Positions 1 to 64,000 of a stretch of DNA of 64,000 bases are shown in pieces. Every line of letters starts with the position of its first letter. Position 1 is the first letter of the stretch. The DNA comes from Sulfolobales archaeon (GTDB taxonomy: Archaea; Thermoproteota; Thermoprotei_A; Sulfolobales; NBVN01), in assembly GCA_038831135.1 (NCBI GenBank), contig JAWBKW010000001.1, forward strand, positions 69,614 through 133,613. The letters are read 5' to 3'. The translations under genes were made by a program, and so were the position numbers. The notes below the pieces were generated by a model. That model saw only the letters and a list, made by a program, of their open reading frames with translations, was not told the DNA's origin and did not search any database.

Positions 1-282
1 CGTAGAAGCACCATTATATGGGTCTACAGCTGATGGATGGTTATGACTTTCAATCTTAAAAACTATGGCGTACTTATCAAATATCTTGATTGCTGGAGCA
101 TCTCTACCAGGCCCTATTAAGACATCCTTACTTTTTGTTGGTAGCAGTTTAAGGTAGTATTTACTACTCTTATAGGAGCAATGCTCACTCCATTGAGCCT
201 CAAACATATACAATTCTGCCTTAGTTGGTTCCCTACCAAGTAATTCCTTAATAGTTGATAACTCATCAAAGCTTAAAGGCAT
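1..282 (-). CDS. purL: phosphoribosylformylglycinamidine (FGAM) synthase II, N-terminal part (runs off the window)
   Basis: Minus-strand ORF not in the track because it is truncated. Its ATG at 282-280 overlaps the purQ stop (TAATG). My own translation, MPLSFDELSTIKELLGREPTKAELYMFEAQWSEHCSYKSS..., matches the PurL N-terminus. It lies downstream of purS-purQ. Confidence 0.85.
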   Translation of the reverse strand, partial: MPLSFDELSTIKELLGREPTKAELYMFEAQWSEHCSYKSSKYYLKLLPTKSKDVLIGPGRDAPAIKIFDKYAIVFKIESHNHPSAVDPYNGAST

Positions 283-938
283 TACCAACCCTCCTTAAGT
301 GACGAGGCTATACTACGCCAAATCACTAGCCCACCCGGTGAATACCCATCTGGAACTATTTCCTGTTCTGCAGCTCTTTCAGGATGGGGCATTAAACCCA
401 AGACTAATCCATCAGCTGAAGCTATACCCGCAATATCGAATTTACTGCCGTTAGGATTACATCCATAGTACTTAATTGTCGGTAAGTTACTTACGTCATC
501 CTCAACATAGTAACGTCCCTCACCATGAGCTATAGGCATATCGATAATAGTATCGTTTGATGCTAGCTTAAGCCAGGGACCTTTAGGCCTCATTACCTTT
601 ACTCTAATCCATCTACATAGGAATCTCCCCGACTCATTAGGTAGTAGAGCACCTGGTAGCAGACCAGCCTCAGTAAGTATTTGAAACCCGTTGCATATAC
701 CCAGTACTGGGGTACCATTACTTAAAGCGTTATAGACCTCATCAACAACTTTACTCCTAGCAGCTATAGCTCCAGCTCTAAGCCAATCACCGTAACTAAA
801 CCCACCTGGAATTACTACGGCATCATATAAATTACTCCTGAAGTCTTTGAACCACACTAAATACGCATCCAAACCTACGACCTTACGTAACACCCAAATA
901 ACGTCTAGGTCAGAATTAGTTCCTGGAAATCTAATCAC
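282..938 (-). CDS. purQ: FGAM synthase I, glutamine amidotransferase subunit
   Basis: 218 aa. Nucleophile elbow GICNGFQ and a C-terminal MPHPER motif are typical of a class I GATase. Sits in purS/purL context. Confidence 0.9.
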   Translation of the reverse strand: MIRFPGTNSDLDVIWVLRKVVGLDAYLVWFKDFRSNLYDAVVIPGGFSYGDWLRAGAIAARSKVVDEVYNALSNGTPVLGICNGFQILTEAGLLPGALLPNESGRFLCRWIRVKVMRPKGPWLKLASNDTIIDMPIAHGEGRYYVEDDVSNLPTIKYYGCNPNGSKFDIAGIASADGLVLGLMPHPERAAEQEIVPDGYSPGGLVIWRSIASSLKEGW

Positions 939-1197
939 AGCTACTTTGTTCAGAAACCTTCACCCTAACATCATGCACTATAGGGTTGTAGATTCTTAAC
1001 CTGTAACAGAGTTCCTTAACATAATCAACAGCAGCTTTGCAAGAATCAATATCTACATAGAACTCAAGGTATTTCCCAGACCTAACCCCTCGTACGTCCT
1101 TAAAACCTCTTTTAATGATTAGATCTTGGTGGATTGTTTCGCCTTCAGGGTCCCTAACATTTCCCTTATTAGTTATTACTACCTCAACTACATACAT
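931..1197 (-). CDS. purS: FGAM synthase PurS subunit
   Basis: 88 aa. Small size, the motif VRDPEG..I, and position between purC and purQ support the call. Confidence 0.85.
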   Translation of the reverse strand: MYVVEVVITNKGNVRDPEGETIHQDLIIKRGFKDVRGVRSGKYLEFYVDIDSCKAAVDYVKELCYRLRIYNPIVHDVRVKVSEQSSCD

Positions 1198-1206
1198 TAT
1201 AGTTCC

Positions 1207-1923
1207 CTAAATCCTAATACCTAACTTAGATGCTAGTTGAGTATATGCGTTAATTAAATCGTCGACACTACCTCCTTTCCTGAAAATCTCTTTATCAAGA
1301 TGATTACCCTCACCATCTACAACCCTTATACTATCTCCGCATATGTCATCAGCGAGTAATATCCTACCATCGGGGTCTCTTCCAAATTCTAACTTAAAAT
1401 CAATAAGGAGTAAACCCAACTCGCTAAATTTGCGTGATAGAGCATTATTAATTTTTAATGTAATTTCCCTAATATCCTCTAACTCATTAAAGCTCACTAA
1501 CCCAGCATTAATTAAATCCTCTTGAAGTATTAGCGGATCATGCAACTCATCACTCTTATAATGAAACTCTATTACTGGCACGTCTAATTTAGTGAGCGGC
1601 TTAAGTAATGGTAACCTTTTAATTAAACTACCATAGGCGTAATTACGGACTACAACCTCCGCAGGTATCATCCTTAATCTTTTAACGGTTAAGATTCTTT
1701 TACCATCATAATCTATAAAATGATTATCAATACCCTCTGACTTAAGGAGTTTAAAGAAGTACGCTGTCAATGCAGCATTTAATAAACCTTTACCTGGAGC
1801 ATAAGTAACTTTAGCTCCATCCAAGGCAGTAACCACATCCTTAAATTCCATCAATAGCGAGTTATCGTCTTTTACATAAACTCGTTTAGTTTTCCCGTCA
1901 TATATAAGAGTGTGAATATTCAA
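1207..1923 (-). CDS. purC: SAICAR synthase
   Basis: 238 aa. N-terminal YDGKTKRVY and the LIDFKLEFG motif are typical of PurC. Confidence 0.9.
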   Translation of the reverse strand: MNIHTLIYDGKTKRVYVKDDNSLLMEFKDVVTALDGAKVTYAPGKGLLNAALTAYFFKLLKSEGIDNHFIDYDGKRILTVKRLRMIPAEVVVRNYAYGSLIKRLPLLKPLTKLDVPVIEFHYKSDELHDPLILQEDLINAGLVSFNELEDIREITLKINNALSRKFSELGLLLIDFKLEFGRDPDGRILLADDICGDSIRVVDGEGNHLDKEIFRKGGSVDDLINAYTQLASKLGIRI

Positions 1924-2371
1924 TTAATCACCTTTATATATGATCATGGAAACTATTAATAAAGTTTATGTAGAAATTTTCTTAAAATTATTTACATAAA
2001 TATGTAAATTTATAAAGTAAATAAAAATTATACTATTTTATGTAAAATGATATTACGCTATACAGTAATCACTGTATTCGTAATTTCATTTTGAGAGATT
2101 ATGGAATATAAGTTATCGGGATGACGCTTTTATATCTCGTGTTAGTTAAGGCTCTAACAAAACTTTGTACTTAACTTACGAAAGCATTATCCGTTAAGCT
2201 GTGTAGTAACTTTAATGTATTAATGAGTATCATCATAAATATATATGGTTGGACTAGTTTACTAGGTCATTAAAATTTAGGTATTAATTTCCTTTAATAA
2301 GTAAGGCAGGAGTTAAAGGACTAAGGTTTTTTAAGCTTAGATGTTCAGGTAGATATTTTTTGGTGTAGATA

Positions 2372-3070
2372 ATGGTGATTACAGTAGATCAAATCGAGAG
2401 ATATTTGGGTCAAAAGATTAAGGATGAATATGGTAGGTTTATTGGGACGCTTTTAAGTGTTTATGCTGATGTTTCAGGCAGTGTTGAATCTGTTGAGATC
2501 GCGTTGAATGAGGATAATTATAGGCAGATACATAGTGAAAGATTAAAGTTAACTCCCGACGGTATTGTTGTTATTCAGGATTGGAAAGTTGATGCTATTA
2601 ATGTAGAGAATCAGTTAGATAGAGTTAGGAAGAGGATGAGGGCTGTAGAGGAGCTATATAGGAAGGGTAATATACCAGGTCATGCTTATGAAGAGATGAA
2701 GAGTAGGTTTGATAAAGAGTTCAGTAAAATTAAGGAGAAAGTTAAGGAGGTTAAACTAAAATTAAGGCAGAGGATTAATGACCTCGAGGACCACATTATA
2801 AGGTTAGAGAAGGCTACCTCTAATTTAATGGTGCTTTACATGTCTAACGAGGTTAGTGAGGCATCGTATAAGGCATCAATAGATTACTTAAGGCAGTCCA
2901 AGACTAAGGCGCAGGATGAGAAGAAGGATATTGAGAAACACTTAGATATAATTGAGAAGTTAGAGGCTGAACCAACAGAAACTAAGACCCCTATAACAAC
3001 TACGCCACCGCAGTTACCTATAGTGCCGAAGTCTGAGGCGCCAATTCAGGTTCAGGTCGTAGACCATTAG
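2372..3070 (+). CDS. cdvA: cell division protein CdvA (PRC-barrel, coiled coil, Pro-rich C-terminal tail)
   Basis: 232 aa. N-terminal PRC-barrel-like segment, a long heptad-rich central region, and a C-terminal tail (TTTPPQLPIVPKSEAPIQVQVVDH). Located immediately upstream of the ESCRT-III and Vps4 genes. Confidence 0.85.
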   Translation: MVITVDQIERYLGQKIKDEYGRFIGTLLSVYADVSGSVESVEIALNEDNYRQIHSERLKLTPDGIVVIQDWKVDAINVENQLDRVRKRMRAVEELYRKGNIPGHAYEEMKSRFDKEFSKIKEKVKEVKLKLRQRINDLEDHIIRLEKATSNLMVLYMSNEVSEASYKASIDYLRQSKTKAQDEKKDIEKHLDIIEKLEAEPTETKTPITTTPPQLPIVPKSEAPIQVQVVDH

Positions 3071-3084
3071 ACGAGGGATTATTA

Positions 3085-3963
3085 GTGAGTGTTTCAGCAA
3101 GCAACTCTGCCGGCAGTTTCAATAAGATCTTCAGGATATTTACTGATATAACTGGTTGGAATAGTAAGAGGACTTTAAAAAGGTCTATTTTAGAGATTGC
3201 TATAAAATTAAGAGAATATAAGGATATGCTTGAAGAAACTGTTAGTAGGTTAAGGTTAAGGCATGATGATCTTTTTAGGTCGGCGATCACCGCATATGTT
3301 AAGGGAGATAAACCAAAGGCAGCTATCTATGTTAATGAACTAGCTGAGATAAGAAAAATAATCACCAATATATATACTTCAGTTCTTGCTTTGGAGAGGG
3401 CTATCTTACGTATTGAGACAATCAAAGAGATCAGTAACATTAACTTAGCCTTAGGCTCTGTACTAGCAATATTGAACGTCCTTAAGGGTCAGGTAATTAA
3501 CGTGGTTCCTGAAGTAGCTACTGGGATAGACGTCCTCACAAATGAGATTAGGAATTTAATACTATCAACCTCAGGTACTACCGTCTCACAGGATAAGATG
3601 TTAGATCTGTCTGATGAAGCTCAGAAGATACTTCAGGAGGTCAAGGAGGTCGCTGAGGCGAAGATAAGTAAGTCATTACCTCAAATACCTGAAGAGTTAC
3701 TTAAGACGTCATCAGGTGGGGAATTTAAAGTTGTGGTTAACGGGGCCTCTCAACCCATAGCAGGGAAGACAGTAAGTAAAGAGGTAAAGCATCAACGAAG
3801 TGTTGGTGACTCATTAGCCCTAGAGAATAAAGTGCTTGAGTATATTTTAACGCATGGTGGGTTTATCGATGTTTCAGACGCGGCTAAGCAATTCAACGTA
3901 AGTAAGGAGGAAGTTATTCAGGCTCTTAAATCTCTAAAAGAGAAAAATAAAATCACGTTTTAG
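3085..3963 (+). CDS. cdvB: ESCRT-III family protein CdvB with C-terminal winged-helix domain
   Basis: 292 aa. Helical Snf7-like core followed by a wH-like tail (LENKVLEYILTHGGFIDVSDAAKQFNVSKEEVIQALKSLKEKNKITF). GTG start. Sits between cdvA and cdvC. Confidence 0.8.
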   Translation: MSVSASNSAGSFNKIFRIFTDITGWNSKRTLKRSILEIAIKLREYKDMLEETVSRLRLRHDDLFRSAITAYVKGDKPKAAIYVNELAEIRKIITNIYTSVLALERAILRIETIKEISNINLALGSVLAILNVLKGQVINVVPEVATGIDVLTNEIRNLILSTSGTTVSQDKMLDLSDEAQKILQEVKEVAEAKISKSLPQIPEELLKTSSGGEFKVVVNGASQPIAGKTVSKEVKHQRSVGDSLALENKVLEYILTHGGFIDVSDAAKQFNVSKEEVIQALKSLKEKNKITF

Positions 3964-4014
3964 TTTCCAATATTAAGGTAATTTATTAATAGCTTATGTT
4001 TAAGGTGAATTTAA

Positions 4015-5148
4015 TTGAGTCAATCATACGAATATCTAGAAGGAATGGCAAGGCAGTACGCCATTCAAGCAGTAAGGTACGATAAAGAAGGAAAGTTCGA
4101 CGATGCAATAAAGAACTATAAGAAGGCAGTTGAAGTTCTCAGGAGGATAGTTTCATTATATCCTGATGGTGGTCTAAATAACATATATAGGCAATGGGTT
4201 AAAGAGTATGAGAAAAGAATTAAAGATCTTGAATCAATGAAGCTTGCAACAACTTCCCAGAATTATATGCAGTCCAGCAGCGATGATGTACTGAATGAGG
4301 TAATATTTAAGGAGAAGCCTGGGGTCACTTTCAATGATATAGCTGATTTAGTAGATGTTAAGGAGGCTGTTAAGGAGGCCATAATATATCCTACATTAAG
4401 ACCTGAGTTATTCCCTCTAGGATGGCATAGAGGTATATTGTTATTTGGTCCTCCTGGATGTGGTAAGACGTTATTGGCAGCAGCAGTTGCAACGGAGATT
4501 GACGGTATATTCATACATTTAGATGCTGCATCTATAATGTCTAAATGGCTTGGTGAGGCTGAGAAGAATGTCGCAAAGATATTTAAGAAGGCTAGGGAAC
4601 TCTCCCAGAACGGTAAACCAGTCATCATATTTATCGATGAGGTTGACTCACTTTTAGGCATGTATAATAGTGAAGTAGGTGGTGAGGTTAGGGTTAGGAA
4701 TCAATTCCTTAAGGAAATGGATGGATTATTGGATAAGTCATTCAAATACTTCATATATGTTATAGCGGCTACGAATAAGCCCTGGAGACTTGATGAAGCA
4801 TTTATACGTAGGTTCCAGAAAAGGATATTCATCCCCCTACCTAATAAGGAAGCTAGGGTTGAGCTCCTCAAGCTCTATACAAAGGGATTGAAACTATCTG
4901 AAGATGTTGACCTTGAGAAACTATCTGAAATCTTAGACGGTTACACAAGTAGTGATATAAGGGACATAATTATGGCAGCGCATTTAAGGACTGTTAAGGA
5001 GTTATTTGAAAAGCAGGGTGGGTCAGGAAATCCAAGGGAGATTACCTTGGGAGATTTCACTGATGTGATTAAGAGTAGGAAGCCAAGCGTCAGTAGAGAG
5101 GCTATTAAGGTATACGAGTCGTGGTACGAGAAGTTTAAGGCGGTGTAG
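4015..5148 (+). CDS. cdvC: Vps4-like AAA+ ATPase CdvC (MIT domain plus AAA)
   Basis: 377 aa. N-terminal MIT-like helices, Walker A GPPGCGKT, Walker B IIFIDEVD, second region of homology [19 protein letters not shown] start at 4015, or ATG at 4045. Confidence 0.9.
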
Positions 5149-5173
5149 GGTAATACTCAATTATTTGAGGTAA

Positions 5174-5179
5174 TTTTTT
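5174..5179 (+). terminator. oligo-T tract downstream of cdvC
   Basis: T6 run 26 nt after the cdvC stop codon. Archaeal RNAP terminates at oligo-T tracts. Confidence 0.35.
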
Positions 5180-5260
5180 AACCCTATGTTAGTTATGAAA
5201 TATATAACCTGAAACAGATAGTTATGAGGTGAGGGTAAGATTACTTCATTATCATCTCAG

Positions 5261-7798
5261 GTGATGGTGTTAAAGAAGGATGGTAGGGTAGAGAATCTTA
5301 GCCTCCTTAAGCTAAGGGAATCAATAATTAAGGCACTTAGTGGTTGTGCCCTAGATAATTACGTAGACGAAATTTTAGATGAGGTGTTAGAAAGCATTAA
5401 GGGTAAGGACTCAGTAGCTTCTAAATACCTGTCAGATCTTATCGAGAAAGCATTTTCTAGTAGGATAGTTAATGATGTATCTTTTGAACTAGCTGCCAGG
5501 AGGTACTTACTAGCTAGGATATATAACGACGTCTTTGGGAAGGGAAAGTGGAGGAAGTTCGAGGATGAAGACCTTAAGTTCACTTTTCAGGCACTAAAGG
5601 TTTTAGAATCACGTTACCTGCTTAAGGATTCAAAGACTTTAAGATATTTAGAGACGCCTAAGATGCTCTTTATGAGGGTTGCTGAATATATAGCTAGTAT
5701 TGAGGGGGATAAGTCTCAGTTCTACGCAAATAAGTTTTTTGAATTAATGATTAATCGTAAATTTATGCCGAACAGCCCTACATTAATGAACTCTAAGACT
5801 AAGTTAGGCTTGCTTTCCGCATGCTTCGTACTGCCTGTAAGGGACGCTTTAACAACATTAGATGGTGATGGTATTATGGACTCGTTAAGGGCTTCAGCAC
5901 TTATACATCAGCAAGGAGGTGGTACTGGGTACTCATTTTCTGAATTAAGACCTGAGGGTGATGTAGTTGCAAGTACTGCTGGAGTAGCTTCAGGACCGGT
6001 CTCGTTTATGAAAATGTATGATGCTGCTACTGAAGTCATTAAGCAAGGTGGTAGGAGAAGGGGCGCCAATATGGGAGTTCTACATGTGTGGCATCCAGAT
6101 ATACTTAAATTCATCCGGAGTAAGTCAGGTGAATTGAAGGATGTTAACCTTCAGAATTTCAACATATCCGTAGGTGTCTATGATTCCTTTATGAAGGCTG
6201 TTGAGGAAAGTTCCTTATGGGGTTTAGTTAATCCACGCCTTACGTCTTTAAATCCTAATGTTAACGATTCCAGGAACTACGCCATCGCGTGGAGTAGGTA
6301 TTACATGAGTGATGAATGGGTTCAAGAATATATAATTAACGAACTAGAATCTGCTGGAGGTTCAATACCACTGGATCAATCACTAATAATAACTTACGAT
6401 GAAGCGATGGAGATCGCCAAGAGAGAGAACGCCATAGTCAACATGTTAAGCGCTGTTGAAATATTTAACGAAATAATTAGATGCGCGTGGGAGTCCGGAG
6501 ATCCAGGTCTTCTCTTTATAGATACTATAAATAGGAGACACCCTGTCTGGTATTTAGGAAAGATAAATGCTACTAATCCGTGTGGTGAGGTCCCGGCACG
6601 TGAGTGGGAATCTTGTAACTTGGGGTCTATAAACCTTGAATCCTATGTTAATGAAGTTGATGGGAAGCCTACCATCCTGTGGGAGGAGTTAGCTACGGAT
6701 GTTAAGCTATGTATTAGATTCCTAGATAACGTTATAGACCTAAATAAATATCCACTTCCTCAAATAGAGAAAGAAACGAAGAAATCTAGGAAAGTAGGCT
6801 TAGGTGTTATGGGTTGGGCGCATATGTTGGTGAAGCTGAACATACCTTACAACTCTGTAGATGCTTTATATCTTGCATATTATTTATCTGAGTGGATACT
6901 CTACAACGCATATTTCTCCAGTGTCGAACTCGCTAAGGAGAGGGGACCTTTCCCTGAATGGAATCCTAAGCTCTATAAACCCGTATGGGTTGATGCTAAG
7001 CAATTAGAGGAGATAATTAAGATAGGAGGTATCGCAAGTACGCCTCCCTCAGAGCACGTTAGCCGTATTATCTCTGAAAGACCTAAAGTTGATTGGGAGC
7101 TACTCAGGAATGAAATGCTTAAACATGGGTTACGTAACGCTACAGTAATCAGTATAGCTCCTACCGGAACAATTTCAATAATTGCAGGAACTTCCTCAAG
7201 CATAGAACCTATATTTGCATTAGCATTCGTAAGGCAAGTAAGCGTTGGTACTTTCATAGAAGTTAATCAGTTATTCCTAGACTACCTAAGGAAGGTAGGT
7301 CTTGATGAACCTGAAGTCATTAAAACTATAGCTAACTCAGGAAGCGTATTGCATAACCCATTCATACCTAAAAACCTTAGAAGGATATTCCTAACAGCTC
7401 ATGATATAGAGCCTTTATGGCATCTCCTACATCAGGCTGTCTGGCAGCAATGGACAGATCAAGGCGTTAGTAAGACCATAAATATGAGGGCTGAGGCAAC
7501 TATAGACGATGTGAGGAACGTATACGTATTGGCTTGGAAGTTAGGATGTAAAGGTATTACGGTATACAGAGATAAGAGTAAGACTAGGCAAGTAATTCAG
7601 TTCGGTCTAAAGATAGCTGAGAGATTAGCGAAAGAGGAGGTAGAACGTGAATTAGGTAAGAGCTTCAGGGAAGCTGAAGAGTTAACGGAGGTTAGTAAAC
7701 AGGAGGATAAGAAAGCAGTTAGAGAGAGGTTTAGAACTCAAAAGCAACCAATACTCCGTGAAGGTGAAGCAGGGGACTGCCGTTCATGCGAATATTAA
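5261..7798 (+). CDS. nrdJ: ribonucleoside-triphosphate/diphosphate reductase, class II (adenosylcobalamin-dependent)
   Basis: 845 aa. N-terminal ATP-cone, active-site TNPCGE, C-terminal Cys pair (CRSCEY). The length leaves no room for an intein. Confidence 0.85.
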
Positions 7799-7841
7799 TT
7801 AAAGCGTTAAATATTTGCAAGTTTTAAAGTAGTTATATTGG

Positions 7842-8558
7842 TCAGTAATGACGGGGTCTGAAGCCCTTCTGAGTTTTCTCGTATATTCTACTCAGTAACT
7901 CAGCCTCATCCGGAACTCCAATAAATTCTACTTCCCCATTAATCACAACTGCTGGAACACTCATAACTCCATACTTGTCTGCTATATCGGGGTTCTCATA
8001 AGCTTCAACGATGTCTGAAATTATATTCTTATTATTAGATTTGTACGCCTCTAACGCAAACATATTAGCTAGGAATGCAGCATACGGACAGTAAGGACAT
8101 GTTGGCGTCACTATGACCTCCATACGTACTTTCCCTGAAACCTTACTAAGTAGATTTGCTACCTTCTCAGAAAGTCCGCTATTGCCATTACTAATCCTCA
8201 ATATCGTCTCGATAAATCCTCTTAATTCCTCACCAGCAGGCATACCTATATACCTGATCTGTCCATCGAGTAACACTATAGATGGTACCCTAGTAATTCC
8301 ATATTTTTTGAAATTGTCCGCACCATCTTTCTTATAGTGGTATATCTGATGACGTATTAACTTACCTTTTTCATTCTCGGGACTTAATGATGCCAGGACA
8401 TCAACTAATTTAACGGTATCACTACAGAAGGCACATATATCACCTACAAATGTTAACACATCTACAGGGGTTTTCATATCGCTTAGGACGTTTTTAAGGG
8501 TTTCTAGGTCCTCCTTCGTAAACCTTACCTCAAACATTTCTCTCATGCTGTAATCCAT
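7842..8558 (-). CDS. protein disulfide oxidoreductase (two thioredoxin-fold units)
   Basis: 238 aa with two CxxC sites (CAFC and CPYC), like the PDO proteins of hyperthermophiles. Confidence 0.75.
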   Translation of the reverse strand: MDYSMREMFEVRFTKEDLETLKNVLSDMKTPVDVLTFVGDICAFCSDTVKLVDVLASLSPENEKGKLIRHQIYHYKKDGADNFKKYGITRVPSIVLLDGQIRYIGMPAGEELRGFIETILRISNGNSGLSEKVANLLSKVSGKVRMEVIVTPTCPYCPYAAFLANMFALEAYKSNNKNIISDIVEAYENPDIADKYGVMSVPAVVINGEVEFIGVPDEAELLSRIYEKTQKGFRPRHY

Positions 8559-8648
8559 ACTATCACCTAGTATCTAGTTAAGTTATTTTAATAATAAGCT
8601 TTAAGGAACGCCTCCTTAGGTTGATATATTGAGTGATGCGGTGTTTAT

Positions 8649-9572
8649 TCATAGTTCTCTAAATGAAAACTTTACTATAGATTCTGAGGCTATACCTCTT
8701 TCAGGTCTTAATCTAGGTGTTAAGACCATGAAGGAAGCGTATGCATTGTTGTAGGGAGTACCTAACCGGCTGAAAATAGTTATGACTTTACCATTATGGT
8801 TTGTCTTAAATCCGTTAAAGCATGGTTCATGACCTCTAATTATTACCTTAGTATTAGTTATATTGAGTGCAGCCTCACTTATTTTACAACCGAATAAGTA
8901 ACCTGCACCCCGATATGATGGTTCGGTATAGGGGGTATCTTCCGTTGGGTCGTTCCACAACACTTCCTCAATTACTTTAAGGTATTCATCTTCATTCCTC
9001 CCTAGTAGGTATTCTGTTGGTGTTCGTGCTTTATTGATGTTAGTTGAGGGGGGACCGCCATGAAGTAGCAGCGCTAATTCGTTTAAAATCATCGCATGCG
9101 GCATTGATTGGAAGAGTTCCTTAAAGCTTGAATATAACTTACTTCCATTGATGGTTCCATACCTGTGCTTAAGCTCTATTGGGAAGTCATGAGGGTACAC
9201 TGGGAGAAATTCTGGGGGTTCATGATTACCTCTTAATAAGAAAATATTTTCTGGATATCTTAGCTTGAGGTAGAGTGGTATTAGTATAGTCTCAACTTGA
9301 TTACTCCCTCTATCAATATAATCACCTAAGAATACTAGGTTGTGAATGGCTAGGTTTTCAGCATATCTTAGAATATAATCAAGTGATTGTAGGTCGCCAT
9401 GTAAGTCACCTATAACTAAGAAAGATTCTTGAGGTTTAAACAGTCTTATAAGTCCTTTATGTGACTTAAATTCATTCCTGAGAACCTCGGCAGCGTCATT
9501 AATGATTTTCTCAACAGCTTTAAAGTCATATACTTTATTGGATATTAATTCTTTAGTAAGGTTAGTTAACAT
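8649..9572 (-). CDS. PPP-family Ser/Thr protein phosphatase (metallophosphoesterase)
   Basis: 307 aa. Motifs GDLHGD, GDYIDRG and RGNHE. Overlaps the gatB 3' end by 11 nt. Confidence 0.8.
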   Translation of the reverse strand: MLTNLTKELISNKVYDFKAVEKIINDAAEVLRNEFKSHKGLIRLFKPQESFLVIGDLHGDLQSLDYILRYAENLAIHNLVFLGDYIDRGSNQVETILIPLYLKLRYPENIFLLRGNHEPPEFLPVYPHDFPIELKHRYGTINGSKLYSSFKELFQSMPHAMILNELALLLHGGPPSTNINKARTPTEYLLGRNEDEYLKVIEEVLWNDPTEDTPYTEPSYRGAGYLFGCKISEAALNITNTKVIIRGHEPCFNGFKTNHNGKVITIFSRLGTPYNNAYASFMVLTPRLRPERGIASESIVKFSFREL

Positions 9573-11034
9573 TATTTGAAGACCTGCTTAATTCATTTAG
9601 TTTTTTAATTAGTAGCTTGTTGGTGAGTTCTGGGTTAGCTCTACCCTTACTCTTCTTCATGACTTGACCGACTAAGTAATTAATAGCTTTCGGGTTGGTT
9701 AGAGCATCATTAAAGGCTTTCTGATTTTCATTAATGACTTCATCAATTATTCTCATCAAGATATTCTCATCAGATATATCTGCGTAGCCCTCCTCATAAA
9801 TTATTGCAGTAACGGCCTTACCTGATTTTAATGTTTTAGGAATTATTTCCTTCAAGATCTTAATATTGATTACGTTCTTATTCAATAGCTGTATTAATTG
9901 GCATAGATCTTTCGGCGGGAATACCTTCACAGCGTTATTGACTCCAATGTCTAGTTCCTCAATCCATCTCTTTAAATCATTAACAACTATGTTACCTACT
10001 GCTTCAGGTTCCCCGCAGACCTTAACGCATTCCTCGAAGTAGTCAGCTAAGGCTTTCTCACTAACTAGCACATTAGCTAGGTAATCACTTAATCCATAAG
10101 TTTTAATAAATCTATCAACACGTTGATCAGGCAACTCAGGAAGTTTAGACGTTATCTCCTCGATAAGTTCCTTAGATATCTTAAATGGCGGTAAGTCGGG
10201 GTCGGGGAAATATCTGTAGTCTTCCTCAACTTCCTTAACTCTTGCAGGCACCGTTACTTTCTTCAAATCATCCCAATGTCTGGTTTCCCTTCTAACCTCT
10301 TCACCATGTTCTAATGCTCTACTCTGTCTAATGATTTCGTAAGCTAATGCTCTCTCAACATCTTTAGATGAACTTATGTTCTTAACCTCAACTCTCGATC
10401 CACCAGCTAACGATATGTTTGCATCAACCCTTATTGAGCCTTCTAATTCCGGATTTACTAACCCCATATGCTCCAGTATCGACCTTAACTTATCTATGAA
10501 CATTCTAGCTTCTTTAGGGCTAGTTATGTCGGGCTCACTAACTATCTCAAGTAACGCTATTCCTGACCTATTGTAATCGATTAAAGTGTATTTGCTTGTA
10601 AGTAACGATCCTGTTGGGTATATTAGCTTGCCAGGGTCTTCCTCTATGTTAATCCTACGTATTCGGATGCTCTTAAGCTTCCCCTCATAATTTATGGTTA
10701 GGGATCCGTTCCTAGCTATTGCAACGCTCCCAACACCATCATATTGTGATATTTGATAATTCTTAACTAGGTCTGGATAGAAATAATGCTTCCTTGAAAA
10801 CACTAATACATCACTTATGGAGCATTTAAGAGCTAGTGCAACCATTAATGCGGCCTTAACGGCTTCGATATTAACAACTGGTAAAGCACCAGGTAATCCT
10901 AGACATGTTGGGCATACATTACTGTTTGGAGGTTTTCCTCTATAGTCGGAGGAACATGAACAGAACAGCTTAGACTTTAGAGATGTTATCTGGACATGAA
11001 CTTCTAAACCTATCTTAATATTGAGGTCAGACAT
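9562..11034 (-). CDS. gatB: aspartyl/glutamyl-tRNA amidotransferase subunit B
   Basis: 490 aa. N-terminal IGLEVHVQ...KLFC and a C-terminal YqeY-like tail. Sits in gatC-gatA-gatB order. Confidence 0.9.
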   Translation of the reverse strand: MSDLNIKIGLEVHVQITSLKSKLFCSCSSDYRGKPPNSNVCPTCLGLPGALPVVNIEAVKAALMVALALKCSISDVLVFSRKHYFYPDLVKNYQISQYDGVGSVAIARNGSLTINYEGKLKSIRIRRINIEEDPGKLIYPTGSLLTSKYTLIDYNRSGIALLEIVSEPDITSPKEARMFIDKLRSILEHMGLVNPELEGSIRVDANISLAGGSRVEVKNISSSKDVERALAYEIIRQSRALEHGEEVRRETRHWDDLKKVTVPARVKEVEEDYRYFPDPDLPPFKISKELIEEITSKLPELPDQRVDRFIKTYGLSDYLANVLVSEKALADYFEECVKVCGEPEAVGNIVVNDLKRWIEELDIGVNNAVKVFPPKDLCQLIQLLNKNVINIKILKEIIPKTLKSGKAVTAIIYEEGYADISDENILMRIIDEVINENQKAFNDALTNPKAINYLVGQVMKKSKGRANPELTNKLLIKKLNELSRSSNNVN

Positions 11035-12517
11035 AAGGACTCACCACAGTTGGAATTAAATTCTTTAAACCGCTTTTTACTTCATGGATGTACGCTATAT
11101 TTATGAGTAACCCCTCACCTAACTTAGGTCCTATAAGTTGGATCCCAACCGGCAGACCGTTCACTATATCTGCGGGTATAGATATCGCTGGTAAGCCGAT
11201 TAAGTTCACAGTAGATGTGTAGATATCTGATAAATAGAGCTTTATCGGGTCTACTATGGCTTCACTTATTTTAGGAGGTAAAGATGGTGCTGTTGGAGTA
11301 ATAACTACGTCGTATTTACTGAGGATTTTAGTAAACTCATCATGCAGTAATTTCCTAACTTTCGAAGCCTTCAAGTAGTACTGATCGTAGTACCCTGCAC
11401 TTAATACGAATGTCCCCAATAGGATTCTCTTCTTAACTTCGAGGCCGAAGCCGTCACTACGGGCTTCAGCATATACTTCATCCCATGTCTTATTCTCAAC
11501 ATCTAAGTGATAACCGTATCTAATTCCATCGTACCTGGCAAGGTTTGAACTAGCCTCAGCCATAGCTATGATGTAGTAAGTAGGTAACGCATACTTTATG
11601 GTTGGTAGGCTAACTTCGGAGACTTCAAACCCTTCACTCTCTAATCTATAGAGGCTTTTATTGAATGAGGAAATTACGGCGTTATCGACACCCTCATTAA
11701 TACATTCCTTTATTAATGCAACTTTATACTTCCTTATTGGGGTAGGTTTTAAGAACTCGGAGTAATCAACTCCATCAATACGCAGTGATGTACTATCCCT
11801 AGGGTCGTGTCCAGCAATAACACTTAAGATAAGCGCTGCATCACTTACGTTCCTAGCTATAGGTCCGACCTGCTCTAAACTCGTACCGTAAGATATTAAC
11901 CCATACCTACTCACTAAACCGTATGTTGGTTTAATACCTACAGTGCCTGTGTAGGATGCTGGAAGCCTTACAGATCCGCCTGTATCGCTACCTAAGGATA
12001 GAGTTGCTTCGTAAGCAGATACTGCAGTGGCGCTTCCACCTGAAGAACCACCTGGCACCCTACTTAAGTCCCAAGGGTTATGTGTAATGAAGAAGGCACT
12101 ATTTTCTGTGGTAGAACCCATCGCGAACTCATCCATATTGGTTTTACCGATTACTATGCCTCCTTCCTTAGTAATCCTCTCAACTACAGTTGCGTCGTAT
12201 GGCGGTATAAAATCAGACAACATTTTAGATGCGCATGTCGTCCTCAAGTTCTTAGTTGTTATAACATCCTTAACAGCGATTAGAAGCCCTGTTAACCTAC
12301 CTCTAAATCCTTTCTTAATTTTATCGCTGACGAATTGGCAATCCCTTAATACATCATCTAAAGGTCTAAGAGTTATATAGGACCTAATAGATTCTTCGAC
12401 CTTATTTATTACTTCGTAAGTTTCCAATACGTACTCATATATGAGTCCGGGGTCTGAGTGAAATAACTCAACTAGTTCCGTCCCATCCTTATGTATGAGT
12501 CTTTTCAGGAGAATCAC
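11027..12517 (-). CDS. gatA: aspartyl/glutamyl-tRNA amidotransferase subunit A
   Basis: 496 aa. Amidase signature GGSSGGSATAV. Confidence 0.9.
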   Translation of the reverse strand: MILLKRLIHKDGTELVELFHSDPGLIYEYVLETYEVINKVEESIRSYITLRPLDDVLRDCQFVSDKIKKGFRGRLTGLLIAVKDVITTKNLRTTCASKMLSDFIPPYDATVVERITKEGGIVIGKTNMDEFAMGSTTENSAFFITHNPWDLSRVPGGSSGGSATAVSAYEATLSLGSDTGGSVRLPASYTGTVGIKPTYGLVSRYGLISYGTSLEQVGPIARNVSDAALILSVIAGHDPRDSTSLRIDGVDYSEFLKPTPIRKYKVALIKECINEGVDNAVISSFNKSLYRLESEGFEVSEVSLPTIKYALPTYYIIAMAEASSNLARYDGIRYGYHLDVENKTWDEVYAEARSDGFGLEVKKRILLGTFVLSAGYYDQYYLKASKVRKLLHDEFTKILSKYDVVITPTAPSLPPKISEAIVDPIKLYLSDIYTSTVNLIGLPAISIPADIVNGLPVGIQLIGPKLGEGLLINIAYIHEVKSGLKNLIPTVVSPYV

Positions 12518-12820
12518 CTAAGCGGTTTTAGGACCTTTGATATAACCCTCCTGGCTTTCCTTAACATTTAATAATACTTCATCTACACTTAAACCATCTT
12601 TAACTACGTCCTCCCTAAGTAGCGGTTTATCGTTTAAGACCATGAATAAAGGCTCAACTCCTGATAGGTCTAACTCATTAATGCTATTGAAGAAATCAAT
12701 TATTTTCTTCATATCCCTAATTACTACCTCTCTTTCTTCATCCTTAACCTTAATTAATGCTAACCTGGATACCCTATCAAGCCATACCTCTAGCTCATCA
12801 TGCATATATCGATACCACAT
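12518..12820 (-). CDS. gatC: aspartyl/glutamyl-tRNA amidotransferase subunit C
   Basis: 100 aa, abutting gatA. GatC-like size and charge pattern. Confidence 0.75.
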   Translation of the reverse strand: MWYRYMHDELEVWLDRVSRLALIKVKDEEREVVIRDMKKIIDFFNSINELDLSGVEPLFMVLNDKPLLREDVVKDGLSVDEVLLNVKESQEGYIKGPKTA

Positions 12821-12985
12821 TTTAACGAGTTTAAAACCTTAAAAACGTAATATTAAGGATTTTGTAGCATTAATTAACATGGACGGTGTGCGATATGGAT
12901 GTACTTATTAGATCTTATCTTGGTGTGGACGACAGCACTTTCATTGTAGGGGTACGCATCCCTAGTTTTAAAGGTTGGCGAGATA

Positions 12986-13444
12986 ATGCATGTTAAGCTA
13001 GATTCTATTTTCGATACGTTAAGTCCTTTAATTCCTTATGATATGTTGGTTAGTGCTTTTAGTGAGGCCGAAGAACTTCTATCTAATGATGTAGCGTTTT
13101 GGATAGCGACTAAATGTCCCCCGGAGGAAAGATGCATTATTACGAAGCTTAGGTTCCTGTTCAGGTACGACTACGTTAATAGCGTAGTTATGAAAGCGTT
13201 TCTGGAGGTTTACTTAAGTCCTGAAATAACTGTTGGTGAGTTCTTCGGTAACTTAAACCAAGTCATAAGTAAGTTCGGAGGGGAGTTCGAGTTAAGCATA
13301 GGGGAAGTTAAGATAGTTTTTGGGTTATCTGCCACGCGATTAAGCGATGTTTTCAAGATAATTAATTCGTTAAAGGATTCATTAAAATTAGAGTTTCAGT
13401 TAAGTGTGGAGGGTTATGAGGTGTTAGTGAGGGATGAGGGGTAA
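12986..13444 (+). CDS. hypothetical protein
   Basis: 152-aa ORF overlapping the dphB start by 11 nt. No motif recognised. Confidence 0.5.
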   Translation: MHVKLDSIFDTLSPLIPYDMLVSAFSEAEELLSNDVAFWIATKCPPEERCIITKLRFLFRYDYVNSVVMKAFLEVYLSPEITVGEFFGNLNQVISKFGGEFELSIGEVKIVFGLSATRLSDVFKIINSLKDSLKLEFQLSVEGYEVLVRDEG

Positions 13445-14219
13445 GTTATACTTCATAGGTGGAGGTATTTCCTTAGATTACTTAACGGTTAAGGCGTTAA
13501 ACATTCTGAAGAGCGTTAGGAACATCTTTATTGATGGATACACCGGCGTTTTATTAGGTGACGGTGATAGGCTTGCAGAGCTCGTTGGAAGGGAGTATAA
13601 AGTTTTACATAGGAAGGATCTTGAGGATTTTAACGGTGAAGTGATTTTTAAGGCTCTTGAGGATGGTGATGCGGCGCTATTATCGCCTGGAGATGCTTTA
13701 ATCGCAACCACGCATGTAAACTTATTAATAGAGGCGTGGAGGAGGGGGTACGACGTTGAGGTCGTTCCGGGGGTCAGTATAATATCATCATCTATAAGTA
13801 TTTCAGGATTAATGGCGTATAAGTTAGGTAAGATTGTAACCATTACATTTCCGAAAGACGGCATCATTTACGAATATCCGTATGATGTGATTAAGGAGAA
13901 TTCTTTTAGGAATTTACATACTTTGCTCTTATTAGAGATGGATTTAGAGAAAGGAGTATTTATGACTATAGGGGACGCTATTAAAATCCTTTTAGATATT
14001 GAGAGGTTAAGGGGGGAAGGTATTATAAACCATAATAGATTAGCAGTAGGTATTAGTAGATTAGGGAGTGATTGTATGAAGATATGTCCTGGTGGATTAG
14101 GGGAGCTCTTAAATATTGATTTTGGGAGCCCTCCACATACTTTAATAATAACTTCGCCGAAACTCCACTTTATTGAGGAGGAAGCTCTGAAGGTGATTAG
14201 GAATGTCTACTGTAGATGA
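13434..14219 (+). CDS. dphB: diphthine synthase
   Basis: 261 aa. Tetrapyrrole-methylase fold with N-terminal LYFIGGGI...YLTVKAL and the length typical of Dph5. Confidence 0.85.
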   Translation: MRGKLYFIGGGISLDYLTVKALNILKSVRNIFIDGYTGVLLGDGDRLAELVGREYKVLHRKDLEDFNGEVIFKALEDGDAALLSPGDALIATTHVNLLIEAWRRGYDVEVVPGVSIISSSISISGLMAYKLGKIVTITFPKDGIIYEYPYDVIKENSFRNLHTLLLLEMDLEKGVFMTIGDAIKILLDIERLRGEGIINHNRLAVGISRLGSDCMKICPGGLGELLNIDFGSPPHTLIITSPKLHFIEEEALKVIRNVYCR

Positions 14220-14904
14220 TGGCTTAGCTAGTAGGGTATTAAAGTACATCATGGTTGTGGAGAAGGTTTTAAGTAGGATTAAGGATGACGATGTTAGAAC
14301 AGTTGACGGAAGAGAAATCCTTAAATTGGTTAGGTCATATGTCAGCGACTCTAGATACTACTTCGGTTTAGGGGACTACATTACGTCCTTATCATGTATA
14401 GCGTATGCTGAAGGTTTGTTAGATGCTTTAAGATTATTAAATATGGTTAGTTTTGATTGGGAATATCCTAAGGTGAGGCGTGTACTTGTTGGTGGAACTT
14501 TCGACATCATTCATTCCGGGCATATCCATTACTTAAGTGAGGCGTCTAAGCTTGGCTTAGTGTACGCTGTTGTGGCTAGAGACTCAACTGTTAGAAGAGT
14601 TAAGGGTAGGGAACCCATAAATGATGAGTTAAGTAGATTGGAGGTACTTAACTCGTTGAAGTACGTATATAAGGCGATCTTGGGTAACGCGGAAGACATA
14701 TTTAAGAGTGTTGAGGCGGTGAAGCCTGACCTAATAGTATTAGGTCCTGACCAACCAATTGATGAAGATTCGTTGATAAAGAACGCCTCAAGTAAAGGAT
14801 TAAATATTGAGGTCTTAAGACTTTCAAGTAGGTATAAGGCAGATATAGCGAGTACATCAAAAATAATTAATAAGGTCTTAGAGCTTTACTGCAGACGGGA
14901 TTAG
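14203..14904 (+). CDS. FMN adenylyltransferase (RibL-like cytidylyltransferase domain) with N-terminal DUF357-like domain
   Basis: 233 aa. The C-terminal half (GGTFDIIHSGHIHYL...VARD..V...KGR.PI...LGPDQ) closely resembles archaeal FAD synthase RibL. The N-terminal ~90 aa form a helical extra domain. Confidence 0.7.
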   Translation: MSTVDDGLASRVLKYIMVVEKVLSRIKDDDVRTVDGREILKLVRSYVSDSRYYFGLGDYITSLSCIAYAEGLLDALRLLNMVSFDWEYPKVRRVLVGGTFDIIHSGHIHYLSEASKLGLVYAVVARDSTVRRVKGREPINDELSRLEVLNSLKYVYKAILGNAEDIFKSVEAVKPDLIVLGPDQPIDEDSLIKNASSKGLNIEVLRLSSRYKADIASTSKIINKVLELYCRRD

Positions 14905-14973
14905 TGATGAAGGGTGTAAGCACTGAATAAGGTGATGTAATAAATAATTTATCTGTCTGAGTTATTGGATTAG

Positions 14974-15717
14974 TTACTTAGTCGCTACCTTACTTCCTTT
15001 CCTCCTACCAGTCCTCTTAGAGGCTATATGACCTACCTTCCTGCCTGGAGGCGCGTTCCTTGATACTGTAGATGGTCTAGAGACGCTCTGGTGCGAACCT
15101 CCTCCATGCGGGTGCGATACAACGTTCATAGCAACACCCCTAACTTTAGGCCATTTCTTAGCTTTAACTTTCCATTTATGGAATGATGCTCCAGCCTTTA
15201 GAAGAGGTTTTTCAATCCGTCCAGCACCGGCAGGTACACCTACAGTAGCTCTAGCCGAACTTAGAATACTTTTGCTACTACCACTAGGTAACTGAACGAT
15301 GGTGTAGTTGCCAGACCTACCCAATATTGTTGCATAGCTGCCTGCCTGCCTTGAGAGTTTACCGCCATCACCAGGATTTAACTCAATATTATATACTTTA
15401 GTACCCTCCGGTATGTTACTTAATGGTAAAGTATTTCCAACACTTACAGGTGCTTGAGGACCTATGCTAACTTCCTGACCTACATACATGCCTTCAGCAG
15501 CAGGTATATAGTACTCAACCCCATTAGAGAGTCTGATATGGGCTAGCGGTACCCACCTACCAGGGTCATGTATTAGCTCTAGAACAACACCACTTAATGT
15601 TTCATTGGTTGGTGGTGGGTATTTAGCAGGCGCCACATGTAGGTGTTTTAGATTACGGAATGTTGGTGTTCCTCTCCCCATTCTCTGAGCTAGTATCTTC
15701 TTACCCATATACAGCAC
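14974..15717 (-). CDS. rpl2: ribosomal protein uL2
   Basis: 247 aa. Contains SHPHGGG. Confidence 0.95.
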   Translation of the reverse strand: MLYMGKKILAQRMGRGTPTFRNLKHLHVAPAKYPPPTNETLSGVVLELIHDPGRWVPLAHIRLSNGVEYYIPAAEGMYVGQEVSIGPQAPVSVGNTLPLSNIPEGTKVYNIELNPGDGGKLSRQAGSYATILGRSGNYTIVQLPSGSSKSILSSARATVGVPAGAGRIEKPLLKAGASFHKWKVKAKKWPKVRGVAMNVVSHPHGGGSHQSVSRPSTVSRNAPPGRKVGHIASKRTGRRKGSKVATK

Positions 15718-15718
15718 C

Positions 15719-15982
15719 CTATAAAATGCCTAGTTTAGTAGCTACTTCCGAAGCCTTAAATTCCGGTTTTAATCTAATGAACGCCTTTTTCTCTCCCTTA
15801 GGCGTTATCAACGTCCTTACATTATCAACCTTAACGCTAAACAATTTCTCTACCGCGTATTTGATCTCTTCCTTAGTTGAGTCTATGTCTGCTATAAATG
15901 TGAGGGTGTTATACTTCTCTATATAGTTTAGGGACTTTTCAGAGGTTACAGGCCTTATCAGTACTTTTGTAGGTTCTTTCAA
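15719..15982 (-). CDS. rpl23: ribosomal protein uL23
   Basis: 87 aa, located between L4 and L2. Confidence 0.9.
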   Translation of the reverse strand: MKEPTKVLIRPVTSEKSLNYIEKYNTLTFIADIDSTKEEIKYAVEKLFSVKVDNVRTLITPKGEKKAFIRLKPEFKASEVATKLGIL

Positions 15983-16800
15983 AGCGTTACCACCTCATAC
16001 TTCTTCCTAATGATATCTAAAGCCTTTAACGTGATTAACGTTAACCTCCCTGGAAGACCTCCAGGAGCTAAGACCTCCACATTTAAAGTATTTGCTGGAA
16101 TAACATCTACACCTGGTAAGTTCCTAATAGCCCTTACTACAGGTACTTCATCGCTTGAGACAAGAACTAAGAGGGATTTAGGTTCCCTGTACTTCCTACC
16201 TCTCATTTTACCTTTACCTGAAACTATCTTAATCCCTTCTTGAGCCCTAACGACGTCATCCCACAATTTAAGATTAGTTAAAACCTTCTTAGCTTCGGAA
16301 GTTATGTTTATGTTTTCGAAGTCATCTACAACTAATATAGGTAATTGTTCATGATTTACGACATGCCCTCTGGCCTTAACCATGGACGCTTCGGAAGTAG
16401 CTGAGAGTGCTGAGGCAATAGCTATAAGTCTTTCCTTGTTGTTTACCTCTTCATGTATTCTGGCATTAACTTTAGGTGGATGTGCTAACCTACCACCTTT
16501 AGCCATAGGTGCTATTACGGCCCTACCATTATCTAATCTCGGGACCCTAGCCATGCTACGATTAATGCCCCAACTCTCACCAACTCTTCTTTTACCAGCT
16601 AGTGGATCTCTCCCCTTAGGTTGGATCCTAGCTGTGAGGGATGCATGGAAGGCCCTCCTAATGATGTCTTTCCTGATAGGGTAGCTAAATACTGGTGGTA
16701 GCTCAACTTCATTTACGACATTACCGTTTAGGTCGTAAACACCTGATCTTTTGTCTTTTGAATTAGTTAGTAATAATAATCTGTATGCCACCTTAGACAC
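15979..16800 (-). CDS. rpl4: ribosomal protein uL4
   Basis: 273 aa. Operon position and a basic loop region support the call. Confidence 0.9.
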   Translation of the reverse strand: MSKVAYRLLLLTNSKDKRSGVYDLNGNVVNEVELPPVFSYPIRKDIIRRAFHASLTARIQPKGRDPLAGKRRVGESWGINRSMARVPRLDNGRAVIAPMAKGGRLAHPPKVNARIHEEVNNKERLIAIASALSATSEASMVKARGHVVNHEQLPILVVDDFENINITSEAKKVLTNLKLWDDVVRAQEGIKIVSGKGKMRGRKYREPKSLLVLVSSDEVPVVRAIRNLPGVDVIPANTLNVEVLAPGGLPGRLTLITLKALDIIRKKYEVVTL

Positions 16801-17817
16801 CTACATCTTACTTTCTAAGCTTAGGTACGTGAGCGTTGGTGCCCCAGGCGGTATCCAGGTGGGAGGTCTTATAGGATGTCTTAGAACTAAGGGTCTCTTA
16901 GGTACACCCATGACGCTGCCCTTAATTAAGACGTAGTCTGATTTGACAAGTCCGTAATGTGGGAACCCACCCGAGGGTACTACCTCATACCAATTACTGC
17001 CTATCTTGATAATCCTTTTATTAAACTCTGTACGTCTGTGGAAGCCTAACTGACCTGCCTGAGGAACTGTACTTAAGGCACCCATTGTCGGGCTTCGAGA
17101 ACCTATCCTCCTACTTCCTTTTCGATGCTTATGCCACCGAGGTAGTTCCTTAACACCAAATCTCTTAATGACTCCTTGAAAGCCCTTCCCCTTTGTTACG
17201 CCTATGATGTCTATGAATTGCCCTTCTGTGAAAACATCTGAGACTCTTACCTCCTTACCAAGGATCGATGTTACGTAGTTTAGCTGCTTTGTTAGGTCTC
17301 CACCTCCTACCTTAACCTCAAGTAAGTCGGGTTTCTTCTTACTTAGACCTCCTGCAAGTTTCGGCTGAGTAGCTACTATTACTGAAATCCTGTTAATAGC
17401 CTCTATATGTTCGTTAATGAATGAGAGTTTCTTATCTAGGTCACCGATTTTTAAATTAGGGATCTTCCTCCAAAGCTCTAGGTCTTTAGGAGGCTCGATC
17501 CAACCTTCGTAGAAAGTCTGCGAACCCCACATACCTAAACTACTATAAGCCCTAATAGCTACCGGAACTATAGGTGGGGTCTCCAAAACAGTTGCCGGTA
17601 TAACTATTTCCCTACCGCTGGTTAATGAATTAGGGGAATCATCAATTATTAATGCGTGAGTCATACCGACCTTATAACCTATAAATGCGAGTAACTTAGG
17701 ATCTTCTATATTTAATTCAGGCCATGTCCTTACCCTAGGGAGAAGTCTACTAGCTCTCTTCCTAGGTCTAAATGCTAAGCTCCCTCTATGAGGTGCTGAG
17801 GTCTTCCTACGTGCCAT
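16801..17817 (-). CDS. rpl3: ribosomal protein uL3
   Basis: 338 aa. N-terminal PRRGSLAFRPRKRA-like sequence and an FQG motif. Confidence 0.95.
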   Translation of the reverse strand: MARRKTSAPHRGSLAFRPRKRASRLLPRVRTWPELNIEDPKLLAFIGYKVGMTHALIIDDSPNSLTSGREIVIPATVLETPPIVPVAIRAYSSLGMWGSQTFYEGWIEPPKDLELWRKIPNLKIGDLDKKLSFINEHIEAINRISVIVATQPKLAGGLSKKKPDLLEVKVGGGDLTKQLNYVTSILGKEVRVSDVFTEGQFIDIIGVTKGKGFQGVIKRFGVKELPRWHKHRKGSRRIGSRSPTMGALSTVPQAGQLGFHRRTEFNKRIIKIGSNWYEVVPSGGFPHYGLVKSDYVLIKGSVMGVPKRPLVLRHPIRPPTWIPPGAPTLTYLSLESKM

Positions 17818-18190
17818 CTAATCCACACCACGCTAAGTATTACAGTACTTTTACCTTCTTAAAAGTTTTTCATCTAATATATACTTGATGCGCCTTTAGA
17901 AGATAATGCCTAACACCGTGTAGTGCATCAGAGTGCTTACTTCATCAACTACTTCAGTACTCGGCAAATACATCATCTAAATACTCTTATAAACTAGCAA
18001 GTATAAATCCTTATTAGGTGGTTCAAGTGGGTGGTAGACAGAAAACAACGTTATTTATGACTGAAGGAAAGTCAAGCAAAGAAGCTACTCCAAAAGAGGA
18101 GGAGAAGACACCTAAGAAAAGTAAGAAGTAATTGATAATTTATTTGAACGGATTTTTAAATAAAAATCCAAAGATGCTTGCTAAGGTTTT

Positions 18191-19093
18191 ATGATGGAAG
18201 GTCTGTACGTTTGGCCACCACCTAAGCGTAAGGTTGGAATATCCGTAGTTATACCTTGTTCGATTCTAGCGGTAGAGCAAAGCCTCTACGAAAAAACTAT
18301 ACTTTTAGGTTTTTTAGCTAGAGCTCTAGCGATATTCAGAGTTGATGAAATTCTAGTATACGTGGATGAGGAATGTAAGGATAATAACGTAAACATCATT
18401 ACAGATGTTATGGAGTACCTTCTAACACCACCGTATTTAAGGAAAAAAACAATTAGTAAAAAGGAAACATTACGTTACGTCGGGGTTCTACCTCCTCTAA
18501 ACATATCTACCCACCCATCAAGTGATGAGGGGTTGGACATCTTACCGTTTAGGGAGGGAGTTCTACTTAAGGTTAGGGGTAGATATGCCAAGGTTGATGT
18601 AGGATTGGGGGAGAACCTAATTGCTGAGATCCCCGTAGATTTAATTAAGGAGGTGGATTTACGGGTAGGTTCGAAAGTTTATGTTAAAGTCCTTCGTAAA
18701 AAACCTTTAAAAGGGGTCTTAGTTACTGAGCGGGAAGTTCCGTATTATTTAGGTTTTAAAGCAAGTATTATAAAGTCAATAGATCCCATTATTGAGAGAT
18801 TAGAAGATCCGATGGTTCTAGGTGTGCTTACTACTAAACGTGGTGACGACATATCTAAACTAGTTAATGAGTTAGGGAATAATTTCAAGGACATTCTACT
18901 GATGTTTGGAAATTATAGAAAGGACTTCGACGAATTAGTTAATAGCGATGAGTCAACTACATTAAATAAACTCGTTAGAGTTCGTATTAATACAATACCT
19001 ATTCAAGGGGTACGTAGTGTGAGAACGGTGGAGGCCTTATATGCGACCTTAGCTCTAATCAACGAGTTTATATATCGTCACGGAATTCATTAA
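18191..19093 (+). CDS. SPOUT-superfamily putative RNA methyltransferase (DUF171/COG2106-like, with OB-fold insert)
   Basis: 300 aa. Contains SVVIPCS...ARALAIFRVDEILVY, PPYLRK, and C-terminal IQGVRSVRTVEALYATLALIN. This family commonly neighbours rpl3 in archaea. Confidence 0.65.
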   Translation: MMEGLYVWPPPKRKVGISVVIPCSILAVEQSLYEKTILLGFLARALAIFRVDEILVYVDEECKDNNVNIITDVMEYLLTPPYLRKKTISKKETLRYVGVLPPLNISTHPSSDEGLDILPFREGVLLKVRGRYAKVDVGLGENLIAEIPVDLIKEVDLRVGSKVYVKVLRKKPLKGVLVTEREVPYYLGFKASIIKSIDPIIERLEDPMVLGVLTTKRGDDISKLVNELGNNFKDILLMFGNYRKDFDELVNSDESTTLNKLVRVRINTIPIQGVRSVRTVEALYATLALINEFIYRHGIH

Positions 19094-19228
19094 CGTAGGT
19101 GTTATTCGATTTGAAACTTCGTTCTCTAATTCCTTTTAATTATTATTGTTGGGCTTAGTAGATTGTTAAGTGAGGATACGCATCTAAGGGAGCTACCGGG
19201 ATCCTTAACTTGTTAGATGGGCTTTAGC

Positions 19229-19243
19229 GTTAAGATTTATAAG
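19229..19243 (+). promoter_or_regulatory. BRE/TATA promoter of rps19 (GTTAAGATTTATAAG)
   Basis: TTTATAAG at 19236-19243 lies about 31 nt upstream of the ATG at 19274, which predicts a leaderless or very short-leader mRNA. Confidence 0.55.
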
Positions 19244-19264
19244 TAATTTATTCAGTTTTACTTA

Positions 19265-19750
19265 GTGAATGATATGGCTAGTACCAGTATTGATATAGCA
19301 CCTGAGTGGAAGTCGTTCAGGTATAGAGGCAAGACCTTAGAGGAGCTTATGAATATGTCCATGGATGAGTTGATTCAGTTACTGCCTTCTAGAGCTAGGA
19401 GGTCCTTACTTAGGGAATCGGACTCTAACGTACGTGCCCGTAGAGTTCAAGTAGGTTATAAGGAATCCCCCAGGATGAAGTTATTAGAGAAGGTGATGAA
19501 GGCGCGGAAATTGGCGAGTGAAGGTAAGAACGTAATTATAAAAACCCATGTTAGGGATATGGTGGTTCTTCCAGTAATGGTTGGGCTAACAATCGCAGTC
19601 TACAACGGTAAGGAATATATCCCAGTTAAGGTAGCTCCTGAAATGATTGGGCACTTCCTAGGTGAGTTCTCCCCGACTTGTAAGAAGGTTGAACACGGAG
19701 AGCCCGGACTAAAGGCTACAAGGAGTACGTTATTTGTTGCTATGAAGTGA
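19265..19750 (+). CDS. rps19: ribosomal protein uS19
   Basis: Contains [11 protein letters not shown]...LPSRARRSL and VYNGKEY. The likely true start is the ATG at 19274. Carries a ~13-15 aa lineage-specific insertion after RRSL. Confidence 0.9.
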
Positions 19751-20134
19751 TTCTAATATAAAGTTTCTTAATTTCATCATATCTCTTTGGGCTAGTACGA
19801 ATTTATACGTCCCAAACCTAACTTTTAGATAAACATAGTATATGTTGGGGTTCTTACTGACGTACTTATCGAAGAGTTTTAGGAAAAGTTCGGAGTTTGC
19901 TATAACTCTTCTACATTCTAATCCTGTAATATCGTCCATACTTATTAGAAGTGAGGACCCTCTGGCATCTCTAACTATCTCGTACTCCCTCAAGGAGAGG
20001 GACGTCTTCCTATCAATTAACTTTAATGGTATCTTCCCCTTCAGTACTATCTCTAAATAATTATCATTAATTACTATACTACACTGCTCGATTAAATCAT
20101 TATCTATGTAGAAAACTTTACGTAAAACCTTCAT
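19730..20134 (-). CDS. hypothetical protein co-transcribed with rtcB
   Basis: 134-aa ORF starting 8 nt after the rtcB stop. No archease motif or other known motif recognised. Confidence 0.55.
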
Positions 20135-20142
20135 TGTAATTT

Positions 20143-21606
20143 CTAACCTTTAGCAACACCTACGGGTCTTAACTTAGCCACTAATGCAGCGATCTTAACC
20201 TTATGGGATACTATTGCAACTCTATCAACGTCTTTATAAGCTCCTGGGGCTTCCTCGGAGACTACGTCCTTAGTTGCAGCTCTTAAGTATATTCCTAACT
20301 TACTTAGTTCGTTCTCAACATCAGCCGGTTTATATCTCCTTATGGCGGCCTCCCTAGATAGCCACCTACCAGCTCCATGCGCAGCTGAGTAGAACGTCTG
20401 CATACCTTCAGGGATTCCAACCATTACATAGCTAGCGCTGCCCATAGACCCCGGTATCAGAACTACTTGACCTATTTCCTTATGGTCCTTAGGTATATCA
20501 GGGTGTCCCGGTGGGAATGCCCTAGTAGCTCCTTTCCTATGGACTACTACCTTCTTAGTTTTAGAGTCTATTACATGTTCTTCGATCTTAGCTATGTTAT
20601 GTGCTACATCGTAGACTGTCTCAAGACCTAATTTACTTGGATCGGTTTTCAGAACCTTACCGAAGCTCTCCCGGACCCAATGGGTGATTAACTGTCTGTT
20701 GGTCCACGCGTAATTGGCTGCAGCAGCCATCGCTGCAAAGTAGTCTTCACCCTCACGAGACTTTACAGGCACTGAAGCTAGTTCCCTATCGGGAGGTGTT
20801 ATTCCGTACCTCCTCATAGCCTTTTCCATAATCATTAAGTAATCGCTGGCTACCTGATGTCCTAGTCCTCTAGACCCTGTATGTACCATAACTGTTACCT
20901 GTCCTTCGGTCTCGATACCCAGTTTCTTAGCTATTTCTGGAGCATATATCTTATCAACTACTTGGATTTCTAAGAAGTGATTACCGGCACCTAATGTCCC
21001 TAGCTGAGGGGCACCCCTGTCCTTAGCCGATTTACTAACCTTACTGGCGTCAGCTCCCTTCATAGCTCCACCCTCCTCGATGTGGTCTAGATCTTCATAC
21101 CAACCAAAACCTTTCTCAACCGCCCACCTAACACCCTCCTCAAGTACCTTATCTAGCTCTGCAACAGTTAATCTAACCTTCCCGGTACTTCCCACTCCGC
21201 TTGGGACGTTCCTGAATATCTCGTTCACTAAATCTTTCACTTTATCCTTAACGTCGTTGTAAGTTAAGTTGGTTCTAAGTAATCTCACACCGCAGTTGAT
21301 GTCGTAACCAACACCACCAGGTGATATCACACCTTCTTCATAATCCATAGCAGCTACCCCACCTATTGGGAAGCCATAGCCTTGATGTCCGTCAGGCATG
21401 ACGTATACGGACTTCAGAACACCTTTTAAGCAGGCAACATTAGCTGCTTGAACTAGAGTTAAGTCTTCCTCCATCTTCTTAAGGAGGAAGTCATCAGCAA
21501 ATACAACGGCGTCAACCTTCATACATTCTTTACTTTCTTTAGGTATTACCCAAGTATGGTCGTTCACCTTCTTGAGCTGTATCCTATGAGACATCGTTCT
21601 TACCAC
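20143..21606 (-). CDS. rtcB: RNA-splicing ligase RtcB
   Basis: 487 aa. RtcB-typical metal and GTP-binding segments: DGHQGYGFPIGGV, GYDINCG, GAGNHF, HTGSRGLG, AHGAGR. Confidence 0.95.
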   Translation of the reverse strand: MVRTMSHRIQLKKVNDHTWVIPKESKECMKVDAVVFADDFLLKKMEEDLTLVQAANVACLKGVLKSVYVMPDGHQGYGFPIGGVAAMDYEEGVISPGGVGYDINCGVRLLRTNLTYNDVKDKVKDLVNEIFRNVPSGVGSTGKVRLTVAELDKVLEEGVRWAVEKGFGWYEDLDHIEEGGAMKGADASKVSKSAKDRGAPQLGTLGAGNHFLEIQVVDKIYAPEIAKKLGIETEGQVTVMVHTGSRGLGHQVASDYLMIMEKAMRRYGITPPDRELASVPVKSREGEDYFAAMAAAANYAWTNRQLITHWVRESFGKVLKTDPSKLGLETVYDVAHNIAKIEEHVIDSKTKKVVVHRKGATRAFPPGHPDIPKDHKEIGQVVLIPGSMGSASYVMVGIPEGMQTFYSAAHGAGRWLSREAAIRRYKPADVENELSKLGIYLRAATKDVVSEEAPGAYKDVDRVAIVSHKVKIAALVAKLRPVGVAKG

Positions 21607-21766
21607 CTAAACTCATAAATATTATGGTTCTTCAAGTTTTTAAGTTTCTGACTTCCTCACCCTAAGGTATGATACTTTCGACCGTAGAATTTCCCTTATA
21701 AAAACAACTTATGAGCTTATTAACCTTAAGATTATTGTTTTTGTTAGCAGTAGGGGTGTACGGTAG

Positions 21767-22243
21767 TTGCCTATTTGGCGTTACTCGGTTGAGGTTGATG
21801 ATGTGAGGAGCGCTAAAGCTATGATGTGGGACTTACCCATATCTAGGAAGGAGGCTTACGAAATATTTAAGATCTTAAGAGGCATGAAGTTAGTTAAGGC
21901 TAAGAAGTTATTGAATGATGTACTCAGTTATAAGACTCCTTTGCCGTACACGCGTCATAAATTATCCATAGCGCATAAGAAAGGCTTATCAGATTCTTTT
22001 CCTAAATGGAAATCACCTATTGGTAGGTATCCGGTTAAGGCATGTAGATACATTCTTAAGTTACTTGAGAACGTAGAGAATAACGCCTTAAATAAAGGCT
22101 TAAATACTGAGAGGTTAGTGATTATTCATGCTGCAGCTCATAGGGGTCCATACTTGAAGAGGTGGATGCCTAGGGCGTTTGGTAGAGCCACTCCTAAGTT
22201 TAGGTCGTTAACACATGTTGAAGTAGTGGTTAGTGAGGTGTAG
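21767..22243 (+). CDS. rpl22: ribosomal protein uL22
   Basis: 158 aa, TTG start, located upstream of uS3. Confidence 0.9.
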   Translation: MPIWRYSVEVDDVRSAKAMMWDLPISRKEAYEIFKILRGMKLVKAKKLLNDVLSYKTPLPYTRHKLSIAHKKGLSDSFPKWKSPIGRYPVKACRYILKLLENVENNALNKGLNTERLVIIHAAAHRGPYLKRWMPRAFGRATPKFRSLTHVEVVVSEV

Positions 22244-22246
22244 GTA

Positions 22247-22900
22247 TTGGTAGATATTAAGTCTCATTTTATTAAGTTAAATCTGGTTAAGGTTAAGGTT
22301 GATGAGTACCTAGCTAAGACCTTCATGAGGGCTGGATACGCGAAGGTGGACCTCGTTAAAACACCTCTAGGTACTAGGGTCGTCATATATGCTGATAGAC
22401 CTGCTTTAATAATCGGTAAGAAGGGTCAAACAATTAGGCAGTTGACTGAACTCCTTGAGAAGTACTTTAAGGTTGAGAATCCTCAAATTACTGTAACTCA
22501 GGTTGAGAATCCTGAGCTAAATGCTAGGGTGGTTGCAACTAGGTTAGCCTTGGCTATCGAGAAGGGCTATCATTTCAGGAGAGCTGCCTTCGTAGCTTTA
22601 AGGAGGGCTTTAGGTGCAGGTGCCTTAGGTGTTGAGATAGTAATTAGCGGTAAGATAATCAGTGAGAGGGCTAAGTATGAGAAAATTAGGGCTGGTAAGG
22701 TCTATAAGACTGGTGATCACGTATATCAGTTAGTGGATAGGGCTGTAGTTCACTTACTTCAAAAGCCAGGTATCTACGGTATCGAGGTATCGATAGTTAA
22801 ACCTTTAGAACCTGTGGATAGGATCGAAATCATTAAAGCAACGCCTCCAACACCTTCTGAACAGCAGCTGGAGTCTTTAGAGGGTGCTCAAACATCTTAG
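22247..22900 (+). CDS. rps3: ribosomal protein uS3
   Basis: 217 aa. KH domain with IIGKKGQTIRQL. TTG start preceded by GAGGTG. Confidence 0.95.
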   Translation: MVDIKSHFIKLNLVKVKVDEYLAKTFMRAGYAKVDLVKTPLGTRVVIYADRPALIIGKKGQTIRQLTELLEKYFKVENPQITVTQVENPELNARVVATRLALAIEKGYHFRRAAFVALRRALGAGALGVEIVISGKIISERAKYEKIRAGKVYKTGDHVYQLVDRAVVHLLQKPGIYGIEVSIVKPLEPVDRIEIIKATPPTPSEQQLESLEGAQTS

Positions 22901-22910
22901 GTGAGGGTTT

Positions 22911-23123
22911 ATGAGCTTATCAGCTGATGAAATTAGGAAGATGAGTCGTGAAGACAGACTTAAGCAACTTAACGAATTGAACTTAGAGCTCCTGAAGTTA
23001 AGAGCTCAAGCTGCCATGGGTACATTAACTAATGTAGGGAGGATTAAAGTAATCCGTAAGAATATTGCTAGGATATTAACAGTCCTGCGTGAGGAGGAGA
23101 TCAGGAGTGGTGAGAAGCGCTAA
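22911..23123 (+). CDS. rpl29: ribosomal protein uL29
   Basis: 70 aa, helical, in the expected operon position. Confidence 0.9.
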   Translation: MSLSADEIRKMSREDRLKQLNELNLELLKLRAQAAMGTLTNVGRIKVIRKNIARILTVLREEEIRSGEKR

Positions 23124-23388
23124 TAACATAGTATATCATGAATTGATAGGCCTTCAGGCGAGGGTAATTAAGCATACCGATAAGACTTTAGAAGGTTGTA
23201 GCGGGGTAGTAGTTGACGAGACAATGAATACTTTAATTATTGAGAAAGACGGTAAAATCATCACAGTACCTAAGTTTGGTTCTAGAATTGTTTTTAAGCT
23301 ACCTCATAAAGATGTAGAGGTACGTGGGGAGATGTTGGTAGGTAGACCTGAAGATAGAGTTAAGAAGTTGAGGGGTGTAGTTAGGTAA
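23089..23388 (+). CDS. rnp1: RNase P protein component 1 (Rpp29/Pop4)
   Basis: 99 aa. Sm-like core (ELIGLQARVIKHTD...GVVVDETMNTLII), in the conserved slot between L29 and S17. Confidence 0.8.
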   Translation: MRRRSGVVRSANNIVYHELIGLQARVIKHTDKTLEGCSGVVVDETMNTLIIEKDGKIITVPKFGSRIVFKLPHKDVEVRGEMLVGRPEDRVKKLRGVVR

Positions 23389-23750
23389 TGGCATCACCAT
23401 TTAAGGTTAACAACGTAGGTGTTAATTATGAAGGGTTGAAACCTCCTCAGAGTTCTTGCGATGATCCTACATGCCCATGGCATGGGCATATAAAGGTTAG
23501 GGGTCTAATACTTGAAGGTACCGTAATTAAGTCTAGGATGGATAAAACAGTTGTTGTTGAGAGGGAATATACGGTCTATAGTAGGAAGTATATGAGGTAT
23601 GAAAGGAGGAGGTCTAGGATTCACGCCCATAATCCACCATGCATTAATGCTAAGGAAGGCGACGTAGTAGTTGTTGGTGAGACAAGGCCTATATCTAAAT
23701 CTGTTTCTAAGGTAGTGCTTGGTGTGATTTCTAGGAGAGGTGAGAGTTGA
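23388..23750 (+). CDS. rps17: ribosomal protein uS17
   Basis: 120 aa, in the expected operon position. Confidence 0.9.
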
Positions 23751-24175
23751 TGGGTGCTAAGAGAGCTAAGTTAGGTGCGGCTTTTGGCAGGAGGGGTTAC
23801 TCAGCCGGCGTCTGTATAGGCACTAGGTTAAAGGTCGCCGATAATAGCGGAGCTAAGGAAGCTATGGTGGTCGGTATTCCAGGTTTTAAGACTAGGTTGA
23901 GGAGAGTTCCCGTAGCTACTGTTGGTGATTTAGTAGTTGTCGCCGTCAAGAAGGGAACTATGGAATTAGTTGGTCAGGTAATGCGTGCGGTAGTTATAAG
24001 GCAGAAGAAACCATATAAAAGGCTTGACGGGACGTGGATAGCGTTCGAAGATAATGCATGCGTCATAGTTACGCCTGAGGGTACACCTAAGGGAAGCGAG
24101 GTTAGGGGCCCTGTAGCAAGAGAGGCTGCCGAGAGATGGCCAACCATAGCCAACATAGCAACTATCGTGGTTTAG
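23747..24175 (+). CDS. rpl14: ribosomal protein uL14
   Basis: 142 aa. Contains KVADNSGAK. The ATG at 23750 is the likely start. Confidence 0.95.
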
Positions 24176-24188
24176 GAGGGTATCATGA

Positions 24189-24551
24189 ATGATTTCTTCA
24201 AAACCAAGTAAGCAAAGGATTTCTTTAGTCAACGCGTCGCTTAATCAGAGGCGTAAGTTATTGGCTGCAAGGTTATCTGATGAGTTAATCAGTAAATACG
24301 GCATTAAACGCATTAGTGTTAGGGTTGGTGACGTCGTTAAGATTATGAGAGGTGATTGGGTAGGTCATGAAGGTAAGGTTGTTAAGGTTGATTTAAAGAA
24401 GGGTAGAATTCATGTCGAGGGAGTAACGATCAAGAAAGCTGATGGTACCCCTATATACTATCCAATACATCCCTCTAAGGTGGTTATAACTAAATTAGAT
24501 GTTAGTGATAAGTGGAGGGAGAAAGTTATTAATAGACGTAAGGGGGTTTAG
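24189..24551 (+). CDS. rpl24: ribosomal protein uL24
   Basis: 120 aa. KOW motif [21 protein letters not shown]. Confidence 0.9.
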
Positions 24552-24568
24552 GAGGTAGGTGATTAGGT

Positions 24569-25327
24569 ATGGGTAAAATGGGCGTTTCAAGACATATGAA
24601 GAGACATGCTGCACCAATGTTCTGGCCGCTTATGAGGAAGGAATTTAAGTGGGCTATTAAGCCTTCGTCAGGGCCCCACCCGATAAGCAGATCTTTACCT
24701 TTATTAGTTTTAGTTAGAGACGTGCTAAAGTATGTCGAGCGTAGTAAGGAGGCTAGGAGGTTAATAGCTGAGGGGCACTTCAAGGTCGATGGTGTTGTAA
24801 GGACTGATTATAAATTTCCCGTCGGGTTGATGGATGTTATTGAGGTGGTTGACACTGGTGAGTTCTTTAGAGTCATACCAGCTCCTACAATATATATGGG
24901 TTTAATACCAGTAAGTAGGGAGGAGGGTTCCTTCAAACTTTGCCGTATCGAAAATAAGACAACCGTTAATGGAGGGCATATACAGCTAAACCTCCATGAT
25001 GGTAAAAATGTATTAGTTAGGGTTTCAGATCCTAAGAACCCTACAGAAGATGTTTATAAAACCATGGGATCTTTAAAGGTGAGTATTCCAAATCTAGAGA
25101 TAGTTAAGTACTTACCCCTTCAGACAGGTTCTCTAGTCATCATCACGAGCGGACGTAGTGTCGGTAAGGTAGGTAAATTGTTAGAGGTATCTGAGGGTAT
25201 GGGTAAATATAGGAAGTTGGTTAAGGTTGAAGGACTTAAGGGCGAAGCGATATATACAACACTTGATAAAGTGTTCGTTATAGGTGTTGAATCACCCGAA
25301 ATTACGCTACCTAAGGGTGTTTTCTAA
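24569..25327 (+). CDS. rps4e: ribosomal protein eS4
   Basis: 252 aa. N-terminal GVSRHMKRHAAP. Confidence 0.9.
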   Translation: MGKMGVSRHMKRHAAPMFWPLMRKEFKWAIKPSSGPHPISRSLPLLVLVRDVLKYVERSKEARRLIAEGHFKVDGVVRTDYKFPVGLMDVIEVVDTGEFFRVIPAPTIYMGLIPVSREEGSFKLCRIENKTTVNGGHIQLNLHDGKNVLVRVSDPKNPTEDVYKTMGSLKVSIPNLEIVKYLPLQTGSLVIITSGRSVGKVGKLLEVSEGMGKYRKLVKVEGLKGEAIYTTLDKVFVIGVESPEITLPKGVF

Positions 25328-25879
25328 ATGAACGCTATACAATTGAAGGAAAATTATGTGAAGTTATGGGAAGAAAATCCTATGTACAAGCCTAGGGTGG
25401 CTAAGGTTACTGTAAACATAGGGGTTGGTGAGGGCGGTGAGAAATTACAGAGAGCTGCTAAGGTTTTAGAGATGTTGACTGGTCAGGAGCCATCTTTCAG
25501 AAAAGCTAAGAAAACAATTAAGGAGTTCGGTGTTCGTAAGGGTGAGCCTATAGCTGTTGCGGTCACTCTTAGAGGTGAGAAGGCTATGAAGTTCCTTAAT
25601 TTGATTTTGGAGGCTGTAGGTTGGCGTGTCAAGAAGAGCAGTTTTGATGATTATGGGAACGTATCTATAGGTATTAAGGAGCATATAATGCTTCCAGGTG
25701 TTAAGTACGATCCTGAGTTAGGGATCTTTGGTATGGACGTAGCGATTACTTTAGAAAGACCTGGATATAGAGTTATGCGTAGGTATAGGAGGAAGTCGAG
25801 GGTGCCTAAGAGGCATAGGATCTCGAAGGAGGAGGCTCAAACTTTCTTCGAAACCGTCCTCAACGTGAAGGTGGTTTAA
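25328..25879 (+). CDS. rpl5: ribosomal protein uL5
   Basis: 183 aa, in the expected operon position. Confidence 0.9.
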
Positions 25880-25880
25880 T

Positions 25881-26045
25881 ATGGGTAAATACAGACCTTC
25901 CATTATTAGGAAGTACGGTCGTGGAGCTCAGGAATGCATTAGATGCGGTTCTAAAGACGCGGTCATTCAGAAATATGGAATATACTTATGTAGGCAGTGC
26001 TTTAGGGAGGTAGCTCATTCGTTAGGATTTAAGAAATATGCATGA
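25881..26045 (+). CDS. rps14: ribosomal protein uS14 (zinc-ribbon type)
   Basis: Below the ORF-track cutoff. My own translation, [54 protein letters not shown] (54 aa), has CxxC...CxxC. Located between uL5 and uS8. Confidence 0.9.
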
Positions 26046-26054
26046 GGTGATTAG

Positions 26055-26456
26055 ATGGTTACCATGGATCCGTTGGCTAACGCTTTATCAACATTGGTTA
26101 GTTGTGAGATGAGGCGTCATAGAGAGGCAGTAATATGGCCGGCATCTAAGTTGATAGCCATGATCTTAAGGGTGATGCAGAAGCAGGGATACGTTGGTGA
26201 GTTTGAGTATATAGATGACGGTCGTTGGGGTAAGATAAAGGTGCAGTTACTTGGTAGGATTAATAAGGCAGGGGCTATTAAGCCCAGGCAACCAATATCT
26301 TATGATGAGTTAAGGCAGATGCCTCATTGGTTGAGGGAGTACTTACCCTCTAGGGATATTGGGATCCTAGTATTAAGTACTCCTAAAGGTGTTATTTCGC
26401 ATAAGGAAGCGTTGGAAATGAGGATTGGTGGTATACTCCTTGCTTACGTATACTGA
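26055..26456 (+). CDS. rps8: ribosomal protein uS8
   Basis: 133 aa, preceded by GAGGTGA. Confidence 0.9.
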
Positions 26457-26467
26457 GGTGGTTTTAA

Positions 26468-27028
26468 ATGGTTAGGGATGTAATGATTAAGGAAAGCATT
26501 TCAATCCCCGCAGGTGTTGAGGTTTCCTGCGAGGGTATGAAGGTACGTGTTAAGGGACCTAAGGGCGAGGTAATTAGGGACTTCAGCAACGTGAAGGGTA
26601 TTAAGTTCTTATTAAGTGGTGATAAGTTAGTTGTTTACTCCTTCTTCACAAACAGGAGAATTAAGTCACTTACCTATACAGTAGTTGCACACATTAAGAA
26701 TATGATTGATGGTGTTACAAGGGGTTATCGGTATAAGCTTAAGATAGTGTTCTCACACTTCCCTGTGACCGTTAGGGTTGAGGGTGATAAAGTGTTGATA
26801 GAGAATTTCCTCGGGGAACGTTCACCAAGGATCGCTAAGATTAGGGGTAATTTGAAGGTCTACGTTAAGGGTGAGGACATCATTGTTGAGGGAGTAGATA
26901 TAGAGGATGTTGCTCAGACCGCAGCCAATATTGAGAAGGTAACAAAAATTAGAGAATTAGATAGGCGTGTCTTCAATGACGGTATTTTCATCTATGAGAG
27001 GGGGTATGCTGATGGTGAGCAGGGCTAG
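26468..27028 (+). CDS. rpl6: ribosomal protein uL6
   Basis: 186 aa, in the expected operon position. Confidence 0.9.
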   Translation: MVRDVMIKESISIPAGVEVSCEGMKVRVKGPKGEVIRDFSNVKGIKFLLSGDKLVVYSFFTNRRIKSLTYTVVAHIKNMIDGVTRGYRYKLKIVFSHFPVTVRVEGDKVLIENFLGERSPRIAKIRGNLKVYVKGEDIIVEGVDIEDVAQTAANIEKVTKIRELDRRVFNDGIFIYERGYADGEQG

Positions 27029-27410
27029 GATTAGTAGGAAGGTCTTAGTTAGGGCAATTAGGAAGAAGAGGGATTTAACTTTCTATAGAAATGTTTGGTG
27101 GAAGTTTGCTAAATTTAGGAATAATCCAGTATGGAGGAGACCTAAAGGTAAGGATAATCCTATGAGGTTAAAGCTTAAGGGCCATCCACCAATGGCGAGC
27201 GTTGGCTTCGGGACGCCAGCCATTATAAGGGGTCTACATCCTAAGGGGCTTCAACCAGTAGTGGTTAACAGTATTTCAGACTTAAGTAGGTATAGACCTG
27301 AGGAAGTCTTGGTTTATATAGGTAGGGAAGTCGGTTTACGTAAGAGGTTAGAAATAATTGATAAGGCTAGGGAAGCTGGTTTCTTAATAGCTAATGAGGG
27401 TGTTAGGTAG
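27006..27410 (+). CDS. rpl32e: ribosomal protein eL32
   Basis: The track ORF begins at 26967. The ATG at 27006/27012 is more plausible because it overlaps the uL6 end only slightly. Confidence 0.85.
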   Translation: MLMVSRARISRKVLVRAIRKKRDLTFYRNVWWKFAKFRNNPVWRRPKGKDNPMRLKLKGHPPMASVGFGTPAIIRGLHPKGLQPVVVNSISDLSRYRPEEVLVYIGREVGLRKRLEIIDKAREAGFLIANEGVR

Positions 27411-27411
27411 T

Positions 27412-27867
27412 ATGGTTGATTTAAGTGTTCAGAAGAGGCTTGCAGCAGAGATCTTAGGGGTAGGTGTTTCTAGGATTAGGATAGATCCGAGTAGGGCTGA
27501 GGATGTTTCAGGAGTTATAACTAGGGAGGGTATTAAGAGGTTGATTAAGGACGGCGTTATAGATGTTGAGTATGAGAAAGGGAATTCTAGAGGTAGGTGG
27601 AAGGAGAGGCATAGTAAGAGGAAGGCAGGTCATAGGAGGGGTCATGGTAAGCGTAAGGGGGTATATAGCGCTAGGGCTGACGAGAAGTTGATGTGGATTA
27701 ACACTATTAGGAAATTAAGGAGGTACTTGAAGTGGTTGAAGGAACATGAAGTGATCGATACTGCGGTCTACAGGAGAGCATATAGGTTGGCGAAGGGTGG
27801 TGCCTTCAAAAACTTACCAGACCTTAAGAGGTATTTACAGCATTTAGGAATAAGTGGTGTTCGGTAA
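27412..27867 (+). CDS. rpl19e: ribosomal protein eL19
   Basis: Starts MVDLSVQKRLAAEILGVG. The track ORF starts 18 nt earlier, inside eL32. Confidence 0.9.
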   Translation: MVDLSVQKRLAAEILGVGVSRIRIDPSRAEDVSGVITREGIKRLIKDGVIDVEYEKGNSRGRWKERHSKRKAGHRRGHGKRKGVYSARADEKLMWINTIRKLRRYLKWLKEHEVIDTAVYRRAYRLAKGGAFKNLPDLKRYLQHLGISGVR

Positions 27868-27877
27868 GGTGTTCAGT

Positions 27878-28471
27878 ATGGCTAGAGGTCCTAGATATAA
27901 GGTACCGAGGAAGCGTAGGAGGGAGGGTAAGACAAATTACCGTAAGAGATACGTAATGCTTAAGTCTGGTAGGGATGTTAGATTAGTTGTGAGGATATCT
28001 AATAAACACGTAGTGGTTCAATTCATTAGGTTTTCTGCAAGAGGTGATGAGACCTTAGTAGGTGTTAGTAGTAAGTCTTTATTTAAGTATGGTTGGAAGG
28101 GCTATACAAACAATACCCCAGCGACTTACTTAGTAGGTTTAATAGCTGGCCTGAAGGCTAAGAAGTTAGGTATAAGTTATGCGGTACCTGATATTGGGCT
28201 TCATAGACCTGTTAAGGGTTCAAGAGTATTCGCTGCTATTAAGGGGTGTCTAGATGCCGGTATTGAAGTACCGGTATCTGATGAAGTACTACCTGATGAC
28301 GGTAGGATTATTGGTAAACACATAGCTAATTATGCTAAGGAATTAATGAGCGTAGATGAGGGATTATTTAAGAAAGGGTTTTCAAAAGTTTTAAGTAGTG
28401 GTTTAGACTTGACGGAACTTCCGAAGCACTTCGCAGCGGTTAAGGAAAATATATTAAAAATGCTTGGTTGA
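27878..28471 (+). CDS. rpl18: ribosomal protein uL18
   Basis: Starts MARGPRYKVPRKRRREGKTNYRKR. The track ORF starts at 27854. Confidence 0.9.
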   Translation: MARGPRYKVPRKRRREGKTNYRKRYVMLKSGRDVRLVVRISNKHVVVQFIRFSARGDETLVGVSSKSLFKYGWKGYTNNTPATYLVGLIAGLKAKKLGISYAVPDIGLHRPVKGSRVFAAIKGCLDAGIEVPVSDEVLPDDGRIIGKHIANYAKELMSVDEGLFKKGFSKVLSSGLDLTELPKHFAAVKENILKMLG

Positions 28472-28482
28472 GGTGGTAGTTT

Positions 28483-29115
28483 ATGAGTTCTCAATCTTTG
28501 GAGGAGTGGGTTCCCAGGACACGGTTAGGTAGAATGGTTAAGGAGGGTAAGATAGTAAGTATTAAGGAGATATTCGATAATAATATGGTGATTCAAGAAC
28601 CTGAGATAGTTGATTACTTACTACCTGACTTAAAGTACGAGATAGTTGATGTGTCTATAGTGCAGAAGCAGACCGACGCAGGTGAGTTAACTAGGTTTAG
28701 GGCTTTAGTCGTTGCCGGTAACTTAGACGGGTATGTAGGTGTTGGCTTCGGTAAAGCTAAGCAGTTAAGGCAGGCTATCGAGAAGGCGTTAACGGATGCT
28801 AAATTGAATATAATTCCTGTAAGAAGGGGTTGCGGTAGTTGGGAGTGCTTATGTAACGACCCTCACTCAACACCATTTAATACTACAGGGAAGGCTGGAA
28901 GCGTATCTATTAGAATTGTACCAGCTCCTAAAGGTACTGGATTAGTTGCTGGTGAGGCAGCTAAGGTTGTTTTGAGGTATGCCGGAGTTAAGGACGCTTG
29001 GACCTGGTCGAAAGGTGAGACTAGGACGACCTTAAACTTTGTATTAGCAACTTATGAAGCGCTTAAAAACACCTATAAGTTTGTAACAGTATATGACTGG
29101 GTGAGGGGCCAGTAG
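28483..29115 (+). CDS. rps5: ribosomal protein uS5
   Basis: 210 aa, preceded by GAGGTGG. Confidence 0.9.
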
Positions 29116-29120
29116 GGACT

Positions 29121-29591
29121 ATGTCGTTGCTATTAATAATCAGATTAAGGGGTAGGACTGGTGTGCCACCTGATGTTGAGAAGACGTTGGAGCTCTTAAG
29201 ACTTACTAGGAAGTTCCACGCAGTAATATATCCTGAAAGCGAGAGTGTTAAGGGGATGTTGGAAGTTGTTAAGGATTGGGTTACTTGGGGAGAGGTAAGT
29301 CCGGAAGTACTTAAGGAGTTAATAACTTATAGAGGCAGGTTAGTCGGTGATAAACCAATTACTCAGGAAGATATTAAGAAGTTATTCAGTGCCTCAAGTA
29401 TTGACGACTTAGTTGATGCTTTAATTAATGGTAAGGTTTTATGGCATAAGGTACCTGAGGTTGAACCAGTTTTTAGGTTGAGACCTCCTAAAGGAGGATT
29501 TAAGAGGAGTGTTAGGAGACCTTATAAGTCTCAGGGTGAGCTAGGGTATAGAGGTCCAGATATAAATGAGTTAGTTAGGAGGATGATCTAG
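29121..29591 (+). CDS. rpl30: ribosomal protein uL30
   Basis: 156 aa, in the expected operon position. Confidence 0.9.
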   Translation: MSLLLIIRLRGRTGVPPDVEKTLELLRLTRKFHAVIYPESESVKGMLEVVKDWVTWGEVSPEVLKELITYRGRLVGDKPITQEDIKKLFSASSIDDLVDALINGKVLWHKVPEVEPVFRLRPPKGGFKRSVRRPYKSQGELGYRGPDINELVRRMI

Positions 29592-29593
29592 TT

Positions 29594-30037
29594 ATGGTTG
29601 TTAGGAGGGAAAAGAAAAGTAGGAAATATAGAGGTTATAGAAATCAAGGATATGGCAGCATAGGCCAGCATAGGAAGAGTGGTAGCAGAGGCGGTAGGGG
29701 AGCCTCAGGACTACACAAACATAAGTGGTCGTGGCTAATAAAGAACTTCCCGGACTGGTATGGTAAGCATGGATTTACCAGACCATTAGCTGCAGAATAT
29801 AATGCTATCAACTTAGATCAGCTTAATGACTTAGTACGTAAGTTAGTTAGTACGGGTAAAGTAACTTACGATGATGGTAAGGTCGTTGTAGATTTAGGTG
29901 CTTTTGGAATTAATAAATTATTAGGTAGGGGTGTTTTAGATAGTAAGGTTAAGGTCTACGTATGTAAGGCCACTGAAGGTGCTATAAGTAAGGTTAAGGA
30001 GTTTGGTGGTGAGGTAGTCCTAACTGAAAAGAGGTAG
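29594..30037 (+). CDS. rpl15: ribosomal protein uL15
   Basis: 147 aa with a Gly/Arg-rich N-terminus. Confidence 0.9.
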   Translation: MVVRREKKSRKYRGYRNQGYGSIGQHRKSGSRGGRGASGLHKHKWSWLIKNFPDWYGKHGFTRPLAAEYNAINLDQLNDLVRKLVSTGKVTYDDGKVVVDLGAFGINKLLGRGVLDSKVKVYVCKATEGAISKVKEFGGEVVLTEKR

Positions 30038-30046
30038 GGATCGTAT

Positions 30047-31438
30047 TTGGTCAGCATCTTAAAGTTTTTAGCTGTGCTTGGGGATTACATACCTTCACCA
30101 CCTAAGCCTGCTAGGAGACCGGACCTTAAGTTTAGATTTTTATTTACCGCAGCTACATTAATGGTATATTACGCTATGGCTAGCGTGATGGTTTACCCGT
30201 TAGTTAAGTATAATATTGAAGGGATTCAACTCCCGGCATTAATAAATGTTGTTTTTGCCTCGCAGCAGGGGACTATAGCGCAGTTAGGTATAGGTCCTAT
30301 AGTTACTGCAGGCTTAATTCTTCAGATATTAGTTGGTGCTAAGATACTTGACATAGATATGAGCGACCCGTCAAGTCGTAAATTATTTACTCAATCTCAG
30401 AAGGGGTTAGCTGTATTGATAGCTGTTGTTGAGGGGTTAGGCTTCGCAATGTATTATAGGCTGAACTTACCGCTAACTCTAGCCATCTTCATGCAGTTCT
30501 TTACTGGTGCTTTAATTCTATTAATCATCGATGAAGCCATCCAAAAGGGTTGGGGCATAGGTAGTGGTGTTAGTTTATTTATTTTAGCAGGTGTAGCTAG
30601 GACTATAGCGTGGGATGCGTTCGCACCGATTAAAGTTCCAGGAACTGATCAATACCATGGTTTCTTTCCCTACCTCTTTCAGGGACTGTTTGGGGGTGGA
30701 TTAAGTAATGAGAGGCTTTTCTACGGTCTAGCTGAGGGTGTTAATAGGGCCTTGCCTTCATTGCCTGGTTTTATTACAGTGGTAATTCTCTCAATAGTGC
30801 TTGTGTACCTCCAGAGCGTTAAGGTTAATATTCCAGTAACTACTCAGAGGGCTCCAGGTATTAGAACTAAAGTACCTCTGCAGTTCCTCTACGTGACTAA
30901 CATCCCAATATTATTGGTTGGCATATTGTTTTCCGATTTAATCCTTTTCTACAACATTTCATCAACTTACTTAGCTAATTCCGTTCCATGGGTCTCTGAA
31001 GCGCTCTCAGTTATGATTACTTATTTAGCACCTCCTAACTCTTTATTGGAGATCTATGTAAACCCGTTAAGGGTACTCATATACTCACTCTTATTAGTAG
31101 GTCTTGCTGTAGTATTTGGATATATGTGGGTTGAGATTGCTGGGTTAAATCCTGAGACCCAAGCAGAGAACTTGATTAAGTCAGGCCTTGAAATACCTGG
31201 TATTAGGAGAAATCCTAAGGTCCTAGAATCTATACTCGCTAGGTATATCTACCCCTTAACAGTGCTTAGTTCCATAATAGTTGCTTTAGTAGCTCTTACA
31301 GCAGATATTTTCAGCGCCTTCGGTACGGGTACTGGAATACTCTTATCTATAGGTATTCTGCAGCAGTACTACACAACTATAGCGTATGAGAGAACGTTAG
31401 AGGCGTACCCGCTACTTAAGAGATTGATTGGTGAGTAA
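30047..31438 (+). CDS. secY: preprotein translocase subunit SecY
   Basis: 463 aa, about 10 TM segments, located after uL15. TTG start. Confidence 0.95.
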   Translation: MVSILKFLAVLGDYIPSPPKPARRPDLKFRFLFTAATLMVYYAMASVMVYPLVKYNIEGIQLPALINVVFASQQGTIAQLGIGPIVTAGLILQILVGAKILDIDMSDPSSRKLFTQSQKGLAVLIAVVEGLGFAMYYRLNLPLTLAIFMQFFTGALILLIIDEAIQKGWGIGSGVSLFILAGVARTIAWDAFAPIKVPGTDQYHGFFPYLFQGLFGGGLSNERLFYGLAEGVNRALPSLPGFITVVILSIVLVYLQSVKVNIPVTTQRAPGIRTKVPLQFLYVTNIPILLVGILFSDLILFYNISSTYLANSVPWVSEALSVMITYLAPPNSLLEIYVNPLRVLIYSLLLVGLAVVFGYMWVEIAGLNPETQAENLIKSGLEIPGIRRNPKVLESILARYIYPLTVLSSIIVALVALTADIFSAFGTGTGILLSIGILQQYYTTIAYERTLEAYPLLKRLIGE

Positions 31439-31443
31439 AGGGT

Positions 31444-32061
31444 ATGCTTAAGGTAGTTATTGCTGTCGGCATACCCGGAGTAGGTAAGAGTACAGTCCTT
31501 AATATAGCTATGAAGGAATTAGAGAATAGAGGTTATTGTGTTAGGGTCATCAACTTCGGTGACCTAATGCTTGAGACGTTAACGCGTCGCGGATTAGTGA
31601 AGTCAAGGGACGATATCAGGAACTTACCTCTTAGCATACAGCGCGAGGTTCAGAGGGAGGTAGCTGGGAGAATAGGTGATGAGTTAAGTAGGATTAGGAG
31701 GTTAAATGATGGAAAGACGTACGTAGTTATTATTGATACGCATGCTGTTGTGAAAACCAGTACAGGTTACTGGTCAGGTCTTCCAGCCCACGTAATTACT
31801 AACATAATGCCTGATTCAATAGTGGTTGTTGAGGCTGACGTACAGGAAATACTTAAGAGGCAGATTAAGGACGTTGAGAGGAGGAGGAATGACTACAGCG
31901 ATGTTGAGTTATTGAACGAGTTATTATTACTTAATAGGGTTTTCGCAGTATCAAGTGCTAATTTAGTGGGGGCATCAGTATACATACTTCGTAATAGGGA
32001 GGGTAGGGCAGAGGAAACCGCTTTAGAATTTATTAAGTTGATAGAGAGTTTAAGGGACTGA
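31444..32061 (+). CDS. adkA: adenylate kinase, archaeal type
   Basis: 205 aa. P-loop GIPGVGKST. Located after secY. Confidence 0.85.
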   Translation: MLKVVIAVGIPGVGKSTVLNIAMKELENRGYCVRVINFGDLMLETLTRRGLVKSRDDIRNLPLSIQREVQREVAGRIGDELSRIRRLNDGKTYVVIIDTHAVVKTSTGYWSGLPAHVITNIMPDSIVVVEADVQEILKRQIKDVERRRNDYSDVELLNELLLLNRVFAVSSANLVGASVYILRNREGRAEETALEFIKLIESLRD

Positions 32062-32062
32062 T

Positions 32063-32521
32063 ATGCTTTTAGCTTTATACGTTTTAATGATATTCGCGGT
32101 CTTCACACCTTTCTCACTTCTCTTGAGGTTCATATTGGTAAGGATTGGTGTTAATTCAGTTCTTCAAGAGATTAGAGAATTAAGTGAGAGAGCATCTAAG
32201 GTCAGTCCTAAAGATAAGAAAATGCGTATGATTAGGGAGAGGTATGATGCGCTTAGAAGGAAGCTTAGGAATGTATTCCTCATAAATCTCTTTACTTTAT
32301 GGATCGCTATTTTTACTGCGGTCACACTATCTAACTTAGCCTTAATTACGTTATCAACTACCTATGGCATCACTATGGGTTTTAGGAGTCCCTTAAGAAT
32401 TCCTGGCTTGGTCATGGGTGAGGATCAGTTAAACATTCTTTTAGTTGTTATGGCAGTTATTATGGCTTACCAACCAGTACATAATAAGTTATCGACTATG
32501 GAGAAAGTCTACGAAGTTTGA
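32063..32521 (+). CDS. DUF106-family membrane protein (Oxa1/YidC-like insertase homolog)
   Basis: 152 aa with three TM segments and a basic coiled loop. Sits in the conserved slot after adk in archaeal spc operons. Confidence 0.6.
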   Translation: MLLALYVLMIFAVFTPFSLLLRFILVRIGVNSVLQEIRELSERASKVSPKDKKMRMIRERYDALRRKLRNVFLINLFTLWIAIFTAVTLSNLALITLSTTYGITMGFRSPLRIPGLVMGEDQLNILLVVMAVIMAYQPVHNKLSTMEKVYEV

Positions 32522-32581
32522 TGAGTTAAGTCCTAGATACAGTTTTAAGCTCATAGATTAAGATCTTTTGGTGTACCTACA

Positions 32582-32821
32582 GTGGCTTACGAATCAAAAT
32601 CACATAGTATGCGTAGGAGATATATCAGGACCCCCGGAGGACTCACTAAGATACGCTACAGCAGGTTTAAATCTGATGCCCCTATATGTGGTGTTTGCGG
32701 TGCTCCGCTAAATGGCGTTAGGGACGGCTCAAAGAGTGAGAAGAGTGTTGAGAGACCGTACGGCGGTTATTTATGCCATAGATGTCTTGAGACCTTGATA
32801 AAGTTAAGTGTTAGGGCTTAA
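32582..32821 (+). CDS. rpl34e: ribosomal protein eL34
   Basis: 79 aa. Contains RRRYIRTPGG and a CxxC...CxxC zinc ribbon. Confidence 0.9.
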   Translation: MAYESKSHSMRRRYIRTPGGLTKIRYSRFKSDAPICGVCGAPLNGVRDGSKSEKSVERPYGGYLCHRCLETLIKLSVRA

Positions 32822-32830
32822 TTCATGTAG

Positions 32831-33412
32831 GTGCGGTTTTTGAAGACCTGCAATAAGGAATCTTTAGTAATCGCTGTTAGCGGTAGACCGGGAAGCGGTA
32901 AGACTACCTTAGCTAAGTCTCTAGCAGAAGCCTTGGGCCTGAGATACGTCTCTTCTGGGGGTATATTTAGGAAGATGGCTGAGAAATTAGGAGTTTCATT
33001 AGTAGATATGTCTAGAATTGCTGAAAACGACTTCAGCATAGATAAAGCCATAGACGAAGAAGCTAGAAATGAGGCATTAAAGGGAGGCGTCGTTGTTGAC
33101 GGTCATATAGCTGCTTGGATTTTAAAGGACTTAGCACATATTAAGATTTCAGTTATCGCACCTCTCGAGGTTAGAGTCAGTAGGATTGCTAAGAGAGATT
33201 CATTAAGTTTTGAGGAGGCTTTAAGGATTATTAAGAAGGTGGAGGATTCTGAGAACCGTAGATTTAAGGCGCTCTACGGTTTAGACCTCAGCGATAACAC
33301 CGTATTCGACTTAATAATTAACACATCTACGTTCACTCCTGGGGAATGCCTGAACATAGCTCTAGAAGCAATTAATGAAGTCTTAAATAGGTGTGCATCA
33401 GAAAATTTATGA
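32831..33412 (+). CDS. cmk: cytidylate kinase, archaeal type
   Basis: 193 aa. P-loop GRPGSGKTT. GTG start. Confidence 0.85.
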   Translation: MRFLKTCNKESLVIAVSGRPGSGKTTLAKSLAEALGLRYVSSGGIFRKMAEKLGVSLVDMSRIAENDFSIDKAIDEEARNEALKGGVVVDGHIAAWILKDLAHIKISVIAPLEVRVSRIAKRDSLSFEEALRIIKKVEDSENRRFKALYGLDLSDNTVFDLIINTSTFTPGECLNIALEAINEVLNRCASENL

Positions 33413-33444
33413 AGGTAGTTAAGTAGTAGTGTTAGGTGGTTTAA

Positions 33445-33768
33445 ATGCCTGCCATAGAAGTAGGTCGGATATGTATCAAATTACGTGGTAGGGAAGCAGG
33501 TAAGAAATGCGTTATAGTTGATATAGTTGATAACAACTACGTAGTAGTTACAGGTCCTAAGGAGTTAAGTGGGGTTAAGAGGAGGCGTGTAAATATAGGT
33601 CATTTAGAGCCTCTGGATAAGAAGGTAGAGATAAGTAAGGGGGCTAGTGATGAGGAGGTTATTAAGTCTTTAGAATCAGCTAACTTAACGGAATTCATGA
33701 GAGAGAGGTTGAAGGTTAGTAAGGAGTTATTGCTTAAAGTTAAGGCTTTGAGGGAGGGTGTTAGCTGA
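33445..33768 (+). CDS. rpl14e: ribosomal protein eL14
   Basis: 107 aa. KOW-like IEVGRICIKLRGREAGKKCVIV. Confidence 0.9.
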   Translation: MPAIEVGRICIKLRGREAGKKCVIVDIVDNNYVVVTGPKELSGVKRRRVNIGHLEPLDKKVEISKGASDEEVIKSLESANLTEFMRERLKVSKELLLKVKALREGVS

Positions 33769-34882
33769 AGGGTATTCCACCCTCCATTACTTTATCGGTG
33801 TTTTTATGGATTTAACGTCTGAGGGTTTTAAATTCGTATTGAATTTGGATTCTTACGGCGGCGTTAGTAGGGAATGGTTAGTTAGGAGGGATGAATGTAC
33901 TGATGAGAGGTTTGGCGGTCTCCCGTCTTTAAGGCCCCTAGCTCAGAGACTTAATTATGGGGTTGTAGTCGTTGATAAGCCTCCAGGACCTAGTAGCCAT
34001 GAGGTAGTTTCATGGATTAAGTTGATGTTAGGAGTTCCTAAGGCCGGTCATGGGGGAACCCTAGAGCCCTCCCACCATTAGGTGGTTGGGCGGGGATATC
34101 CTAAGGTCAGCGGCGTACTTCCAGTTACTTTAGGATTCGGGACTAAGGCTGTTGGTATGTTGATGTTAGCTGATAAGGAGTACGTTGCTATCATGCAACT
34201 CCATGGAGGGATCAGTAGTGGTAGATTGGGAGAAGTCTTAGAGGAGTTCACAGGGGAAATATATCAGAAACCTCCTGTGAAGGCATCGGTTAAGAGAGCC
34301 TTAAGAGTTAAGAAGATTTACAGTATTAAAGTCTTGGAGTTTAAGCACCCCTATGTTTTGATGGTTGTCAGTTGCGAACATGGAACTTATATAAGGAAGT
34401 TAATCCACGACATAGGTGAGGTATTAGGTGTTGGGGCACATATGCGTGAATTAAGGAGGACTAAGACAGGACCTTTCAGAGAGGATGATAAGTTGATAAC
34501 TATGCATGAACTATCTGAAGCAGTATATATTTATAAGGAATTAGGTGACGAGACCCAACTAATGAAGTACATACTACCAATAGAGTATGCGGTTTCACAC
34601 ATGCCTAAAATAATGATCTCAGACGGCGCCGTAGATGCTTTAGCAAATGGGGCAGACCTGGCAATACCAGGAATAGTAAAGCTACATAACAATATAGGAA
34701 AAGGGGAGAAAGTAGCAATACTATCATTAAAGGGTGAATTAGTAGCAATCGGTAAAACATTAATGACGTCAAAGGAGATGATGGAGGTAGAGAAAGGATA
34801 CGCTGTGAAAAACTTAAGAGTAGTAATTCAGCCAGGAACGTATCCAAGAATGTGGGGGAAACACAAACCCAAACACATTTAA
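33758..34882 (+). CDS. cbf5: H/ACA RNP pseudouridine synthase Cbf5, interrupted by a 33-nt BHB intron (exons ~33758/33806-34064 and 34098-34882)
   Basis: Two same-frame ORFs are split by a TAG inside the catalytic motif (HGGTL|EPSHH*VVGRGY|PKVSGVLPV). The C-terminal part has the TruB core and a PUA domain. The ATG at 33806 is a plausible true start. Confidence 0.9.
34065..34097 (+). other. bulge-helix-bulge (BHB) intron within cbf5 mRNA
   Basis: Central 4-bp helix 34059-34062/34092-34095. 3-nt bulges at 34063-34065 (AGA) and 34096-34098 (AUA). Inner helix 34066-34069/34088-34091 plus an apical stem 34072-34076/34081-34085. Excision restores the GAT (Asp) codon in frame. Confidence 0.85.
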
Positions 34883-34913
34883 CCCAACACGCATCAAACT
34901 AATTTAGAACTAA

Positions 34914-35000
34914 GCCGGGGTGCCCGAGCGGTCTAAGGGGCTGGCCTTGAGAGCCAGTGGGCAACAGCCCGCGCGGGTTCGAATCCCGCCCCCGGCGCCA
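34914..35000 (+). tRNA. tRNA-Ser (anticodon UGA), CCA encoded, no intron
   Basis: Acceptor GCCGGGG/CCCCGGC. Anticodon stem CUGGC/GCCAG with loop CUUGAGA. Long variable arm GGGC-AACA-GCCC. T arm GCGGG-UUCGAAU-CCCGC. Discriminator G followed by CCA. Confidence 0.9.
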
Positions 35001-35319
35001 CTCCTCACGGTCTCGACCACCCCATGTACGAGTTTAAGCTGTTATTGATTAATATTAAGTCAGAAGTTTAAGGCATTTCAGTATTCTGAGGAGTAAGCCC
35101 GTTAACTCGTTCGGAATTCTTTATCGTTAAGTATGTAGGAGAGTCTAAGCTTTAGGGATCCAGGGTATCGCGGGTTCAGAAATTTAGGTTGATTTGATTT
35201 AGAGATTAACTGTACCTTACCCTCCCCTCTTAAATGATGGTAGTGAATTAGCTAGTTTTCATACCCTAATACTAAAGAATTATAAATTTGGGTGGGGATG
35301 TATCGTGGTGGTCAGTTAA

Positions 35320-36315
35320 ATGAGTAAATGGGTTGTATCTATAATCACTATGAGGGATGCTCCTATCCTTCAGGAGGCTGTTGATAAGCTTTGGGAGGTT
35401 GGTGAGGTTAGGTTTGCTTGGTCTAAGGGTTGGTTTGCTGATGAGGATGTTTTGAGGAGTGTTGCCGGTTCTGATGCTATTTTGGTTAGGAGGGGGCGTG
35501 TTGATAAGGCTGTTATGGATGTATGTCCTAACTTAAAGATTATTTCGATATACGGGGTTGGTATTGATAGGGTTGATGTTGAGGAGGCTACGCGGAGAGG
35601 TATTCTAGTGACTAATGGTAGGGGTAGTAATAGTACTGCAGTAGCTGAATTAACTATAGGTTTAACGATAATGGCTTTAAGAAACCTATATCAATTAGTT
35701 GATAAGATGCGTGAGAGCGGTTGGGAGGAGGCGAATAAATACGCGATCGGTTATGAAGTCTGTGGTAAGACGGTTGGTTTAGTGGGTATTGGTAATATAG
35801 GGTCTAGAGTTGCTAGAATACTTAAGGCTATGGAGGCTAGAGTAATAGCTTATGATCCCTACGTAAGTGCTGAGGGTGTTAAGGGATTAGGCATCGAATT
35901 AGTTGACTTGGATACGTTAGTAAGGGAGTCCGATATAATATCTATACACGCGATGCTAACTAAGGAATCATACCACCTAATCAATGAAGAGAGGTTGAGA
36001 AAGATGAAGAAAAACGCAATAATAGTAAACACAGCAAGGGGAGGGATAATAGATACTGATGCGTTAGTTAAGGCGCTTAAAGAAGGATGGATAGCTGGGG
36101 CAGCACTAGACGTCACAGACCCTGAACCAATACCGCCAGACCATCCATTACTAAAACTACCTAACGTAATAATAACACCACATGTTGGCGGAGGGACTGT
36201 AGAAAGCTCAAATAGGATGTCGTTTATGGCTGTTGAGGAAATAATCCGAGCGTATAAAGGATTACCACCAATGAACCCGGTAAACCCCGAAGTACTCAAG
36301 AGTAAGTCAAGTTAA
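35320..36315 (+). CDS. D-isomer-specific 2-hydroxyacid dehydrogenase (glyoxylate reductase / phosphoglycerate dehydrogenase-like)
   Basis: 331 aa. NAD-binding GLVGIGNIGSRVA and the catalytic region ARGGIID...PH. Confidence 0.8.
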   Translation: MSKWVVSIITMRDAPILQEAVDKLWEVGEVRFAWSKGWFADEDVLRSVAGSDAILVRRGRVDKAVMDVCPNLKIISIYGVGIDRVDVEEATRRGILVTNGRGSNSTAVAELTIGLTIMALRNLYQLVDKMRESGWEEANKYAIGYEVCGKTVGLVGIGNIGSRVARILKAMEARVIAYDPYVSAEGVKGLGIELVDLDTLVRESDIISIHAMLTKESYHLINEERLRKMKKNAIIVNTARGGIIDTDALVKALKEGWIAGAALDVTDPEPIPPDHPLLKLPNVIITPHVGGGTVESSNRMSFMAVEEIIRAYKGLPPMNPVNPEVLKSKSS

Positions 36316-36346
36316 TGGAACCTTGTGTAGGGGTCAATTAAACTAG

Positions 36347-36351
36347 TTTTT
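36347..36351 (+). terminator. oligo-T tract after the dehydrogenase gene
   Basis: T5 run about 32 nt after the stop codon. Confidence 0.3.
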
Positions 36352-36444
36352 AAATACTAATCTAAATATGGTCTACTAGTTAAGTTTCTTTAACAGCAAG
36401 TCCCTACTTTAATTCTTGAAGAAACGTATCCCACAACCAGTAAA

Positions 36445-36454
36445 AATATATAAA
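36445..36454 (+). promoter_or_regulatory. TATA-like box (AATATATAAA) for the 948-aa gene
   Basis: An AT-rich box about 27 nt upstream of the first nucleotide of the 36475-36539 hairpin. Confidence 0.4.
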
Positions 36455-36474
36455 TGCTGTAGTGTCTGCAATCA

Positions 36475-36539
36475 TTAGAGTAATGATTCTCCCTCAAATA
36501 GTAACGCATATAATATTTGAGGGAAACTCATTACTCTAA
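36475..36539 (+). promoter_or_regulatory. 65-nt near-perfect inverted repeat / 5'-leader hairpin
   Basis: 12 bp (36475-36486 with 36528-36539), then a 4x4 internal loop, then 10 bp (36491-36500 with 36514-36523), then 2 more bp, with a 7-nt loop. It ends 8 nt before the GAAGGTGG SD (36548-36554) and the GTG/ATG at 36558/36561. Confidence 0.6.
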
Positions 36540-36557
36540 AGCCTATGAAGGTGGCAT

Positions 36558-39404
36558 GTGATGTACATCTCCTCCATTAAGGCAGGGCTTTACTTAATTT
36601 TTATATGTCTCTGTCTTAATGTTGTAGCACCCTTTTTAGGGGTCCTGTGGTTATTAGATTACCTACATGTTTATGCTAACTCACTTGGTGGGTGGTCGAT
36701 AGATTCTGAAGGTGCTAATGAATCTAAATACACCTATAGCGTCAAAGAGTTCGGATCTGCCATTAAACTTGTCCTCTATATGAATTCTTCTGGAGATATT
36801 AACAAGGATTGGATAAAATTGATCGTGTATGGTAGTATCATCACTATTGAAGGTAATACTACATCGTATGAGAATTATATTGCCGGGTGCGTTAAGATAG
36901 GTTATGAGGGTGATAGAAAAGGAACGACTCGAGGTCTTCACGTAATATATTATTTATTACCAAAAGTCACTTACGTTAATTTTATCGAGTTAATCCTTCA
37001 TTCTGATGGAGGTCATCCAAAACTATATATAGGAAAGTCATGGGTTGAGGTGTTAAATATGACGTCAACTTACTGGATCCATGAAGATGGATTAAATAGC
37101 CAAGGCATCTACGTTTCAGGGTTAACATCTTGGGATGCAGGCGAGTTAAAGGTTGCAGTGTTCTCGCAGAATTACCAAAAAAGTCAACTATCAGTGTATT
37201 ATGGTAGGGCATTCAAGCCTGAAATGGGAGGTACTGCAGATATTTATGTAGACGTCGGCTATATGGGAGGCTTTAACATAGCACCTATGAGCAGTTACGG
37301 TACAGGGAAATATACTGTTAAACTTGATGTCGGTGTTAAACAATCTAATAATATAGAGGAGGTCTTAAGGGCTCAGGATTTTGAAACCATCCTCTATATG
37401 AAAGGAGGTGGTGGATGGATTGAGATGCCTGTAGGATTTGCCGCAGATAGGGTTGAAGATATACTACTTGATCTTATAGTGGATTATGGTTTAGAATTTA
37501 TTAAATCACCCATGGGAAGAGCATTCTTTAAGTTTATTCCCTATATCAGTCAAATCATTGAATGGTTAGACCTTTTCTCAAGCCTACAGTATGATGACCT
37601 CGTAAATGGTAGCAAGAGATTGGTCTTCAGCAATATTCATATGGATCCTAGATCTAATAACATCGTATACGTCTGGACTCATTTTGTCGGTGAAACAGAG
37701 TCCTACATGTTTTCAGCCAACTTAGTGAATTTCTATGGCGATCCGCCATGGCAGAGCATATTGGAGAAGTATTTCGGTGTTGATGTCTGGAGACTTAATT
37801 ACGGCGGTATATATGTAGGGGGTGTAGCCCTCGACTACTTTAACGTACCAGATATTGCATCAGAACTCCCTCAAGGAGGTGAAAGACCAGCCACTACAGA
37901 GATATTAGTAAAATTCGATAAACCTATAGATAGGAGTTCCCTACCTCCTTTCGATAACTCCATTAAGATTTGGGTAGGTGGTGATGAGAGACCTTTCCTA
38001 GAACATTTTAGGTACGAATTAGATCGAAATAACACATCATTACGTATCTACCCTAATTACCGATTAGATTATGGAAGTATATACGTTATTGAATTTACGC
38101 AGGGTATTAGAGGGGTTGATGGGACAAACCTTGTTAAGTCATATAGTATGTGGTTTACTACTGAACGGAAGCAACAGGTAGGGCGTGTGCTTTACTACGT
38201 TCTACCATCTGCAGTTACTTCGGCTTATCATAAGGGGAAGGTATTCGAAGCGTATTACTGTGATAATGTTTCTGTTATAGGGGTTGGACTAAATAAGGCT
38301 ACCATACGTTTTATGGAGAGTGGAGTGAATGTTGAAGCTGAGTACTTTGGTGAGGGATTATTCTATACGAATGATGTAGATATAGACTACTACGATGGAG
38401 GATTTGGAAGACTCTACATAGCCAACAATACTGTTTGGTTCGTACCATTCTCAGCGAAAGACTATGGGACTCCGCCACATAGTGGCTCGCTGATATTCAG
38501 CTTAGGTAGTACTGCAATTATATTAAATCCTAAGCACGCGAAGGTCATTATCTCTTGGTTGAGTGTTGGGAATCCGGAAATAAAGAAGGCTTTAAGGGAT
38601 GCTGGGATCGTTGAGGGTGCTGAACTCTACCTAGAGCCTGTACCCGTAATGGACTACTCGAAGGTATCCTCTATTAAGGTAGGTGAGGGAGAGATAGTAT
38701 CTGTGACTGAGCCTTGGCTTAACGGGACACATCTTCCTTTATACTTATTGACCACCATTGATAGACAGATCCATGACTTAGGTAAAGTGTTAGGGAATTA
38801 CTCATCATTGTATAAGGGCCTAGGTGGGATGCCAGTAGATTGGGATGTATTCTTATTTACCATCTCAAACATCACACATATGAGGGCGTGGAGGTTAACT
38901 CCTCCGGGTTATGCCCAGTTCGTAGAACAACCGAAGATAAATACCTACACCATTAGATTTCCCGACTTACCTGCTGAGATCACCTTATTAGCTAACACCA
39001 CCATCAAGTTGGTTAATACTTCTTATACGAACCAGGAGATCCAGGTAGTTGTAGAAGGAGAGTATGGGAGCTCCGGCTACCTCATAGTCATGATACCTGA
39101 GCAACTCGGTATAGTAGCTAAGTCTGCTACGGTTGATGGAAAACCGGTGGAGGTTGAAGCGTTGAATCAGACAATGTTTAGCGGTGTTAATGGGGTGAGA
39201 CTCACATATAGATTCGCGCAGAGTAACTCAACGATAATTATAACTGTTTCTCCTCCTATATCGTCAGTAACTCAGACCTCAACCAATTTTACTGCAGAAG
39301 GGAGGGCTCAGACGTATCCAATGCTACTGACAATAGCGGCGGTAATTGCAGTAGTGGCAGTCGTAGCAGTCGTCTTGATTAAAGTCACCATTAGAAGACC
39401 CTAA
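36558..39404 (+). CDS. large extracellular, C-terminally membrane-anchored protein with Ig-like (SbsA/Big_5-like) domain
   Basis: 948 aa. Hydrophobic N-terminal signal/anchor, many N-x-S/T sequons, an Ig-like module around 37885-38165 (TEILVKFDKPIDRSSL...YVIEFTQGIRGVDGTNL...MWFTT), and a C-terminal TM helix (LLTIAAVIAVVAVVAVVLIKV) followed by RRP. Confidence 0.6.
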   Translation: MMYISSIKAGLYLIFICLCLNVVAPFLGVLWLLDYLHVYANSLGGWSIDSEGANESKYTYSVKEFGSAIKLVLYMNSSGDINKDWIKLIVYGSIITIEGNTTSYENYIAGCVKIGYEGDRKGTTRGLHVIYYLLPKVTYVNFIELILHSDGGHPKLYIGKSWVEVLNMTSTYWIHEDGLNSQGIYVSGLTSWDAGELKVAVFSQNYQKSQLSVYYGRAFKPEMGGTADIYVDVGYMGGFNIAPMSSYGTGKYTVKLDVGVKQSNNIEEVLRAQDFETILYMKGGGGWIEMPVGFAADRVEDILLDLIVDYGLEFIKSPMGRAFFKFIPYISQIIEWLDLFSSLQYDDLVNGSKRLVFSNIHMDPRSNNIVYVWTHFVGETESYMFSANLVNFYGDPPWQSILEKYFGVDVWRLNYGGIYVGGVALDYFNVPDIASELPQGGERPATTEILVKFDKPIDRSSLPPFDNSIKIWVGGDERPFLEHFRYELDRNNTSLRIYPNYRLDYGSIYVIEFTQGIRGVDGTNLVKSYSMWFTTERKQQVGRVLYYVLPSAVTSAYHKGKVFEAYYCDNVSVIGVGLNKATIRFMESGVNVEAEYFGEGLFYTNDVDIDYYDGGFGRLYIANNTVWFVPFSAKDYGTPPHSGSLIFSLGSTAIILNPKHAKVIISWLSVGNPEIKKALRDAGIVEGAELYLEPVPVMDYSKVSSIKVGEGEIVSVTEPWLNGTHLPLYLLTTIDRQIHDLGKVLGNYSSLYKGLGGMPVDWDVFLFTISNITHMRAWRLTPPGYAQFVEQPKINTYTIRFPDLPAEITLLANTTIKLVNTSYTNQEIQVVVEGEYGSSGYLIVMIPEQLGIVAKSATVDGKPVEVEALNQTMFSGVNGVRLTYRFAQSNSTIIITVSPPISSVTQTSTNFTAEGRAQTYPMLLTIAAVIAVVAVVAVVLIKVTIRRP

Positions 39405-39449
39405 TGGATTATTATTTTCTAACGTTAACATTATGGGTAATTATGAAGA

Positions 39450-39457
39450 TTTATATA
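39450..39457 (+). promoter_or_regulatory. TATA box (TTTATATA) for the 286-aa gene
   Basis: Centred about 27 nt upstream of the GTG at 39482. Confidence 0.45.
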
Positions 39458-39512
39458 GGGTTTTATTTGTTAATTATTGAGGTGAAGAGTTTTTAAGTTC
39501 GCTATACTTGCT

Positions 39513-47000: not shown

Positions 47001-48155
47001 ATGAGTGCTCAGAAGTCTTTGGTTGGTGTTTTGGTTGTTTTGGTTATTGTTGCTGGTGTTGGTGGTTACTTCGCTGGTTCTTCGGCTGTTCCACCACCTA
47101 AGACTATTACTACTACTGTTACTGGTGGTGCTCCAGCTACAGTGACTACTACCGTTACTACTAGGGTTACTGAGGTGGTTACTGTTACAGTTACTGCGAC
47201 TCCATCACCAACCACAACATCACCATCCCCAACACCAACTACGAGTCCTGTGACACCTTATAAGATAAGGATATTCACTGGTGGTACTGGAGGTGTGTAC
47301 TACCCGTTAGGGACAGCCATTGCTGAGTTTATGAATAAGTATTCGGGTGGCGTCATTTCGGCTACTGGCGTAACTAGTGGTGCCTCAGTAAGTAATGCTA
47401 GAGCTTTAGGGGCTAAGGATGCTGAGTTCGCATTAATTCAGAATGATGTGGCTTACTACGCATTTAAAGGGATCTACATGTTTAATGGTACTCCTATAAC
47501 TAATATTAGAGGTATTGCATCACTTTACCGTGAGTATATCCACATAATTGTGAGGGCGGATAGCGGCATTAACAGCGTCTACGACTTTACTGGTAAGAGA
47601 GTTGCTGTCGGTGCTCAAGGTAGTGGTGCAGCTGTAGAGGCTGAGATACTCTTAAGAGGTGCTGGTATGTGGGAGAAACTAATACCTCAGTACCTAGATT
47701 ATAACCAAGCGGCCGAAGCAATGAAGTTAGGCCAAATAGATGCCATAGTTATCTGTACAGGCATCGGTACATCAGCAATAGTTAATTTGGGGACAACCAC
47801 ACCAATTAAGATATTAAGCATACCTGATGATGTAGCACAAAGGCTCATGGCGCAGTATAAGTTCTTCGTTACGGGGATAATTCCGGCAGGTGCTTATCCA
47901 GGACAGAAGGAAGATGCTAGATCGTTGGCTGTTAAGGCAATAATAGTTGCTAGGGACGATATACCGGAAGATATAGTATATAAGTTCCTAAGCATAATGT
48001 ACGATCACCTAGATGAGTTAAAGAAGGTACACTCCAGAGCTGAGGAGATATCCCTACAAACAGCTTTAGAGGGTATGAATATACCCTTACATCCAGGAGC
48101 TATAAAGTTCTTCGAGAGTAAAGGAATAAGTGTACCTCAGGAGTTAAAGGGTTGA
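47001..48155 (+). CDS. TRAP transporter solute-binding protein, TAXI family, membrane-anchored via Thr/Pro-rich linker
   Basis: 384 aa. N-terminal TM, a TTVT/PSPT linker, and a TAXI-like core (GGTGGVYYPLG...). Confidence 0.8.
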   Translation: MSAQKSLVGVLVVLVIVAGVGGYFAGSSAVPPPKTITTTVTGGAPATVTTTVTTRVTEVVTVTVTATPSPTTTSPSPTPTTSPVTPYKIRIFTGGTGGVYYPLGTAIAEFMNKYSGGVISATGVTSGASVSNARALGAKDAEFALIQNDVAYYAFKGIYMFNGTPITNIRGIASLYREYIHIIVRADSGINSVYDFTGKRVAVGAQGSGAAVEAEILLRGAGMWEKLIPQYLDYNQAAEAMKLGQIDAIVICTGIGTSAIVNLGTTTPIKILSIPDDVAQRLMAQYKFFVTGIIPAGAYPGQKEDARSLAVKAIIVARDDIPEDIVYKFLSIMYDHLDELKKVHSRAEEISLQTALEGMNIPLHPGAIKFFESKGISVPQELKG

Positions 48156-48652
48156 AATCTGTAAAAACCGTTATACTAATTTTTTTCTTAACCCTGTTTT
48201 TCTTGGCTTTTACGTTAAATTATCTACACTTTAAGATCCTTAAAGTAATCATTGACAATAATGATGTATTATTACTTGAGGCTATATCAGTAAATATAAC
48301 AATTGTTTATACACATAGTTACCTACTCTCTGAGGTGCGTGAAGTTTATGATATCCGTAATGGACAGATATGTATTGCAGAGGTAATATGGCCTGTGGGA
48401 GGAGCTGGTGCACCAGCATCTCTTAATGATCTCGCCCACCTTAAAGGGGATATTATGGTTGATAATGGAAGATATATCGTAATTAATGCCGGATACTGTT
48501 TAGGTAAGTCATTAGCGATAGGGACAGCATTTATGAATGATTGGGAGGTATTCATTAACGGCTATAGAATTACTGAAGGGAAGGAAATAAGGTTCGAGTT
48601 AGGTGAAATTAACGGATTTCAGTATATAATGGCTAAAATAGGATTTAAGTAG
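48152..48652 (+). CDS. DUF1850-family protein
   Basis: 166 aa with an N-terminal TM. Typical small gene between the TAXI receptor and the fused permease. Contains a GGAGAP segment. Confidence 0.6.
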   Translation: MKSVKTVILIFFLTLFFLAFTLNYLHFKILKVIIDNNDVLLLEAISVNITIVYTHSYLLSEVREVYDIRNGQICIAEVIWPVGGAGAPASLNDLAHLKGDIMVDNGRYIVINAGYCLGKSLAIGTAFMNDWEVFINGYRITEGKEIRFELGEINGFQYIMAKIGFK

Positions 48653-48691
48653 ATATTTATTTTTAAATCCTCATTATTTACTTTTGGTTAG

Positions 48692-50860
48692 GTGTTTCCT
48701 TTGGGGGAAAGCATCGCTGCAACTGAGAGAGCCACGAAGGGACTTGCTTATAAGTTTGTCCTCACATTATCCGTAATTTTCACTATTTACGAATTATTTA
48801 TTATTATGGGTTTTAACTTCATACTCTACAACATATTAGATAAGTTAGGGATTCGGGCATTCTTCCTCCTCTACACCCCTGACCTCCAGCAAAGTATGGC
48901 ATTCTTAATGGGCATTCTATTGCTAACAGTCTACATAATTAAGCCGATGCGGAAGAAGGTTGGGGCTAAGATACCAATATATGATGTTGTTATTGGTGTA
49001 ATAGCGTTCATTTCGTTCTTTTACCTAGTCATAATGTATCCTGAAATAATTAGGTTCGGGTATCTTGAGCTAACCCTTGATAGAATAATAATGCCTGTAG
49101 TAGCTATTTTCCTCTTATTTGAGGCTGCTAGGAGAGCACTAGGTATAGCATTACCGCTCATAGCCTCAGTAATTATGTTATCAGGATTTTATTATGAAGG
49201 CTTCAACCTCAGACTCTTTCTCAACCATATGTATTACTCTAGGGAAGGTATATTTTCAATACCTCTCTTCGTGATGACTTCCTACGTTTTTGCATTCATA
49301 TTTTTTGGCGCCATACTTGAGAAGATGGGTATTGGAAAATACATAACTGAGTTAATGTTAAGTGCCTTCGGAAGGAGATCCGGAGGTCCTGCCAAAACTG
49401 CAGTAGTTGCTAGCGCGTTCCTAGGCACAATCTCAGGGAGCTCGGTAGCTAACGTCTTAACGACAGGAACGTTTACAATACCACTTATGAAGAGGGCTGG
49501 CTACCCGCCTGAAGTTGCTGGAGCTATAGAACCAGCGGCATCAACCGGAGGTCAGATCATGCCCCCTATTATGGGTGCAGCAGCATTCATTATGGCTGAA
49601 TTCCTTGGAAGGCCTTATAGGGATATAATGATTGCAGCAGCTATTCCGGCTATCGCGTACTTTGCATCAATATATGTTTTCGTAGATAGACTAACTAAGA
49701 AACTAGATATTAAGCCATTGCAGGGTGAAGCACTCCCAACGTTTAAGACTTTAGTTGGTAAGATTTACTTATTGCTACCTATCCCATTAATAACTTATTT
49801 ACTGCTTGCTGGTTTAGAACCACACTATGCTGTTATAGGGTCGTTGGGCGTTGCTATAATAGTTGCTTGGTTTGCTAGACCCTACATATCTTTAGGTTCT
49901 AAAATAATATATATGTTAACCGTGGTTATCGCAGGTACACTAGCTTACTTAACAGGGGTTTCTATAAGTACTTCTCTCTATTTCTCAGGCGTCTTATCTC
50001 TGATCCTAGCAGTTATTGTCGGTTTCTTAATTAAGGGCGGTAGGGAGTTAGTTAATAACGTTATTGACGCATTTAACTCTGCTTTGAGGACCTCGGTTTC
50101 TATTTTCTTAGCTGGTTCTCTAGCTGGTATGATTCAGGGTGTTTTGACCATGACTGGTTGGGCTACATTAGTTGGGTATAGGTTAATAGATATTGTCGGC
50201 GGTAGCATCATCTTGTTAATGATTAGTGTTATGGCTATTAGTCTCATACTCGGTATGGGAGTCCCCACAACAGCTAATTACATTATAACTACAACTATAT
50301 CAGGTGTTGCTTTAGGGAGCGCTATCGCTAATTGGAGCGGTATGCCTTTTAAGTCAGCACTCCTTACGGCTCATATGTTTATATTCTACTTCGGTATATT
50401 GGCAGACCTCACGCCACCTGTTGCTCTTGCATCATACGCTGGTGCTACGTTAGCTAAATCAAAGTTTTGGAAAACAGCACTAAATGCCTCAATGTATGCT
50501 TTAGCTGGTTACTTAGTCCCATACATATTCGCGACTAACCCCACACTGTTAATAGTTACTGTACCTCAATGGGATTTTGCAACAATAACCTCATTTATAA
50601 ATGGATTAGTTGCTATTGGATCAACGATGCTGCTTCTCAGTTCAGGCATCATAGGATGGTTAGGGGGACCTTTAAGCAGGATTCAGCAGATAATAATTAC
50701 TGTCGCAGGGTTCTTAACTTACGGTTCAACAATCATGTTAAGATACGGATCTCTAACAGATTTGATGCCTCCGATATATGCCATAATCATCTTATCGTAT
50801 TTAATGATATACTTCCTCAACCTTAGGAAGTATAGAGGAAAAGCACTTCCAAGGGCGTAA
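48692..50860 (+). CDS. TRAP transporter fused 4TM/12TM permease
   Basis: 722 aa, polytopic membrane protein, in the TAXI operon context. Confidence 0.8.
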   Translation: MFPLGESIAATERATKGLAYKFVLTLSVIFTIYELFIIMGFNFILYNILDKLGIRAFFLLYTPDLQQSMAFLMGILLLTVYIIKPMRKKVGAKIPIYDVVIGVIAFISFFYLVIMYPEIIRFGYLELTLDRIIMPVVAIFLLFEAARRALGIALPLIASVIMLSGFYYEGFNLRLFLNHMYYSREGIFSIPLFVMTSYVFAFIFFGAILEKMGIGKYITELMLSAFGRRSGGPAKTAVVASAFLGTISGSSVANVLTTGTFTIPLMKRAGYPPEVAGAIEPAASTGGQIMPPIMGAAAFIMAEFLGRPYRDIMIAAAIPAIAYFASIYVFVDRLTKKLDIKPLQGEALPTFKTLVGKIYLLLPIPLITYLLLAGLEPHYAVIGSLGVAIIVAWFARPYISLGSKIIYMLTVVIAGTLAYLTGVSISTSLYFSGVLSLILAVIVGFLIKGGRELVNNVIDAFNSALRTSVSIFLAGSLAGMIQGVLTMTGWATLVGYRLIDIVGGSIILLMISVMAISLILGMGVPTTANYIITTTISGVALGSAIANWSGMPFKSALLTAHMFIFYFGILADLTPPVALASYAGATLAKSKFWKTALNASMYALAGYLVPYIFATNPTLLIVTVPQWDFATITSFINGLVAIGSTMLLLSSGIIGWLGGPLSRIQQIIITVAGFLTYGSTIMLRYGSLTDLMPPIYAIIILSYLMIYFLNLRKYRGKALPRA

Positions 50861-50899
50861 TTAATAAAGTTTATTTACTTAGACCCCCACTACTATAGG

Positions 50900-51892
50900 G
50901 TGTTCTCAAGTATGAAAGTAGGCATCTATGGTTTTGGAGTTATTGGGAGGATTCTTGCTCTAACAGCTATTGAGAGAGGTCATGAAATTGTAGGTGCGGT
51001 TGATATAAGGGAGGACCTTATTGGTAAGGATGTAGGTACTCTCCTAGGTTTAGGTAGTTTAGGTGTTTCAGTAAGTAATGATGTTAATTCATTAGCTGAT
51101 GCTAACGTCGTTCTTCATGCTACTGGCACTTTCTTGGATAAGGTTTATGGTCAGTTAGTTAGTATAATCGAATTAGGTCTTCCGGTAGTATCTACTTGTG
51201 AGACCCTTGCATACCCTTACTATAGGTATCCAGTCCTAGCTAGGAATCTAGATAATTTAGCCAGAGAGTATGGTTCACTAGTTATAGGTGCTGGAGTTAA
51301 TCCGGGTTATATCTGGGATGCTTTAGTTGTTACGTTAAGCGCTTCAGTTCCTGTAGTTAAGAAAATAACTGCCGTTAGGTCATTTGACGCTGCTAAGAGG
51401 AGGGAACCCTTTAGGAAGAAAGTAGGGGTAGGACTTAATCCTGACGAATTTAAGAGTGCCCTATCCGAAGGTAGATTAACAGGTCATGTTGGATATGCTG
51501 AGTCAATATATCTTATCCTTACTGCGGCTGGGGTTCAACCAAGTAAGGTAATTGAGTCTCAAGAACCTGTCGTAGCCCAGGAGAGGGTTGAGTCTTCAGG
51601 TACGATTGTTGAGAGAGGACGTGTTGCTGGCATTAGGGGGGTTGGGGTAGGGTACTTAGATGAGAACGAGTTTATCAGGTTAGAGTTCCTAGCTTATGTA
51701 GGTGCACCCGAATATGATGAAATCGTAATAGAAAGTAGAGACCATGTTATCAGGTGGAGGGGTGCAGGTATTCAAGGAGATAAGGCTACCGCATCAACAA
51801 TCCTGAGCGTAGCTGAGAAAACTCCTTCGCTACCCCCTGGACTACATTTAATAACGGAACTCCTACCATTTAACATACGAATAGTTAGGTAA
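50900..51892 (+). CDS. NAD(P)-dependent oxidoreductase, DapB-like / amine dehydrogenase (2,4-diaminopentanoate dehydrogenase-like) family
   Basis: 330 aa. N-terminal Rossmann KVGIYGFGVIGR and a DapB-like architecture. Confidence 0.55.
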   Translation: MFSSMKVGIYGFGVIGRILALTAIERGHEIVGAVDIREDLIGKDVGTLLGLGSLGVSVSNDVNSLADANVVLHATGTFLDKVYGQLVSIIELGLPVVSTCETLAYPYYRYPVLARNLDNLAREYGSLVIGAGVNPGYIWDALVVTLSASVPVVKKITAVRSFDAAKRREPFRKKVGVGLNPDEFKSALSEGRLTGHVGYAESIYLILTAAGVQPSKVIESQEPVVAQERVESSGTIVERGRVAGIRGVGVGYLDENEFIRLEFLAYVGAPEYDEIVIESRDHVIRWRGAGIQGDKATASTILSVAEKTPSLPPGLHLITELLPFNIRIVR

Positions 51893-51951
51893 GTAATAAG
51901 GCTCTATCCTGATTATTAAAAACTCCACTTACATTCTACACTCTCAAGTTA

Positions 51952-53181
51952 TTAGGTTAGGGAATTAATTTCCTCTCTACACGTTTTCGCTAATCTTCTA
52001 ATACCTTCAAAGATTTCGTCCTCGCTCGGGTACGAGAAGTTTAGCCTCATAGCGTTCTTTACATCCCTATTCACGTAGAAAGCCTCGCTTGGGACGTAGA
52101 CTACGCCGTTCTTTACAGCTCTTTCAAGCATTTGTGTAGTATCTAATTTAGTGGGACCGGATACCCAGACAAACATCCCTCCTGCTGGTTTAGTCCACTG
52201 AAATTCTTTTGGCATATACGTATCTAAGGATTCAAGCATGGACTTCAACTTAGATCTATAGAACTCTCTTATCTTTAGCACATGCTGTTCTAGCCAACCC
52301 CTCCTCACATACTCTGCGGCTATGTACTGGCATAAAGGACTTGTATGGAGGTCGCGACGTTGTTTAACTATTTCAAACTTGCTGATGATTTCCGGCTCCG
52401 CTACAATCCACCCAACTCTTAACCCCGGCGCGAGGGTCTTCGAGAAAGACCCAAGGTAGATAACCCTTCCCTCAGAATCCCAGTACTTTATAGGTGGTGG
52501 AGGGTCCTCTTTAGAGTAACTTAACTCGCGGTACGCATCATCTTCTATAATTAAAAAATCATATCTGTTAGCAAGTTCTAGTAGATGCTTCCTTCTATCC
52601 TCACTCATTGTAACCCCAGCCGGATTATGGAAAGTAGGTATAGTGTAGATAAACTTGATCTTCCTATCATTAGCTTTTAACTCATTAAGCTCATCCTCAA
52701 GTATGTCAACTCTCATACCTTCATCATCAATAGGTACTTGAACGAACTCAGGGTTATACTGAGCGAATGCGTCAATAGCATTAGTATATGTTGGTGCCTC
52801 CATCGCCACAATATCCCCAGGATTGATAAAGACCATACCGGCTAAATCAAGCGCCTGAGCCGAACCAGTAGTTATTAGAACATCAGCATTTGATGTACGG
52901 ACTTGATATCTTCTCTCCATAAATCTCTTAATCTCATCTATAAGTACTGAACACCCCGGAGTTGGCCCATACTGGAGGACATTATCCCAATACTTTCCAA
53001 GGACCTCATTTATAAGTTCCTTGATTATCTCAACAGGGAAAGTGCTAGGATGAGGTCTACCTCCAGTTAATGCAATAATATCTCCTTTACCTGGGTACCT
53101 CTTTACCAAATCCCTAATTACTGAAGACTTCATCTCTAATACTTTCCTTGAAAAATAACCACCCTTCAACACCACACCCAA
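51952..53181 (-). CDS. PLP-dependent aminotransferase, class I/II
   Basis: 409 aa. The SFSKTLAPGLRVGW PLP-lysine motif and a 2-aminoadipate/aromatic aminotransferase-like layout. Confidence 0.8.
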   Translation of the reverse strand: MGVVLKGGYFSRKVLEMKSSVIRDLVKRYPGKGDIIALTGGRPHPSTFPVEIIKELINEVLGKYWDNVLQYGPTPGCSVLIDEIKRFMERRYQVRTSNADVLITTGSAQALDLAGMVFINPGDIVAMEAPTYTNAIDAFAQYNPEFVQVPIDDEGMRVDILEDELNELKANDRKIKFIYTIPTFHNPAGVTMSEDRRKHLLELANRYDFLIIEDDAYRELSYSKEDPPPPIKYWDSEGRVIYLGSFSKTLAPGLRVGWIVAEPEIISKFEIVKQRRDLHTSPLCQYIAAEYVRRGWLEQHVLKIREFYRSKLKSMLESLDTYMPKEFQWTKPAGGMFVWVSGPTKLDTTQMLERAVKNGVVYVPSEAFYVNRDVKNAMRLNFSYPSEDEIFEGIRRLAKTCREEINSLT

Positions 53182-53482
53182 TGAATATTAAAGTATAAGT
53201 TAATAACTTGATATATAGTAACTAACCAACAGGTGTAAGTTTTGAGGATGTATGTAAGTGGAAGCCCGTTAAGTTCCCGTTCACCATTAGGAATCCATCA
53301 GGGTTAATAGGTGTTTCTTGTTTTACAGAGATCTTTGAGGGTCGGGGTACACCTGATGGTCTTATTTACTTCGACCTTACCCATGTAGGTAACGAAGTTG
53401 TTGAAAAAGTGCCTTACACATATAAGTTCTTACTTAGTCATGGATTAGATCTACTTAAGGAATCATATACATCAATTGCTGC

Positions 53483-54001
53483 TTATTGCGTTTCGTTTTG
53501 CGGTTGTTTCTGGCTTTTAATTTTATTAGCAAGTATTTCCATAAGTGTTTCTTCCTCTAAAGCGTGTCTCTCTTCTTGGGTTAATTCGTTTGGGAGCCAT
53601 TGTGGTCTGGTTTTATTTTCGAAGTATGCTCTAATAGCTCTTCTTAGAGCCCCGACGGCAAGCACCCCGCAATGATATTTAACAGGAGGTAGCCCACCTA
53701 ATTCGTTGGATATGTCACGCCATGAAATATTCCAAGCCTCCTGAAGACTCCTTCCTTTAATCATTTCAGTAAGTATGCTTGCAGCCGCTATGTTTGCGGC
53801 ACATCCGTAACTCTCGAACCTCGCGTCTGTTATAGTCCCGCTTAATTCGTCAATCCTTAAATATATAGCGATCATGTCGCCGCATGCTAAGCTACCTGCA
53901 AGCGCTTGAGCGTCAGCATTATCTATCTTACCTAGGTTCTTAGGGTTTCGGAAAAGTTCCAATACCTTCCTCCCGTATGCTAGCGGTACACGGCTTGACA
54001 C
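53483..54001 (-). CDS. iscU: IscU/NifU-N-like Fe-S cluster scaffold with C-terminal extension
   Basis: 172 aa. Three ligand Cys in LACGD, YGCAANIAA and HCGVLA. About 40 extra charged C-terminal residues. Confidence 0.8.
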   Translation of the reverse strand: MSSRVPLAYGRKVLELFRNPKNLGKIDNADAQALAGSLACGDMIAIYLRIDELSGTITDARFESYGCAANIAAASILTEMIKGRSLQEAWNISWRDISNELGGLPPVKYHCGVLAVGALRRAIRAYFENKTRPQWLPNELTQEERHALEEETLMEILANKIKSQKQPQNETQ

Positions 54002-54007
54002 TTTTCA

Positions 54008-55243
54008 TCACCGCTTAAAATGCTTTATAGGGCTTAAAGATCTTATTCTCCCAACAACATCCGGCAATACCTCTATAACGTAGTTTATATCATCTATGGT
54101 ATGGAATGGTGAGATCTTCATCAATAGACTTCCATGAGCCTCTTCATATCTACGTCCAATAGCTAAGAGTATATGGCTTGGTTCTAATATACGACTAGTA
54201 CATGCGCTCCCGCTTGAGACATAGATACCCTTCATACTTAACTCTACGGTTAAGGCCTCACCTTCACAGTAGAGAAAACTAATATTTACGTTGTCTGGTG
54301 CACGTCTATTTCCTCTAGGTCCGTTAAGTAATGTATGTTCGATGTGATTTAAGACTCCGTCAATTAATCTGTCTCTGAGCTCAGACATCTTCGAAACAAT
54401 ATTGTTGAAGTTCTTATGCATTATATCAACTGCTTTAGAGAAGCCGAGGATCGCAGGAACGTTTTCAACGCCTGGCCAAAGTTTTTGGGTACTGACTTGA
54501 CCGTAGATTACTGGTTCTAGCTTTACTTCCTCCCTAACGTATAAGGCCCCAACTCCTTTAGGTCCGTAAACCTTATGGCTGCTGAACGATGCAAGGTCTA
54601 AACCAAGTTTCCTCATATCTAAGGGGATTCTCCCAAGGGCATCACAAGCATCTGTGTGAATTAGAATACCTTCATCTTTATCTTTAACTACGTCTCTCAC
54701 AGCCTTCATATCCTGGATCGTACCTATTTCGTGATTTACTATTCCAATACTTACTAGGAGTGTTTCCCTATCTACGTTTTCTGAGAGCAGGTCAAGATTT
54801 ATGAAGCCTTCCTCATCAACAGGCACTTTAATTATTCTGTAGCCGTACTTCCTAAACTTCTCTGCTGGGAATAAAACGCTTAAATGCTCAATACTAGAAA
54901 CAACGATCTTCTTCCTATCAGGTGACGATCCTATAGAACCCATTATTGCTAAATTATTTGCTTCACTACCGCTATGGGTGTAAACCAACTCTTCGGGACT
55001 GCAGTTAATTGATGATGCTATTCTTTCGGTTGCTTCATATAGTGATTGATAACTCATCCAACCTAGTAGATGGGATATTGATGGGTGTCCCCTACCAACA
55101 CCCCTATAAGCATTAACCATAAACTCTAGCGCTTCAGGGAATATCATTCCTGAATTTTCATGATCTAGGTAAACCTCTCTCTTCGGAATACCATGTGCTT
55201 CTATTAACTCATTCACAGATTTAGATAAGTCACTATAGCTCAA
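54008..55243 (-). CDS. iscS: cysteine desulfurase (class V aminotransferase, IscS/NifS-like)
   Basis: 411 aa. PLP lysine in SFSSHKVYGPKG and active-site loop SSGSACTS. Confidence 0.85.
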   Translation of the reverse strand: MSYSDLSKSVNELIEAHGIPKREVYLDHENSGMIFPEALEFMVNAYRGVGRGHPSISHLLGWMSYQSLYEATERIASSINCSPEELVYTHSGSEANNLAIMGSIGSSPDRKKIVVSSIEHLSVLFPAEKFRKYGYRIIKVPVDEEGFINLDLLSENVDRETLLVSIGIVNHEIGTIQDMKAVRDVVKDKDEGILIHTDACDALGRIPLDMRKLGLDLASFSSHKVYGPKGVGALYVREEVKLEPVIYGQVSTQKLWPGVENVPAILGFSKAVDIMHKNFNNIVSKMSELRDRLIDGVLNHIEHTLLNGPRGNRRAPDNVNISFLYCEGEALTVELSMKGIYVSSGSACTSRILEPSHILLAIGRRYEEAHGSLLMKISPFHTIDDINYVIEVLPDVVGRIRSLSPIKHFKR

Positions 55244-55479
55244 TCTAATACCTCCACATATATTTCATAGGTGTCGTCTTCTTTAGTAACATCGATAACT
55301 CTATGACCCACATTCATAGCCCATGCCCTCACATCTTCAGGTGCTGCAGGATCCGTAGCTAACAACTTAATTACTTGACCAGGTTTAGACCTCATAACGA
55401 CCTCAACTAATGCTAATAGAGGTCCTGGACATGATTTATACCTGGCATCAATTACGATGTCAGCTTCCAAGGAAGTCAC
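55240..55479 (-). CDS. tusA: TusA/SirA-like sulfurtransferase
   Basis: 79 aa. The conserved D.R...CPGP motif. 4-nt overlap with iscS. Confidence 0.8.
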   Translation of the reverse strand: MTSLEADIVIDARYKSCPGPLLALVEVVMRSKPGQVIKLLATDPAAPEDVRAWAMNVGHRVIDVTKEDDTYEIYVEVLD

Positions 55480-55482
55480 CGA

Positions 55483-55893
55483 CTAAGAAATGAATAACGT
55501 TATATTTGAATCCTTTGCACTATTTAAGAAGGTTGCAGCGCCAACAACACCATCTACATAATCTACTAGGTCGTTCGTCTTAATATTTAATAAGCTCATA
55601 GTTGTTGAACATGCATATATTTTGAGTTTGCCGCTTTTCTTGCCATGCATTATTAACTCGTTCCAGCTAAGTAGTGCTCCAGAAACCATAGCATTTCTCA
55701 AATCATCCTCAAACATCTTATAGTCAGAGCTCACCTCATTAGGTACGTAGTTCTTCTTGAGTGCTAAGAGACCCCAAAAAGTGAAAAACATCTCAGACTC
55801 CCATCCCATGTTCGCAGCTGTTACCGCCAGAGTAGCAGCAGGATATAATTTATCAATCCTCTCTGACGCAATTATTATAGATATTTTACTCAT
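55483..55893 (-). CDS. DsrE/DsrF-like family protein
   Basis: 136 aa. DsrE2/COG2210-like layout with a conserved Cys in IYACSTT. Confidence 0.65.
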   Translation of the reverse strand: MSKISIIIASERIDKLYPAATLAVTAANMGWESEMFFTFWGLLALKKNYVPNEVSSDYKMFEDDLRNAMVSGALLSWNELIMHGKKSGKLKIYACSTTMSLLNIKTNDLVDYVDGVVGAATFLNSAKDSNITLFIS

Positions 55894-56031
55894 CTAAACA
55901 CCTAATATTATCATATATAACACTGTTATATATCTTTTATAGATTGTTAGTCGATATTAGGAGGTGAATTTATTTTAAAGCTTATATATCTTTTAGTGTA
56001 TACTGAAAAGGCGTAATGGTGGTAATCACTA

Positions 56032-56481
56032 ATGCCTGAAGCTACGTTTAAACACATAGTTAGGGTAGCTGGTACTGATTTGAATGGTAATCTTAAGTTA
56101 CAGTATGGTTTATTAAGGATTAAGGGGGTTGGTTATCAATTAGCTACATACATCGTTAGGGTTTTAGGTTTAAGCCCTAACCTAAGGATCGGTTATCTTT
56201 CGGATAGCGATGTTAGAAATATAGAGAATGTTTTAACTAATCCCCTAGGCTATGGAATACCTTCTTGGGCCTTAAATAGAAGGAAGGACTATGTCTCAGG
56301 CGCTGATCAGCATTTTATTGGTGCAGACCTTATGTATGTTGCTAGGGAGGATATTGAGAGGGAAAAGAGGATTAAGTCTTGGAGAGGCATTAGACACGCA
56401 TTAGGTCTTAAGGTTAGGGGTCAGAGGACTCACACAACTGGTAGGTTAGGACCTACCTTAGGTGTGAGTAAGAAGAAGTGA
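56032..56481 (+). CDS. rps13: ribosomal protein uS13
   Basis: 149 aa, first gene of the alpha-operon-like block. Confidence 0.9.
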   Translation: MPEATFKHIVRVAGTDLNGNLKLQYGLLRIKGVGYQLATYIVRVLGLSPNLRIGYLSDSDVRNIENVLTNPLGYGIPSWALNRRKDYVSGADQHFIGADLMYVAREDIEREKRIKSWRGIRHALGLKVRGQRTHTTGRLGPTLGVSKKK

Positions 56482-56487
56482 TGAACT

Positions 56488-56988
56488 ATGGGAGATCCTA
56501 AAAAATCACGTAAGAAGTGGGAAAGACCTGGACATCCATGGATTAAGGATAGGCTGGCTAGGGAATTAGAACTTATTGGGAAGTACGGACTAAGGAATAA
56601 GAGGGAGATATGGACAGCACAGACATTCCTTAGAGAGTTAAGAAATAAGGCTAAAGCCCTACTTTCATTACCGCCTGATGTGAGAATCGTCAAAGAGAAG
56701 CAATTAGTTTCAAAGCTCTACGCTATGGGACTCCTAGAGACTGATGCTTCAGTATTGGAAGATATTCTTGGTTTAGATGTTGAGGATGTGTTGGAGAGGA
56801 GGTTGCAAAGTATAGTTTTTAAGAAGGGACTCGCTAAAAGTATATACCATGCCAGGCAGTTAGTAGTACACGGTCATATAGCTATCGGTTCTCGTAAGGT
56901 TACATCACCAGGTTATCTAGTTTCTAGAAATGAAGAGAACTTAATTAATTTAGTCTCCAAGGCTCCTCAAATAGTTGTTAGAGGGTAG
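56488..56988 (+). CDS. rps4: ribosomal protein uS4
   Basis: 166 aa with an S4 RNA-binding domain ([28 protein letters not shown]). Confidence 0.9.
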
Positions 56989-56999
56989 GAGGTGTTAAC

Positions 57000-57398
57000 A
57001 TGTTTTCAGTAAGAGAGATTAAATGGGGCGTTGCGCATATCTTCAGTTCCTTCAATAACACCATAATTAACATAACTGATGTAAGTGGTGCTGAAACCAT
57101 ATCCAAGGCTTCTGGTGGTATGGTCGTTAAAGCTGATAGGGAAAAACCCTCACCATACACAGCTATGATGATTGCTTATAGAGCCGCTCAAGACGCTATG
57201 GATAAGGGTATAGGTGCTATACATATTAAGGTCAGAGGTCCTGGAGAACATGGACCAAAGATACCTGGACCCGGCGCTCAAGCAGCTATAAGAGCATTGG
57301 CTAGAGCTGGTTTCATAATAGGTAGAATAGAGGACGTCACACCAATACCCCACGATACTACTAGGAGGCCTGGCGGTAGACGCGGACGTAGAGTCTAG
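57000..57398 (+). CDS. rps11: ribosomal protein uS11
   Basis: 132 aa, in the expected operon position. Confidence 0.9.
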
Positions 57399-58244
57399 GT
57401 GGATTTAATGAGTTTTAACGTTACTGTTGTGGAGAGAGGTTCTAACTACATAAAGTTATTGTTTGATGGGATCCCGTTACAGTTACTTAATGCTATTAGG
57501 AGGGCTTCGTTAGCGGAAGTTCCATCAATGGCTATTGCTGAAGTAATTTTCATTGATAATACATCACCACTATATGATGAGATAATAGCTCATAGATTAG
57601 GATTAATACCCCTTATATCAGATACGGCCATCGATAAATATAAATCACCTGAAGAGTGTGCCGAGTGTAAGGAGGCTGAAGAATGTGAAGGATGTTATAC
57701 CGTGATCACGCTTGATGCATCAGCTAAGGAAGACGTGTTGGCTGTTTATTCGCGTGACTTAACTCCCCAAGATCCTGATGTGAAACCTGTAAATCCTGAC
57801 ATTCCTATCGTCGTATTAGCCCCTGGACAGAGATTAGCCTTTGAAGCTAGGGCTAGATTAGGTAGGGGTAAAGAACACATTAAGTGGAGTCCTGCTACAG
57901 TAGCTAACGTTACCTACCTAGCTAAGATATCTATTGATAAGAATAGATGTAATTTATGTGGAAGATGCGTCGCATCATGTCCTAGAAAGGTTTTCACAAC
58001 GTCGTCAAATGGCATCGAATTTGATGAAAGTAAGTGTATATTATGTAGGCAGTGTATTAAGGCATGCGATCGAGAGGCAATAGATCTTGGCTGGCATGAA
58101 GGGAAATACATGCTCTATATCGAGAGTAGTGGTGCATTAAGGCCAGAAAGAATTTTTTTAGAAGCTCTTAAGATCATTGTTAATAAGCTTAGAAACCTCT
58201 ACGGGGAAATAGATAAATTAGGGGGTAGTGTAGGAGGGAGTTAA
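57399..58244 (+). CDS. rpoD: DNA-directed RNA polymerase subunit D with ferredoxin-like Fe-S domain
   Basis: 281 aa. Contains LLNAIRR and two CxxCxxCxxxC(P) motifs (CNLCGRCVASCP, CILCRQCIKAC). Confidence 0.9.
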   Translation: MDLMSFNVTVVERGSNYIKLLFDGIPLQLLNAIRRASLAEVPSMAIAEVIFIDNTSPLYDEIIAHRLGLIPLISDTAIDKYKSPEECAECKEAEECEGCYTVITLDASAKEDVLAVYSRDLTPQDPDVKPVNPDIPIVVLAPGQRLAFEARARLGRGKEHIKWSPATVANVTYLAKISIDKNRCNLCGRCVASCPRKVFTTSSNGIEFDESKCILCRQCIKACDREAIDLGWHEGKYMLYIESSGALRPERIFLEALKIIVNKLRNLYGEIDKLGGSVGGS

Positions 58245-58245
58245 T

Positions 58246-58608
58246 ATGAGGAGAACAGGTCCTACAAACATAACGTTAAGGAAATTGATTAAGGAGCTGA
58301 AGAAGGTTTCAAATAAGTATCACGCTCCTATATGGAGTTACGTAGCTGATATACTTTCAAGACCTACTAGGAAGAGAGTTGTTGTTAATCTAAGTAGGTT
58401 AAATCGATATGTGAATGATGGTGACGTAATAGTGGTGCCTGGCAAGGTATTAGGCGTTGGAAGCCTTAATAAGAAAGTCACTTTAGCTGTGGCATCTATA
58501 TCGTTTAGTGCTTTAGAGAAGGTTAAGGCATCTGGTAGCAGGTTAATACATATTAAGGATTTAGTTAATGAGAATCCAGAAGGTAAGGGTGTTAAGGTGA
58601 TAGTATGA
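58246..58608 (+). CDS. rpl18e: ribosomal protein eL18
   Basis: 120 aa, located after rpoD. Confidence 0.85.
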   Translation: MRRTGPTNITLRKLIKELKKVSNKYHAPIWSYVADILSRPTRKRVVVNLSRLNRYVNDGDVIVVPGKVLGVGSLNKKVTLAVASISFSALEKVKASGSRLIHIKDLVNENPEGKGVKVIV

Positions 58609-59048
58609 ATGAGGGTAGGATATTAGTTTTTGATGCTGAGGGGGTCATCTTAGGCAGATTAGCAACAGCAGTATCTAAAGCATTGTTGAGCGGTTATAAA
58701 GTATTCGTGGTGAACTCGGAGAAAGCTATTGTTAGTGGAGATCCTCATACGGTAATTGATTCCTATAGGATTTGGTTTGAGATTAAAACTTTGAGAAATC
58801 CGTATAAGTGGTCTCCTAAGAGACCTAGGTCTCCCGTTGCAATAGTTAAGAAAGCTGTTAAGGGAATGTTACCTAAGGATAACTGGAGGGGGATCTCTCT
58901 ACTTAAGAATTTGAAGGTTTATGTAGGTTACCCTGAAGAGTTGAAGAAGTACGAATTAATCAAGGCAGTTAGTGTTTCACCGGTAAAACCTAGTAGAGGA
59001 TTTATAACTGTTGGTGAAATAGCTAGAATGCTTGGGTGGAAGTGTTGA
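58605..59048 (+). CDS. rpl13: ribosomal protein uL13
   Basis: 147 aa. Contains GRLAT. Confidence 0.9.
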   Translation: MNEGRILVFDAEGVILGRLATAVSKALLSGYKVFVVNSEKAIVSGDPHTVIDSYRIWFEIKTLRNPYKWSPKRPRSPVAIVKKAVKGMLPKDNWRGISLLKNLKVYVGYPEELKKYELIKAVSVSPVKPSRGFITVGEIARMLGWKC

Positions 59049-59461
59049 GTGAGCGTCAGTTAAAGATAGTTATTTCATCGAGTAGACGGAAGACTGCCGT
59101 AGCTAGAGTCACACTCAAACCAGGTAAAGGTAGGGTTTGGATTAACGGCACTCCATTGGAAATATTCCCCATCGAGATGGCACGACTAAAGATTATGGAA
59201 CCCTTACTACTTGCTGGTGAGGCTATCTGGAATAGCATTGATGTCAAGGTCTCAATGAGTAGTGGTGGGTATATGTCGCAGGCAGAGGCTGCTAGAACAG
59301 CAATAGCTCGGGCTTTACTCCTTTACACTGGTAGCGATGAACTTAAGGAACGTTTTAAAGAGTATAGTAGGGCTATGTTGGCTGGTGATCCAAGACAAAC
59401 GGAGCCTGAGAAGTGGATGAGGTATAGTGCGAGGAGGTGGAGGCAGAAGTCTTATAGGTGA
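59036..59461 (+). CDS. rps9: ribosomal protein uS9
   Basis: 141 aa. C-terminal RQKSYR. Confidence 0.9.
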
Positions 59462-59466
59462 TTAAC

Positions 59467-59670
59467 ATGGTCATCATACCAGTTAGATGCTTTACTTGCG
59501 GAGCTTTAATCGGTGATAAATGGGACGAGTTTGCTAAGAGGGTTAGTAACGGGGAGAGCACCGATAAGGTCCTTGACGACTTAGGAATTACTAGGTATTG
59601 CTGTAGGAGGATGTTACTCTCACATGTAGACCTAATAAGTGAGATAGTAATGTATTCGAGGAAGGTCTGA
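59467..59670 (+). CDS. rpoN: DNA-directed RNA polymerase subunit N (Rpb10)
   Basis: Starts [12 protein letters not shown] and contains RYCCRRM. The track ORF begins 9 nt earlier at a GTG. Confidence 0.9.
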
Positions 59671-59671
59671 T

Positions 59672-60331
59672 ATGTATAACCCATCTGATGAGAGGAAAGA
59701 GTTCGAGAAAGTATTAATAACTGAGAAGGGCACTATAGAACTTCTAGTGCCTCTGGATATATACTTAGCTGCTGGAGTACATATAGGAACTCATATCTGC
59801 ACTAAACATATGGAGGAGTTCGTATATAAGTTAAGACCTGACGGACTCTACATCCTTAATGTTAGGTTGATAGATGAGAGAATTAGGATAGCCGCCAGGT
59901 TCTTATCGAGGTTTAACACTGGTTCCATAGTTGCGATATCGGCACGTCAATACGGATTTAAACCTGTAGAGATGTTTGCCCAATTAACTGGCAATAAATC
60001 CTTGACTGGTAGGTTCGTACCAGGAACCTTAACTAACCCGCGGTTGAACTCCTTCATAGAGAGTGAGGTGGTAATTGTAACTGATCCTAGGGCAGATACT
60101 CAAGCATTAGATGAAGCAGCTAAGGTAGGGATCCCGGTAATAGCTATAGCTAGTACCGATAATAAGTTATCGGGCATTGACTTAGTAATACCTGGGAATA
60201 ATAAGGGTAGGAAGTCATTAGCTGTTATTTATTGGTTATTAACTAGGCAGTTGTTGAGGGAGAAAGGGATCTTACCGCCTAATGGTGAGTTGCAAGCAGG
60301 TTACGAAGATTTCGAAACTAAGGTGGGTTAA
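59672..60331 (+). CDS. rps2: ribosomal protein uS2
   Basis: 219 aa. Contains LAAGVHIGT. Confidence 0.9.
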
Positions 60332-61182
60332 TGGGTGTTTTTAAGAGAGCACCAGTAGTAGCAGGTTCTTTTTACGAGTCCTCACAGAATAAACTCTTAG
60401 ATAGGATTAAGTGGTGCTTCACACACGAATTAGGTCCGGGGAGACTACCTGAAGTTGGTGTTAGGAGTAAGGAAAGTTTCGGCTATGTAGTTCCGCATGC
60501 TGGTTATATGTTTAGTGGTCCAGTAGCAGCTCATACCTACTATAGGGTTGCTAAGGAGGGTAGACCTGAAACCTTCGTTATATTAGGTCCTAACCACACA
60601 GGGATAGGAACAGCAGTATCTGTATATGATAAGGGTTTATGGAGCACGCCACTGGGTGATGTTGAGATAGATTCAGAGCTTGCTCTAGAGGTTTTAAAAC
60701 ATTCAAACTATGTTGACGTAAATTACGATGCGCACAAGTTTGAGCACTCGATAGAGGTTCAGTTACCCTTCCTTCAATACCTTTTTAAAGATTTTAAAAT
60801 AGTGCCGATAGTAATTGCGTATCAAGTTCCTGAGATAGCTAAAGATCTAGCTAAATCGTTAGTAAACGCGTCTAGCAAGTTAGGTAGGGATATAGTAGTT
60901 CTTGCTTCAAGTGATATGAGTCATTATGAACCTCAATCCATAGCTTACGAAAAAGATAGGGAGGTATTGGATTGCGTAATTAGGTTAATGCCTGAAGACA
61001 TGTTTGAGGTTGTTAATGAGAAGAATGTAAGTATGTGCGGTGTTGGACCAGTAATGACGTTACTTTACTATGCTCGTTTATTAGGTGGTAGTGGAGGGGA
61101 AGTCCTTAAGTACGCGACCTCAGGCGATGTCACAGGCGATTTGGACGCCGTAGTTGGTTACGCATCAGTTAGGATTTCCTAG
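60331..61182 (+). CDS. MEMO1-family protein (AmmeMemoRadiSam system protein B-like)
   Basis: 283 aa. N-terminal PVVAGSFY and His-rich metal motifs (PHAGY, GPNH). Confidence 0.8.
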   Translation: MGVFKRAPVVAGSFYESSQNKLLDRIKWCFTHELGPGRLPEVGVRSKESFGYVVPHAGYMFSGPVAAHTYYRVAKEGRPETFVILGPNHTGIGTAVSVYDKGLWSTPLGDVEIDSELALEVLKHSNYVDVNYDAHKFEHSIEVQLPFLQYLFKDFKIVPIVIAYQVPEIAKDLAKSLVNASSKLGRDIVVLASSDMSHYEPQSIAYEKDREVLDCVIRLMPEDMFEVVNEKNVSMCGVGPVMTLLYYARLLGGSGGEVLKYATSGDVTGDLDAVVGYASVRIS

Positions 61183-61188
61183 TTTGAA

Positions 61189-61983
61189 GTGTTTCCATTG
61201 CTTAACTCCGGTGAAGCCATCAACGTAATTACTTTTGAGTACATTCCACTTTTCTGTATTCCATTACCGCAGAAATATAACCCCGTGATAGTTACACCTA
61301 TAAGGAATTCTAGAATTGCAGTTAGTGTTGAACTTATCCGCGAGGAAGGATTAGAACTTTCGGGAATAGATAACGTTTTAGAGAGATATATACTAAGTTT
61401 CTACCAATTCATATATGATGAGTTAGGTTTCGATCATGGATTTAGAATACGTAGTGAAGGTTCAACTCTTTATAAGGGATTTACATACGTAGCCATAACT
61501 AACTCTATGGCTAAGTTACTTGCCGGTCGACTAACGAACGAAGTCTACGAATTTCTTAACATGATAGACAATAGGTTTGGAATACCCCAATGCATTACTG
61601 CTCTAAGAGTTTATGAGCGTATTGGGGAGGCATATATTTGGAGGTACGGTGATGATGCTGTAAATATGGGTAGGTTCGATGTTTTCGTTAAGGGGTCTTC
61701 ATCGATATCTGACTCAGTCCATAGGAACCCAATAATAGATGATGCTCAGATCAATAACATACTAACACGCTTAATAGGTCTAGTAATCATAGGTATATAT
61801 AATACTATAGGTAGTCACGATATCAACTTACTCAACAATTACATCAACGTATTTAACAAGATATGGGAAAGCATATATGTGTTCAAGGAGTGTCCATGCA
61901 ATAAGTTTATGCCTAACCACACTTACTTATATGTTCAGGATATTGATGAGGTGTTAGCCCTTGAAATCGAATTACATATATAA
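61189..61983 (+). CDS. hypothetical protein at the position where other archaea encode mevalonate kinase (possible degenerate GHMP-fold protein)
   Basis: 264 aa, GTG start. No Gly/Ser-rich GHMP phosphate loop and no GAGGGG motif. Only weak resemblance to MVK (NSGEAINV versus FGEHAVV; GFRIRSEGS...AITNSMAKLLAG versus GF.I.I.S.IP...GLGSSAA). Confidence 0.45.
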   Translation: MFPLLNSGEAINVITFEYIPLFCIPLPQKYNPVIVTPIRNSRIAVSVELIREEGLELSGIDNVLERYILSFYQFIYDELGFDHGFRIRSEGSTLYKGFTYVAITNSMAKLLAGRLTNEVYEFLNMIDNRFGIPQCITALRVYERIGEAYIWRYGDDAVNMGRFDVFVKGSSSISDSVHRNPIIDDAQINNILTRLIGLVIIGIYNTIGSHDINLLNNYINVFNKIWESIYVFKECPCNKFMPNHTYLYVQDIDEVLALEIELHI

Positions 61984-62749
61984 AGTGGTTAAGTTAGGAG
62001 GTAGCGTAATAACCATTAAAGACAAACCAATGAGTATTAGGTATGACGTAATTAAGTATTTGGTTTCTGAATTAGCTGACTTTCTTAGGGAGCGTCCAGA
62101 AGTTCGGATACTTCTCATACACGGTGGTGGCAGCTTTGGGCATTTCGTAGTGCGTGAATGTTTGAAAAACATAGGTAAGATAGATGTTAGGTGTTTTTCC
62201 GAGACATCCCATGTCATGATGTTACTTAATACTCAAATAACTAAGGAATTACTTGATGTCGGATTATCACCTGTCTCAATACCTCCTCACACGATCTTCA
62301 GGAAGGATGGAGACAGGCTTAAATACGAATTAAATCTGGTTAAGGATTACTTAGTGGAGGGTTTCATACCTGTACTATATGGTGATGTAGTGCTAGGTAA
62401 CCATTCATTCGAAGTGCTTTCGGGGGATACTATAGCCTGGGTATTAGCTAAGGAATTAGGTATTAATGAAATAATCTTCGTTACTGATGTGGACGGCTTA
62501 TTCGATAAAGACCCTAAAAAATATTCGGATGCTAAGCTCATAGAGTCTATACATGTTAATGATTTAAAAGGTCTTACGTTCTCATCAAGCGAGTATGATG
62601 TTACAGGTTCTATGATGCTGAAGCTTATGGAAGGTTTGAAATACGGCGTTAATGGTATTGAGGTGAGGATAGTTAATGGGTTAGTTAAAGGGAATGTATA
62701 TAAGGTATTAGGTGGTAGTTCTACCGTAGGTACGGTGGTTAGGTATTGA
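61961..62749 (+). CDS. ipk: isopentenyl phosphate kinase
   Basis: 262 aa. Amino-acid-kinase fold with VVKLGGSVIT, HGGGSFGH and TDVDG. The GTG at 61985 is an alternative start. Confidence 0.85.
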   Translation: MKSNYIYKVVKLGGSVITIKDKPMSIRYDVIKYLVSELADFLRERPEVRILLIHGGGSFGHFVVRECLKNIGKIDVRCFSETSHVMMLLNTQITKELLDVGLSPVSIPPHTIFRKDGDRLKYELNLVKDYLVEGFIPVLYGDVVLGNHSFEVLSGDTIAWVLAKELGINEIIFVTDVDGLFDKDPKKYSDAKLIESIHVNDLKGLTFSSSEYDVTGSMMLKLMEGLKYGVNGIEVRIVNGLVKGNVYKVLGGSSTVGTVVRY

Positions 62750-63816
62750 GTTATGAAAGTTCTAGCCGTAAATTAGAACATATTGAGGTATCCTTAAAAG
62801 AGGATGTTGAAGGCCCCCTTAAGACCTGGTTAGAATGCGTTCACTTAATTCATAACGCCACACCTGAATTAGACCTCAGCGATGTGGATTTATCCCTAGA
62901 GTTCCTAGGCAAGAAGTTAAACCTACCACTCGTAATTAGTGGTATGACTGGTGGAGCCCCTGGAACTGAAAACATTAACGCTGAGTTAGCTAGGTTAGCA
63001 GAGTCTGCAGGAATAGGTTTGGGGGTAGGTAGTCAGAGAGCTGCGTTGGAGAACGAATCTTTGAGGTACACTTATACAGTAGTTAGGGAATACGCCCCTA
63101 GGACTCCAATACTCGCTAATATAGGTATTTCAGAATTTATTCGCTATGACATATCCCTAATCATTAAACTTGTAGATATGATTGGAGCTGACGGGTTAGC
63201 TATCCACTTAAATGTTGCCCAAGAGCTTACTCAACCCGAAGGTTCCCACTCGTTTAAGGGGTTTACTAAGAAGCTTGAGAAGGTGATGATAGAACTTCCC
63301 GTACCATTGGTTATTAAGGAGGTAGGTTTCGGTATCTCTAAGGAAGTTGCTGAAGAACTTAATAGTTTGGGGATAAGGTATTTCGATGTAGCAGGTGCTG
63401 GGGGAACTAACTGGGTTAAGATTGAAATGTTTAGAGCTAGGTTAAGGAATGATAGAATTAAGGAGAAGGTTGCTTCAGAATTACTGAGTTGGGGAATTCC
63501 AACCGCTGCCTCTATCATTGAGGTTAGGAATGGTGCACCTAATTCCACCGTGATAGCTAGTGGAGGTATTAGGACTGCATTAGATGTTGTTAGGGCTCTG
63601 AGATTAGGTGCTGATTTAGTAGGTATAGCCCTACCGGTTCTTAAGGCTTACTATGCCGGAACCCTGCCCCAGTATTTTGAGGTTTTAATTAAGTCTATTA
63701 AGTCTTTACTGCTTCTTTCAGGGGCTAGGAACGTAGCTGAGTTGAGGACGAAGCCAATAGTTATTTATGAACCGCTTAAGGGTTGGGTAATCCAACGTAA
63801 TTTAAAAATACCTTAA
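62746..63816 (+). CDS. fni: isopentenyl-diphosphate delta-isomerase, type 2 (FMN-dependent)
   Basis: 356 aa. RK.EH near the N-terminus, a TIM barrel, and SGMTGG, GAGGTNW, ASGGIR. Confidence 0.9.
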   Translation: MSYESSSRKLEHIEVSLKEDVEGPLKTWLECVHLIHNATPELDLSDVDLSLEFLGKKLNLPLVISGMTGGAPGTENINAELARLAESAGIGLGVGSQRAALENESLRYTYTVVREYAPRTPILANIGISEFIRYDISLIIKLVDMIGADGLAIHLNVAQELTQPEGSHSFKGFTKKLEKVMIELPVPLVIKEVGFGISKEVAEELNSLGIRYFDVAGAGGTNWVKIEMFRARLRNDRIKEKVASELLSWGIPTAASIIEVRNGAPNSTVIASGGIRTALDVVRALRLGADLVGIALPVLKAYYAGTLPQYFEVLIKSIKSLLLLSGARNVAELRTKPIVIYEPLKGWVIQRNLKIP

Positions 63817-63838
63817 GCGTCTTTATTACGGTGATTTA

Positions 63839-64000
63839 ATGACTGATGAATTACTAAGGTATGCATCTATAATAGCTGAGAAGGTGAACCTAATCATAGA
63901 TGAAGTTGTTAGAGGGGAGGAGAAGCATCTCTATAATGCATCCCTACACCTTCTTAAGGCAGGTGGTAAAAGGTTAAGGCCTTTACTCACTGTTTTATCT
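63839..64000 (+). CDS. idsA: polyprenyl (geranylgeranyl) diphosphate synthase, N-terminal part (runs off the window)
   Basis: My own translation is MTDELLRYASIIAEKVNLIIDEVV...LLKAGGKRLRPLLTVLS. GGKRLRP is typical of trans-prenyltransferases. Confidence 0.8.
   Translation, partial: MTDELLRYASIIAEKVNLIIDEVVRGEEKHLYNASLHLLKAGGKRLRPLLTVLS

Follow-up and report, generated by a model that had tools for sequence, protein, structure and literature searches.

The window analysed here, that is, the whole 64-kb stretch of DNA, carries the gene for the H/ACA pseudouridine synthase Cbf5 in two pieces. According to the list of open reading frames, an upstream ORF at 33758-34081 (with an ATG at 33806) and a downstream ORF at 34082-34882 share one frame and are divided by a TAG at 34079-34081. 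Read straight through, the genomic sequence gives HGGTL-EPSHH*-VVGRGY-PKVSGVLPV, where the asterisk is the stop. A preliminary description of this DNA had reported cbf5 as two such same-frame ORFs parted by this TAG, and all of its coordinates agree with mine. The NCBIfam Cbf5 equivalog NF003280 is matched by the two ORFs at positions 2-68 and 68-322, which abut at position 68, the aspartate. The N-terminus read from ATG 33806, MDLTSEGFKF, is kept in loci L001-L005, which come from MAGs named Sulfolobales or Desulfurococcaceae (66-79% amino-acid identity).

The gene stands in a typical secY-adk-cmk-L14e-cbf5 arrangement. Pfam confirms cmk and L14e, and I infer secY and adk from ORF sizes and from the synteny of another locus, L108, described below. 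Beyond the cbf5 stop lies a tRNA-Ser(UGA) gene that, by ARAGORN and Rfam, is intron-less and the sole tRNA gene of the 64-kb window. It is also the sole Rfam match in the window, and Rfam returned no match at the intron site. The features on which the following account depends are these:

20143-21606, minus strand: RtcB RNA ligase, the presumed exon joiner (Pfam RtcB, E = 3.4e-178, full-length)
33806-34064, plus strand: cbf5 exon 1, from Met1 to the G of the catalytic Asp codon (NF003280 positions 2-68)
34055-34058, plus strand: 5' strand of an imperfect outer exon-exon helix, pairing with 34099-34102 with an A57xC100 mismatch
34059-34062, plus strand: 5' strand of the central 4-bp helix, exon CCCU, pairing with 34092-34095
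34063-34065, plus strand: 5' bulge AGA, predicted cut after G34064
34065-34097, plus strand: bulge-helix-bulge (BHB) intron of 33 nt with the in-frame TAG at 34079-34081; its removal restores GGTLDP
34066-34091, plus strand: inner helix (34066-69 with 34088-91) and apical hairpin (34072-76 with 34081-85, loop AUUA)
34092-34095, plus strand: 3' strand of the central helix, intron GGGG
34096-34098, plus strand: 3' bulge AUA, predicted cut after U34097
34098-34882, plus strand: cbf5 exon 2, from the AT of the Asp codon through the stop (NCBIfam Cbf5 positions 68-322)
34914-35000 (Rfam 34914-34997): tRNA-Ser(UGA), starting 32 nt after the cbf5 stop

Fold of the intron and the predicted spliced product

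The central helix consists of C34059-G34095, C34060-G34094, C34061-G34093 and U34062-G34092. The pairs, bulges and hairpin listed in the preliminary description are all present, and an unconstrained MFE fold of 34045-34115 agrees, showing the central and inner helices, the bulges and the apical stem. The outer helix comprises A58-U99, G56-C101 and G55-U102 together with the mismatched A57xC100, and at this place the MFE fold pairs 34051-55 with 34099-103, which closes a 3x3 internal loop. The strict canonical hBHBh' motif, in which the flanking helices including the outer one are uninterrupted, is thus not formed, and in the MFE fold the 3' splice site of the intron falls outside the strict bulge. 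Since the outer helix is imperfect, the earlier view of this motif as a relaxed form, based on the weakness of that helix, was right.

The predicted cuts lie between the second and third nucleotides of two 3-nt bulges around the 4-bp helix. Because A34065 is the same base as A34098, making both cuts one base later would give the same mRNA. This ambiguity at the A/A boundary is settled by two other loci, L027 (bulge AGU) and L101 (AGG), in which the intron begins with a non-A base, and the cut is accordingly placed after the second base of the bulge.

Fold energy compared with shuffled sequence gave z = -1.4, which is not significant, so the structure alone is unconvincing. A naive BHB scan over both strands of the window, which asked for a 4-bp helix flanked by 3-nt bulges, an inner helix with 3 or more pairs and an intron of 12-150 nt, returned 21,262 matches, 429 of which 'join' open stretches of at least 60 codons; the ORF-joining matches listed are junctions of ordinary neighbouring genes. 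The motif on its own therefore has no discriminating power, and further mRNA introns in the window can be neither claimed nor excluded by it. The significance of the cbf5 intron rests on its exact restoration of a codon and on conservation with covariation in 26 loci.

The 33 nt, which contain no ORF and fall within a range of 16-44 nt, are inserted inside the catalytic Asp codon of GGTLDP. Excising 34065-34097 yields CTA G/AT CCT (the slash marks the junction) and GGTLDPKVSGVLPV in frame, so that Leu-Asp-Pro is rebuilt just as had been proposed. The predicted spliced junction reads ...ACCCUAG/AUCCUAAG... and is 33 nt shorter than the genomic sequence. From ATG 33806 the spliced Cbf5 is 347 aa long, and Pfam finds in it DKCLD, TruB_N, TruB_C_2 and PUA, which is the full Cbf5 domain set. 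The preliminary description had also proposed an alignment with a Cbf5 orthologue. When this was run with Pyrococcus furiosus Cbf5 (PDB 2hvy), the two proteins were colinear (E = 3.7e-107) and gapless at the junction, and KAGHGGTLDPKVSGVLPV, which spans the splice junction, was identical in both. Pfam, NCBIfam and 2hvy thus all identify the host gene as cbf5.

Conservation and covariation across loci

Intron-bearing cbf5 loci were gathered from five MAGs named Sulfolobales or Desulfurococcaceae (L001-L005), from three named Bathyarchaeia or Bathyarchaeota (L007, L014 and L016) and from metagenomes; among the loci returned by the scan of genome contigs, none bore the label of a cultured Sulfolobus or Aeropyrum. 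An insert of 18-42 nt lies at the same cbf5 codon in 27 loci, and 17 of 80 metagenome loci carry the intron. The structure counts that follow cover 26 loci; L108, with a 22-nt insert, is the further, 27th locus. The alignment was anchored on splice sites defined by the protein and not by the structure.

Pairing in the central helix is complete (100% of cells, 26/26 loci). In three loci a C-G pair in this helix has become U-A by a double change, in which a synonymous change in the exon Thr codon is matched within the intron. The inner helix is 93% paired, and all four of its pairs show compensatory changes on both sides. The outer helix is 77% paired across loci and is perfect where relatives use GGG-ACC with UCCC. 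The 5' bulge is AGA in 23 of the 26 loci and the 3' bulge is ANA in 25 of them. The covariation score of 0.338 compares with 0.148 for shuffles, none of which (0/500) reached it, and registers slid along the alignment gave at most 0.12. The structure is thus conserved among orthologues with covariation, and this conservation, together with the anatomy of the intron and the exact restoration of frame and codon, is a direct observation.

Intron length differs even among the closest loci: L001 and L002 share the 33 nt of the window, L003 has 32 nt, and L004 and L005 have 34 nt each. In some of these loci exon 2 therefore falls into another frame, and only excision from the RNA restores Cbf5 in every one. 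Compensatory changes (CCACC/GGUGG, CCACUU/AAGUGG, CCAAU/AUUGG) preserve the apical hairpin between L001-L005 and the window, and thus the interior is maintained as a hairpin despite drift of its sequence.

The known cbf5 intron and its probable splicing

The intron in the window is the already known cbf5 pre-mRNA intron: gene, insertion site and archaeal order all agree with the published cases. Watanabe et al. (2002, FEBS Lett 510:27) reported it first, and Yoshinari et al. (2006) also treated it. Yokobori et al. (2009; PMC2738675) surveyed 43 species and described introns of 16-44 nt, mostly with a relaxed BHB, cut between the second and third bulge bases and disrupting the catalytic codon. 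In that survey all of the listed Sulfolobales species and 17 of the 23 listed Desulfurococcales species possess the intron (PMC2738675, Additional file 1), and Pyrodictiaceae and Ignicoccus lack it. The preliminary description had spoken of reports from a few Crenarchaeota; such introns do exist, but the phrase understated their spread. As late as 2020, a paper gave cbf5 as the sole known case of a BHB intron within an archaeal coding region (PMC7714728).

The intron of the window shares with those of Sulfolobales and Desulfurococcales its insertion point, relaxed BHB, cutting rule, length range and host clade, and an in-frame intron of the same 33-nt length is on record for Stetteria hydrogenophila (PMC2738675). 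It differs from the published cases in the sequence of its interior hairpin and in coming from an uncultured MAG lineage outside those papers, known from sequence alone and without annotation of the intron in the public record.

Assignment of the host to Sulfolobales or Desulfurococcales fits the data insofar as depositor-given names can be relied on: the nearest Cbf5 loci are in MAGs named Sulfolobales or Desulfurococcaceae, and a 99% identical protein comes from an NCBI MAG named Sulfolobales archaeon. A cell-division operon of CdvA, ESCRT-III (Snf7-like) and Vps4 (CdvC) occupies 2372-5148 of the window and, as a lineage marker, is consistent with a host of the Sulfolobales/Desulfurococcales type.

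I hold with high confidence that 34065-34097 is an archaeal cbf5 pre-mRNA intron that is spliced at its BHB by EndA and joined by RtcB. In the transcript, the exon CCCU of the Thr-Leu codons would pair with the GGGG at the 3' end of the intron. EndA, the tRNA splicing endonuclease, would recognise the relaxed BHB and cut after G34064 and U34097, and RtcB would join the exons and probably circularise the 33-nt intron. The join would recreate the GAU of the catalytic aspartate and so allow a 347-aa active Cbf5, the H/ACA pseudouridine synthase, to be made. Cleavage by EndA, ligation and a spliced mRNA are expected here by analogy with experiments on orthologues in other species: cDNA and EndA cleavage demonstrated splicing in A. 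pernix, S. solfataricus, S. tokodaii and S. acidocaldarius (PMC2738675). Those experiments, on the orthologous intron of Aeropyrum pernix and of three Sulfolobus species, demonstrated just the mechanism that the preliminary description put forward (PMC2738675). Circularisation junctions at the cbf5 intron have been seen in S. solfataricus (PMC3326292).

As for the machinery, RtcB does lie at the coordinates given for it earlier, but on the minus strand, which corrects that account. An EndA or tRNA-intron endonuclease domain was not found among about 50 scanned ORFs of the window (a set that leaves out the ribosomal-protein ORFs at 23-32 kb), and the gene could lie elsewhere in the genome.

Several known systems resemble this one. 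In Haloferax volcanii, the HVO_1309 mRNA has a BHB processing site in its 5' UTR, and there too the archaeal splicing endonuclease acts on an mRNA (Schwarz et al., 2020; PMC7714728). That site differs in lying in a UTR of a euryarchaeon, not within coding sequence, and in rebuilding no codon (PMC7714728). Archaeal tRNA and rRNA BHB introns share the recognition motif and presumably the enzymes (EndA and RtcB), and the relaxed motif is typical of crenarchaeal non-canonical tRNA introns, cut by an (alpha-beta)2 endonuclease (PMC2738675; PMC5829648). Unlike in tRNA and rRNA introns, the host RNA here is an mRNA and the exon sides of the helices are constrained by codons (Gly-Gly-Thr-Leu-Asp-Pro).

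In HAC1/XBP1 a short mRNA intron is also excised from stem-loop sites by proteins only, independently of the spliceosome, and joining is of the tRNA-ligase type (RtcB in metazoans) and changes the protein that is made. The nuclease there is Ire1 and not EndA, and splicing is regulated by stress. The resemblance between HAC1/XBP1 and the cbf5 intron is one of analogy and not homology; XBP1 is mentioned in PMC5435141.

Beyond being removed, the intron might act as a regulated gate, as the preliminary description suggested, in which splicing efficiency, set for example by temperature, tunes the amount of active Cbf5 and hence H/ACA pseudouridylation. Long retention at the catalytic codon across two large clades is compatible with such a function, and a role as a negative regulator was proposed by Watanabe et al., as quoted in PMC2738675. 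However, conservation is confined to the elements required for cleavage, the length and sequence of the interior vary freely, lineages that lost the intron are viable, and a 2020 review gives the function of the intron as unknown. I regard regulation as unlikely.

Far less probable is that the interruption is dealt with at translation, by readthrough, by ribosomal bypassing of the 33 nt, or by two polypeptides forming a split enzyme. The 33 nt do preserve the reading frame, and a GTG at 34082 directly follows the TAG. However, a readthrough product would carry an 11-residue insert devoid of Asp in place of the catalytic Asp. Readthrough, bypass and a split enzyme are rejected on three grounds. 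The frame is shifted by the intron of 32 nt in L003 and by those of 34 nt in L004 and L005, where readthrough therefore cannot work; the Asp codon is intact in neither of the two ORFs, and a split enzyme would therefore lack the catalytic residue; and cDNAs of orthologues show removal at the RNA level (PMC2738675). The 33-nt size and the frame-shifting lengths in relatives also rule out an intein and a group I/II intron.

The preliminary description had named an assembly artefact of 33 nt as a finding that would overturn it, and a pseudogene or a sequencing or assembly error that breaks the gene would indeed account for the in-frame stop and for gene callers dividing cbf5 into 91 aa and 266 aa. 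This reading is scarcely credible and is effectively refuted by independent assemblies and by conservation: an independent MAG assembly, GCA_038887955.1, is identical over 141 nt around the intron site and the 266-aa fragment has six NCBI MAG protein accessions, which together exclude an assembly artefact. A pseudogene is opposed as well by the 27 loci that have an insert at this codon, in which the BHB is conserved and changes on one side of a helix are compensated on the other, and by the otherwise intact and highly conserved flanking exons. Splicing of the cbf5 pre-mRNA at the BHB remains my preferred reading.

Bathyarchaeia-labelled MAGs, annotation and the rest of the window

MAGs labelled Bathyarchaeia or Bathyarchaeota carry a BHB intron of 18-24 nt at the same catalytic Asp codon of cbf5. 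Three such MAGs are represented by L007, L014 and L016, and seven metagenome loci group with them:

L007, 1255-1275: intron in a MAG labelled Bathyarchaeia or Bathyarchaeota
L014, 2703-2722: intron in a MAG labelled Bathyarchaeia or Bathyarchaeota
L016, 2703-2722: intron in a MAG labelled Bathyarchaeia or Bathyarchaeota
L049, L067, L070, L079, L085, L097 and L099: metagenome introns grouped with those of the labelled MAGs

These introns have a helix of the CCCU/GGGG type (CUCU in place of CCCU in L016, L049 and L067) and an AGA bulge. In a fourth MAG, L108 (GCA_038857965.1, labelled 'Candidatus Bathy...'), positions 2995-3016 form a BHB intron of 22 nt. Its cbf5, called as 68 aa and 267 aa, stands in the synteny secY-L34e-cmk-L14e-cbf5, as in the window. 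One further contig, P0100, consulted for the Bathyarchaeia context, starts 55 nt upstream of exon 2 and is uninformative, and L108 was used in its place. A quick neighbour-joining tree places the intron-bearing cbf5 genes in two groups. The window belongs to the crenarchaeal one; the second consists of the three Bathyarchaeia or Bathyarchaeota MAGs and the seven metagenome loci, with intron-less members interspersed.

The 2009 survey, which predates Bathyarchaeia genomes, found no cbf5 intron outside Desulfurococcales and Sulfolobales (PMC2738675). I found no report of a cbf5 intron in Bathyarchaeia in the literature searched, coverage of which is incomplete. Tentatively, and with somewhat less than even confidence, I suggest that the cbf5 intron extends beyond Sulfolobales and Desulfurococcales and that it either predates the ancestor proposed in 2009 or spread laterally. 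The early-origin version would entail losses in Thermoproteales, Thaumarchaeota and Korarchaeota. If it were true, the cbf5 intron would be the oldest traceable intron of a protein gene in Archaea, and the intron in the window would be one leaf of that history. The Bathyarchaeia introns are the only part of this analysis that might extend knowledge. For biology, the window itself only lengthens by one lineage the record of a well-documented case, and no new question follows from it.

The practical value of the window lies in annotation, as recognising the intron gives the correct 347-aa protein of an essential gene. Public gene calls divide the gene (33806-34882 in the window, 1225-2301 in L026) into a 91-aa DKCLD fragment, called in a sister MAG, and a 266-aa piece named 'Cbf5'. 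The N-terminal DKCLD is missing from 77 of the best 120 database homologues, which reach a length of only 229-290 aa, and some of these may be cut by contig ends; this proportion points to systematic mis-annotation in intron-bearing lineages.

Several other features of the window deserve mention. RtcB (minus strand) sits between the genes for S19 (19265-19750, plus strand) and L22 (21767-22243, plus strand). A 134-aa ORF at 19730-20134 (minus strand), which adjoins RtcB and overlaps the end of S19, has no Pfam or NCBIfam match. Furthermore, an L3-L4-L2 block at 14974-17817 lies on the opposite strand. The usual S10-type operon is therefore not intact in the window but both broken up and interrupted. 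No match in Pfam or NCBIfam was obtained for four ORFs of 152-286 aa (12986-13444, 32063-32521, 39513-40373 and 61189-61983). Two long ORFs, of 948 aa (36558-39404) and 1349 aa (42372-46421), match only Ig-like Big_5 and CARDB domains and probably encode surface or S-layer-type proteins, and between them lies a DNA methylase gene (40453-41379, minus strand).
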